From: Azolla caroliniana
Taxonomy: Eukaryota > Plantae > Polypodiophyta
Assembly (NCBI GenBank): GCA_043228905.1
Contig: JBHGNT010000016.1
Span: 6,758,001 to 6,822,000, forward strand
Reading direction: 5' to 3'
DNA: 64,000 nt
Below the pieces are notes generated by a model that saw only the letters and a program-made list of their open reading frames with translations, made no database searches and was not told the DNA's origin. The first letter of the stretch is position 1, and each line of letters begins with the position of its first letter. This document shows, piece by piece, positions 1-64,000 of this stretch. The position numbers and the translations under genes are program-made.

Positions 1-329
1 TATGAAGTTGCACTTGTTAAATCATTTGTTTGGGGTTGCACTTGTTAAATAATTTATTTGGCATTTTAATTTTAATAGAAAAGAACTATGTAACCCTCAA
101 TGTTAATAATATTCTTCACTAATATTCATGTAATTATAGCCTCAACTTTGACCAAGCATATATATGTACATATGTCACTTGAAAAAGAAACTGTTTTTTA
201 TTTCTTATGCATGTAAGCATTTTTTAGTATTTCTTGTAACTATAATCTAGAACATGATAAAAAAATAAAAAAATATTTTTTTTTATTTTATTTTTTTTGG
301 GGGGGGGATCTATAATCTAGAATACACTT

Positions 330-1590
330 GTTCATAGTACCTTGTTATGTCACAATATATATTCAACAATACCCTATATAATCACTTAATGATGATAGTT
401 GTAGAGTCTCCTTATGATGCAAATTTGATACAATCGATCTCTTTTGAAATTGTTAGGTCAACTTTGGCCATTTGCAATCATCAATGTGTTTGTTGGCAAT
501 TTGAGGCTATAGGCATCAACATGATTACTTTAGGAGTTAACTCTCTTCCAAGTTTACCCAAGATCACTTATGTCCTCAGAGATAGTTAATTGAAAAGAAT
601 TTAGCATACATCTAAATGTACTTGAATGTGTATAATCCATTTGCTTCAACACGGTCTTTGCATCCATTTTAGTGAGAATCGTTGCCTAATTTTAGAAACT
701 TCACACACAAGATTCCATCAATATTGTGATACAATCGAGAGGGCTTGAACTCACACACTTGCTCCATGCTTTGTGATCAATGTTGTTTTGTTATAGTCAC
801 CCTCGCTTTTCGAGCAAAGATTCCATGATAGTTTTCTAAAAATCTTGCTTGTCACTTTGACTCCATTTAATAGTTTCCCAAAAAATTTACCTATCAAGTA
901 TGTGATAGTGTTTTCAAAATCATATATTTCAACGCATGCTATCATGACAATTATAAATGGAATTCAAACAAATTCTCCATCTTTTTCAATGTCTAATTAA
1001 CATTTGATCATTTCAATCTTTCCAAATTTCAAACACACAATTCCATTTCATATCATGAATTTCTAGGTCATCCAATTATGTTAACATACGATCATGCAAA
1101 CACTCTATGTTAAATTTGTTTCTTTACATTCTACATGGAATTTTGCTTAGAGAATCCTTTGTCACAAGCAATGATATTATATGGTATAACCAAAATAGTT
1201 TGCAACAATCACATCAAATTAAGTTGCAAAACATACGCCAAGCCTCGGCCCTCGTGCATAGAATAACCATCACAATTCAAACATAACATATTGATAACGT
1301 CATAGAGTTCCAATTGACAATCCTTTGCATCATGTACTTGTTGAGAGCATGAATTGACATCAATATTTGGTTTTAAGTGAGAAATCAAAATTTCCAACAA
1401 TGTTTTTACGTTGGGATCCCTTACAAGCTACAACATCATCAAGGGTGTAATGGCATGGACTAAATAATTTTGGTACATTAAAGAGGCATGAATTTGGGAA
1501 CCTTGCATTTAGTCAAAGGACAATCTTTCGAACATAATGTTGACATGATTAAATACAACTTTTCATTGATCCATCTATTGGAGCCATCAT
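330..1590 (-). mobile_element. Degenerate hAT-superfamily transposase remnant(s)
   Basis: Broken minus-strand frames give LNARFPNSCLFNVPKLFSP (~1450-1520) and LLQTILVIPYNIIACDKGFSKQN (~1140-1205), which resemble the hAT C-terminal dimerisation motif IPxSxxxCERGFSxQN. Many stops and frameshifts; boundaries approximate. Confidence 0.55.
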
Positions 1591-2653
1591 TCCTTTAGGT
1601 TTGGAATCATTGTGACTAGTTTTATCCATTGGATTTTTCTCCATACATAAATCATGTCCATGTGTAATGCCCTATCTGTCCCATATTTCCAAATATCTAG
1701 CATGTGAGGTAAGGGAAGAGAGAGGTCAAGGTATTTGACTCGATAGAGTATAACAAGGAAGAGATGTAAGAGAAAAGTAGAGGAACTATTGAGTTTCATG
1801 AGGGGGGAGAATATGGAGTGGGGAATTTTATTTTTTATTGTATAAAAAACATCATATATCATAGACTATCATTTGAATAGTTTTTTATAGTTAAATATAA
1901 AAATTACAAATTGTTATGACAAACTTACAACAATTTGCCTTGTCAAGTTTGATTATTTGAAAAAAAAATCTAGTAAAAACAATTAAAATGACTGATAACT
2001 TGCATGATGGTCATAAAAAAACTACACCATTAGTGATGACACCAAAGAGATCATACAATTTCTTACTTTGATTGAAGGTATGTCCCCTCCCCTAGCTTAA
2101 TCTCTATGCCATCACCATTACTAAAATATCCCACAATCTTAAAACCTACCTTTTCACATTACATGTTCGTTTTTCATGAATGAGAATATTATAGATACAA
2201 TTATAATGTAGTTATCTTCATTAAAAGGGAGGTTTTGACAAGATCCCTAGATTATTTTTCGCACTTAACCACTAATGTTTTCTTAATAATGAGCTAATAA
2301 CAAAAGTTATGTACCATAACTTCCTTAAAAGAAGACCATCATCTTGCTAAGTGGAAGGAAAGGTGATTTACTTATTGTTTCTCAAAGAAATCAAAAGTTG
2401 AAATGCATTCTACTTGAGAATCTAGAGTATGTTTGCATTGTTTGGACAGAAAATAAGGACACATTACATGGTAATACTATTCCTTATAAAAATAAGTTTT
2501 TTCACATGCCGTATTTATAGGAATAACTTCTTGTTTTGTTTTAGCTATCAAGCTATTTGAATGAGTGTGACCCAAATCAAATTTGAGATTCGAAGACTAG
2601 TTGAAGCGCAACAAAGTGCGCAATATCACATGTCAAACTAGTTAAATCTTCAT

Positions 2654-2881
2654 CAAGGCTTGGTTAAATTTCTACTTAGTTGAGTCACGAGTGTATGTCA
2701 ACTCACTCAATCAAGATGTACAACATCAAGTATTTGGTTAAGTGAAATATACTCAAGTCAAGGGATAATTCAATTGAATGCCAAGTTTGCTTAGTTGAAT
2801 GAGGCAATATATTTCGCATGGTACAAATCTTAGGACAAGATAATGTTGCAAGCCATGATCTTAAGTTTTAACCAAGCCCCA
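2654..2881. mobile_element. Possible short MITE
   Basis: Terminal inverted repeat GGCTTGGTTAAA ... TTTAACCAAGCC around ~230 bp of non-coding DNA; no clean TSD found. Confidence 0.35.
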
Positions 2882-3598
2882 CCTTATGATACTTTACGTA
2901 AGTAAAGTGGTTAATTATAATGTTTGAGCTAAGAAACCATCTATTCCAGCAATCATGAATAATAATATGATGGCCAAATGTTTTATGTGAATATTTAAAG
3001 CCCTATCCGAAGGTTTCCTAAAGTCCATAGAGACATATCAAGCACTTAGCTTGGAGTGTATGTTTTGTAATCAGTTCAACTTTGCTCAAAATTCCAATAA
3101 TGCCCGCAAGCCAATTTCGACAACAAACATTGTTTTCCTTTGCAAAATCAGCCATGAATCCTTCTCTAATGATAGACAAACCCATAAGCCTCACAAATAA
3201 GGTAGTTTCTAGATTTTAAAATTTAGGGGAAATTCAAGGAACACGAGAGAAAAAACAAAATTCAATGTATATGCAACAAATTTATAACTACATTACACAC
3301 TTTTAAGCTAGCAAGTAAAAACATCCTAGAAAATTCGATCAAATTTCTCCCCCTGAATTCGACACAATGCCACCGAAAAGCTCACCAAATTAAGAGAGAT
3401 AATGTATTTCGGGGAAAAAGAGAAGCAACTCATTTTGTACAATTAATTAATGGAATGTTTTGGGGGGGCACATTATTACCATCATATATCAACATAAAGA
3501 TCATCATGAAAGGGTAATTGCATGATTAGTTAGGTTAATGTATAATGATTAGTTAGGGGGGAAGATGAAGAAGAACACAAGAGCTTCTTTCACAAATG

Positions 3599-5172
3599 TT
3601 AGGGGTTATAGAGTCGATTTCCGCATGTGCACTTCCAACCCTCGGGCTTGTAGTCGGAGGAGCTACTATAAGACGAGGATGCGCGTAATTGGGGCGTCTC
3701 GGGGTGCCGGCCGATCATATGGGCGGGGGTGGCGGTTCCGGGATCCGAACCGGACATCGGCCGGTCAAGGCTACTCTTACTAGCCACGGAGTTTCTACTA
3801 GACTCCCCGGTGGCCACACGTTGCTCAGCATTCCCGTGTGTCGAGGCGAGATTGGTGGGCACTTGCACCGCCTCGCACGGGCGGCACACGTTACACTTGC
3901 TTTCACACGTGGGCGGTCGTGAGCCCATCGTCATCATCATCGCCTCCCGCTTCCTAACCCTAATCTCCTCCTCTTCTTCTTCCTTTCGGGGCCTCTCGTA
4001 TACGATCCGGCCCACCGTGTCTAATAATCCCGCTTCCCTCCTCAATGTCTCGTCGATCTTCATCGTAGTACCTAAAATCAAAAAAAGGATTTTCTTTTTG
4101 TGTTTTTTGAACAGTCTTGAAACATTAGTGACCAATGGCCTGAATCATTAAGCCAATCAATGCCTCCACCTCATCTAAATCTTAGTAGTCAGCATCATGT
4201 ACTTCTTAGTCAAGGTCATGTACCTCTTAGTCAATTAAGATCATGTACCTCTTAGTCAACATCTTCTTCTTATGTCAAGATCATGTTCCTCTTAGTCAAC
4301 AATCTTGTACTTCTTGGTCAACACATATTGTGCTTCTTAGTCAAGGTCATGTTACTTCTTAGTTAACACCATTTGCTTCCTAGTCAAGGTCATGCACTTA
4401 GTCCACTTCATCTATTGTAGGTTGCTTTGGAAGTCATTGTGAGTCATATTCAAGCTCCATATTTCATCGAATCTTGACTCATTACCTCGACTAATTTAGG
4501 ATTTAGTCAATCTCGACTCGCTTTAATTACTTGACCTCGACCACCACTTTACCCAAATGCTATAATTGGATTAGCTCCAACAAAGTAATGTGGTCAACCA
4601 CAACTAATTATAAAAAACTAGAAACAATGATAAATCTAAAAACTAATCATCGGTGAACTGCAACTAATTACGGTTGATTTTTAAGTTATAACAAAAACAA
4701 ACTTAGGTCGAAATTTGTTTATTTTAAAAGGTTTTCGCAGATTCAAATTAGTGGCTTAAATCTAGTCAAACATAAGAGGGCTTCTACATCTAAACATTAA
4801 ATTATGTAATTAAATGTCTTCATTAGGAAGAGGAGTGGGCAGCATTAATCTATGTATCTAACACAAATCAATTAAACAATTCATTTGTCAACATGATCAC
4901 AGTACCTTTTTAATATATTAATAAGTCCAATATTAAAGAATTCATGTGTATTTAACTTACAATCATAATTATACCCCATACTCTCAAGTCATGAGAATGG
5001 TTTTGTTTTAATTATTAAGTCTTATAATCATACCTTGATTAATGTATTGATGGGGCACTCTAGCTGTGCTAATAACCTCCGGATATTCGATCAAGATGAA
5101 GGCAACAATTGGTAGGGAGGCATGTAATAAGGTTAGGCAAATAGATACATTTAATGAGCTATTGAGGTTCAT
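3599..5172 (-). CDS. EPF/EPFL-family secreted Cys-rich peptide (EPFL1/2/3-like); exons 5172-5034, 4071-3599
   Basis: Exon 1 MNLNSSLNVSICLTLLHASLPIVAFILIEY... is hydrophobic and signal-like; it joins through a phase-1 GT-AG intron to GSRPPTCESKCNVCRPCEAVQVP...DYKPEGWKCTCGNRLYNP, the 6-Cys EPFL signature. Confidence 0.92.
4180..4405. repeat. Degenerate ~21-bp tandem repeat in the EPFL intron
   Basis: About 10 copies of a CTTAGTCAAGGTCATGTACCT-like unit. Confidence 0.8.
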
Positions 5173-5603
5173 GTTAGCCTCTCAGCTAGTTGGGGCATAT
5201 ATGTATATAATTGTGATGAGTTTTTTTATATGAGCACAAGCAAGGGGGGCAAAAAAGTTTAGAAAGCTAATTAAGCAAAGATTAGAGCAAAAGGATTAGG
5301 GTGAGAGGGAGGGGGCATAGAGATTAATACAAATAGTTGGGATGGAGTTGGATAGAGAGAGAGAGAAAGTTAGATGAGTAAGAGTGAGAGAGTGAGAGTA
5401 CATGTACATGTACATGAGCCTGATTTCATGGGTACACACCTCACACACACACACACACACATAAGCTATAACACAAGCACAAGAGGATGTGTGTGTGTTC
5501 GTCATTTATGTAGAATGTGCATATATGTGTACAAGCCTTACATTACATTGCCTTGTGATTCCCCATAACATTTTTTTGCTTTGGGACTAGCAAACTTGGG
5601 GGG

Positions 5604-5605
<2 letters not shown>

Positions 5606-5700
<95 letters not shown>

Positions 5701-5745
5701 TGTGTGTGAGAGAGAGAGAGAGAATGTGTGTGTGTGTGTGTGTGG
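5606..5745. repeat. (GT)n/(GA)n microsatellite upstream of EPFL
   Basis: Directly visible; a similar tract lies at 6453-6534. Confidence 0.95.
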
Positions 5746-6451
5746 TTGAGTTTGGTTTGGTGTTTTAGCCTAATTGGCTAACATATGGAGGTCATCAAGC
5801 GAGCGCCACATCCCTTGTGCTCGCATCGTGAAGCCCTAAATTCATCACCCATCAAAGCGCCCCTATATCATCCTCATGCTCACACATCAATGGACATCTT
5901 CTGCCATAGCTCCGATATCGATCAACCGTATTCGAATGCTCCAAGGTTGGTATCTAACACTACAACGTCAGCAATCAAGATTGCAACCTTGAGTACAAGA
6001 GTCAAGACCATATGTTGGGGAAAGATTGCCCCTGCCACATGATTGCTATCAACCTCGTCTCTAGTGTGGGTTTTCCATGGTTCTCCTAATATGCAGGTCA
6101 TGCTAACACTAATCTTTTAAGTCTCTACAGGAAACCACAAGGGGACACACAACCCTTCAATTTGGAAGTAACCACGTCTATTTGTGCATATGAGTGTCCC
6201 TAGGTTGGTTGCGATGCATGGATTTCCGAGGAATAAGTTTTTACTTGTCAAAGAGAAAAAGAGTCTAGCGCTCAACGAAAAAGCCGCTATGTTTCATAGT
6301 CCCAACCATCTAATGGATGACTTCATTTAGTGAGATTTGAACAAGGACATGAAATTTGATAATAAATATGGCTTCTAATTAGGGTACAACCCTAATATAA
6401 GGGGGAAAAGATAGACAAGAAAAAAAATAAGAAATAGATTGTGCAAAGCTT

Positions 6452-6521
<70 letters not shown>

Positions 6522-9404
6522 GTGTGCGTGTGTGTTCAAAATTTTAAAAAGAGAGTATATAAAAGCTTTGGAGACCGAGAGAATGTGAGTTTAATGAAAT
6601 GAATGTGTAACTTGTAAAGAGAGCAAACTACATCATTCTTTTCATTGGGGAAATCGAATTGCAAATCATGAATCATGGTAATAACACATAATCCAGAGCC
6701 ATTATAAGAGATGCTCCTAGCAATCAAATAATTCTTGATATGTTGTCTATTGTAACAGACATTGTGCCATTCAAGGAGCGATTGTCATACAATCAATCAA
6801 CACGATGGGTTACAAAACATACTAAACAACAAGTGTTATTTAGCATCACAATGTTTTTTACGAATATTTCTCTCATCTCATGTGACAAAAAGTTTTACAA
6901 AGTTGTGATGACATTCGAATAGATTATGTTACATAAGCAACAAACACATAGGGCAATCGCCCATGAATTGCAGCCAATAATTTGGTTTCTTATCCTTGAT
7001 CTTTTGTCTCTCAATGATATTCTTTCAATTCTTAGCCTCTCCTTTCCACCCTAGTCACTATACATATATGTTTTGTGTATTTCCCTACCCTTGACTCTTT
7101 GGCATGCATGAGCTAATCATTCTTTGCATTTAGAGCATACATGTCGACTTAGGACCATTCATTGTCACTACTTTTTCTTTTAAGGCTCTTAGGATGCAAT
7201 CCTTATTTAATCATAATTCTTACAAGGAATATAGGCTCCTTGTTCCATTATAGCCATTTTCTAGGTTATAGGACTACCACTTGAGACATTAACAATCAAG
7301 CTTTTTCAATGTGTTTGCAAGTCTTGTATGAACGTCATATAATGATATTTAGTTACCTATACATTAGTTAGTGTTGTTGCCATCTAACATGAAATTTCTA
7401 TAATCACATGATCCATCCATCCATAAGTTATTTACCTTATTGATGTATCATATATGTACTATTATAAATACATATCATTGACAAGGCTAGCCAAGAGACT
7501 TGATTAGAGGGCAAGTACGAGAGGATAGATCATAGAGCCTCGAAAGAATCAACTTGAGGATCGACACGATGATTAAATGTTGTATCTATAATAGAGTAAT
7601 ATATTTGGCTTGGTATTTTGTTTGTACAAGCAATTTATAATTCTACGTGTCCATAGCTTTCTTATTTCGTATGGTCCATAGAAAAAACCTAAAATTGTGT
7701 GTACATATCTACATGATTATTATCGGTTACTAAAAAACGTGAAAAAGATGAAAAAGCAGCATATGTAAGTGACCATTGTCCACCCAAAAATGTGGAGAAT
7801 CTCTATTAGAGGATTGGCTCTTGAATACAAGAATGGAAAATAATACATGGTTGCGATGTCCTATGATACCTAGAAAGGGAAGGAAAACAAGACATTATGT
7901 ACTGTGACACAATTTTAAAGCATTGCGCTTATAATTTAGACATAATGGTTTAGATTCAACGCCGCAACAATAAAAATACTATCCTGCTTGTGGATTTAAG
8001 TCTTCAACTATGGGTTTGGTCTTGTGCCCTTCACAAAATTTGAACTTGAGTTCATGTACACTAATTATTTTTGCCAAACAAAGTTGCTATTCAACGTTCA
8101 CACTAACATATTTTCGCATAACAAACAATAAAACCCACATCGCTTGGCCTTAAAAGGCAAGAAGTTAGCTATATGTTCTTCATTGTTCAACATGATGTTT
8201 GGAGGGGAATGAGCTAATAGCATGTTTTCTTTGATACTTAAAAATGATTGGTAAAAGGAAACTTTAACTTGGGAAGAAAAAACATTACCAACATATCAAG
8301 GAAAGCATAATGCCAACAATTCAATGGCAACGAATGTTTAAGGCAAATTGAAGGTAGTCCAAATAATTAAGCTTAATTTTGGCTTCTAAAATGAAAGGGC
8401 GATTTGAGATAATATACATAATTATTTATTATGAAAGGTGACAATTGTTTGAAGAGTGATAACTAGTTGAAGAGCCCATAAGCATTCATGAAGGGCCACA
8501 TCCCTTCACTTCAAAAGTCACAAGAATCGCAATCATTCATATGAAGGGACATGAAGACAAATAGAAAATGCTTTTTTGACCAGCATCTATAACTCATTGT
8601 TGTGATTTAACATATTAAATTACCCACAGTAAAGTCTTGGGCTCAATACCTCTCAACAAATATTAGCATATATAAAGTATTTAATCGAAATATAATTCAA
8701 TGTATTTCAATATTTATAACTTTTTGGTCAAGTACTAAAAGGTATTATGTAGCATTCAAGCATGTAAATGAACTTTGACACAAAGGAAATTCTTTGGCAT
8801 CAACATTACAAGCCAATACTTAATTGTGATTCAACATACATCATACACCTTACAACAAAATTAACATCGGTGGTTATATTTCACTTTTTTGGCACCAACA
8901 TGGTAAGGTCATTGGTGGTGCTTAGTTGTGATTCATACCATACATCTAACACTCTATCAACGACATTAACATCACCAAATGGCCACCCTTACTAGTAGTA
9001 TAATTGCCAGACTACATCCCTTATTGGGGAATTTTGTTGACCCATGGAAAACTTCTTCATGACATTTGGATGGAGTGCTTGTATTGGCTTCACACTATAA
9101 GCTTTTGTCATGAATATAGGAAGAACTAGTGGGAGGATATGCGGATGAGTTGCCATGAGGGTGAGATTATGAGAACAAGAGTGGGTAAATAAAAATAGAG
9201 CAAATGGATGGATTGATGGATGAGTCTAAGCAAGGAGATTGAGTAGCAAATTTAGACAAGTAGAGTCAAATTTCGTGAATCCTTGAGATAAATGGTTTAG
9301 CAAAAAAAGTTTATAAGACTATAAACTAACGTCTAAGACTAGTTTTCATCTACTTGAGATCAATTAGGGATGTTTTTTTTTCTATATTACATAGATGTTA
9401 GCAT

Positions 9405-9448
<44 letters not shown>

Positions 9449-11082
9449 AACTGTCTCATGGGCCAATTTTGGCCTTAGAAGACGTTAATATATCTTTATT
9501 TCTTTCTCTCTTCCTACCCATAAATACATATATGAATTTTATCTAAAGGATAAGATATGTTTTTTCCCACTAAAAGTAAAGATGTGTGTTTTCCACTAGA
9601 AGTAAAGCATCTCGAAATAGACTATGGAATCCAACCATGTGATTTACATGTCGCAAAACCATGTAATTCACTAGGTGTTCGAGTCATTATGTCCTCCTCT
9701 AGCGAAAACTTCCATAATGGTGGGTTTGTACATGTATTGAAGATAGAACTATTGGAACACATAATTGGCGCTTGTTGATAATATATTTGCCATTTTGCAA
9801 GTACCCTTTGACATTGTATAATTATCCATGCTTAAGAACGGGAAACTAACATGATTATTCATATTTTCAATTCATTATCATTCATGTGGTGATAAGGCAA
9901 TGGCATTCAAATGAAGTTGTTTTCATAATGTAGACGAACCTATTTGATGAACCAATTCATCATGCTATGCGATTAAACTAATTGTTAAGTATTTCTTAGG
10001 GGAACACAAGAATTTCAAGATTGAAGGGAAAATTGTTGTTTCCTAGTCAAAAGATTGTTCCTTTAAAGTGGAACGAAAAGTTGGTTTATAATGGTTTCAT
10101 GATATGATTCGATAGCATTTACTCGGAATACATCATGAATCAAAAAATTCATAGGGAGAACTAAAAGGAATTTAAGTAGGTCAATTTCTTCTATTAATGT
10201 TGGACGTTCTTAGTTCGTTGTCTCGTGGGTGAGAAATAGGTAGAAGGTGAGAATGTAAAATAATATGAAAATTGAGTATGCATTGTTAGATTGTGTTATT
10301 TTAGTATGATACCAAAAACTAATTAGGTGGCACAAGGAATGGGAAATTAAAGTTGAAGGATTGGATAATGACCCACCATGTAACATTGGGCATCTCTTCC
10401 CTTGAACCCCCTTGTTATCAGAGACCTTGGATGAGCCTAAGATGTCTATGGTGATTGTTCCTTTAGCCCAATTTCAACAAGCTTCTCCAAGCATAATCTT
10501 GTGGAAGAAATACAAAAGCTTGAGTTAATATTGGTAAATGATATGGAGGCCTTTATATAACATTGAGAAATTATTTGATATTGAAAAAGATGATTGGCTT
10601 GACCTCATCTCTATCATGGCCAATGTCCGCCTTGATAAAAGAGGTGAAGATGTATTGTCAAAACATGCCACACCTGTTGAGAGTCGACACAAGGACTCAA
10701 TTTTGTATATTCAAGACTCATCAAGAGGTTATTGTAGCTAGTGAAAATGCAAAGGTCGAAGAAAATGATCCTAACTTGATTATTTGTTTTGTTTTGTCAA
10801 GTAAACTTCCTCTGCATAAAGGCAACATTACATTCACACACGAAGACGTAAAGTACCTCCATCAAGACTAAATTATTAGCCACTTTGTGACCACCTTTAT
10901 TATAGAGATCATCTTGTCATAAAAGTTCATATAAGTTGAACAATCGTTCTCGCATTTCATCTCCAACTCCAATTATATGAGAATGTCTTTTATGTTCCAC
11001 ATTTATTTATTTTTGTTTCAAAAATCCCAAAATGAATGCATCCATCTATTCGCCAACTTCTTGATGTAAAACAACAAAAAAC

Positions 11083-11320
11083 CAATTAAAGAACAAGGCA
11101 ACTTTGGACCCAACAATGGTTGACGTAGGGCCCAAAGTCACCCTATTCCAAAATTGCTTCATTTCTTGTTCACACACAAATGAAAATATATATGGGTGAT
11201 ATATATGAACATAAAAGCAATTCTGGAATAGGGTGACTTTTAGAACTACATGAATAGACATAAGGCCCAAAGTCACCCTCTTTCAAATTTATTATTTTTG
11301 TTCACACATATGAAAGCATA
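11083..11320. repeat. Alternating inverted/direct repeat (fold-back)
   Basis: Arms 11134-11159 and 11215-11240 (26 bp, 1 mismatch); a third, direct copy starts near 11262. Confidence 0.75.
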
Positions 11321-12889
11321 ACCCACAAGTTTGAGTCATGATTGTGAATTTGGCAATACATCGATCATTGTAGGACCTAGAGTTGTTGTCACAAGAATCT
11401 ACATGAAGGGTCAGAAATTGTTAACTGAACCATAGGGGTTCTCAACCTTGGAAGCTAGGTTTAATTAGATATTGCTCTCTCATCACTTTCTATACTTCAT
11501 GTGGTGTTTACCAATATACATATATTTATGCGCAAGCATGTGTGTAGATGCATTTATGGATAGGATTTTGTATTTGTTGTGTGTGTGGTGTGTGTTTGTG
11601 TGTAAATTTAGTTATATTAATGTTTACATGAACATCTCAATCTATGCAGGCATGTCAAAATGTGTGAATGTATGTGTATGTATGTTTAAATGCATGAGTA
11701 TTGTTGAAGATATGTGTAAATATCAATATGAGCATGTGAATGTTTGCATGAATATGTGGAGAATAGATATGTGCCAATGTGTGCATGTATAAATGAGTGC
11801 TTTCGATATGTGTGTATTAATATACATGTGTGTGTATATACGTGAATATTCTTCTACATATGTGTGCGTAAATGAGTATGTATCGTCTGTTTGTTTGTGT
11901 GCGTGTTATTATGCATCTATGCATGTACTTTGTGTATGTATGCGTATGTGTGCTTGTGCTTGTCTAGATAAGTGCATGCATTGGTATATATTAGTGTATG
12001 TAAAAATTTGTTCTAAATAATGTTTCGGAGTGGTTGCCTAATGTGTATGTTTGTGAATATAAATTGTTTGAGGGATGTATTGCCAGGTAGGTAAGAGCGA
12101 TTATCCTTGTTGACGAAGGAACATCAGCTTTAGTCATTGCATGCCAATTGTCTACTCCCTTCTTGTTTGGTCATTGAGAATAGCCTTCCTCTTCTTCTTT
12201 ACTATCGAGACTACCTTGAAGCTCAAACATGAATCAATTACCACGCTCATCTAGTCATAGCTACTTTGTTACAAATGAAGAAACTTCGTCCACATTTGAG
12301 CTCAATTGAGGGTAGAGCTTGGTATAGAATTCTAATAGTGATTTCTCATTAAACTTGGATAATAAGTAGGTCACTCAACAAGGCAATGTTAAATCATCAA
12401 TTTAAATATACAGGTTTATCTTATGAGTATAATCGTAACCGTAGTACACTAACCTTAGGGTTGGACATGGCTAATTCACAAGGAACAAAGGGTAAGTTGG
12501 GTTATTCTCAACCCAATGGTGGGAGATAACTTTAGAGTATTTCATCACTAGGTTGATTATAATAAAACACCAGAGTATGAAACAAGCAAAAACCTAGGGT
12601 TTCAACCTATATATGAAGGCTAGTTGCCTTGATCAACATTTTTATTACATGGCTCAACATTGGCTTACACTCATCCATTGGCACCACACATTATTCCCAA
12701 TGTGCAATTTGTAAGTTCAGTCATCGCCCAATGAATCGTAGGGAGTACAATATGCTTTCACTAAACCACCACCATAGTGCACACCTAGATGCCATTTGCT
12801 GCACCTCGTTAGCATTCACATACCCTCACTACCACTTCCATTTAACATTCAGCAACAATTTGCTATGATATGAATCAATTCAATAGTAT

Positions 12890-13185
12890 CAAATCCGAAC
12901 CGTTTAAAAATTTTGAAGCTTCAACTTAACTGAAGCAAACCGAACTGGTGGAAAATATCAAAAACCATAAAACTGTTGAAACCGTGGTTTTATGGTTCAG
13001 GTTGACATTCGGTTTTCAAATACCGTCAAACTTCAAAATTTTAAAGATTTTTTTTCAAGCGTAAAACTTAAGCTTCAAAAAGATAGGTTTCAATAAAATA
13101 TTTCTAAATTTTAAAAGCAAAACCGTTTAAACCGAAACGTAAAAACCTGAACAAAACCGACAATTCAACCAGTTAAACTCCGGTG
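12890..13185. mobile_element. AACCG-rich non-autonomous DNA-transposon-like fragment
   Basis: Dense AAACCG/CGGTT motifs typical of subterminal regions of plant non-autonomous elements; termini not resolved. Confidence 0.3.
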
Positions 13186-14814
13186 CCAAATGTTAACTTC
13201 TATAGCAAGTAGCAACATATTCATACATGGAAATTCCACACTGACCAGTCAAAAGCATTGTTTAGGGTTGTTAAGGATTGATTCCAGAACAATATCGAAT
13301 TGGAAAGTACTCTTAAGAGAAAGGGGAAATAGCCACCAGAATGCATCTATGAATGAACAGGATTCTACCAACACAGGTGCATCTCCATATATAGTGTACC
13401 TTAATTTTATACATCATCGCAAGGGAGTCATGGTTTCTCGACCCGCAAAAACCTACATGATTTTCAAGTGTCTACACAATGCCCCTTAATTCACATTACA
13501 TTCTACAAGTTATAGTACACAAAACGGGAATTACATTAACATATCGACAATGACAAATTTGAGAATAGAAAACATTCTGCTCAAGCTCCGAACCCAATAC
13601 TCAGGCATATAACCTAACCACTCAACAACCTAAGTGAAACATGTCATAAACAATGTTGGAAACCAGCAACAAGTATATCTAGTCATCTTTCATATCTTGC
13701 ATTAACAAAATACCCCCACAGTTCCACGTAGACTGCCAAAACTCATGCAAACTGGTTCTACACATTTCAAGTAGACTTTCTCCTTGTTTAAGACTGTGAG
13801 CTTAACTTCCTGTCACGTACTTATGAAACAAAGATTCTATTTTATGTTTTACTAGTTAGCCGAATTTGTTTGTGTCTAATATTGTACAAAGTTCAGGATT
13901 AGATGTTTCCAAATTCTCCTATTGAACAGGAAAACTGATAATAACATAAACTTCACAACATTCAATCATGTCACGCAAAACTCATATTTATGAAAGAACG
14001 CAATCCGAGTCCCATCACATTTCATCAGTTTATATGAATTCCATTTTGAACGGCAATACCAGCACAGTTGATACTACTTACAAACAAAGTGAAATCATAG
14101 ATTATATATTTTGCACATTACCAATATGCATGATAAGACCTAGGTTGCTTGTTTTAACACATTACGATTCTCAATCATTTCAATTTCTGTAATAGTTGTC
14201 ATTTACCAAATCCAGATAATATTGCAAAGATAAAAGAAATACACTTACAAGTGACGGACATTTAGCTATTGTTTTTCAAATGTTCCCAAAACAACTGGGC
14301 CATTCAATGATCAAACTACAGACGGCTGTAGATTTCCAAGCATATACATCTTAAATGTTAACCTTTAATAGGTTAACAGTTTTAGCTTCTTTTCAGCAAT
14401 CTATTTACAGGCATGTAAGCTCTTCAATCCATGTTCGCTACAATATTTATCTCAAATCTGAATTGGCCACTCCAACAAGCCTTATGTTGAACTACCATTC
14501 AATCATCAAGGTGCGGTCAAGCTACATGCGTTCGAAAACAAATTGAACGAAATCGAAAATTAGCGTTCTCCATAAAACCTTACAACATATCTCTTCCTCC
14601 ACGCATTCCACCATCATGAAGCACAACGAGCAACAGAAATCAATCAACTGAGCCAGATCAAAATCCAACTGATAGACCAGTTTGTTTAGTTAAACCCACC
14701 AGTAGAGATAAAAGATCACCGACAAGTATTCCAGAAATCAATGTGTAGAACTAGTAGCTACTTGGTATGCACAACTAATTACATTCATGCACACATGAAG
14801 ATTATAGAAGACCA

Positions 14815-14910
14815 AGCGCCCATCAGTGTAACTATGACAATATGAAATAATCCATCATCCACTCCAAAGAGTGTTTAGTCTTTCTCGAAAATTAATCGTC
14901 ATTTGGGGCT
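14815..14910 (-). ncRNA. Box C/D snoRNA, SNORD46/U46(U40)/snR63-like; predicted 2'-O-methylation guide for LSU helix 69 (yeast Am2256 equivalent)
   Basis: Minus strand: terminal stem AGCCCCA/TGGGCGCT, box C variant ATGACGA (14896-14902), box D CTGA (14823-14826) preceded by TTGTCATAGTTACA. This is antisense to the conserved 25S sequence GTAACTATGAC; the D+5 rule points to the second A of GUAAC. Confidence 0.9.
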
Positions 14911-15312
14911 GTTCTCTTAAGCTACTAAATCACAGTCGGGGCTACAAGCCACAATCACAACACTGGACTTAAGGTCAAATTAATTCGAACATCTATGGCA
15001 TTTGCAGGCCTCACATTACTTAGTACAGTCGACACTGCTACTCCTAGAGTCTTAACTAAAGTGGAAAGCCCAAAACCTTCATACACTAATTCTCGGACAC
15101 ACAGATCAAAACGTTTGCGACTGAATATTGTCTCCTTTGCATCATCCATTTCAGTATCTCGCGTTAGGACCTTCTTCTCCGATTCCCAATAACTATGCAG
15201 GTTTCCACAACACTTAGGAATGTCAGACAGAAGGCATTCACCTCCAGTATCGAATAGGTTTTCACAGTTTCCTTTCAAAGGCAGATTATTGCGCTGCTAG
15301 AGTAGCAACTGG

Positions 15313-15480
15313 AAATGTTGCGCCGTGGATTGGGCAAATACCTTAAACAGAATAATCAAATCAAGGCAGCTCACCTTACGACACAAATATTAACTTTACC
15401 TGCACCAAATGGATCAGTGAGAGAGATCAATGGGAAAATTCACCCTCCAGTACTTCTTGAGAGTACTGATCTGATACAGG
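15313..15480 (-). ncRNA. Candidate H/ACA-like snoRNA (hairpin-hinge-hairpin-ACA)
   Basis: 5' stem CCTGTATCAGA/TTTGGTGCAGG, A-rich hinge, 3' hairpin GTGTCGT/ACGGCGC with upper stem TGCCTTGA/TTAAGGTA, then ACA+3 nt. No canonical ANANNA H box. Confidence 0.35.
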
Positions 15481-15811
15481 AAAACATAGCAAAGTACACA
15501 ACAAGACTATCATATGTAGGGGAAAAAAGATAAATTGAAGTAGTTAGCCCCCACATACTTGATAATAATCCTAGGTTCACCGGAAACGACAATTGAAACG
15601 ACACAGACATGGCACTATGGAACGAACAGAATTAAAGACCCTAAACAGAAGAAAGTGCAAATCATTAGATCTCACCACCGTTCGCAGAAATCATCCTATA
15701 GATCTTAAAATTCGGGTGAAAGAAGAACACGTATAGAACAAATTCACTACACCTCCTCCAAATAAGGGATGTTCAGCATGTGGAAAACAGAGAGGAGATG
15801 CAATGGTCAGT

Positions 15812-15915
15812 GAGCTTCAGTCTGCAGATGAAGAGTTATCGGCACAGTGTTAAAATTAACTACTACGTCCCGAAAGATGGTTTATTTTATGCAGTATTTA
15901 TCTCATCATTAGCCC
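15812..15915 (-). ncRNA. Box C/D snoRNA, SNORD2/snR39b-like; predicted guide for LSU Gm805 (yeast numbering)
   Basis: Perfect box C ATGATGA (15903-15909), box D CTGA (15817-15820), terminal stem GGGCT/AGCTC, and a 13-nt element ACCATCTTTCGGG antisense to conserved 25S CCCGAAAGATGGT (15869-15881), followed by A and a degenerate D' (CGTA). Confidence 0.85.
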
Positions 15916-15988
15916 ACCAAGCAAGGAAGAAAGGCAAGCACCTGTCTCTCACTCTCTCTCTTTCTCTCTGAGTGTCTGCATACTCAGG

Positions 15989-16165
15989 TATATAAAGCCC
16001 ATACCCAGCTTCAGAATTATATTTGTTTATGGAAGATCTAGGGTTAGGGTTTCCGATATATTTGTTCTTTATGTGTTCACACTGCTACATTTCCTTTTTC
16101 AAGTAGACCTAGGGTTAGGGTTTCTGATACATATGTTCTTTATGTGTTCACACTGCTGATGGGCC
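15989..16165 (-). promoter_or_regulatory. TATA + site II + duplicated telo-box promoter driving the snoRNA cluster
   Basis: TATATA 15989-15994; site II TGGGCY at 15996-16001 (minus) and 16160-16165; telo-boxes AAACCCTAACCCTA at 16039-16052 and 16110-16123 within a 71-bp duplication. Confidence 0.7.
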
Positions 16166-16289
16166 AAAAACCTAAAAACAAAGCTCATACCAACAACTCC
16201 CATGGACACCATGTCCAAGACCACATCACACACTCACAACATAAGAGAGTTGACAAGCTTGAAAGCCAGAGAGAGAGAGAGAGAGCACT

Positions 16290-16950
16290 TGGCAAACATA
16301 CGTGGATGGAAGAAAGGTTATAAAAGTATGGGGTTTTCATAAGCCCATTACCTGGTGGTTTCATGTGATCAAGGCAAGTTCATGTTCTCGTTTGATGTTG
16401 CGAGCTAAGGTATTCATTTGGATAGTTATGGTGAGAAGTCTACAATTGGGGGATGCATTAAACAAAAGAAACATTGCTATATGTATCTTTCTTCATCATT
16501 TTGGTGCTCCAAGGAGGGTAAAATGTTTCTATATCAATAGATGGGCTTGTTTGTAGCCAATGTAGCTTTTCAATTTGCTTTAGGTGGGGATGGGGTTCAA
16601 GATGCGGGAGCTTCCTTGGGCACCTTTGAACATCATGTAGTATCGATAGAGAATATGACGGTTATGAAGAGACTTCCTTTATTTGTGGCCATTTTCTATG
16701 GAAGAGCAAGGGATTGGTATGGTCCTTGCAACCTAACCAACAAGTAAATTACTAATTGTTGGTGCAACAATTTTAAGCAAAGTAATATTATTTGATATCA
16801 TAATGCAACGAAAGTCTGGGAGGAACTTTCACTTACGAATGTCCTCAATAATAGACTATATCGATTAGGAGAGGGAATTTATTGACCTTTGGACTACATG
16901 AATTCGATTGCGTGGTGGAATAGAGGATGAATGGTTTAAGATGACTCGCT
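16290..16950 (+). mobile_element. Degenerate LINE 3' fragment (zf-RVT region)
   Basis: RAKVFIWIVMVRSLQLGDALNKRNIA resembles the zf-RVT motif of L1-type ORF2; clear nucleotide similarity to 42985-43280. Confidence 0.6.
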
Positions 16951-17488
16951 TCAAAGCATGATTAAGTCTACACTTTTCTACCTTTGAAAAACGCCCCTAA
17001 CTTTACCCATTCAATTTCCTTCCTTCTTTGATTGTTATGATACTTAAACTTTATTCTTGGACATCCTAGCATCCAACATATTTGCAACAATATTATCTTT
17101 TGAACAAAAACTAACTTCACAAATATATGTATTAGGACCATGGAGATATAGTATGTCTCACAATCAATGTTTAAGCAAGGATGCCTATCAACACTTGTAT
17201 TCTTTGGCCTTTACATAGAGAAGCTTTAAACATATATTGAAGGAGGAGTTTGACAAAGCTTTGTATGAATTATGATACTTGTTTTGCTTTATGCCAACGA
17301 TGTTGCACCCTCCACGTTTTGTACTTGCACATTTCTGTCCCATCTTCTCTGCAAATAGTAGGATTTGGACAAAAGCATTATCATTAAGCCTCAAAGGAGT
17401 ACTTGATTAGGCTCTTGATTGTATGCATACAAACGACCTACCCACACTTTGACAAGGTGGAAGCATTCCTCCAAAGTGAATGAAAGCG

Positions 17489-17934
17489 ATAATGGTTGAG
17501 CATAGTAAGGCTATCAAATCCCAACTACCAACATATAGGGATGGGACATTATCAGACCCCACTTTTGTGAGGCATAGCAAAGGAAGGCCATCAACTTTAA
17601 TGTTGGAGACTCTTGATTCCCGAAGCGCAAATTTAGTGTACTTGAGACCATGCAGTCAATGGGGATATGGAGATGATTTCTCTCATCTTCTTTCGTTATC
17701 CGGGTTTTGTCATAATGGTTGAGCATAGTAAGGCTATCAAATCCCAACTACCAACATACAGGGATGGGACATTATCAGACCCCACTTTTGTGAGGCATAG
17801 CAAAGGAAGGCCATCAACTTTAATGTTGGAGACTCTTGATTCCCGAAGCGCAAATTTAGTGTACTTGAGACCATGCAGTCAATGGGGATATGGAGATGAT
17901 TTCTCTTGTCTTCTTTCGTTATCCGGGTTTTGTC
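17489..17934. repeat. Near-perfect 223-bp tandem duplication
   Basis: 17489-17711 and 17712-17934 differ at only a few positions. Confidence 0.95.
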
Positions 17935-18242
17935 ATATCCATTCCTAGAACGAGCAATAAGATGTTAAAAGAGCCACATTGGTTGGTCTTTTATATGTTG
18001 TATCGAGAGACATGGGCAAACTTCTCCTTCGTCGTTGTCTCCGTAAACCCGAACATATCTACGAGAAAAAGTCTGGCTCCGCCCAAGTGTGAAACCAAAC
18101 TCCTTTGAAGTTCCGTAAGGAAATACGTACAGAGCTTGATTCAGCTACAGTTGCGGAAACAACTATAGCGAGGTTCCATCGCTCCCTTCTTTCTGATCAT
18201 CATCATCATCATCAGATCATCGTCCATCCCTCTTCTTTGATC

Positions 18243-21200
18243 ATGAAGCCATGGAAACCTAGTACTAATTCGAAGCCTTCGAATACTAGTATTTCTTCCA
18301 AAACTCATCCCAGCACCACATCCAATTCTTCGTCAAAACCTTCTCCTGCGAAGAATATTAACAATGAAAAGAAAACAAGTCATGGTGAAGATAGAAAGGT
18401 ATGGCCTTTCTTTCAGTCTTTTCCTCTTCTGATGTGGCATTATATAAAATGAAAACTAGATTGTTTTTGTTTGTGCATTACTCGTGAATTGTTGTTAAAC
18501 TGAATATTGACCTAAAATTTATGTATGACTTAATTCGATGTGGAATTTATAGATATAACTGGAGTTCGATGCCTATGCATGTAACTGTAAATGGAATATG
18601 AAGCTTACATTTCATGTCTGGCTTAGTGGAATTTGTTGGAAGCGGTTGATTTACAAAGCCTTTGTAAATGGAAATTGTTGTTGTCAAATAGATAAAGTCT
18701 AATGTGTGTTCGATAATTAATGTTGGTCGCAGTTAATAGATGAAGCTTATCACGTTTACTTTGAAACATTAACCGTTGTTATAGATGGATAGAAGTTAGT
18801 CATGTTCATGTATATAATTAATGTTGGTCGCAGTTAATAGATGAAGCTTATCACGTTTACTTTGAAACATTAACCGTTGTTATAGATGGATAGAAGTTAG
18901 TCATGTTCATGTATATAATTAATGTTGGTCGCAGTTAATAGATGAAGCTTATCACGTTTACTTTGAAACATTACCCGTTGTTATAGATGGATAGAAGTTA
19001 GTCATGTTCATGTATATAATTAGTTGTTGCTGTCAAATAGATGAAGCTTAATCATGTTTATGTATATTATAATTGTTGTTAATGGATGAAGCTTAATCAT
19101 AACTGATTGTCATCAAGTGGATGATGTGGAATCATCTTTGTGAATGTAACTGATTATTTCCAAATGGATGAAGCTTATCATATGTTTATGAATAAAATAT
19201 CTGGATGGATCAAATCACCTAGCTTTATGAATGATAACTGTTGTGAATTGTTGGAAGGTAATCATGTTTATGAACTTGTTACAAATGGATTCAACTTACG
19301 GATATTAGTTGTTGGATGAATCTAGTCATGTAACTCAGAACGTTGCGTGTGGTAGATGGATGAATCTATTCATGTAACTACAAATGTTAATTGTTGTTAA
19401 TTGATGAACCTAGTCATGGAACTTACAAATGCCTCCTGTCGTTAATGGATGAATGCAGTCACGTTGATTCGGAATGTTAACTGTGTCCTTAATGGATGAA
19501 TCTAAACATTTTACTTATGAATGTTAATTCTTGTTGTTGATGCTGGATATACCTAATCGGTGTTTCTTTACGAGTGTTGTTTGTTATTAACATACAGTCT
19601 CTCTCTTGTCATATGTATAGCAAGCCAAATCAGCTCATACATCGACCCCTTCTTCCCCAAGTAGCGATCAAAAAATAACGTCAGGAAAGGAAACACCTTC
19701 CCCAAACAGTGATGAAAAGATAATATCAGGAAAAGAGTTGCCATCTTCTCCAAGCAGTGACCAAAAGATCATGCCAGGAAAAGAAACGCCTTCTTCTCCA
19801 AAGAGTGATCAAATGATGAGTAGAGGAAAATTTGATGCAGAGAACTTAGCAGCTGAGGAAAGCAATCTCGTAGAATCAGAACTGGAACAAGAGAAAAGCA
19901 TAAATTCTGGCGAGGCTATTGAAACAGAGAAAGGCAATATATCTGAAAGAATTACATCAGTGGATGATAATATGACACTGGATGGAAGGAAGGATTTGAT
20001 GGCAGGATCAGAAAAAGATAATTCGTTACAGATTAAAACTTCAGGAGGTTTGAGAATGAAAAATCTTCTTAATAACAACCGGGCGAGAGACTTAGCTTCG
20101 TCTGAAACTGGATGTGATGAACAGGTGAGTTTTCACTCTTCCTTTGTTGCGATTAGTCCAATGAAAATAATGACCTTATGCGAATTTTTTATTTATTTTG
20201 AGCCTTACTTGAGGAAACATATATTGAATACAAATATGCTTATGGACAATAATAATAGATGGAAAGTAAAGCTTTGAAGCAGACGAGCAGATCACTTGAT
20301 ATGCTTATTACGGAGCATATTCTTCATAGCGAGCAAGAAGGCTTTCTGTTTTCTAAGGTGATATTTAGCATCTAATTCTTTAATCTTAATTTTCGTAACT
20401 CTGCAAAACCAAAATTTCCTCTCCTGAAGGTTTTCGAGTCTTCACTAAGGTAATTAACATCTACTTATCTGCTTTGCAATTTTTTAATTCTTCTCAGTAT
20501 GACGGCTCGTTTTCTGAGGTTTCTTGTCAAATAAAAGAGCATTAAAATTCCAAAATTGATTCTAGTGGAGTCTTTACAGACCGTCTCTAGAACATTGTTT
20601 TCCTTCACCTCTATGCAAACACAAATGTTTAGAAAATTTTACACCTCTTGATAGATTATAAGAAGTTTTCCCTTCATCTGTATTCATAATAGAGTGAAGA
20701 AATTCAATAAACCTTGTGGTCAATCAGTGAAGAAATTTTACATCTCTTGATCTATTTTCACTATCGGAGGTAATGCTTGTAGAATTTCTGAAGCAATCAG
20801 TAACAAATGGATATCACTTCGGTAGTAAGAAAATTTCTTTGCTTTAGCTCTATGCTAATGATGGAATTTAAATTAATGCTAATTTCTACTCTAAAAATAG
20901 AATACCGATTGAAGGAACCAAAAGAAAACATCCTAAATAAGAGTGGAAATGGATCTACATTTTCTGTAACTATGGAGAGAGAGTATGTAATGATCTAACT
21001 GTAGGAAGCTTTCTTTCCTTACACGTAAATACTGTAGTTTCTCATAATAGAAAACTCTGGAATGAGAGTTAAATAGAGAACTGTCGAAAGAACAGGCTGT
21101 TAGAAGCTTCTTGAATGCACATAAATGTCAGCTTCAACTTTCATCAGTTATAATAGAGTGAATAAACTGAAAGGAGAAGAAAAAACTTCCGATATGTGAG

Positions 21201-21820
21201 GATGAATGGAGATACATTTTTTGTAATTAGGTATTGAAAGAATCTTTCTGAAAAAACTGATTTCCTTCCAACCTTTGAGTAATGTTAACATCAGGGCATA
21301 AATGCTCACTACCCTCTTTATCTTTCTTTTTTTCTGTTATATGCAGGGAGAGCAACTGGTATTGAAAGGAGGTTCAGATTGCAACTCAGAAGAAATCTTG
21401 CAAAAAGCAGAAGATCATTATAATACATTACAAACTGATAAACAAGATATATCAAGAAATTTGAATAATATTCATATTCCTCTGGAAGCAGCTGTTGTGA
21501 AACTACCTTCAGATAATAATGTGAAAGCACACCAGGCCACCTCTATATTACCTTATCATAAACCTACAGATTTCATGGAACCTTTGATAGCCAAGGATAA
21601 ACCTTCACACAAATTAGAATCTTCCAGGGGAAATCATCCAAACAAAGACTCGTCACGTAAATATCCCTCTTTTTGGTCGGATTTATTGGCCATATTACGG
21701 AACCTCTACACGGGGCGAGCTTTTCTTCTTTCTTCAATGGTGCTTCCAACTGTTTGCATGATTTGGTTCATCTGTGCAGGTGTTAATCTTGATGGTAGCT
21801 TTTACCTTCCCCCAACATAA
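18243..21820 (+). CDS. Orphan tail-anchored protein with plant KASH-like C-terminus (~400 aa); exons 18243-18398, 19621-20124, 20283-20357 (probable), 21347-21820
   Basis: All junctions are phase-0 GT-AG and keep the frame open. Ser/Pro/charged disordered body, then hydrophobic segment AFLLSSMVLPTVCMIWFICAGV and tail NLDGSFYLPPT-stop. Confidence 0.75.
18713..19560. repeat. Intronic minisatellite: three near-identical 101-bp units followed by degenerate ~45-50-bp monomers
   Basis: Units start at 18713, 18814 and 18915; the ATGGATGAAGCTTA core recurs to ~19550. Confidence 0.9.
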
Positions 21821-23501
21821 GTATATATTCTTAGGTGCTTAACATACATATATGATAAGATTACTTCAAAGTTCAAACTATCCAAGTGCCACCTTTCCAA
21901 TATGCTTCTTTATATACAATAATACATACATACATACAATATGCTTCTTTATATACATACATACATACATACATACATACGTTTCCTTTAAACTATCCAA
22001 ATACTAATTTCCCGATATACGCTCGTTAATTATACTTACCTTCCCAAAATACTCTCGTTGCATATACATATGTAGTAAATATATATACTAAGTTTTCTCA
22101 AATCTAAAGTTCATGCATATCCATTCATGATCTTTCGTTAAACTATCCTATAGCAAAGTAGTACCTTCCAACTCTCATGCATACATTAGATTTCTTTTAA
22201 ACTATCCCCAAATTACCACTTTTTTTTTCCAAAAAACCCAATTACCACTTTTTCAACATACTTCCATGCACATGTATACATCCATAAACCTACTTTAAAC
22301 TATCCAAGTATATAATAGGTTTGACACATTGTTATTTTTTGGTGCCCATGGCTCAGACTTAAGTCATTCATAAGCAATAATCACATTGCAAGAGCCAAAG
22401 TCAATAATAACTGTAATTGTATTGAAACTTAACATTGCTATGTACGTAAAAATCAGTTTTTGAGTGATTGATCTTTTCAATAGGTTCTATTTTTCACCAA
22501 AATCAACATTTGTCCACATTGTGTTAGAGCCAAGACTTGGTGACTCATGAACTATGTACATAGAAATCAATTTTGAGCGATTGATACTTTCAATAGGATC
22601 TATGTTTAATAGTCTTTGGTCAAGTTAACATAAATCTCGTAAATGAGTAGTGAATTTGAGGTTTATAGAGTTTAGGGGTTGTGTTAGAGGATACGTTCTA
22701 CCCTAAACAATTTCTCATATTCGAAGTAAATAGATTTTCTCATAAACCTTGTCAATGGTGACTTTTGAATTTGAATGGCGTATTGCAAAGCTTAAAACTT
22801 ATTTTGAAGAAATTGCAAATGGCTGAAATTATACTTTTACTGAAATTCGAAATCGACATTCATCTATTTGAAGGCCCAACAACACTCCTTATACACGGCT
22901 CATATTAGGAAAGCATTGTATATAAAAAAAAACCTTTTTGTTCTATGCATTCTATTTATTTTAGGAGGAAAACATCACACTTTAGGTATCCTACGTGAAG
23001 AAGCCATAAAGTTCTTGATTGGAGCATAAGTAATCTTTGATTGGTTTGCTAATCAGGTTATGTGGCACATGAGTCAAAGCAATTAGAGTAAAAGATACAA
23101 AAAGAATTTATTGATAGTCATTTACCTTCAATGCTATTTATACTAATAAGCAGCTTTTGAACTTAGAGTACATGTTACAACCAAGGAAAGGCTTTGAGAA
23201 TATCTAACTAGATCATGCCATGTAGAATTGTTAGGTATCTATTGGATATTTCACATCTAATGTTCGAGTCTTGGGATACTCTCACCATCCCTTGTAGCTC
23301 GTAGAAATAGACCTAAGAGAGGGAGAAAGAGTTAAGATTAACATTGTAAATAGAGTATAAATGTAACTTGTACAAACCTTTATACCATCTCAAGAGTGAA
23401 ATACTTTAGTTAAATGAGTAGGAAGTATAAAGGTAAAATTATAAACCTTTTACAAGGGTTCTTTCTTATTCTAACAAATACCCTAAAGCAAAAATTTAAG
23501 C

Positions 23502-23543
<42 letters not shown>

Positions 23544-24730
23544 AGACTTATATATAAGTTAAGAGCTTAATCTTGTATCTTCCCTATTTATATTTAAGTG
23601 TGGATTAATTGGAACAACATCATGTTGGTGATTTCCTATCATGTTGCTAGTTTATCGAGGAATTGACTGTGATAAAGTCTCTTAGAGTTTAAGTGTCTAA
23701 TTAATCTTGTGTTAGTGATTAAGTTGTGATTGAGGGTAGAGCTTGTTTTACTAGTTGGTGTTAATTGCTCCAAGGTGATTGACAACCACTCTCACTTTTC
23801 TTGTCCACAAAAAGGTGGATGCTGGATGTTCCCTATATTGACCTTGAGATATGGTTCTCAAGAAGAACACCAAGCAAGAAATAAAAACAATGAAGATATT
23901 GAAAATTGATATATGTTCAGTGCATTATTGAGAATTGAAACCTTCCTTTAAAGCTAGTGGTGAGCTTTTTGTAAGAGCCCACAATGTTTATGCAAAGGAG
24001 GTGAGGAAGAACCATCTCCTACAATTAATCACAAGATTTTAATTGCTCGTGTTTGTTTTGCGAACATTTTTATTTTAAAACCTGCAATTTATGTTGAAAA
24101 CTCATGGTTAGCAAATTTTATGTTAATCTTTTATTTGTTTTCTATTGCTGATTGATAACTAGTATTTCATCCATTCCTGATGTGATTCAGAATCCTCAAA
24201 TTTGGATTGTTAAAAGTACTTTGCACCTTTGATTAAATTACAATCACAATGCCATTGCCCGTCTGGAACTATGGACTTACACTTCTATACAAGATTCTTC
24301 CCAAACAGCAAAAGTTCTTGGCATCTTTTATGCATTGAATTAAATTACAATTAAAATGCACGGTGTGGGTCAGGTTGAGGTCCATCAAAGATGCGAAAAG
24401 TACCTCGACTATTTGAATTTAATGCTTTACTATGCAAATCGAAGTGCAAAGCCATAAAGTAAAGGTAACACCATATCATATATCAAGAAGTATCAAGGCC
24501 ATATGACTCGTACCACTACGTGCCAAATAAGAGATTACAAGGATATTACATAAAAAAAAAGAAACGGGATTAAGAAATATCTACATACATAGGAGCTTTG
24601 GTTGTTCTGTATGTACAAGGCTAAAACACATACATATATACACACACATTCTGTTGCCAAGATATGATTAAAAAAGAGGAACCCAAAAACCGAAAAAGAC
24701 ATTCCCTATGTTTTGGTAGCAAGGAGCACT

Positions 24731-27318
24731 TCACTTGTGATTTACCAGCCCTCCAAGGAGCACTTCACTTGTGATTTGATTGACTTGTTTGTTACCACTT
24801 CCACTCGCTTCTGCAACAATCTCTGTTTCTGTTGTTCCGCTTACACTCGTCAATGATCCATTTGAATCTTCTGCCATTGCAATTGTGGTTTGCAGCTTTA
24901 GAATTCCATTTGTATATGCTGCTTCCTCTATCACATCCTCTTCCAATACACTTACTTGCCCATTTGCTTTAGCATCTTTAGCTTCAACAATACCCGTCTC
25001 TATCACATCCTTTTCCAACACACTGCTTTCCCCATTTATTTTAGCATCCCCCGCTTCACCAACAACTGCCTCTATCACATCCCCTCCTAGAACTCCATTG
25101 CTATTTATAGCATCAAGTGAGACTGAAGGACCATTTGGCTCACTTTGGTCTAGTATGTCATTTGATGAGTCTACTGTATTAGCTATGTGATTTGGCAGGT
25201 CATTTTTATTAGCTATTTGCTTCGATGGTTCATTTGTAATAGCTATTTTCTCTACTAGACCACTTACATTAGCTACTTCCTCTACTAGATCACTTGCATT
25301 AGCTATTTCCTCTACTAGATCACTTGCATTAGCTATTTCCTCTACTAGATCACTTGCATTAGCTATTTCCTCTACTAGATTACTTGCATTAGTTATTTCC
25401 TCTACTAGATCACTTGCATTAGCTATTTCCTCTACTAGATCACTTGCATTAGCTATGTCCTTTGTTGGGTGTCTTGTATTCACTATCTCTTCTGATGTGT
25501 CTATCGAATCCTTGATAGAATCCTTAAAGTCAATAAGTTCCTCTAAAATGCTATCAACTGACTCCAAAGATTCCCATGGCTCGTTGACAGTCACTAGTGA
25601 AACACCTTCAATTGTCTGGAACTTCCGGTTGGACCCCGCTTGCCACTCAAGATCTAAATTTTCACCTTTTCGAATATATTTGAACTCAAGCGTCTTTCCC
25701 ACAGGAACATCCTAGTACAAATTGACGCCACATTAAAAAGGTTATTAAGGCTTAGATTGTATGAATTGATGCATATACTGAGCATCACTATAGACTCAAA
25801 AAACCCAACAGTTTGAGGTAGTGAATATTTACCACTTCTGTGCTCCAGATATGACCTTCTGACCAATCCATAGGTATTGCCGCATCAACATTCCAATCAC
25901 CCAATATAGGATGATTGCCCACAACATAGAACTGCTCTCCGAAATGGCACTCTTTTTCAAGAACAAGCTTCACTTTGGCTTGAGGGCCTAATGAAGTGAA
26001 AACAAATTATCGATTAATCAAAGATATGCACGTAGCAGAGATAAAACTATTGATGCAGATTATATGTATGTTTCTGTTCTATATGTATCTGTGCATGTAA
26101 AATCTCTGTGTGTGATATATCCATATAAAGTATTTATATGTATGTGTATGTGTGTTTTGATATGTATGTGTACGTACATAGGCATATATACGTGTGTCCC
26201 TGAGTTGTAGAGTATGCATGCATGCATGTAGGTAAGTCTGTCTCTCTGTCTGTCTGTCTGTCTGTATGTATGTATGTATGTATGTATGTATGTATGTATG
26301 TATGTATGTATGTATGTCTATCTGTCTCTATGCATGCATGCATGCATGTATGTATGTATGTATGTATGTATGTATGTATGTATGTATGTATGTATGTCTA
26401 TCTGTCTCTATGCATGCATGCATGCATGCATGTATGTATGTATGTATGTATGTATGTATGTATGTATGTATGTATGTATGTATGTCTATCTGTCTCTATG
26501 CATGCATGCATGCATGCATGTATGTATGTATGTATGTATGTATGTATGTATGTATGTATGTATGTATGTCTATCTGTCTCTATGCATGCATGCATGTATG
26601 TATGTATGTATGCATGGCGTATGTATGTGTCATTGCTAACATAAACCATGCAACTTGAGAGAAGATTTTAGGAAACCATATTCTGCGGACTGATTTCCAG
26701 TGATGTCCACAACTTCCTCAGAAGTAGCCGAGAAAGGATCTTCAATGACAGCAACAGACTGATTTCCAGTGATGTCCAAAACTTCCTCAGGAGTAGTGGA
26801 GGAAGGATCTTCAATGACAGCTACATCCTGCACAATGATATCGAGAGCATTTTGAATTACCTCCAGATCTACAACAAATGATTTGACATACAAACAGCTG
26901 ATAACTCTTCTAAGGCTTTCTAAATTGTCAACAATAGGGCTTTTGGTGAGTACATACTTATTGGCCTTAGGGTCTCTAAGGTATCGATAGTAATGTTTCT
27001 AGTCATCAACATTAGGGTTTTGAAGTTAGTACATACTACATAGTTATCAGCATGAGGGCTTCTTTCTTAAAGATGACACAATTAGACGTTCAAATTTATA
27101 CATCCAGATTCCAAACACAATAGGAACAGGAGTCTCAAGATCATCATCACCTGAAGGGATGCAGAGCATAAATGTAGACTTGGGAAGGTAAGGGAAGCCT
27201 TTCTTTTGTTAAAGAAATAGTTGATGGGGGTAGGCTGCCTCTTCAGGAGGCAAGGAAGAGGGGTAGAGCAACTCCTGAACAGGGAGCACACTTTAGTTGC
27301 ACTCATCATACCCTCCAT
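24731..27318 (-). CDS. CBM20 (starch-binding domain) protein, probably plastid-targeted; exons 27318-27151, 26827-26677, 25987-25833, 25711-24731
   Basis: Transit-peptide-like Ser/basic N-terminus; VKLVLEKECHFGEQFYVVGNHPILGDW...MDWSEGHIWSTEV-DVPVGKTLEFKYI...LEWQAGSNR is a typical CBM20 fold; consistent intron phases; acidic repeat tail. Confidence 0.88.
26220..26630. repeat. Compound (TATG)n/(CATG)n microsatellite with higher-order periodicity (intronic)
   Basis: Four blocks of (TATG)n-TCTATCTGTCTC-TATG(CATG)n. Confidence 0.95.
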
Positions 27319-27796
27319 TTCTTCTGATTCTTCTTCTTTCTTTCTTTCTTTCTTTCTTTCTTGATTCTTCTGCTTGATTCTAGCGAGAAAGAGCCTGTGC
27401 TTCAATCAACTCTACTTGGCTTGCTCGCCATAGCTTTCCCCTTTATGTAGTAGTGTACCCCCCCCCCCCACCCTTTCATCATTGGGCCATACCATTGTTT
27501 CCCCGCCCATTCTTCTTCTTCTTTCTTTGTATTCTTCTCTCCCATCTCTTTCCCAAATCCGACAACTTTTCCACACTTTTATCTCCCTTCATCCATCAAA
27601 TGCTCAGTTGATCAATCAACTCTGTGTCTGTGTCTGTGTCTCTCTCAATCACCCAAGCAGTCAAGTGCTTTACCTTACTACCGCTTGATTCCTCCATGAC
27701 TTTCTGTATGCCACCACCAAGCTTCTTATTAGAAAACAACATGTCCTTTCCTTCTTCCTTCTTCCTTCTTCTGTTTTCTTCCTTTCTTTTGGATGG

Positions 27797-27832
<36 letters not shown>

Positions 27833-27914
27833 ATTCTAATTTCTATTACTGAATGTGTGTGAAAAAACACTCCAAGAATAGTTATGGTACCCCGAGTGGC
27901 GCCCATCGCTACAT

Positions 27915-28265
27915 TTGGGGATGGGTAGCGGGACATGTTGAATCGCTCGCCCAATGGGGCCATACGAAGCAAACACTCCATGGTGGGTAGTGGGACATGT
28001 TAAGCTCGCCAGCCAATGGGCCGTACGAAACAAACACTCCGAAGTGTGTAATAATGGGACATGTTGAATCACATGCCAATGGGCCATACGAAACAAACCC
28101 GCTAGAGTGGGTAGTGGTGCATGTTGAATCGCTAGCCAATGGGCCATATGAAACAAACACTTTGGAGTGGGTAGTGTGGGACATGTGGAATTGCTAGCCA
28201 ATGGGCCACGATGAAACAAACACTTTGGAGGTGGGTAGTGGGACATGTTGAATTGCTAGCCAATT
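27915..28265. repeat. ~60-bp tandem repeat, ~6 copies
   Basis: Unit GGGTAGTGGGACATGTTGAATCGCTAGCCAATGGGCCATACGAAACAAACACT..; most units contain TGGGCC. Confidence 0.9.
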
Positions 28266-28399
28266 CCATAACGAAATGAACACTCCCCAAAGGAAAGCAT
28301 TTTCCTCTCTGTCAAATAAACAAAAAATTGCCACATCGGCTCCCTTCCAACTTTCAGTAGAATATGCCATCACATAAATACAAAAGCGTCTTGCGTATA

Positions 28400-28930
28400 C
28401 CATCCCCAATTAGGACACATTCGTCGATCCCAAATATCTCAAGAAGAGGATCTCGATTGAGATCTGCTAAAGTTTGAGAAGCGACGTAATGAAAAGACCA
28501 ACACAAAAGACGAATATGATGCTTTACCCCAACTTACATGTTTTGATCTCCTTTGGCAATACCATTCCGAGATTTCCAACAACTACAAAGGCATTACACA
28601 AACACCAAGCATGCCATAGCAAGCAATAGCTAAAGAACTCAAAAACAACTTGAAAGCTTGCAAGAAGAAGCCCATATCAACTAGTGAGAAGACTCATTAG
28701 AATGGAGATTTTGAAGCCCCAATTGTAGAAGTCCGCATTCAATAAACGTATGTCCAATTAGATCATGACATTGGGCAAGTAATAAAGCAATGCCTACTAT
28801 GTTCCAGTGATGTTGTGCAAAAGAAACACTTCCCATTTTCTTAAGGCATCTTCTAGGGACAAACCTCCCAATCATAACCCTCTAGATCCACCTTAACACT
28901 GAATAGAAGATGGTAGTACTAACCCATCTC
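28400..28930 (-). mobile_element. Highly degenerate LINE fragment
   Basis: Minus-strand residues CHDLIGHTFIEC and a WxxRN-like segment resemble the zf-RVT end of ORF2; frames are broken. Confidence 0.4.
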
Positions 28931-31249
28931 TACCATAGTTGCCATCATTATGTGTGTTTTATGATTTCTCATTCTCACGTAATACTCTCTACCATCCACT
29001 CATGTTTGTGACTTGACATGTGACAAACACCGTTTGAATTTGATTTCATAATACACCTATTTCTTTATATTATCCAATCAACCCCACGTGAAAACTCAAG
29101 GACATCTTCAATAGGGTGTTGCAAAGTTGGCAAACCTTGTATCTTTGAGTGAGTTTCCGTATAACTTCATGGAATACTCAATCATGTCTAGCTATTTCAA
29201 ATTCCATTATTATCCTTTCAGTAGTCGACATTGCATCATATATTGTCACCGATTCAAACCTTGACATTCACAGAAATTGAAGTTGGAACAAATGCATATC
29301 CTTTAGTTACAATGTTCTCAAAGTCCAAAGTACCTCCATTTCCCAGGAATTTGCATTTTCCTTCTGTTGTGGGGATGCAACTATTCTCTCTCTTATGGAT
29401 AGTTGTATATCTTCATAAGCATCCTCTATTTCTTATATTAATCTATATCTATATCTATTTTCACATTGTTCTCTATCTTCATGAACTTCCTATTCCTCCA
29501 TCTGTTTTCAAACCTTCGTGTAATCCCTTTCCCAATGCTTTGTGTAATCTCTAGACACATGTTTAATCTAATCCCCCTTCCTTATTTCTTCTCCATCTGA
29601 CTCTATCTTGGGATCTTTATAGGTAGGCTATGGGAAGACAAACTCTCAAGTCTTAATTCCTATCTTGATTTTGTGTAACGTTGAACAAGTATATTTAACC
29701 TAAACCTCTTGCACAATGGGTTATTGTAAGTTATACTAGAGACAAATCCTTAATCTTTTCTCTTTCATCTTATTAATTATATTCCCTTTCTCCAATTGTC
29801 AAGTTGTACCCCAACCAATTCCTTAACTATTGTTTGTGTGATGTCACATAATTAAATCTCATTCCTTTCATGGTTAGTTAGAAAGTATTTACCACCATTC
29901 ATTGGATTGGGGCCACCTCATAGTAGATTTATAGTAAGTTATGTCCAAACAAATTCTATTCCAAGTATATCAAAGGAAGGAAAAGGACAACACTTTGCAA
30001 TGATCAATAATATAACCATACAATTAGATAAGGATGAGATGAGAAATAAATTTATTTGTCACCACACTCTTATACTGGACGTATTTGTGTGGATTAATGC
30101 ATGAACTTCTTCTTCTTATTGCATTATAGTGGGTCCGTTATATCATTTGAGAGATGTAAATGTAGCACAATATGAGATAAATTTAGACAAAAACACCTTA
30201 AAGAATTCCATCAATCATAAACAAGGTCTTTAACTCATGGATGGAACAAAACTAAAGAAAGAGTGAATTGGTATTTCCGAAATATATACAATAGAGCATC
30301 CTACATCCTCCATGCAATAACATAGAAGTGTTGAAAATAAATAAGAAACAACAAATAAGAAACAACATGCTGGAGTATGAAGCAACCAACAATAGATATT
30401 GCTTCTGTCTAGAAACCTAGGATAAGTTGTATACAAATAAGCAAATTGCATATTTGTGATTTTGTGCATTCATGTTAGACTATCTTCGTTATTGAAGTGA
30501 ATCGTACGTAGAAATGCAAAACGTAAGAAGTGTTATAGATGGGAAAATGTTCACATCACTTGTCTACACTACTTGTGTACTATTGTCCTATCCTCTTATT
30601 GTCATGGTGTTGAATATCCATCTCTTGTATACTGCCGTTTCTTACTTGCCAACCACATTTCAAACCATGCATTTACACTTGTCATTCACATTGGAACATT
30701 AAAGTTGATGTAATGTTAGGGAGCATATGCACCCTTCACATTCACATCAAAGTTCAATTTCGTGGAACATTTAAGTTGATTTAAAGTTGGGGAGCATATG
30801 CACCATTCACAGTTATATCGAAGATGTTACTATCAATTTCATGACTAGATGATGAAGCTTTATTATATTTAAATAATGGGAACCTTATTTCCCTTGATAT
30901 TCCATATTACTTCCTGAAATTTAAATTGGAGTCAAAATGACTAAATGCAATAGTGTCTCATCATCCCGAAACAACAGGTGGAATGAAATTTGAATATAGC
31001 ACACAATTTTTAACATGTTCTAATCCATATACCTCTATTATTACATACCCATGCCTATAAATCTTAAATATGTTTATGAATAATCCTTAACTATAATATT
31101 GTCAAAGCAAAATTGAAACAAGAAATTGCTAGCTAAAAGCATGATGTGAATCATTATGTATATGTATCATATAAAATACTCAGCACATTCCCACCAATTC
31201 CATCTACAAAACTATTGTGCTTATAGGTAAGTTCTCAAGCATGTTTTTT

Positions 31250-32397
31250 TTTTTTGCAAAAAAAACACTACTTCGCATTACTTAGCAAACAAAGTACACC
31301 ATAGACCAACAAATTTCAGCAACCCTCACACTAGCTTTCTCACCAAAGTGGTCATAGTCCCCACCTCATTTTCAACAAAAGTATCCCAACAACTCCTATA
31401 ACCTAGTAATTATTGTACCATATCTATATATATTTACAACACCTGGTCACTAATGGAAACCATTGGTGGAAACAGCCATCGAGGTGCTTGGTAGTTCCAT
31501 TTTAGGCCCTGATGATGATTTGCCCACCATAGGAGAACTACCCCATTTCAGTAGGAACTTTGACCGAGCTCTTTCAGTTGCATCAGATTCCCCCTGAATC
31601 AAAATGTACTATCCTCGCAACCAAGATACCAGTTCGAACAAGATATTTAACAACACCTCACCGCTAGGGAGCTTTTCCTGTTGAAAAACAAACTTAAAAA
31701 GCCTGGTCCAAATGTGCCACATCGATAAACAAGCCACCATCATCCATATCTCTTCAAAAAATTCTGAGTTAGTGCCAGGTCAAACTCCAGCACGTTGAAA
31801 CACCTTGCCACCCCGCACTATAAACCCATGATCATGGGGGTTTAACTGTTCAACCCAACCTTCCCTTGTTAACTTCAGCCCCTATAAGGACCCCCATACA
31901 ACTCTCCCATTCACACCACATGCTGCCACTATCCCGAGACTTCTACCCCAAATGTTAATAGCCTCTCAACAATTCCAAAAACAGTGAGGGATTGATTCCA
32001 AAGAGTGTCCACATATCTTGCAACCAACCTCACCACCACGACACCTCAGCCACTCCCCCACTGGTACTGCTTTATGACTAAGAAGCCACAACCAAAGCTT
32101 TATTTTTTCTAGCATATCGAACGCCCATAGTCTCCACCAAAACAACTTCAACAAGTCATAAGATATGCCTTTGTCCCTCCAACTATTGTGAGTTAGAGCA
32201 GCGCCCATTGATTTGGAGCCAATGATTTTCCTTCCTAGCATAGTAGTGTACTCGAAAAACCTTTCCAGTTTGACCGTTTTCAATTTCTGCCACCACACCT
32301 CTAGTGGATCCCAATCCAAATCACATACGAGCTTGTTGTCAACTATCCAGAGTTTACAATCAGTTTCTAGCTTCCTTGGGTCTGGGTTTACTTGCCA
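31250..32397 (-). mobile_element. 5'-truncated L1-type LINE with poly(A) and TSD
   Basis: zf-RVT peptide KIKLWLWLLSHKAVPVGEWL...CKICGHSLESIPHCFWNC; poly(T) at 31244-31255; direct repeat CTCAAGCATGTTTTTT at 31234-31249 and 32398-32413. Confidence 0.9.
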
Positions 32398-34804
32398 CTC
32401 AAGCATGTTTTTTATTCATATTAATATTGTGGGTTGAAGTCTCAAGTAGTTAGTTTGAAATTGTATTCATGACAAAAAAAACTTTGTAGGTTTAGTTAAA
32501 CATCATGCACACCAACTATTTGCTCCTAAAAATGACTTTGTGAAGCCATTTTCCATAACCCAAGCGCCAAAATAATAATTTTTTCGACAAAATGATATGC
32601 TAATAAACATACATTCACACATGCATTTTCATACCATCAAATAAACTATAGGTTGAAAAACTTTATTGATTTGCGAAAAAAAACACACTTACTACATCAA
32701 AGTCAATGTGAGCTATATCTTACAAAGAGTCTAAGAGACAAATGAAGAATACCAAAACTTGTCATATCAACACATAACTAATGAGATAATATATTGAGCA
32801 TTGAGCAAAACATATTGTCTTTCCCCTTTTTTGATAAGAAAAAGTAGAACAACGATTCTAGCCTTGTAAAAAAGACAAAAACCAATATGCCTTATTTACC
32901 TTTGCAGGAAGGAATTCAGTACTTCAAGTGCTCTAGTGTTGATGATATGCATAACCAAGTTCATCAAATCATTGGATTCATATAAAGAACACTTGATTAA
33001 CAATTTTGAATGAGACATGGCTATCAATGAAAGGGGTTACTTGTGGAGAGAAATGGAAGACGCACGTTACATAGCAAAGTAGGGATGGCCACATAATCAA
33101 CATGTTACTCATAAACAATAAGCTAGTTCATTATGTAGAAATTAAAAAAGAACTATTCATGGACATATGGTTGGTTTGATTTTCAAGTGGAATCATTTTA
33201 CTAAGTAAAAGAGATGAACCTTTAGCTTACACATCCATCCCATTTCATCACGAAGAATAAGAAACATGTAATTTTGAAGGCATCTTGTCAACATGCACAA
33301 ATGCTCCTTAACTAGGAGAATACTATTAGTTGAAGTAATTGATCAAAATCTTATATTGTACACAATAATTGACAATGACTTCAAGAGAAACCATCCAACA
33401 TGACACAATACTTGACTTCATCTAACATTCAAAATATGGAAATAGGCTCAGGGAATGAAAGTTATTCTTTAAACTCTTGAAAAATTTTGGACCCAAATTC
33501 ATGGGTTGACAACCCCATCCCATACCTTCACCTTTAAGACTAGAATACCCAAAACGTGGATTGTCTCTACCCCTTCCCAACAAGGGAATGTAATTAGTCA
33601 CCTATGTTGTCTCAATAAATGTACCTTCATACTAGAATTGCCAAATGTTGACCATGTAATAGAATTAAATAAACAAATTTGAATTTAATGGCCCACATAA
33701 AGTTTTAAGGCAAATATCAACTAATGTAATGTAATGTTGTCAACACGTACATTTCTCATGTTAGTTCAATATCTTCCCAAAGATACTATACCAAACATTT
33801 ATTCAAAAGTAACACAAATGTCATCCATAGTTGCCTGTTGTCCTTGTTAAAAATTGACAGATATGTTTTCCATTGGTACTATGCCATGTTGACAAGTCCA
33901 TGGAATATATCCTGAAATAATATCATGGAATATATCGACAACCTTACAGTATTCTTATTGATTTAGTTCATTGGACTCTAAAAACAGACTGAAACAAGCA
34001 GAAGTCATTTTGGTGCATGATCAAGCACAAGATATCACACAGAATACAGAAGAAATTGTGGCTTGAATTCAAAGGTATGGAGAAGCATGTCAAAAACACA
34101 CCTACTCAGCTTTAGCAATGATTACACACACTTAAGTAAATAGGAGGGTTTGATGTAAATGTTTTAGTAGCAGTAGTCTATCAAGCATACTCACACATGC
34201 TGATTCCGGTTATAATGATCACCCCCAATTTTAGTTCACTGGAAAACGCATCAGCCTATTTTCCGTCAACTTACTGATATCAGAATGGGGACTCATTCTA
34301 GGTTAAATGTGTCAAATTCAAGAGATCATATTCCTGGGTTCACTTCTGCTCATACCCTTATTAAGTTTCCTGGATAAACAACCTCTTTAGAACTTACTGA
34401 TTTAAATGCAAATACCCCGAAGCAGTATTATAGCAGAGAATTCCTACACTACGATAAGCTACATTTACAATAACCTTTTAGTGAAAGGTAAAATATGGAA
34501 TAATAATTCTGTGAGATATGACAATAACTTAACATTCAATGCTGTTTGTTAAGATATGACTTTGCATAGTACCAGAAGGAACCAAGTATGCCTTATAGGG
34601 TGATGATAGGCATCATATATGGTATCACGATATAAATTACCTTCTAGAGTTAGGAAGTTACTGAAGCCAAAACTCAAACTCATGAATACAAGTAGAGATT
34701 GGACAAGTAACTATGAAATATTTAGTTCCACAAATGATGACCGTGCTTGTTCACTCAATCTCTCACTTTTCGAGTGACAAGTATTGAAGACAAACATGAG
34801 TTGC

Positions 34805-36158
<1,354 letters not shown>

Positions 36159-36171
36159 GTCTCAACAATCT

Positions 36172-36450
36172 CTGGAACCCAGAAAAAAAAAAAGTCACGG
36201 AGGAGGAGGATATCAAAAAGGAAGTTAGAGATGGAGGGGGGAAAGAGTCCAAAAATGCGGAGAAGAGAGAGATGGAGATTCAATGGCCGTAAGAGGGTCA
36301 GGAGCAGGAGACAGAAACCCTAATTCTGAAACCCAACAAGCAATAAAACCCAAGCCCAAGTTCAGACACAAACACACACACAATAGACCTTTCTGTCTCT
36401 CTCTCGTGTGAAACCAAAACCCAAGCTTTGGAGACTCATCTCAGCCCCAT
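36172..36450 (-). promoter_or_regulatory. RPS15A leader intron with telo-box and site II-like motif
   Basis: Acceptor TTCCAG just upstream of the ATG, probable donor AAG/GTCTAT near 36388, AAACCCTAA at 36315-36323, AGCCCA near 36353. Confidence 0.6.
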
Positions 36451-37672
36451 GTCCCACTGATGATGAAAAGTCGAGTCTAGGATCAAGACGCACTGTAGTC
36501 TGTCGGTCCCAGAAACTCCATTTGGGGTCCGGTCCAGTCTGGTCCGGCCCTGTCCCCACCCTTATCAGTTGAGTGGAGGTCGTTTGCTTTGCTTTGCGAA
36601 CAATCAAGCCGATGTGTATTTCTTTTTGGCTTCGCAGCCTGCATGGTACGTGATGAAAACCGAACATATTGGCCCCCTCCATAGAATATCCATTTGAATC
36701 GTTGGGCAGGCAAAATGTACATTGCATTTAGATTTCAATGCATCCACCCAATACTGTTATCATCTAGAGCTCTTACAACAATAGTGGGTATCCTTTTGGC
36801 TACTCATCGGGTCTAATTTGGGTTTACCGAACTTGGATAGGTATGAGTAGAAGTTTATCCTTTGTTAGCTATTTTTGTTTGGTCTGTTACAAGTGTAAAA
36901 TGGAAAATAGACTTTCATCATCGATTATGCATCCATGTGCATAATCAATTAATGAAATGTTGATGTATTCAATCTATGATTAAGTGTACCCATGATTTTA
37001 TCCACTAATTTGGAACTACCATCTTAATTCAAGGACATGCCGCTCAAGTAATGTAAATTGATTAAATGGCACATACTATTACTTAGCTAACAATAATGCT
37101 AGCAAGATCGTGACTAGTCAATATTCTCCGTTGATACCCAACACTCTTATCACATGACATACCCATGTACATTTTAGCTTGGTATATAGGTTTACATTAC
37201 TTTGGCACCAACAAATACCTGCATTTAACACAATAACTTGCATCTTTGTTTGTTCTAGACAGTCCCCTTAATACTGTGGGGATGACTCGTTCGAATTCTC
37301 TTTCCCAAATTTAATATCTTAATACTAATTTGTAGGAATTCTGGTACTTGTTTGGGCAACCATTTTTGTAAGGATATGTTAATGATATTGGAAAGATTTA
37401 CAATGGATGACAAGGTATTGTGGATTTCAGAGACTTATTACACTGCTTTCGCTCAAATTGCAATAGTTATATTGCCTTTTCCCAGATACTGGATCCATCC
37501 ATGTCAGTTATTATCAATGGTTTCCATATTACATAATTTGAGGATGGATACGATAAGTGTTTTGGTCCATGTCAGTTTTATCTTCAATGATTCTAATGTG
37601 AGCTTAGTCATTGATATTCAGAATGTGAACAAATGGTTTTCAAAGGAAAAAAGCAGAGGTCAAATGTTTGCT

Positions 37673-40600
37673 TCAACAGATAAAGAGTCTATCTTCGGGA
37701 TTATCGTGTGATGTACTAAAGTAGTTGAGATCAACAACCACATCCCCAAATTCATCTGAAAAGCAATGCATTTAGAGCTTAGAATGAAGCATAAAACCAT
37801 AAGTAAATTCCAAAAAGAAAAATGCGTGTGTTTGTGTGTATTGTACCTTCATATATAGTTCGTACCACATCAACATACTCTGGGACAAGTTCCCTATAGA
37901 TTATTCCATCAGGATGGGCATCCAAGACAATAAGAGATCCTGTATTTGACATAGCAAGTCACCTAATTATGTTTACATATATGTACACATAGATATATAA
38001 TCATTAAAAAATGAAATTTTAGGTTTTACATATTATGCAGATTTCAAGTTACAAATTCAACATGTATGCTTTCCAAAATAACCTATATTTGCTTGCCAAA
38101 ATTTCAGATATATATAATCATATTTAGGTCTTTTTCCCTTTGAAGAATCAGAAACAAGGAAAAATCAAAGGTTTCATACCAGAACTAAGCCATCTCCCTT
38201 CCCTTGAGCCATTACTGGAGCAGTCAGGCATTGGGGCCAACCATAAAATGTTGCGAAAGTTCATGCTATCATCATAAGTCACTGGTGAACCTGAATATGT
38301 AACAAAGCCACTTCACAATCTCTATAACATTCTTGCAAAAGCATATCTGTTATGAGGAAACCCCATAATCTTCAATTTTCAAGTGTTCGTGTACATAACA
38401 CATTACAACCATGCACAATTCTACCCAAGCATGTAGAGACTGATACATCATGTTGATCTCAGTTTCAAAAATACTGTTAGCGATAACTACAAACTGTCAC
38501 TTCTACAAGAAACTACATGCTTAAAAAACTCCAGATTACTACTATGGTTTCTGTATATTAGTATCACAGAAACATAGACGTCTAGGAGTGGTGATATCTT
38601 AATCAAGTACTAAATAAATATAGATTTCAAGTAGTGAGTGTGCTGATTGTGGAAATACCAGAATATACAGATTTCGAGGAGTGATAATGAAAAATGATAA
38701 TCTATCATCCAAAAGAAGAATACCAAAACAATAGGCCACATCGAACCCTTGGATTAATTTAAAGAGAACCAATAGCCACATGCAACCTCACCTACTTGAC
38801 AATAGCCAAGATGCACAGGAAATGTCTCTTCGTTAAAAGCTGGATATTCCCTTGCATGGAATCTGAAGATACAATGTATCTTTAGTACAAACATGTAAGA
38901 CATTGTAATTGAGGAATTCAAGGACAAGGTCAACTCTTACAAAATGCCCAGTCTCCCAGTATCGTGAGCTAAGAATAAGTGACCATGAAACAAGTCGAAT
39001 CGATTCAATGATACATTGAAGCCTACAGATGGTGCCAATTCAGCTATCGCCTCAAAAAGAAAGGCAAAATATGCATTCAGTTCCTGGATAACCCATATAC
39101 AAGGGGATCATTAAGAAACTTGCGTAACAAGTTTATCTGCAAGTAGATTAAAGGGAAATGATCATAAGTTCTAACCTTCTGTTTAAATCGGTGTCCATAA
39201 GTATACTTTGTTAATTGGCAATGATTTTCATTTGATCCCTCCACATCTGGCACCTGTACTGAGTACAAGTTCAATACATATTGATAACTCCTTGTCCAGG
39301 ATGGCATACTTATGATTAACGGGAGTGAACATCCATTGGAATCATCACTTTTGACGTTCTGTCCTCTAATCTTCTCCCTCACCTTCCCTTTTATTTTACA
39401 AACACAGTTTTGCAACTAAAACTTCATTTATTTAGTATTGACACATACGTAGAAATTCTAGAAATTTCTAGCTTCCGTAAATATTTTAGAAGATTACAGC
39501 CTCCTGACTTTCTTAAAGGTTTCTTTTCCACTTCAACTAAATAGGTTACCTACAAGACTCATGTGAAATAAATTTTCTTGAGTTCTAGCTCCTGTCTTTT
39601 AACCTAGCCTTATCTTGTCTGAAATCCTTTGACAATTGCAACTAGCAATTTTAGGCTTATAAAAAATGCAACCAATGATTATTTCATTCATGATGCAAGT
39701 TGCCATTCCTTGAACAAAATTTCCACAAATATTGAATTTTTGTGATTACATGATTACTGTATCCTACGTTTAGATGACTTGTTTCCTTAAAATGAGGCTC
39801 ATTACGACATTAGCTATTTAGTCATAACAATTGTCAAGATGTGTATCAGTGGAATGGTAAATCTCATATGGTAATGTATGGCCAACGAATAAGAATGTAA
39901 TGATGTTTTTGACAGACAAAGGAATGTTATATAGTAAGTCTGATAATTTCCAATTATCTGCACAGCATTAACTCCACTTGAAACTGGCCCATGGAATTTT
40001 CGGATGGCAGAATACCACAAGTTGAACCACCACATCAGTTAAAAATTTCAGCAGAGGCATATCCCATATATACAAAGACACAACTCCTTAAAAGTTTGAA
40101 TTTAGTAATACATAATTTCACATCCATGAACTTAAACTGGTCCTGAACAAGGAAGACAACGCCCTATTGGATTGGCACCCCTTTCAGTATTTCTTTATTG
40201 ATCAACATAAGAGGATAAAATAAGATAGTCAAACCCTAAAAGCACCTCCTATAACACTGCTTCCTTCACAATGAACTGTATTCATAAACTCTTGAATAGC
40301 CTCCATTGCATGAGCATTTGGTTTGTTTGTATATGCACAAGTCACACCACTAATCGATGATAGCACAAACACAAGTGTGTGAACTCCCCTCCTCCTCTGG
40401 GGTGAAACATGTAATATATCATTTGTATACTATCAGATGGCCTCCATGAAATATATGCTCAATTTGTTTCTGTATGCATTTCCTACTAATTTTCTCACAA
40501 AGATTTCAGCAATCTGATCTCTCTTTTGTATACACATTTGAGCCTGTTTCCTGCAGCCCAATCACAAAGCTTCTCACACTCTCACAGATTGCTCATACCA

Positions 40601-42172
40601 TTGTACTTTGTCCTCTCAGTTCATTAAAGGCTCATTCACTTTTCTTTTGTATTATGGCTTGTTTCTTACTTCCATCGTCATTTTTTTACAGATAATTCTT
40701 ACTTCCACAGTCATTTTGTTATAAAGCATGGAAACTACATTGTCAGAGTCTGACTACTCACCCAGGGATGTCCATTGCATTCACCCAATACAATATTTAC
40801 ACTCCCAAAAAAGCCGTGCTGGTAAATGTGTGACCAAAACTTTATACTCCAGCATAACTACTTCAGCTTCTAATTTTTGTAAGAGATGTTCTTACCATAT
40901 ATGCACATACATATTGATAATCGTCCAAACTGAGCTTTCTTTATCCTAGTTCTATGCTTCTTGAACCTTAGTGTGTATTACTATTATAGAATTATTGAAA
41001 AAAGAGCTTTTAACATACAAGATATGTCGCCTCGCTGAGAGAATTCAAGACTACGGACTTGTCACCGTTCCATTCCACTGCTTTCCTAGCTAAGTCAGCA
41101 ATCGCAGATGGAGGCCAATTGATCAGTTGATCAAGAAGTTCCTTATTTTTCTTTCGAGAAGAAATCTCTTGAAATCTCTTCTGAAATCTCTTCTGAAATC
41201 AAATGAGCAAGAAATATTTACAATCTCTTCCGAAATAGAGAGCAAGAAAACACTACAAACATCTTCTGAAAACCGTAACAAGAAAGCTCTAGACATTTGT
41301 TCTAGAAATCACTGAAAGAAAGAGTACTATAAATCTCTTCCAGATAAAATGAGCAAGATTTGGAACTCTTCCCAAATCAAATGAACAAGAGATACTTATA
41401 CATTTTTCTGCATTCAAATGAACAAGAAAACTCTACAAATCAAGGAACGAGAAATCTCTTCTGAAATTAAGCAACATGAAACATCTTCGGAAATCAAATG
41501 AACAAGAAACGTCTACAAATCTCTTTCAATATCAGGAACCAAGAAAAAGCTCTATATTTCTCTTCTATAGAATATAAGAACAAGAAAACTCTACTAATCT
41601 CTTCCGCACTCACTAGCTTATGTAAGAAATCTAAGCTTAAGTCAATACAAGACAAAGAAAACAACTGAGAGAATCAAGTATCAAATCAATCAATCAATCA
41701 AATGCGTGATAAGGAAAAAATAATCTACAAAATAAGACAGGTGAAAACAGACCTGGTAAGAATCGACAAACGATGAGGATTTCCCTTGTTTCCGAACCTC
41801 CGGAGGGACAAGGAAGCGAAGATATGGCAATATCAGACGAGAGAGAGAAGGATCTACAGATTCTGACTGTCTTTTCCCTCCGAGGAGATCGAGGAGAGAA
41901 TCAGCAATTAAGGCACTGTAGCTGATGGAAAGACCTTTCCCGTGTCCATCGCTCTTCTTCTTTGTCTTCTCCTCGTGCAGAGGCAACAAGTTGAGGCTTC
42001 TACGGCGGGGAAGCTGAAGAAAAGGACTGGGGGATTGCTGGAACGGCGAGGTATGGGAAAGGCGAAGGGGTGAGGAGGGAAGGATTCTGCAGGCGTGGGA
42101 GAGGTGCATGGCTTTGTCTGCAAAATGAGGGAGAAGAAGGAAGAGGAGGAGGAGGAGGAAAGACATGGCCAT
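37673..42172 (-). CDS. Conserved uncharacterised plant protein with N-terminal hydrophobic signal; 8 exons: 42172-41753, 41141-41019, 39253-39176, 39083-38941, 38862-38792, 38290-38180, 37939-37847, 37755-37673
   Basis: Phase-consistent exons give VPDVEGSNENHCQLT...ELNAYFAFLFE...FDLFHGHLFLA.DTGRLGILFHAREYPAF...LGYCQVGS.VTYDDSMNFRNILWLAP...LDAHPDGIIYRELVPEYV..RTIYEDEFGDVVVDLNY...LFIC. I recall this as a conserved plant family but cannot name it. Confidence 0.85.
41150..41610. repeat. Degenerate ~40-bp intronic tandem repeat
   Basis: Recurring AAATCTCTTCTGAAATCAAATGAACAAGAAA-like unit. Confidence 0.75.
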
Positions 42173-42289
42173 GGATGACCATGAATCTCTGCTACACTCT
42201 ACATGAATCAATGAATGAATGAATTTAGGGCATGCATACATACATAATAGGGATAAAAGGAGTTCAAATAAGTTCTTAACCTTCGATTT

Positions 42290-42762
42290 AATCCGAACGA
42301 TCGCTAGATTGGGTTTGGTAATAGAAAATGATGCTTTAATCGGTTTGCTGGGCTACGTAAAGATGTTTTAATCGGATCGCAAGACTGGGTTTGCTAACAA
42401 TTAAAGGATGGTTCAATCATATCACTGGATTGGTTTGCTAACAGTCAAGGATGGTTTAATCAGATCACTAGACTGGGTTTGCTAACAGTCAAGGATGGTT
42501 TAATCAGATCGCTAGACTGGGTTTGCTAACAGTCAAGGATGCTTTAATTGGATCGCTAGACTAGGTTTGCTAACAGTCAAGGATGGTTTAATTGGATCAC
42601 TAGATTGGGTTTGCTAACAGTCAAGGATGCTTTAATCAGATCGCTAGACTAGGTTTGCTAGTAGTCAAGGATGTTTTAATCGGATCGCTAGACTAGGTTT
42701 GCTAGCAGTCAAGGATGTTTTAATCGGATCGCTAGACTGGGTTTGTTAATAGTCATGGATGT
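42290..42762. repeat. 44-bp tandem repeat, ~10-11 copies, directly upstream of the uncharacterised gene
   Basis: Unit GACTGGGTTTGCTAACAGTCAAGGATGGTTTAATCAGATCGCTA. Confidence 0.95.
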
Positions 42763-42779
42763 CCTGTTGGTGTCATAAA

Positions 42780-43300
42780 GAAGATCAATGGCCGTTCGAA
42801 CAACTAGATCAACATTTCGTACTCCAAGAGGTTAATAACTTTTTATCAGGGAAAAGTTGCAATGATTATTATCATCATATGAAGATTCTTGATTTATATG
42901 GTTGACTTAAGAGCTTGATTGGACATCTGTTGGAAATAGGAGATTTGACTATGATATCAATAAATGATGCTTATCACTTGTTGATTGACAAACATAAGTG
43001 GATGGAAGAAAAGGTCATAAAGATATGGGGTAGGTTTTTATAAACCTGTTACGTAGTGGTTTCATGTGATCAAGGCAAGTTGGTGTTCTCAATTGATGCT
43101 ACAAGCTAAGCTATTCATTTGGAGAGTTATGGTTGGAGCTTTACGATAAGGGGTAGGTTTTTATAAACCCGTTACCTGATGGTTTCATGTGATAAAGGCA
43201 CAAGGTTGATGTTCTCAAATGATGCTACAAGCTAAGCTATTCATTTGGAGAGTTATGGTTGGAGCTTTACGGTTTGGAGATATATCAACTCAATGTGGAT
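42780..43300 (+). mobile_element. Degenerate LINE fragment with internal ~120-bp duplication
   Basis: Similar to 16290-16450; 43029-43147 is repeated at 43150-43272. Confidence 0.6.
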
Positions 43301-43334
43301 ATTTGTGATTGGAATGAAACTATCCAATCAAAGT

Positions 43335-43402
43335 AAGGATGGGTCGAACCCATGACCTTTTTGGTTTCCATTGGGCAACCTTACCAACTGAGCTACATCC
43401 TT
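43335..43402 (-). pseudogene. tRNA-derived sequence (tRNA pseudogene or SINE head)
   Basis: Minus strand AAGGATGTAGCTCAGTTGGTAAGG (A box)...GGTCATGGGTTCGACCCATCCTT (B box). Acceptor stem can form, but the anticodon stem is broken and T and acceptor stems compete for the same bases. Confidence 0.65.
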
Positions 43403-43936
43403 TCGGGATCCTCCCAACCCTGAAAAAAAAACCAAACTAATTAACTCTAAACCCTTCTAGGGATCTAAATACTATTACAACTACAAACTCAATCCCACTG
43501 TACACACTACACACTAATTCAAATGTCGAATATAATTATATGTGAAAAATGTTTTGAACGTAAATAAGTAGTACAACATCGAATATATAAGCATTAAAAC
43601 AAAATATTTTGCATGGAAGTGGGAAATACAACATCTTTTTATCACCATACAAAATCATTGCCCATTTTACTAGACATAAATACAAAACAGTTCGTACTTT
43701 AAGAAAATGGGACGAACGAACCCACCTAGCATGTGTTTTGATTTGTTGAAAAAACAAAGAATACTTTTTTTGTGAGCCCTAGTGATAAGCATGTTTTATT
43801 CAGACCTTCTTCCATAAGTTCATTGCACAAGCATCATATACATATATACATTTTCTAATGAGGGGGGTGGGTTACAGAGACTGAACTCCTAACCTACAGT
43901 TTACAACACCAAAGGCACAAACAAACCACAACCCTA

Positions 43937-45095
43937 TCAATCCATAGTAAAACACTCGAGTATTTTGAAGTGCATTCTTAAGCTCGGGGGCTCGCCTTCA
44001 AAGTAGAGCTTTTCGAATATCCGAACCTTATCACCATCGGTCTTTGCCAACATAGAAAGTAATCTGATGCAAGTATCTTTTTCTTGGGCTATCCACGGGC
44101 GATCCCGGTCCTTCCATTGCCGAGGCGTTCCATGGAAGACAATGCGAAGTCCCGGACCCGATGCTGCAAATTTCACTACTTTCTCTAGAATGTGCTGGTC
44201 CGTCAGATATGCCCCGGGGCGATTTAGACCCACGTCGATATAATGCACTTCATGTATGCTTTCGAGAAGGTCGGGGATCGACCCCGGGAACAAAAGCTTC
44301 GATCGAAGTTGCTCTCCCGTGTTTTTGTCTAATATTCCTCTGTTCTTCTGTTCTTCGAAAAAGGCGATCTCAGAAAGAAGCTGATTTAACACAACCCCGC
44401 CTTTGCTAAAACCGAAAAGCAAGGTTGGAGGGATCGACTGCATTCCTTGTTCTTTTTCTTCTTCTCTTTCTTTTCTTGTTTCTTCTTCTTCTTCTTCTTC
44501 TTCTTCAGAGAACTTGTCTTTGCTTTCAATCTTCTGTTTCACCTGCACTAAAATGATCATACACAACATATGCATGTATATATTACTCTCAAACATAGAT
44601 CGACAAATGACTCTCAAAATAGAGAAAATGAATAACACTGAACATTACTCTCGACACATATAGATACATGACTCTCGACATAGGCAGTCGGTACCTTTGC
44701 AAGGCAATCATGAAGTAATGAAACAATTGCTCGTGAAGCCGTAAGATTCTGTGGATCGTAGCATAAGGGATCTCCACGTGGGGAAATGGATGGCAAGAAT
44801 GCATCATAGCATGCGAAAGGGCCACTAAATCTGGGGGCTTCCACAACCCATGTGTTCACAAGGCGGTCCTCAAACTTCGAGAGTAGTATAGCGACTATAG
44901 TCTCCAAATCAGAGAACCTCTCAATAGTTGGGTCTCCAGTTCCAGATGCTGAGTCGCCCATGAAGAGTAATGCATTGCTTGAAGGCTTCTACAATTTCCA
45001 CCCAAATGTTTTATTAATGTGTGGTTACATTAATAAAACAGATATACACACATACAATGTACATATACATATACATTCACATACATACATATATA

Positions 45096-45128
<33 letters not shown>

Positions 45129-45648
45129 ATTCAAGTTCCATTCCAAAACAAAAGAAGACAATATTCAAATGGCATTCTTAAAAAAGAGGAAGAAAATGCA
45201 GAATGAATGAAAATACTTAGAATTTTATTAAAAATGAACAAAGTGATCAAACTATCAATCCAAAATAGTATGAAGGCATTGAAAAGAACAAGAATTGCGT
45301 TCAGAAAAAAGAAAAGAGAAAGAAAAAAAGAGGAAGAAAATGTTGAAAGAAGAAAGATGAATTTCATTCCGAAACAGATGAAATCATTTGAATTTCATTA
45401 ATAAGCTAACAAAATGATTGAGCTATCGATCAAAACCAGTAGGTGGAAATGAAAAGAAGGAGAATTTCGTTCAAGAAAAAAGAGAGCAAGGAGATCATTT
45501 TGGAAACATACATTTTGCATTGTTCGGTTAAGAGAAAACAGAGTATCCTTGTTTTGGTTGCTCAGAGATCGTAAAAACTATTGCTTTAATTCCAATGAAT
45601 TCCCGTGTTCTTTTCAGATCAACACCAACAGAAGGAACATTTGAACAA

Positions 45649-45681
<33 letters not shown>

Positions 45682-45786
45682 AGTGAACGAGTGAAGTGTG
45701 TGTACCTTGAGGGCTCTTGTGTTGGGGCAAAAGATGAGAGATGCCATGACTCCCCCTCTCACCATACCCTGCCATCGTTCCACCAT
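43937..45786 (-). CDS. C2orf69/UPF0565-family protein; exons 45786-45706, 44988-44695, 44542-43937
   Basis: Motifs FSGPFACYDAF, LFGFSKGGVVLNQLL, HYIDVGLNRPGAYLTD, HGTPRQW.D.DRPWIAQEKD and SLRMHF; phase-0 GT-AG junctions. Confidence 0.9.
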
Positions 45787-45862
45787 CTCAATCTCCTCTT
45801 CCTTCCTCTTGTTTTCACTCCTCTCTGTTTTTTACTCTTCTTAAAGGGAAGAGGAGTTTTAC

Positions 45863-45906
<44 letters not shown>

Positions 45907-45912
45907 GTAATA

Positions 45913-46789
45913 CACTCGACGGAAGGCGCGTGCGATCTGCACCGTTCGATTTGGATTAAAAACAACGCACGATAAAAAAAAAGTTGTCAGAGGTCGCCCA
46001 ACCCTGACAATAGTCGCCCAGCTATGAGCCCTCTGTCAGTAGTTGCCTTACTAGGGTTTAGCTAACCCTAAGCCTTAAACCCCCCTCTTCTTCTGGAGAG
46101 TAAAAGCGTGAGAGAGAGAGGAGCTGAGAGGACCGAGCGAGTTCGTGATGGCTAGTGATGCTCCTAAAAAACTTCGCAAGGTGAAGTGGTTCAACAACGC
46201 CAAAGGGTATGGCATCATCTCCCTGATTGACGATGGGAACGAGGACCTCTTTGTCTAGCAGACCTCCATTCATAACCAGCCAAGGCTTCCGCTCATTGGA
46301 AGAAGGAGAGGCGGTGGAGTAATGAGTTCATGATGAAGGACGAACGGCCCAGCCCAAGGCCGTGGAGGTGGACATGGGGTGGACATGGTTCAGTTGGGTT
46401 TCAGAGGAGGTGGGTGGGGGTGAGCAAGATGTAACTGTATTATTATCAAAGAGTTACAATAGCACAATCTACAAAAAAATGAACAACCTCCAAGCTAGGT
46501 TACAAGAGTCAGTTTAAATACTAACTGAGTTAGGGCAACTACCCTTTCCACTATTTACAGATATATAGCCTAAACCTAGTGTGTCCAATGGGACAATGTG
46601 AATACGGTCATTATATACCCATATTCGACAGACAATGTGAATACGGTCATTATATACCCATATTCGACAATAAGGTAGGTTGGGCAACTGAGGAATCAGA
46701 GTTGGGCGACCTCTGGACAACTTTTTTGGTCGTGCGTTTTTTATTATCCAAATCGGACAGTGCAGATCGCACGCACCACCAACTAAGTG
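45913..46789. mobile_element. Non-autonomous long-TIR DNA transposon carrying a host gene fragment (Pack-type)
   Basis: 45913-46020 is an imperfect inverted repeat of 46680-46789 (GCGTGCGATCTGCAC..CGATTTGGAT...AAAAAAGTTGTC.AGAGGTCGCCCAAC); no transposase inside; TSD not resolved. Confidence 0.75.
46148..46420 (+). pseudogene. Cold-shock-domain protein pseudogene
   Basis: MASDAPKKLRKVKWFNNAKGYGII...NEDLFV*QTSIH, then a frameshift to GFRSLEEGEAVE. In-frame TAG at 46256 replaces the His of RNP2 (DLFVH). Confidence 0.88.
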
Positions 46790-46944
46790 GCATGCACTGT
46801 CTATGGTTGTGATTCCCTCACCAACCCTATTATGACTTGTTGCATAATAGACACGTCGATGTTTGTGTAAAAGTGTATGTATGTGATGTATGTATGATGT
46901 ATGATGTATGATGTATGATGTATGATGTAGGTATGGGTCAATAT

Positions 46945-47560
46945 GTGTGTGCAAGTGTGCCATCCTTTCGTTATTGACGCAAAGAATCCACATCAACTGG
47001 CAATGAAGGTGTTTCCCTCACTTTCTTCAAACAACTCTCCATCTTGGACCCCCATGTTGCGGATCTTTCCAAGGCTTCCTGAACTTCGGATCGCCCAAAG
47101 TTTAGAAAGAATAATGCAACTCACATAAACAACGGGCTCGACATTTGAGAGGCTTCCCACCCTTCCGAAATTCTACACCTCGCCAAAATGGTGACACGGA
47201 ACAAAACATTGCTTTGTAATATCCTGTGGTTGTTTTGTACCTCGAACAGGATGACTTGGATCATACCTAGGGAGCCTCTTCCCTCGAAGATGGCCTACTA
47301 CTACAAACATTGTTTCGTAAACTTCTTTGAGGACGGGTTAGTATTGTGGTTGAAATGCATGAACGTCTACATGCTCCATAGTGCTCGCAAATCTATAGGC
47401 GAGCTCAGAGTTTCCTCCCACCAACTAGAACTCGAGGCAAGATGACCTCTTCAAATACCTAAAGTTGAAGGTTTCGCGCATTATGTGAAGGAGAGATCAA
47501 GGTTAGGATTTCAGCCCTTATACTATGAGCTTGGGGATGCAATAACATTTGCACATCATT
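46945..47560 (+). mobile_element. Degenerate retroelement (LINE-like) remnant
   Basis: LLCNILWLF..NR resembles the ILWxIWxxRN motif at the ORF2 end; weak. Confidence 0.3.
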
Positions 47561-48071
47561 GATTTTTTCCATAGCATTACAACATCTCTCGGTTCAATGC
47601 TCCCTCTTGCCCCACATTAATTTTGGAGCTTCAAAGTTTTTTTTTGAAGTTTTCACTTTACAAATGAACAAAATACATAATCAATCATTTGCATGAGCAA
47701 TTCATGTATTGACAAATCGATGGAGAGGTTCTAACTATTCGTTAATACAAATATATGTGACCATCATGAGCTTCATGCAATTAAAATTTTACCGCTTTTC
47801 TTTCTTTATCATGAACTTAAGTGACTTGGTTAGTTTAGACATTCATGAATCACAACAATGTGGAAATATGTGTCTTGCTTGCAACATCACTAATTCATAT
47901 TTATTTGTGTGATTCTTTTCTTAATAAGTTTCACTAAGTAACGAAACATGCCATTATTGTGTAGAAGTGTATGGGGGCCACCAACAAATAAGCCGAGTAT
48001 TATGCTTCTTTTCTTTGAGGAATGCACATGCATACATCATACCCTTTTCTTTCATGCACAGTGAGGTTGTC

Positions 48072-49327
48072 TCATGGTAAGAGAGAAGGGGCATCACTTC
48101 CTCTTTGGGTGTATAACTTTGCTTGTAATTCCTTGAACCTTTCCAAATTAAAGTTTCTTTTAGTCATCAACTTTTTTTGCTTGTTTGAGAACATAGTATG
48201 CATGAAGTCTTGATAAGATGGTTCCCTATGGGTGAAAATGAAGAACATGAGCCCTCCAATGAGACCCGCGGATGTTACAAAGAATGTGATGGGTTCCATG
48301 ACATCCCAAGAAAGATCCCAAAATGTGAGGCGGAAGAACAATAGTGACTGAAATGTTAAGCCCCCAAACACTCCCCAAATGACATGCCGAGCTTTCTTGT
48401 GTGCGATTTTGTCGATCTCTTCCTTCTCCTTCTCCAATTGTTCGAATTCCTTCCTCCTCGGATCATATTCTGGGATTGATGAGATTGGTAATGCATTAGC
48501 TAATAATCCTGCAAGCTGCAAAATGCAACGGATTGTCCATTATTATACAAGTCAAAAGATATTGCAAAATGCAAACCGTTAACGACGTAACAAAACAGAA
48601 AAGGAGATGTGTTTTCGTATCTAACCACGTCTACTACTGAATGTATTGGTTAACAGTATTGGTTAACCACGTCTACTACTGAAAGTACACGGAATGTCTG
48701 GATGGAGATGGTACATACCTTGAAAGGACAGTATGAGGATATTAAAGGTGAGACAGATGTTGCAGTGTTGCAACGTCTCGAATTTATTGTCTATTGGAAG
48801 AAGACCCCTTTTCTCACAATACAAAATTCAAGACCTAAATGGTGCTTAGCGCCACCAGTATGGTTGTTCCCGCCACCAATCACATAACTTGGTTAAGGAG
48901 TGGTGGAGTGTTGAGGGATGGGACCTAAGGAAGAATGCACCAGATCAATGGTAGCTTGATGGTAGGTAAATTTTTTGTAATGTTGTTCATAACTAATGAA
49001 AGGATATTTTTCCCGGAAAAAAAAAAAAAAACAGTATGCATGCATGTATATGTCGCTATGATTGTGCGTATGTTGTTAACATAAAACTTCACGTAAGCCT
49101 TTCTAGATGTATATATTATGCATGTGAGTGAGTGTGGGTGTATGTGAAGGCATACAAACACATACCTGCAGGGATCTTCGCACATGTCCTAGTCCATCAC
49201 ATTGAGACAACAACATCACGATATGTGATAGTTTCTTGGATCTCATACAAAAGAATGTATAGATTGTATGTATGTATATGCATCTAGGTGTATATGAATG
49301 CAAACATACATACATACATATACATAC

Positions 49328-49394
<67 letters not shown>

Positions 49395-50174
49395 GGATCT
49401 TCCAGCATGTCCTGATGCATTATGAATGTAACAATATAATATGGAATATGAATGTATATATCCATGTATGTAGCAAATGTTGGCATGAATAAGTGCACAA
49501 TTCGACACGAACATGCATGGACACATATATATACATACATGCACACACACACACATATATGCATACATATACACACACCCAACATGATCTAATCCATCAT
49601 GGAGGCTGTCAGATATGAAGAATTCATTATATGATCACAGCCATGGAGCAACTATCACCTTATTTGGGCGAAGAAAGACATTGCCGCGGTATATGAAGAT
49701 AACACCCGCATCATCCAAGCTTCTGGCGACGGCATCCGCACCGACATCTGTTGTGGCAAAACCCATGTCTTTGCATAGCTTAATTACATCCACATAAGGC
49801 ATAGATTCACGGCCAGTGCTAAGCAAATGTTGCTTCAGATCTTCCATCTTCACAAGTTTCAACAGTCGTTTGGTCTCTTCTACAGTGCTGTTGCTCCTTC
49901 CTCCTGATGATGGTGATGGTGATGACTTGTTGTTATTATTCTTAGTTCTTTTATCATCATCGTCTTCATCGAGGAGTATCCTATGGCTATGGAAAAACGT
50001 GTGTTTCCATGGCAGGGTTCCTCCTGCTACTATGGGTGGATATGACAACAGACGGTGTGGTCTTGTGGTGTTGTGAAGAAGGTGAGAGTGATTCCATGGT
50101 CGGATTAACTCTGTCTGAGAGGTGAATATGGATCTGTGCACAAGGAACCTTCTCAGAGGCCTGCAAACCACCAT
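48072..50174 (-). CDS. MCU: Mitochondrial calcium uniporter family protein; exons 50174-49659, 48515-48072
   Basis: Arg-rich presequence-like N-terminus, LDDAGVIFIYRGNVFLRP, coiled coil, two TMs flanking RLTFWDLSWDVMEPITFF (DVME pore motif). Confidence 0.95.
48679..49031 (+). mobile_element. Short 5'-truncated LINE copy in the MCU intron
   Basis: Highly similar (inverted) to 59594-59935; ends in poly(A) at ~49017-49031. Confidence 0.88.
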
Positions 50175-50219
50175 GGTTCTTAGCAGAAAAAACACAGGGA
50201 AAGGGAAGAAATGGGCAGT

Positions 50220-50572
50220 TATACATATACATGCATGCACACATACACATACATACATTCATACATACATACATACATACATACAGGCACACATCCACAT
50301 ACATTCATTCATACATACATACTACATACATACATATACATGCATGCACACATACACATACATACAGGCACACATCCACATGCATACATACATGCACACA
50401 TCCACATACATTCATTCATACATGCATACATGCACACATCCACATACATTCATTCATACATACATATACATGCATGCGCACATACACATACATACATACA
50501 AGCACGCATCCACATACATACATACATACATACATACACGTACACATACACGTACACAAACACATACACATA
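50220..50572. repeat. (TACA)n-type degenerate microsatellite upstream of MCU
   Basis: Directly visible; also (TACA)/(TA)n at 49305-49390. Confidence 0.95.
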
Positions 50573-51362
50573 CATTGTGTATCATTACATTGATGCTTGG
50601 ACCAGGTTTAGACACTCATATGGATCCGACTACGTGTCAACAAATCATTGGCACAAGAAATGTACTCTAGTCTTTCGTGGCATGCACCCATTTGTTATAT
50701 CCCATAAGTATAACACACAACCATTAGCCAACGGAAATATATATCGGCTACATAACTGTTTTGCTCGGAGTTAGGGGGTGTGTGGAGACCCAATGATATC
50801 CCATGCTTTACGTGAGTTGCATAAAACCATTCACGATGATCTAGAAATGTGGCACACAAACCATTGGCAAGTTGGCACCGAAAAATATGGTTTAGAGAAC
50901 CAGTTGTCTCGTGTGTGGATGCTAGGTAAACTAATTTCAAGGTGATGAGGAATGAAGTGTGCCAAGTAAATCCTCAAAACCAAAGCAAACATGATCAAGT
51001 TCAAAGGCTTTTGAGGTAGCCAAGCAGTTACAAAAGGTAAAGTTTGTCTTTACTTTTCATGATGGGTGACAACCTACATCATTCCTTAATAAGAACATCA
51101 TTGACATGTGAATGAATTGTCGTCCCCGCCAACCTACCTACCCTCAACCTAAAGTTTTCATTTGAGTTTAATGCTAGAAACCTCTTTCACCAATTATGCC
51201 AGTTTCAAAGATATAGTATGACAACAATTGCACACATAGTCGTAACAAACTAAACATATAGATATACATGCACACACATATCAATGTGCATATTGACATG
51301 CATGTATAGAGATATATATTGTTTATATTGATGATTCTCTATATTGGTGGGCACATCCTTGA

Positions 51363-51393
<31 letters not shown>

Positions 51394-52730
51394 ATAAAGG
51401 AACAAAACGAGTTGGTAAGCAAAGAGACAAAGTTAAGTCTTCTTTAGCATTATCCATCCGCGTGTCAATTTTTGACCTTTTCTAAAAAAACTGCACATTT
51501 TTAAGTTTATAAAACAATGCTCCAAGAAAAGTTTACCTCGTTCATTAAAACATTGATCAAATTCTAGAGGTTGCCAGCATGAAAATATGTAAGAAGCAAC
51601 CAAAAATTTGTCACAAATATATATATATATATATCTATATCTATATCTATATCTATATATCTATATCTATATCTATATATATATTGATTTATTTATTGAA
51701 GTTTCCCAAACTTGATTTGTTCCCCCTTAAAATCTATCTGTTAACGATTGAATGATAACCTCGGGACAAATATTTTTCAGGCAATGGTTAAAAGCTCTCT
51801 ATGTTATATGTGAAGTTAGTTAATGGTTTGTGAAAACTCCCTCTTAAACACACATCTCTCTTGATTCTAGTTGTTGGTTAGCGTTTAGTAATTAATTACA
51901 CACAAATTTTGTCATGAGGGTGGGGAAAGTGAGAAACCCCATTTTAATGGGAAATGTGGAAATTTCAAAATGTTTTAGTTGACTCATTCCAACGAAAATA
52001 TTTTGGGGATGGAAACTTGGATTTGATTGCACGACAATGGTCCTTTTTTGCAAGCATCAGGCATAGGATGATCTACGTGCAAATATGTACGATGTATATT
52101 GGATTGTTAAAACTTAAGACCATGAGTATATTAGGGACCTATCCCAATCTTTATAAACAAACCATGCTTTATATGCAAATAAACCACAAAGTTATGAACA
52201 CACCATAACAATACATGTCCAAGCAATGACCTGGCCAAGCAAATTGTCTACAATCTAATGTCCATGTCCTTAGTTCCTTCACTAAAGGGACACATTTAAT
52301 GAGGTGCTACCTATTATGTAGAGAGATAGACCATAATTATGTGACCAAACTAGAGTTATTTGGCTCATGGGCTGAATAAATTATCTTAATGAATAGATCT
52401 CAGGATCGACTAAGGCGATCATCACAATGGGCCCATATGCGGCCTAATTGACACGGGCAATAAGGTGTTAGCCCATAAAAAGCATAGTTTGGCGACAAGA
52501 ACATGGCCATCCGGCCTTATTGGCGGCCGTTCACAAGCTTTGTCCGGTGGACACTCAAAAATCACTTTCAAATCCAGACCTTTTACATCTATCAAATAAA
52601 TGGGGTTCTTCTCTGAAATGCCCATATACATAGTTTGGATGAATCCACTAGCCAAGCTGTCCTCTTGGTCTTGCATTTTCAGCCCTGTTGATGTGGGTGA
52701 GAGCTATGGCCTACCCTGAGATGGGAAGAG

Positions 52731-55409
52731 ATGTCAAAACCATGTTCACTTCACATGAGAAGACCCTTCTCTGGCCTCCAAAATGCAGAACATGCTCTGG
52801 TCAGTGCCAGTGGAGAGTGTTCATGGAAGCTTATACAAGGAAAAGAAGAAGAAGAAGAGGAGGAGGAGGAGGAGGATAAAGAAGCACCCATCAGAGTAAG
52901 TGCATCTTCTTACTCTAAAATACTCAAGAAATGTTGTGATTCATTGATAGATGGAAGAATTATACATGATCACATCATAAGGCATGGGTTTGATAAGAAC
53001 ATATATGTGGTCAATTGTCTTGGTTACTTTTACGGTAATTTTGGAGCTCTTAGGGAAGCTTACTGGTTGTTTCGAGATATATTTGGCCATGGTCGGGATG
53101 TGTTTTCATGGAATTTCTTGATAAGAGCGTATGCAAAAGATGGCCGATTAAATGATGCATTCGAATTTTTCCAACAAATGCACGTTGAAGATGTCCTTCC
53201 GGACAAATTCTCCTTCATTTGTCTTCTTTCTTCATGTGATTACAGAGATCAAGGCATGCCATTACATTCTTGCATCATTGAGCATGCTCTGGAAACACAA
53301 AACCTCATTGGAAATACGCTTATTAGCTTCTATGGGAAGTGTGGTAGGTTGGAAGAAGCACACAGTAGTTTCGAAATGATGTCAACACAAAGAGATATTG
53401 TCTCATGGAATTCAATCATTTCGGCATATGCACAATACGGGGAAATAAACAAGGCATTCTCTGTGTTTGAACAAATGTCGTCTGTGGGGATGAAACCCGA
53501 CAAAGTCACCTTTATTACTCTTCTTTCGGTGTCGGCCGACAAGTCATCCCTTGATGAAGGCCGATATATTCACATGTATGTCATGGATAGTGGGTTTTCC
53601 TTGGAAAGAACAATTGAAAATGCTCTTGTAAATATGTATGGTAAATGTGGTATTTTGATAGATGCAAGAAACATGTTCGAATTGATGGATCAAAAGGATA
53701 TTGTCTCGTGGAATGCTATCATTACCGCATATGTATATAATGAAGAGGGCAGTGAGGCTCTACAGCTCTACAGTTCCTTGTTGCTCAAAGGATGGATACC
53801 CAACAAAATTACACTAATGAGCATTCTTGATGCTTGTGCTTCTGAGGGGTTCTCAATGGAAGGCCGGAGAGTGCACACATGCATTTTATGCTCTGTGTTT
53901 GTCTCAGATATTGTACTAGGGACGGCGATTGTTCATATGTATGGATCATGTAAAGCTTCACAGGACAATGCAAGAATTGCTTTCGACCAAATGCCTGAGA
54001 GAAATCTCTTCTCTTGGAATACAATAATTGCAATGTATACCCACTGTGGTGAAGGGATCAAAGCTTTTTTCATGTATAAAAGAATGCAATGTGAAAGTAT
54101 ACTGCCTAATCATGTCACCTTTGTTACTGTCATTTCCGCATGTGCTGATCTAGCATTGAACACCCTCTTTCATGGAAAGTGTATTCATTGTCTCATCATT
54201 TCAGCTGGTTCCTCAGCAGATGTGGTCATAGCCACATCATTGCTACACATGTATGGTAAGCATGGGTGCTTGAAAGAGGCATATAAACTTTTTGAGTGTG
54301 TGATGATGCCAAATTTAATCTCGTGGAATGCGATAATGGCGGCATATGCCCATAATGGACATGCAATGAACGTCCACAATCTTATGAACCGAATGAAACA
54401 AGAAGGACTAGTCCCAGATAAAGCCAGCTTTCTTATCATTCTTTGTGCATATGCTAGGCAAGAAACGTTACCAATGGGAAAGCAGACACATGCTTGCCTT
54501 GTTCAAAGCATGTATGAAACTGATATTTCAGTTGCAAACGCCCTTGTAAACATGTATGGAGAGTGCCATGCATGGGTGGATGCATCAAATGTGTTTGAAT
54601 GTATGCCTCAAGGCAATGTATTCTCATGGAATGCGTTAATAGGCGCCTATGTGAAAGGTGACCAATCGAAGCTTGCATTGCAAATCTTTCACAATATGCA
54701 ACATGAAGGTGTACTGCCAGATGAAGTGACATTCATATGTGTATTGGATGCGTGCTTGGTGGAGATGGCAATGGAGAAAAGCAAGCAATTTTATTTGTGT
54801 TTTATAGAGAGTGGATTAAAACTAGAGGTGGCATTGGCATCTTCCTTCATAAGTGTATATGGAAAATGTGGTAGGTTGCGAGATGCACAAAGGGTATTTG
54901 ATGAAAGTCCGAAGCATAAAGTGGATACATGGAACTCTATGATATCAGTGTATGCCCAAAGTGGTGAGGGAAAGGAAGCCCTTCATATGCTGTCTTTAAT
55001 GGACAAGGAAGGGGTTGCCCCAAATGAAGTCACTTTTGTCAGTGTTCTAACTGGGTGTAGCCATGGAGGTCTAGTCCTTGAAGGTTTCTTATGTTTCGGT
55101 TCTATGACCCAAGACCATAGGATTAAACCTAAGATGGAGCATTATAATTGTTTGATTGACATGCTTGGTAGAGTAGGAAGGCTAGATGAGGCAGATTATC
55201 TCATCAGGAAAATAGTACCTTTTCCACCCACATCCACACCTCTCTTAAGTTTGCTTGCATCATGTAGGCATCATCAAGTTGATGTAGTCCTTGGGGAATA
55301 TATTTCAAACCTTGCATTAATGGTGGATCCTCAGGATTGCACACCTTATATAATGTTGTGGAATATTTATGCAACAGCTTGCAATCTTGGGGATGGAGAA
55401 TCAGGCTAA
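52731..55409 (+). CDS. PLS-class pentatricopeptide repeat protein with E domain and no DYW (putative organellar RNA-editing specificity factor)
   Basis: Intronless 892-aa ORF with repeated NALVNMYGKCG / DIVSWNAII / PDKVTF motifs, ending in HYNCLIDMLGRVGRLDEA...LLASCRHH...PYIMLWNIYA. Confidence 0.96.
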   Translation: MSKPCSLHMRRPFSGLQNAEHALVSASGECSWKLIQGKEEEEEEEEEEDKEAPIRVSASSYSKILKKCCDSLIDGRIIHDHIIRHGFDKNIYVVNCLGYFYGNFGALREAYWLFRDIFGHGRDVFSWNFLIRAYAKDGRLNDAFEFFQQMHVEDVLPDKFSFICLLSSCDYRDQGMPLHSCIIEHALETQNLIGNTLISFYGKCGRLEEAHSSFEMMSTQRDIVSWNSIISAYAQYGEINKAFSVFEQMSSVGMKPDKVTFITLLSVSADKSSLDEGRYIHMYVMDSGFSLERTIENALVNMYGKCGILIDARNMFELMDQKDIVSWNAIITAYVYNEEGSEALQLYSSLLLKGWIPNKITLMSILDACASEGFSMEGRRVHTCILCSVFVSDIVLGTAIVHMYGSCKASQDNARIAFDQMPERNLFSWNTIIAMYTHCGEGIKAFFMYKRMQCESILPNHVTFVTVISACADLALNTLFHGKCIHCLIISAGSSADVVIATSLLHMYGKHGCLKEAYKLFECVMMPNLISWNAIMAAYAHNGHAMNVHNLMNRMKQEGLVPDKASFLIILCAYARQETLPMGKQTHACLVQSMYETDISVANALVNMYGECHAWVDASNVFECMPQGNVFSWNALIGAYVKGDQSKLALQIFHNMQHEGVLPDEVTFICVLDACLVEMAMEKSKQFYLCFIESGLKLEVALASSFISVYGKCGRLRDAQRVFDESPKHKVDTWNSMISVYAQSGEGKEALHMLSLMDKEGVAPNEVTFVSVLTGCSHGGLVLEGFLCFGSMTQDHRIKPKMEHYNCLIDMLGRVGRLDEADYLIRKIVPFPPTSTPLLSLLASCRHHQVDVVLGEYISNLALMVDPQDCTPYIMLWNIYATACNLGDGESG

Positions 55410-58400
55410 TCAGCTTGTAGGATTCTGGAGGATGGTGAACTATGTGTGGACGAGGGGGAAGGCCGACAAAACTCTAAGGGGAGGCTTTGCCCTTGTGGTA
55501 CTGATGTGCAAATCATTTGACATATTTGGAAGTACACATGGGCATGCAAATCTAGAGGAAAACTTTGTGGAGGTTCTTATTGAATTCTGGTCGCAAAACG
55601 GGGTTAGCAATTTGTTAGTTTTTTCCAATGATAAGTGGTGAACACAAAAGGATGCAATCATCACTATTAGTAATTGAACTTTATTATTGAATACCATGTT
55701 TATTATCCATACTTAATCATAGGGATCTTCTTAAGAGCCTACTAAATGGCTATGCTTATATACACGGAGCCTCATTTTGATGAAAATGCACTTGTACATC
55801 ATTGGTTTTCATACATTTACTTACAATACCTCGACGAGGTGAAATGTCATCATTTGCACATAGAGATGTCTTGCAGGTATAAGAGGGGTAATTATAGGTA
55901 CAGTGATTCATGATCATGATACGAAGTTCACAAGTGATATTTGGACAAACATTTTTACAAGCCTGAAATCCACCTTAAGTTTTGGTACAACTAATCATCC
56001 TTAGATGGATGGGTAGTCCTTATCTAGATCGGTGCCCATTCCTTGTACACTTAAAATAAGTTCAAGAGCATTCTTTCACATTGTGGGTGCACAAATCTAC
56101 ACACAATGGAGTAATTATTCCCTTGCAGTTAGATTTTAACATTTCGATAATAAAAAATCTTTGACATGTAAAGATTTTCTCACTCGTATGTAAAATCTAT
56201 TGCAACATAGAGAAAGCCAAATATCACAATGATTTGATCTATTGCAGTAATAACTTTTAAATGTTTTTGTTGACGTGTAGGTTTTCTTATGGTGGTTCCC
56301 CTATGACCTCATTGAAATATGTCAAAAGCTAATGGACCAAGCAGCTACACTGATTTGTGCTTTGATTAATTGTAAAGCAAGAGAAAGAAGTAACCTCAAA
56401 TTATTGCAAGAGCACAATAGCATTTAGTACCAAATATTCGGCCCCTCCAATGAATTTGTGGGATAAGAAAATGTCTTCATTCATGAGTATTGGTGTCTTG
56501 GTTATCATGATTCATGACGGTACTCCATGCTCATGCAAATCACATCCCAAAAAAGTGAGGGCTTCATTTAGGGGATATGTTTTCATGATAAATTAGTTTT
56601 GGCTTAAGTTATTATTACTCATTGCATGCATACACCTTTGTATTGTTCTCATGTGCACAAATTCCAACACTAAGTGGTTATAATGTGAATATAATTTCGT
56701 GTCAATCAATGCTCATTGGAGGCATATTTGTAACTCGTACCCCTTATGATAGACAAACACAACAACAAAATATGATATATGGATTTGCTCATTAACATCA
56801 ATCATTTTACAAATTCACCACGTGATTAGAGAAGGAGAAGGAATTATGTAAAAACTAGAAATGATAGAAGGGGTTAAAGGATCAACCAATAATCTATAGA
56901 AAATAGCTATAAAACATCATACGACATTCATGAGCAAATATTTATTAAACAAAGAGAGACGATTGATTTGACAAAAATTGAGCAAAATGACTTTACATGC
57001 AACAAGCTATAACTATTGACTACCCACCAACATCATGTGACCTTCATAAACAATGATTACTACGATGAAGATATTGAGAAAGAATAATGTGAGTTTCATT
57101 GAAAAAGATTGCCCTAGCAACCTGGCACATGAAGTGGCCATTAAGTTGTAAGAAAGATAGGACCAGCGTGTTTATGTAGACATATATTAAATGTTTGTGT
57201 GGAAGTCATTGGCTCTGCCTTGTCTTATCTCAAAATATAATTGTGAAGGACTAACACTGCTAGGTCATAACCTAGGCTTAAGAATTCCAACTTATGCTCA
57301 CATTCATTGGTAGAATATAAATTAGTCATATCAATGAAGGATGATTTGTAATTGGCGCTATATAGCATGAAACAACAACTCAGATAAGTGTCAAAGCAAA
57401 AGAACGACATGCATAATTAGAAGTAAAATTCTCTTGTAAGAGTCCCTTAGCAAATAACACATGGATTCAGAAAATTGAAATGTCATATTCAAGAATTATG
57501 AATCCATGGATAGGCAACAAACTTGTGCGAGATAATAAAAAATATGTACACAATAAATTTGCATATACTTGTTTACGAAATCAATTAGTTGTCTTCTATT
57601 CATCAAAATATGAAATTGTTTGGCTACAAGTGTTTTCGAAATAGTGATATTTGAACCAAACCTTCTAAGATGATGCTTTTGTCATCTTTAGTTAGAACTT
57701 ATATGGAAGAATGTTGGCAATCTAAGACATTGAATGAGTTGTATGTTTATATTGTGTGCATGACGTATTAAGTTCTAGTAAACCAAAATATTAGAGTATT
57801 ACCTCTCGATCCATAAATTGCTCTTCAAATATTGACAAGATCGTATATTTCAATAGACATCATTGGCATGTAAATTGGAATTGTTTATTTATAATATATA
57901 TAGTGAACGACTAATTATAGAACCCTTTTGGGAAACAAATATACGAGCCCATTGTCATAGAGTACACCTACAATATTTAATATTCAATATGCCCCAGTAT
58001 GTGATAATCGATGATAATGGTGATGTGTCCCACCTTATCAAAAGAACGTATAACATGTTCTAGTTTTCCATGTATGTTGATTGTGGCTAAGCAGACGTCC
58101 CATTGCATTCAAGTTTGAGATTGTCCTATTTGTGAGAAATATATAGTATGTATTTCAAAAGCTTCACACTCATTGATTGAGTTTAAAAGAGCAACAAGTT
58201 TTTGCACCAACATAGTGTTGCTCATCTTAGAAGGGTAGGCCCCACGTCACATAATAACAAATAATGTTTGAATTTCGTGGCATTTCGATGGTGAGAACCG
58301 CCCCTTGTACAAATTCCTTTCCAATAATGCAATTGTTTAAAACAAACAACATTCACTTATGAGAAGAATGCAAATGTAGAATAGGACTATAATCAACTTC

Positions 58401-59249
58401 TGTATATATAAATATTTCTAGATATGGACAAAAATAATTTCGATTGCTAGAGATAACAAGAAATGGAGCTAACAAAAGCTACATATCTCATCATAAAAAG
58501 TGTGTATATGATTGGGCGTTGCAATATATTACATCATTCGTGACATGCTAGATAATGCGCTTTATGAGTTTCTTGGTGTCACCACGCGTCCGATTCTCAT
58601 TCACAGGTTACGTCACTCGTGACCTAGGTTGTATTTGATTTCTTACCTCGATGAATATATGAGCTTCAAGTTGATGATATGAAGTAGAATGCAAATCCGA
58701 ACGGTAAATGATTTTTGCAATTGTAGTAGCTTTATGTAAAGACAAAGTCAATGGTTCTTTCCATCTTTTAAGAGATAAAAGACAATGTGTGCATTGGGTA
58801 TGTTCCTTATCCAATGAGAAAAAATATATGTTTGACTTTAACCTTACATGTGTAGACAACTTGGTCTAACCAGGAAATTAGGTTCTCCATAAATGTATCT
58901 TCCATAACCATTGGAAAACTTATTGTTATTATTATCATGCTTATATAGAATTGTTGGCTCGTTTCCATTTTTTTTGGTCAAACATTTTACCCTCAACCCG
59001 TACTAGTTGTCATCACTTATAGGATGCATCGTGAACTCTATTATTCTTTATGACCAATGACAACATAACACCAATCTACCCTTAACGTTCTACAACCATT
59101 AAATTGTCACCACCTCCACATTTCCTTAAACCTCCTTCTATCAAAACATGTTTAATGCTCAAAATCCACGAGTACCTAACGCCCTTATCCTCTTGCATTC
59201 CAATACTACCGCATCAACATTGTGGTCCTTTTCATTACCTCATAAGGCT

Positions 59250-60620
59250 CCATTAATGAGCTACTGATATCACATTTGGTTTAAATTCCTCAAAGCAACA
59301 TGGTAGCCAATAAAATATCAACATCAATTGCCCTCCCTCCCCCCTTTTTTGTGAGATTGTAGAAGCCATACCTACCAACACACTTTTCTTTAGGCACTTG
59401 GTCACTACAAATGTTAACATCGCATTAGACCTCGTTCCACAAAGCATTTCACCCTCCAACACATTGGCTACCACTCCCGTTTTTGCGACCAATGAGTTAC
59501 TTTCATGTTTGCACCACATAACATTGAGCATAGGTGTAAAACCTAGTGACAACATGTTAGCTCTGCACCAAACTTTTTTCGAAAAGGCAATGTTTTTTTT
59601 TTTTTTCCTGGAAAAATATCCTTTCATTAGTTATGAACAATTATTATAATAAAAACTGACCTCCCATCAAGCTACCATTGATCTGGTGCATTCTTCCTTA
59701 GGTCCCATCCCTCAAGGATAAATAGTATGAACACTCCACCACTCCTTAACCAAGTTATGTGATTGGTGGTGCTAAGCACCATTTAGGTCTTGAATTTTGT
59801 ACTGTGAGAAAAGGGGCCTTCTTCCAATAGGCAATAAATTCGAGACGTTGCAACACTGCAACATCTGTCTCACCTTTAATATCCTCATACCGCCCTTTCA
59901 AGGTATGTACCATCTCCATCCAGACATTCCGTACACTTTCCACGAGATGAACAGTAGTATTACCAAACACCTTAGAACACCTAGGCGTCCAAATAAACCA
60001 CATTGTGGTGGTGCATAGTAGCTCCCATACTTCTGGCATTGTCTTTACCATGTAAGGAGCCTCCATTTGACTTCGTTGCACCACCATTATCATTCCTCTT
60101 TGAATTCTAATAATCGTGTCATTTGGGCATGCCTCATATGGCCACATCACTTGTGCCATTGTAGCCCATACTACCATACCCCACAAAAAATTGCAATCCC
60201 TAAACATACAGGCAAGAACTTGGAACACTCGTCTCCAAACTTGCTGTGCAACATGACATTCCCACAAGCAATGTTTCAATGTCTCCATTTGACAACTACA
60301 ATAGATGCATGCGGTCGGTGCAGCTGATTGTTGCAACCATTGGCCAATTGGTAATGCTCTATGTATTACTAGCCATTGGAAGACATTTATTTTCGAAAAG
60401 GCAATGTATTATAACCCTTTGACACCACATCAATCATTCCTACGTTGTTCTTCCTTTATATATGTCTATTAACATGGCCTCCTCTTGGATCAACAATTGT
60501 CATTGCATTTTTTTGCAACCATTCAATGACTGCCATACCAAACATCTAGCCTCTTTACGGAAATCTGTTACCACAATGTAAGCATCACCCTCAATATGGA
60601 AATCTAAGCACAACTCTGTC
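59250..60620 (-). mobile_element. Older retroelement remnant (RNase H-like) interrupted by the LINE at 59594-60389
   Basis: Minus-strand LDFHIEGDAYIVV near 60570-60610 resembles the RNase H EGD motif; degenerate. Confidence 0.4.
59594..60389 (-). mobile_element. 5'-truncated L1-type LINE with poly(A) and 18-bp TSD
   Basis: zf-RVT CIYCSCQMETLKHCLWEC; poly(T) 59593-59606; perfect direct repeat TTTTCGAAAAGGCAATGT at 59576-59593 and 60390-60407. Confidence 0.93.
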
Positions 60621-60817
60621 ACATATCAACGGATGGATTCAATTGGCGGAAAAGGACTATGCACATACATATATACATGTGTTATGTACTTCAATGCGTT
60701 TCCTTCTTGTGCCACGGGGTTGGAGTGTGGGTTTTCGTCATATGGACAGTTGAAGATCTTTCACAAGGATGGCCAAGTCAAGTAATGTGTGTTTGAGGGC
60801 CCGGAAAAAAGAAGGCC

Positions 60818-60875
60818 ACATACATTACATACATTACATACATACATACATACATTACATACATACATACATACA

Positions 60876-60906
<31 letters not shown>

Positions 60907-61118
60907 CATACATACATACATACATACATACATACATACATACATACATACATACATACATGCACGCACATACATACACATACATACACATACATACATA
61001 CATACATACATACATACATACATACATGCACACACATACATACACATACATACATACATACATACATACATACATACATACATACATACATACATACATA
61101 CATACATACATACATGCA

Positions 61119-61160
<42 letters not shown>

Positions 61161-61172
61161 TACATACATACA
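60818..61172. repeat. Long (TACA)n/(CA)n microsatellite upstream of CLC
   Basis: Directly visible. Confidence 0.97.
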
Positions 61173-61320
61173 TAACCCTTGGGCTACATGTGAACCTTGC
61201 CTTACCCAAATCTCTCTCCCTCTCTCTCTCTCTCTCTTCTGAATCTTTTCTTTCTCTTTCAATCCTTCACACATAATGTACATATTTTGTGTCTTTGTTT
61301 TTTTTCTTCTTCCTCCTTGA

Positions 61321-61452
61321 ATGGAGCTGGTAGACAACAGGATTTCCGAACATACACTCAGTTTACTCTCCATTTCCCACCCTTCTGAACCTATCCCTTC
61401 TCAGAGCTGCTCATCTATGGCCCCTGAAGCCCTCCGTGCTTCCTTGCTGTGA
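61321..61452 (+). promoter_or_regulatory. Upstream ORF (43 codons, internal ATG at 61417) whose stop overlaps the CLC start
   Basis: ATG 61321 ... CTG TGA(61450-61452)TG GAC; the A of TGA is the A of the CLC ATG. Confidence 0.55.
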
Positions 61453-63956
61453 TGGACGGAGATTCGAACCTCCTAGAAACACAATCAAACCATAGCGATG
61501 ACTACTACACAGAGAAGACTTTGCCTCTTCTTCTCTCTTCTTCTTCTAAGAGCATCGAACAGATCAATCTGAGCAGAGCGAGCTCTCAGATTGCTATCAT
61601 TGGTGCTAAATATGCTCATGTTGAGAGCCTTGATTATGAGTACGTAAAGAAAGAAGAATGAAACTTATGCTTAGAAAAGCCCAAGTTCCTGATACTATGA
61701 TTTTGTCCTTGTGTAATTAGAAATAGTAACAGTGGTTTATTGTTATCATCATAGCAGTATGTTTTTTTAGTTTCTTCTTCTCATTTCTCAGTAAAACTAT
61801 TTGGGATAATTTCCTTTCCTCATTAAACTGATTTAGATAAATTTCTTTCTCTCCTTACAAATAGGTATTTTTATTTGTTCATTGAAAAATGTTTGGGGTA
61901 AATTTGTTTTGTCATGAAAATTGTAAAGAAGAAGAAGAAACCATGGATCCATTGAAGAAAATGCAGAAAAAATGAAATAGAAGCAAAAGAAACGAAGAAA
62001 AAGTAATGGAACAGAAGAAGAATTGAAAAAGAAAATTAAAAACAAATATAAAATGAGTTCATCTCATAACAAATTGGGTATTTATTTATACATTTTCTCA
62101 TTATCAGTTTTCTAGTAATCAAATTTCTCATAACGTATATGCATTTTCTTTTTCCTTGTTTTTCGTTTTCAGAATAGTGGCAAATGATATTTTCAAACAA
62201 GACTGGAGATCACAGACGAGAGGCGGGATCTTACAATACATCATTTTGAAATGGACATTAGCATGCTTGGTGGGATTGCTGACCGGAATTACAGGATTCT
62301 CTATCAATCTTGCCGTTGAAAACATTGCAGGATTCAAGCTCTCGAAAGTGGATCAATTCATCCAAGATAACAGGTGGTGTCTTCTGTCTTTTATCTTCAT
62401 TCATCACGTGTTTAAGCATGTTTCAAATGGTAAATATATATCAAAACCAAGAATTATATGCAAGAAACAATGTGCATCATGATCTATCATGCATTGAGCA
62501 TATTTGAATTGGTAAACTTATATCACAAGAGCTATGTGCATCTCCATCTAAGTGTTTGAGCGTGATTCAAATGTTAAATCTACATAAAAAAAGAACCATC
62601 CAATGGTTCTATAGTCAATCTGTACCTATTATCCCATCCTCACACCAGGAGGCAATCTAGAACGGAAGGCTACATTAATGGGGTTTAATTTATGCTAGAG
62701 TAGCCCAATAAGCTGTTGGATATATGTGTTAATCTCAATACCTATAGTTTGGGATACATGGTTAGATGGAGATTAAGATTCTAATCTTCTATATGTTTTT
62801 ATTAATTGTAGTCAATTGCATACTCATAAGAAAGCGATCTGAATGTCAGTTGTATGTTTGGGATTGAAACACTGCATATTTTTTAACGTAATGCAAAATG
62901 TGACCTAATACCTCAGATCAGTCTTGAGGTTAGATGGCATATAAGGATGCTTTATTAAAGTTATTACAAAAAAGCAAAAAACATTATGTGAGATAAGGAA
63001 AAAGAAGAAGACAAAACCTTGATTTTCAGGATAGGGTTGGCCTTTTCTATCTTAGTTGGAAGCAACCTTATATTGGTGTTGTCATCAGCGCTCTTGTGTG
63101 CATATATTGGTCCTGCTGCTGCTGGATCTGGAATTCCTGAAGTGAAAGCTTACCTGAATGGCATTGATGCACCCAACATATTGGCTCTAAATACCCTTAT
63201 TGTCAAGGTATTCCTTACCATTTCGTCTTACCTACATTCGAGAATTGGAGTTCTTCTGTTTTGCACTAGTTCATTTGTAATGTTCTGTAACCATGTAATT
63301 ATATGGTAGTTACATCTAGATAAGAGAAAAAATCTTGGAATTGATACAAAGACCAATGGAAAAACTCTGGAATCCTTGATTTTTTTCTCTTTGTTTTCCC
63401 AGATTCTCCCTGACGTTTTCATGATTTCTAGAAATGTCGATGGTCAACCCCTGAAAGGGAGAAAACGTCAGTTCAAGTAGCACATATAATCAAGAAACAA
63501 AGGATGACGTGACAAAATATTTGCTGCAAATAGCACATTTATAATTACTCTTTCAGGGGTGGAAGCAGTAGTGATTGGGGAAATAATGGAAATACTGGGG
63601 GGCCTTTTTAGGGAACCTATTTCGGAGCTTTTTAGGGAAACTATTTTGGACTTTCTCCAACTCCAAAAAACGTGAATGGTCGATATCATGCAGGTGCTCG
63701 GGAGCATTGGTTCTGTGGCAGGTGGTTTGTATGTTGGAAAGGAAGGACCATTGGTTCACACTGGGGCATGTATCGCGGCATTGTTGTCCCAAGGTGGCTC
63801 TAAACGCTACTATGTGACATGGAGATGGCTACGCTACTTCAAAAATGATAGAGATAGACGTGATTTGGTCACATGTGGAGCTGCTGCTGGAGTTGCTGCT
63901 GCTTTTAGAGCACCTGTGGGTGGTGTTTTGTTTGCGTTAGAGGAAGTGGCTTCATG
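61452..63956 (+). CDS. CLC: CLC anion/H+ transporter (CLC-c/g-like), 5' part; exons 61452-61639, 62173-62373, 63030-63207, 63694-63956, continuing past the window
   Basis: SQIAIIGA..VESLDYEI..NDIFKQDWR, GSGIPEVKAYLNG, GKEGPLVH, FKNDRDRRDLVTCG, AFRAPVGGVLFALEEVASW. Ser in GSGIP suggests chloride preference; gating and proton glutamates are present. Confidence 0.96.
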
Positions 63957-64000
63957 GTAACGTAGAATTTCACATGTTTTATTTGCATCAGTAAAAGTGG

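What the first reader, a model, noticed from the sequence alone, without database searches (positions are those of the whole stretch)
18243..21820. Candidate novel KASH (LINC complex) protein
Seen: a ~400-aa spliced ORF with no recognisable domain, one C-terminal hydrophobic segment and an 11-aa tail NLDGSFYLPPT-stop. Known: plant outer-nuclear-membrane KASH proteins (WIP, SINE) end in a TM plus a short tail finishing in hydrophobic-[V/I/L/P/A]-P-T that binds SUN proteins; SINE1/2 tails have similar acidic and aromatic residues before xxPT. The N-terminus shows neither SINE1/2 ARM repeats nor an obvious long WIP-type coiled coil. Inference: a lineage-specific nuclear-envelope to cytoskeleton linker, the strongest protein-level novelty candidate in the window.
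Basis: partly seen in the sequence, partly recalled or inferred. Interest (0 to 1): 0.8.

Follow-up and report, generated by a model that had tools for sequence, protein, structure and literature searches.

The report
New plant KASH-type nuclear envelope tether
This plant (likely fern) gene is predicted to encode a floppy protein with one membrane anchor and a short tail ending in the four-residue hook that plants use to grip the nuclear envelope's SUN proteins; all four relatives found keep that hook, so it is likely a new, lineage-restricted nucleus-anchoring protein of a known kind.

Summary
Three phase-0 exons (18243-18398, 19621-20124, 21347-21820; GT-AG introns) give a predicted 377-aa protein. 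About 325 residues are predicted disordered, followed by one transmembrane segment (345-364) and an acidic 13-residue tail ending LPPT-stop.

It passes my re-implementation of the published DORY plant-KASH filter, as 1 of 1156 reading frames in the window. All 4 homologues found also pass: three at 87-88% identity and one at 48%, ending LPPT, PPPT or FPPT. One carries a two-codon insertion in the tail yet still ends PPT. Exons 2 and 3 keep their frame in relatives while introns gather indels.

No Pfam domain, ARM repeat, long coiled coil or link to a named family was found. The closest analogues in design are Arabidopsis SINE3/4 and maize MLKG, which are also lineage-restricted KASH proteins.

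Limits: splicing and exon 1 lack transcript support, amino-acid constraint is weak (dN/dS about 0.6-0.8), and SUN binding, localisation and any cytoskeletal link are untested. Verdict: likely a new family of a known kind, possibly the first non-SINE1/2 KASH family from a seed-free plant. The scan had not noted it before.

The parts
18243..18398 (+). Exon 1 (predicted): ATG, 52 codons, basic and S/P-rich, disordered
   Evidence: Open frame, donor AAG|GTATGG, CT-rich leader. No relative or transcript covers it. An in-frame CAG at 18215 leaves an upstream exon possible.
18399..19620 (+). Intron 1, 1222 nt, GT-AG, holds 101-nt and 44-49-nt tandem repeats
19621..20124 (+). Exon 2 (predicted): 168 codons; S/P-rich repeats followed by an acidic stretch
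   Evidence: Open frame. A relative's contig covers 19832-20068 with 21 other letters and 0 gaps.
19651..19817 (+). 48-nt (16-aa) repeat x3.5 carrying most of the protein's S/T-P sites
20125..21346 (+). Intron 2, 1222 nt, GT-AG
   Evidence: One contig of a relative (X1 record 3) bridges 20101-21426, so exons 2 and 3 are collinear there. The acceptor is identical in L001.
21347..21820 (+). Exon 3: 157 codons plus TAA
   Evidence: Homologues P0001-P0004. L001 shows one in-frame 6-nt insertion only.
21347..21391 (+). Conserved cytoplasmic block GEQLVLKG..DC.SE (residues 221-235), candidate partner-binding motif
   Evidence: 12 of 15 identical to the 48% homologue; 4 synonymous and 0 non-synonymous changes in the first 30 codons versus L001
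21386..21469 (+). Short predicted helix (residues 234-261) with a heptad-like pattern
   Evidence: AlphaFold2, low confidence, pLDDT 50-60; heptad heuristic
21668..21715 (+). Predicted amphipathic helix just before the TM (residues 328-343)
   Evidence: highest hydrophobic moment of the protein and of P0002
21719..21778 (+). Single predicted transmembrane segment (residues 345-364)
   Evidence: KD sum 42.0; 41.7-42.8 in the four homologues
21779..21820 (+). Predicted luminal KASH-type tail GVNLDGSFYLPPT-stop (LPPT at 21806-21817), net charge -1
   Evidence: pattern from PMC4050730

Best explanation
The gene is predicted to encode a tail-anchored protein of the outer nuclear membrane that likely works as a plant KASH protein, its LPPT tail likely binding the SUN domain of C-terminal SUN proteins in the envelope lumen. 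Steps: (1) A three-exon mRNA gives 377 aa (inferred; splice signals and frame conservation are shown). (2) The single C-terminal hydrophobic helix with an acidic tail inserts into the ER/nuclear membrane, not mitochondria or peroxisomes (inferred). (3) The terminal four residues dock in the SUN pocket and hold the protein at the nuclear envelope (inferred from SINE1-5, where deleting them weakens or removes binding). (4) The long disordered cytoplasmic part acts as a flexible tether. It would recruit a partner through the conserved block at residues 221-235 and the short helix after it, with the S/T-P repeats as possible phospho-switches (speculative). By analogy with SINE3, my guess for its role is positioning the nucleus or its microtubule organisers in dividing or reproductive cells; nothing here tests that.
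For: The DORY criteria (single TM with KD sum of 32 or more, 9-40 aa tail, end [DTVAMPLIFY][VAPIL]PT; PMC4050730) are met by the model and by 4 of 4 homologues. It is the only one of 1156 window ORFs that passes. The 48% homologue P0002 ends SLYFPPT. P0003/L001 has a two-codon insertion in the tail and still ends PPPT-stop. In the source paper 4 of 5 Arabidopsis DORY hits had conserved tails, and all 5 candidates tested localised to the envelope and bound SUN. Frame is conserved: 0 frame-breaking gaps in 474 nt of exon 3 versus about 5.1 expected from the flanks (P about 0.006), and 0 gaps in two exon pieces (237 and 289 nt) of another relative whose intron and flank pieces carry 21-60 gap letters each. 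Tail net charge is -1 to -3; higher tail charge redirects tail-anchored proteins away from the ER in mammalian cells (PMC5450235 abstract). 295 of residues 1-325 are predicted unfolded, the same design as SINE3.
Against: There is no experimental or modelled SUN binding. The homologues are few and exon-3 only: three of the four fall in one 90% cluster, so there is just one distant witness, whose DNA and stop codon I did not see. The tail as a whole is no more conserved than the rest (6 of 13 identical to P0002, against 26 of 63 in the middle of the exon). Exon 3 differs from L001 at the same rate as intron and flank (7.6% versus 7.4% and 7.5%). dN/dS is 0.62 for exon 3 (11 synonymous, 25 non-synonymous) and 0.78 for part of exon 2 (4 and 13, from 17 of 21 differences), with 0 synonymous and 3 non-synonymous changes in TM plus tail. 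DORY has known false positives (At3G47410). Maize MLKG1 and MLKP2 stayed at the envelope without their KASH tails. No cytoskeleton-binding domain was found, and the SxIP-like and AIM-like motifs are not kept in P0002.
Confidence: 0.72

Rival explanations
1. It is a divergent SINE1/2 paralogue that lost the N-terminal ARM domain and kept the disordered linker, TM and KASH tail. It would still be a KASH protein, but not an independent family.
For: SINE1/2 is the only KASH family reported in moss and Selaginella. Its members have long disordered regions before the TM. The Selaginella member has a Trp-containing segment before the TM. The AtSINE1 tail shares acidic residues and the Tyr five from the end.
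Against: No SINE protein scored in the phmmer or profile searches. No ARM-like ORF lies upstream: no + strand ORF of 120 aa or more between 4151 and 19621, and no Pfam hit above cut-off in 28 upstream + strand ORFs of 55 aa or more. Short tails converge easily.
Confidence: 0.1
2. It is an ordinary ER or endomembrane tail-anchored scaffold (for example a contact-site tether or selective-autophagy receptor) whose PPT end is inherited but does not bind SUN.
For: A disordered cytosolic domain plus one TM fits many tail-anchored scaffolds (general knowledge). An AIM-like EDHYNTL is present. Tail conservation is average.
Against: The terminal PPT survives about 50% divergence and a tail insertion. 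The chance rate of the pattern is about 3-5 x 10^-4. The AIM-like motif is absent from P0002.
Confidence: 0.12
3. The gene model is wrong or the gene is decaying: different exons, or a rarely expressed locus under relaxed selection.
For: dN/dS is 0.6-0.8 and the exon substitution rate equals the intron rate. Exon 1 has no outside support. An in-frame acceptor at 18215 and a weak possible donor just before the tail exist.
Against: Frames are intact in the window and in all relatives seen. The splice sites are canonical, the exon-3 acceptor is identical in L001, and the 48% homologue resumes at the same exon start (Q|GEQLVLKG).
Confidence: 0.06

Closest known systems
Arabidopsis SINE3 (At3g06600), also SINE4 and Medicago SINE5
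   Same: Disordered or domain-less cytoplasmic N-terminus, single C-terminal TM, short tail ending xxPT, narrow taxonomic range (PMC4050730, PMC11511747).
   Different: No detectable homology in my searches. About twice as long (377 versus 193 aa), has a 16-aa repeat, ends LPPT rather than PLPT or LVPT, and comes from a likely seed-free plant.
Maize MLKG1/MLKG2 (grass-specific KASH)
   Same: Lineage-specific, lacks coiled coil and ARM, found by the same DORY pattern (10.1101/343939).
   Different: No homology seen. MLKG1 has experimental localisation and SUN2 interaction data and co-localises with actin; none of that is known here.
SINE1/SINE2/MLKS2 family
   Same: Long disordered region, TM, short tail; the AtSINE1 tail has acidic residues and Tyr five from the end.
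   Different: SINE1/2 carry an ARM domain of about 290 aa, which is absent here.
WIP1-3
   Same: TM plus short PT-ending tail.
   Different: WIPs have a cytoplasmic coiled coil and are reported from flowering plants. Here only a 28-residue low-confidence helix is predicted.

Membership tests
Plant KASH proteins (DORY definition) | Exactly one TM segment (20-aa KD sum of 32 or more) near the C-terminus | tested here: met
   my own re-implementation, Phobius not run
Plant KASH proteins (DORY definition) | Tail of 9-40 aa after the TM (plant tails about 9-16 aa) | tested here: met
   9-15 aa over the passing frames, 13 at the best
Plant KASH proteins (DORY definition) | C-terminus matches [DTVAMPLIFY][VAPIL]PT | tested here: met
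   LPPT-stop
Plant KASH proteins (DORY definition) | Most homologues end in a putative KASH domain | tested here: met
   4 of 4, but three are one 90% cluster
Plant KASH proteins (DORY definition) | The tail is the true end of the expressed protein | tested here: inconclusive
   No transcript evidence either way; frame conservation supports it
Plant KASH proteins (DORY definition) | Nuclear-envelope localisation and SUN-domain binding that depend on the last four residues | not testable with these tools
   Needs experiment; no SUN sequence was available for a complex model
SINE1/2 | N-terminal ARM-repeat domain | tested here: not met
WIP | Long cytoplasmic coiled coil | tested here: not met
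   Only residues 234-272 show a heptad or helix signal; heuristic only
SINE3/SINE4/SINE5/MLKG | Sequence homology to family members | tested here: inconclusive
   None appeared, but only exon 3 was the query and these families diverge fast; no direct pairwise comparison was possible

The most novel reading that the evidence does not exclude
An independently evolved, fern-restricted KASH family, unrelated to SINE1/2, that supplies the still unidentified outer-membrane link between SUN and microtubule organisers or nuclear-moving motors in seed-free plants. It would use a short linear motif (GEQLVLKG..DC.SE) and phospho-regulated repeats instead of a folded domain.
Probability: 0.15. Interest if true: 0.7.

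Novelty: new member of a known kind. Interest (0 to 1): 0.42.

Why it matters
[quoted passage not shown] In moss, the KASH partner that couples SUN2 to microtubule organisers is described as unidentified (10.1101/2023.03.29.534829). A second, unrelated KASH family in a likely fern would show that repeated invention of KASH proteins is not confined to flowering plants. It would also give a concrete candidate to test for nucleus-cytoskeleton coupling in seed-free plants. It would not change the LINC model itself.

Tried and rejected
Expression: no RNA holder was listed. Laying runs X1-X3 gave no spliced contig of this gene. X2 looks like RNA of the same or a very close species, with a spliced, about 99%-alike contig of the neighbouring gene. 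It has no listed piece on this gene beyond a 32-nt CAT-repeat match. A part without cover proves nothing, so I draw no conclusion on expression.

Homology searches: the word-based search with exon 3 or its profile among longer proteins found none (0 of 342 and 0 of 7983 candidates), which is weak evidence. The profile among similar lengths gave only the same 2 proteins of 1051 candidates. Viral contigs: 0 of 48 pattern matches confirmed. PDB sequences: 2 chance-level hits, E 4.7 and 8.4. ESM Atlas: no usable hit for P0001, whole or residues 100-159.

Structure: the AlphaFold model had mean pLDDT 50.6, too poor for a fold search, so none was run. No complex prediction was run because no SUN sequence was at hand.

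Other checks: no whole genome is held, so paralogues outside the window are unknown; none inside it. Extra phase-0 internal exons: none passed my filter. SxIP-like, AIM-like and NLS motifs were considered and dropped as absent or not conserved. Poulet et al. 2017 is not held; its results are cited second-hand.

Full report
Setting. The window is plant nuclear DNA (GC mostly 31-42%) with spliced genes for an epidermal patterning factor, a mitochondrial calcium uniporter, a C2orf69-like protein and a long PPR protein. That the host is a fern is not tested here. It rests on my own reading of the gene set and on unchecked notes from other windows of this genome. No whole genome is held.

Gene model. 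An ATG at 18243 behind a CT-rich leader opens exon 1 (18243-18398). Exon 2 is 19621-20124 and exon 3 is 21347-21820. All are phase 0 with GT-AG introns, and the product is 377 aa. No further phase-0 internal exon passed my filter. An in-frame CAG at 18215 leaves an upstream exon possible. However, no + strand ORF of 120 aa or more lies between 4151 and 19621, and none of 28 upstream + strand ORFs of 55 aa or more reaches a Pfam cut-off (28 of the 44 listed were scanned). A hidden ARM domain is therefore unlikely.

Support from relatives' DNA. L001 aligns over 20911-22589 at 85%. Exon 3 has a single in-frame 6-nt insertion, whereas 1113 aligned intron and flank bases hold 16 gaps, 12 of them not multiples of three. 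About 5.1 such gaps would be expected in the exon and 0 are seen (P about 0.006). Run X1, probably DNA of another relative, has gap-free pieces over 19832-20068 and 21513-21801, gap-rich pieces over introns and flanks, and one contig bridging exon 2 to exon 3. Exon 1 has no outside support.

Protein anatomy. Residues 1-120 are basic and S/P-rich and include a 16-aa repeat x3.5 that holds most of the 8 S/T-P sites. Residues 121-220 are acidic. FoldIndex marks 295 of residues 1-325 as unfolded. A low-confidence AlphaFold model of exon 3 (mean pLDDT 50.6) shows helices at 234-261, 328-343 and 352-369 and nothing else. The 328-343 region has the highest hydrophobic moment. No exon has a Pfam hit above cut-off.

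KASH test. Zhou et al. 2014 define a putative plant KASH domain as a 9-40 aa C-terminal tail directly after a single TM (20-aa KD sum of 32 or more) that ends in [DTVAMPLIFY][VAPIL]PT and is kept in most homologues (PMC4050730: parts 1-2 of the text, sections 17 and 21, passages, part 1 of the supplementary PDF and part 6 of the supplementary text read; the alignment figures could not be seen). The model passes: best TM 345-364, sum 42.0, tail 13 aa, LPPT. It is the only one of 1156 window ORFs that does. LPPT also fits that paper's animal pattern [PATHQL]PP[QTVFILM].

Homologues. phmmer over 1.84 billion representatives found 2 proteins, and cluster look-up added 2 more. P0001, P0003 and P0004 (87-88%) end SLYLPPT, SLYHPPPPT and SLYLPPT; P0002 (48%) ends SLYFPPT. 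All 4 pass the filter, with tails of net charge -1 to -3. The most conserved cytoplasmic piece is the start of exon 3: 12 of 15 residues are identical to P0002, and its first 30 codons show 4 synonymous and 0 non-synonymous changes against L001. Primers from the paper's Table S1 encode the AtSINE1 end as DDDVGYY and VGYYTVPT, sharing the acidic run and the Tyr five from the end. The SINE2, SINE3 and SINE4 ends lack that Tyr.

Results against. There is only one distant homologue, known as a protein fragment. Tail identity to it (6 of 13) is average. Exon 3 diverges from L001 as fast as non-coding DNA (7.6% versus 7.4-7.5%), dN/dS is 0.62 in exon 3 and 0.78 in part of exon 2, and TM plus tail shows 0 synonymous and 3 non-synonymous changes. 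The protein is thus weakly constrained apart from frame, TM, terminus and one motif. DORY produced 1 false positive among 5 Arabidopsis hits. Two maize KASH proteins stayed at the envelope without their tails (10.1101/343939, passages). Nothing in the sequence names a cytoskeletal partner.

Mechanism. The most likely reading is insertion into the ER/outer nuclear membrane, capture by SUN through the last four residues, and a long flexible cytoplasmic arm that recruits a partner through residues 221-265. The targeting step leans on a mammalian rule about tail charge (PMC5450235, abstract only). The binding step leans on SINE1-5 deletion experiments. The closest design, SINE3, is disordered, narrow in range and needed for the first post-meiotic mitosis of both gametophytes (PMC11511747, passages and Discussion). 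A similar role here is a guess. I put about 0.72 on an independent KASH family, about 0.1 on an ARM-less SINE1/2 derivative (also KASH), about 0.12 on a non-KASH tail-anchored protein and about 0.06 on a wrong or decaying model.

Novelty. Lineage-restricted plant KASH families are known. A review says only CRWN and SINE1/2 reach moss and Selaginella (PMC7746247, passages), and the moss SUN2 preprint calls the linking KASH unidentified (passages). I found no fern KASH paper in searches. In one search, none of the 25 listed papers (of 448) contained 'KASH', and none of the 15 listed (of 5463) contained 'plant KASH'. Those listings are partial, subscription journals are missing and Poulet et al. 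2017 was not held. PMC6649574, PMC13280194 and PMC7982736 were seen as passages. The scan's own notes hold nothing on this sequence or on plant KASH proteins.

Verdict. A real, probably functional gene that meets every computational criterion for a plant KASH protein and belongs to no named family. It is a new member of a known kind, and of moderate interest until SUN binding and a partner are shown.

Noticed in passing
window 18399-19620 and 20125-21346: Both predicted introns are exactly 1222 nt but share no sequence (blastn), so this is probably coincidence.
   Followed up: yes
window 17489-17937: A 223-nt tandem duplication (2 copies, 98% alike) lies about 300 nt upstream of the ATG, in the likely promoter.
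   Followed up: no
window 24731-26998, minus strand: A neighbouring, convergent gene has a weak CBM20 starch-binding match (below Pfam cut-off) followed by a long acidic tail with a 10-aa repeat x7.4 and 24-aa repeats. Run X2 holds a contig spliced across 25710-25832.
   Followed up: partly
L001 898-931: The relative's tail has gained two codons in a C-rich run and ends HPPPPT, i.e. a PPPT end that fits both the plant and the animal KASH patterns.
   Followed up: partly
window 52701-55409 +: A single-exon PPR protein of about 900 aa with a weak E-motif match near its end and no DYW hit, probably an RNA-editing factor.
   Followed up: no
window 3599-4144 -, 43937-44988 -, 48072-50258 -: An epidermal patterning factor-like peptide gene, a C2orf69-like gene and a mitochondrial calcium uniporter gene.
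   Followed up: no
window 31966-32415 - and 59755-60408 +: ORF pieces that look like the 3' ends of LINE-type retroelements (Cys/His motif; recalled likeness, not tested).
   Followed up: no
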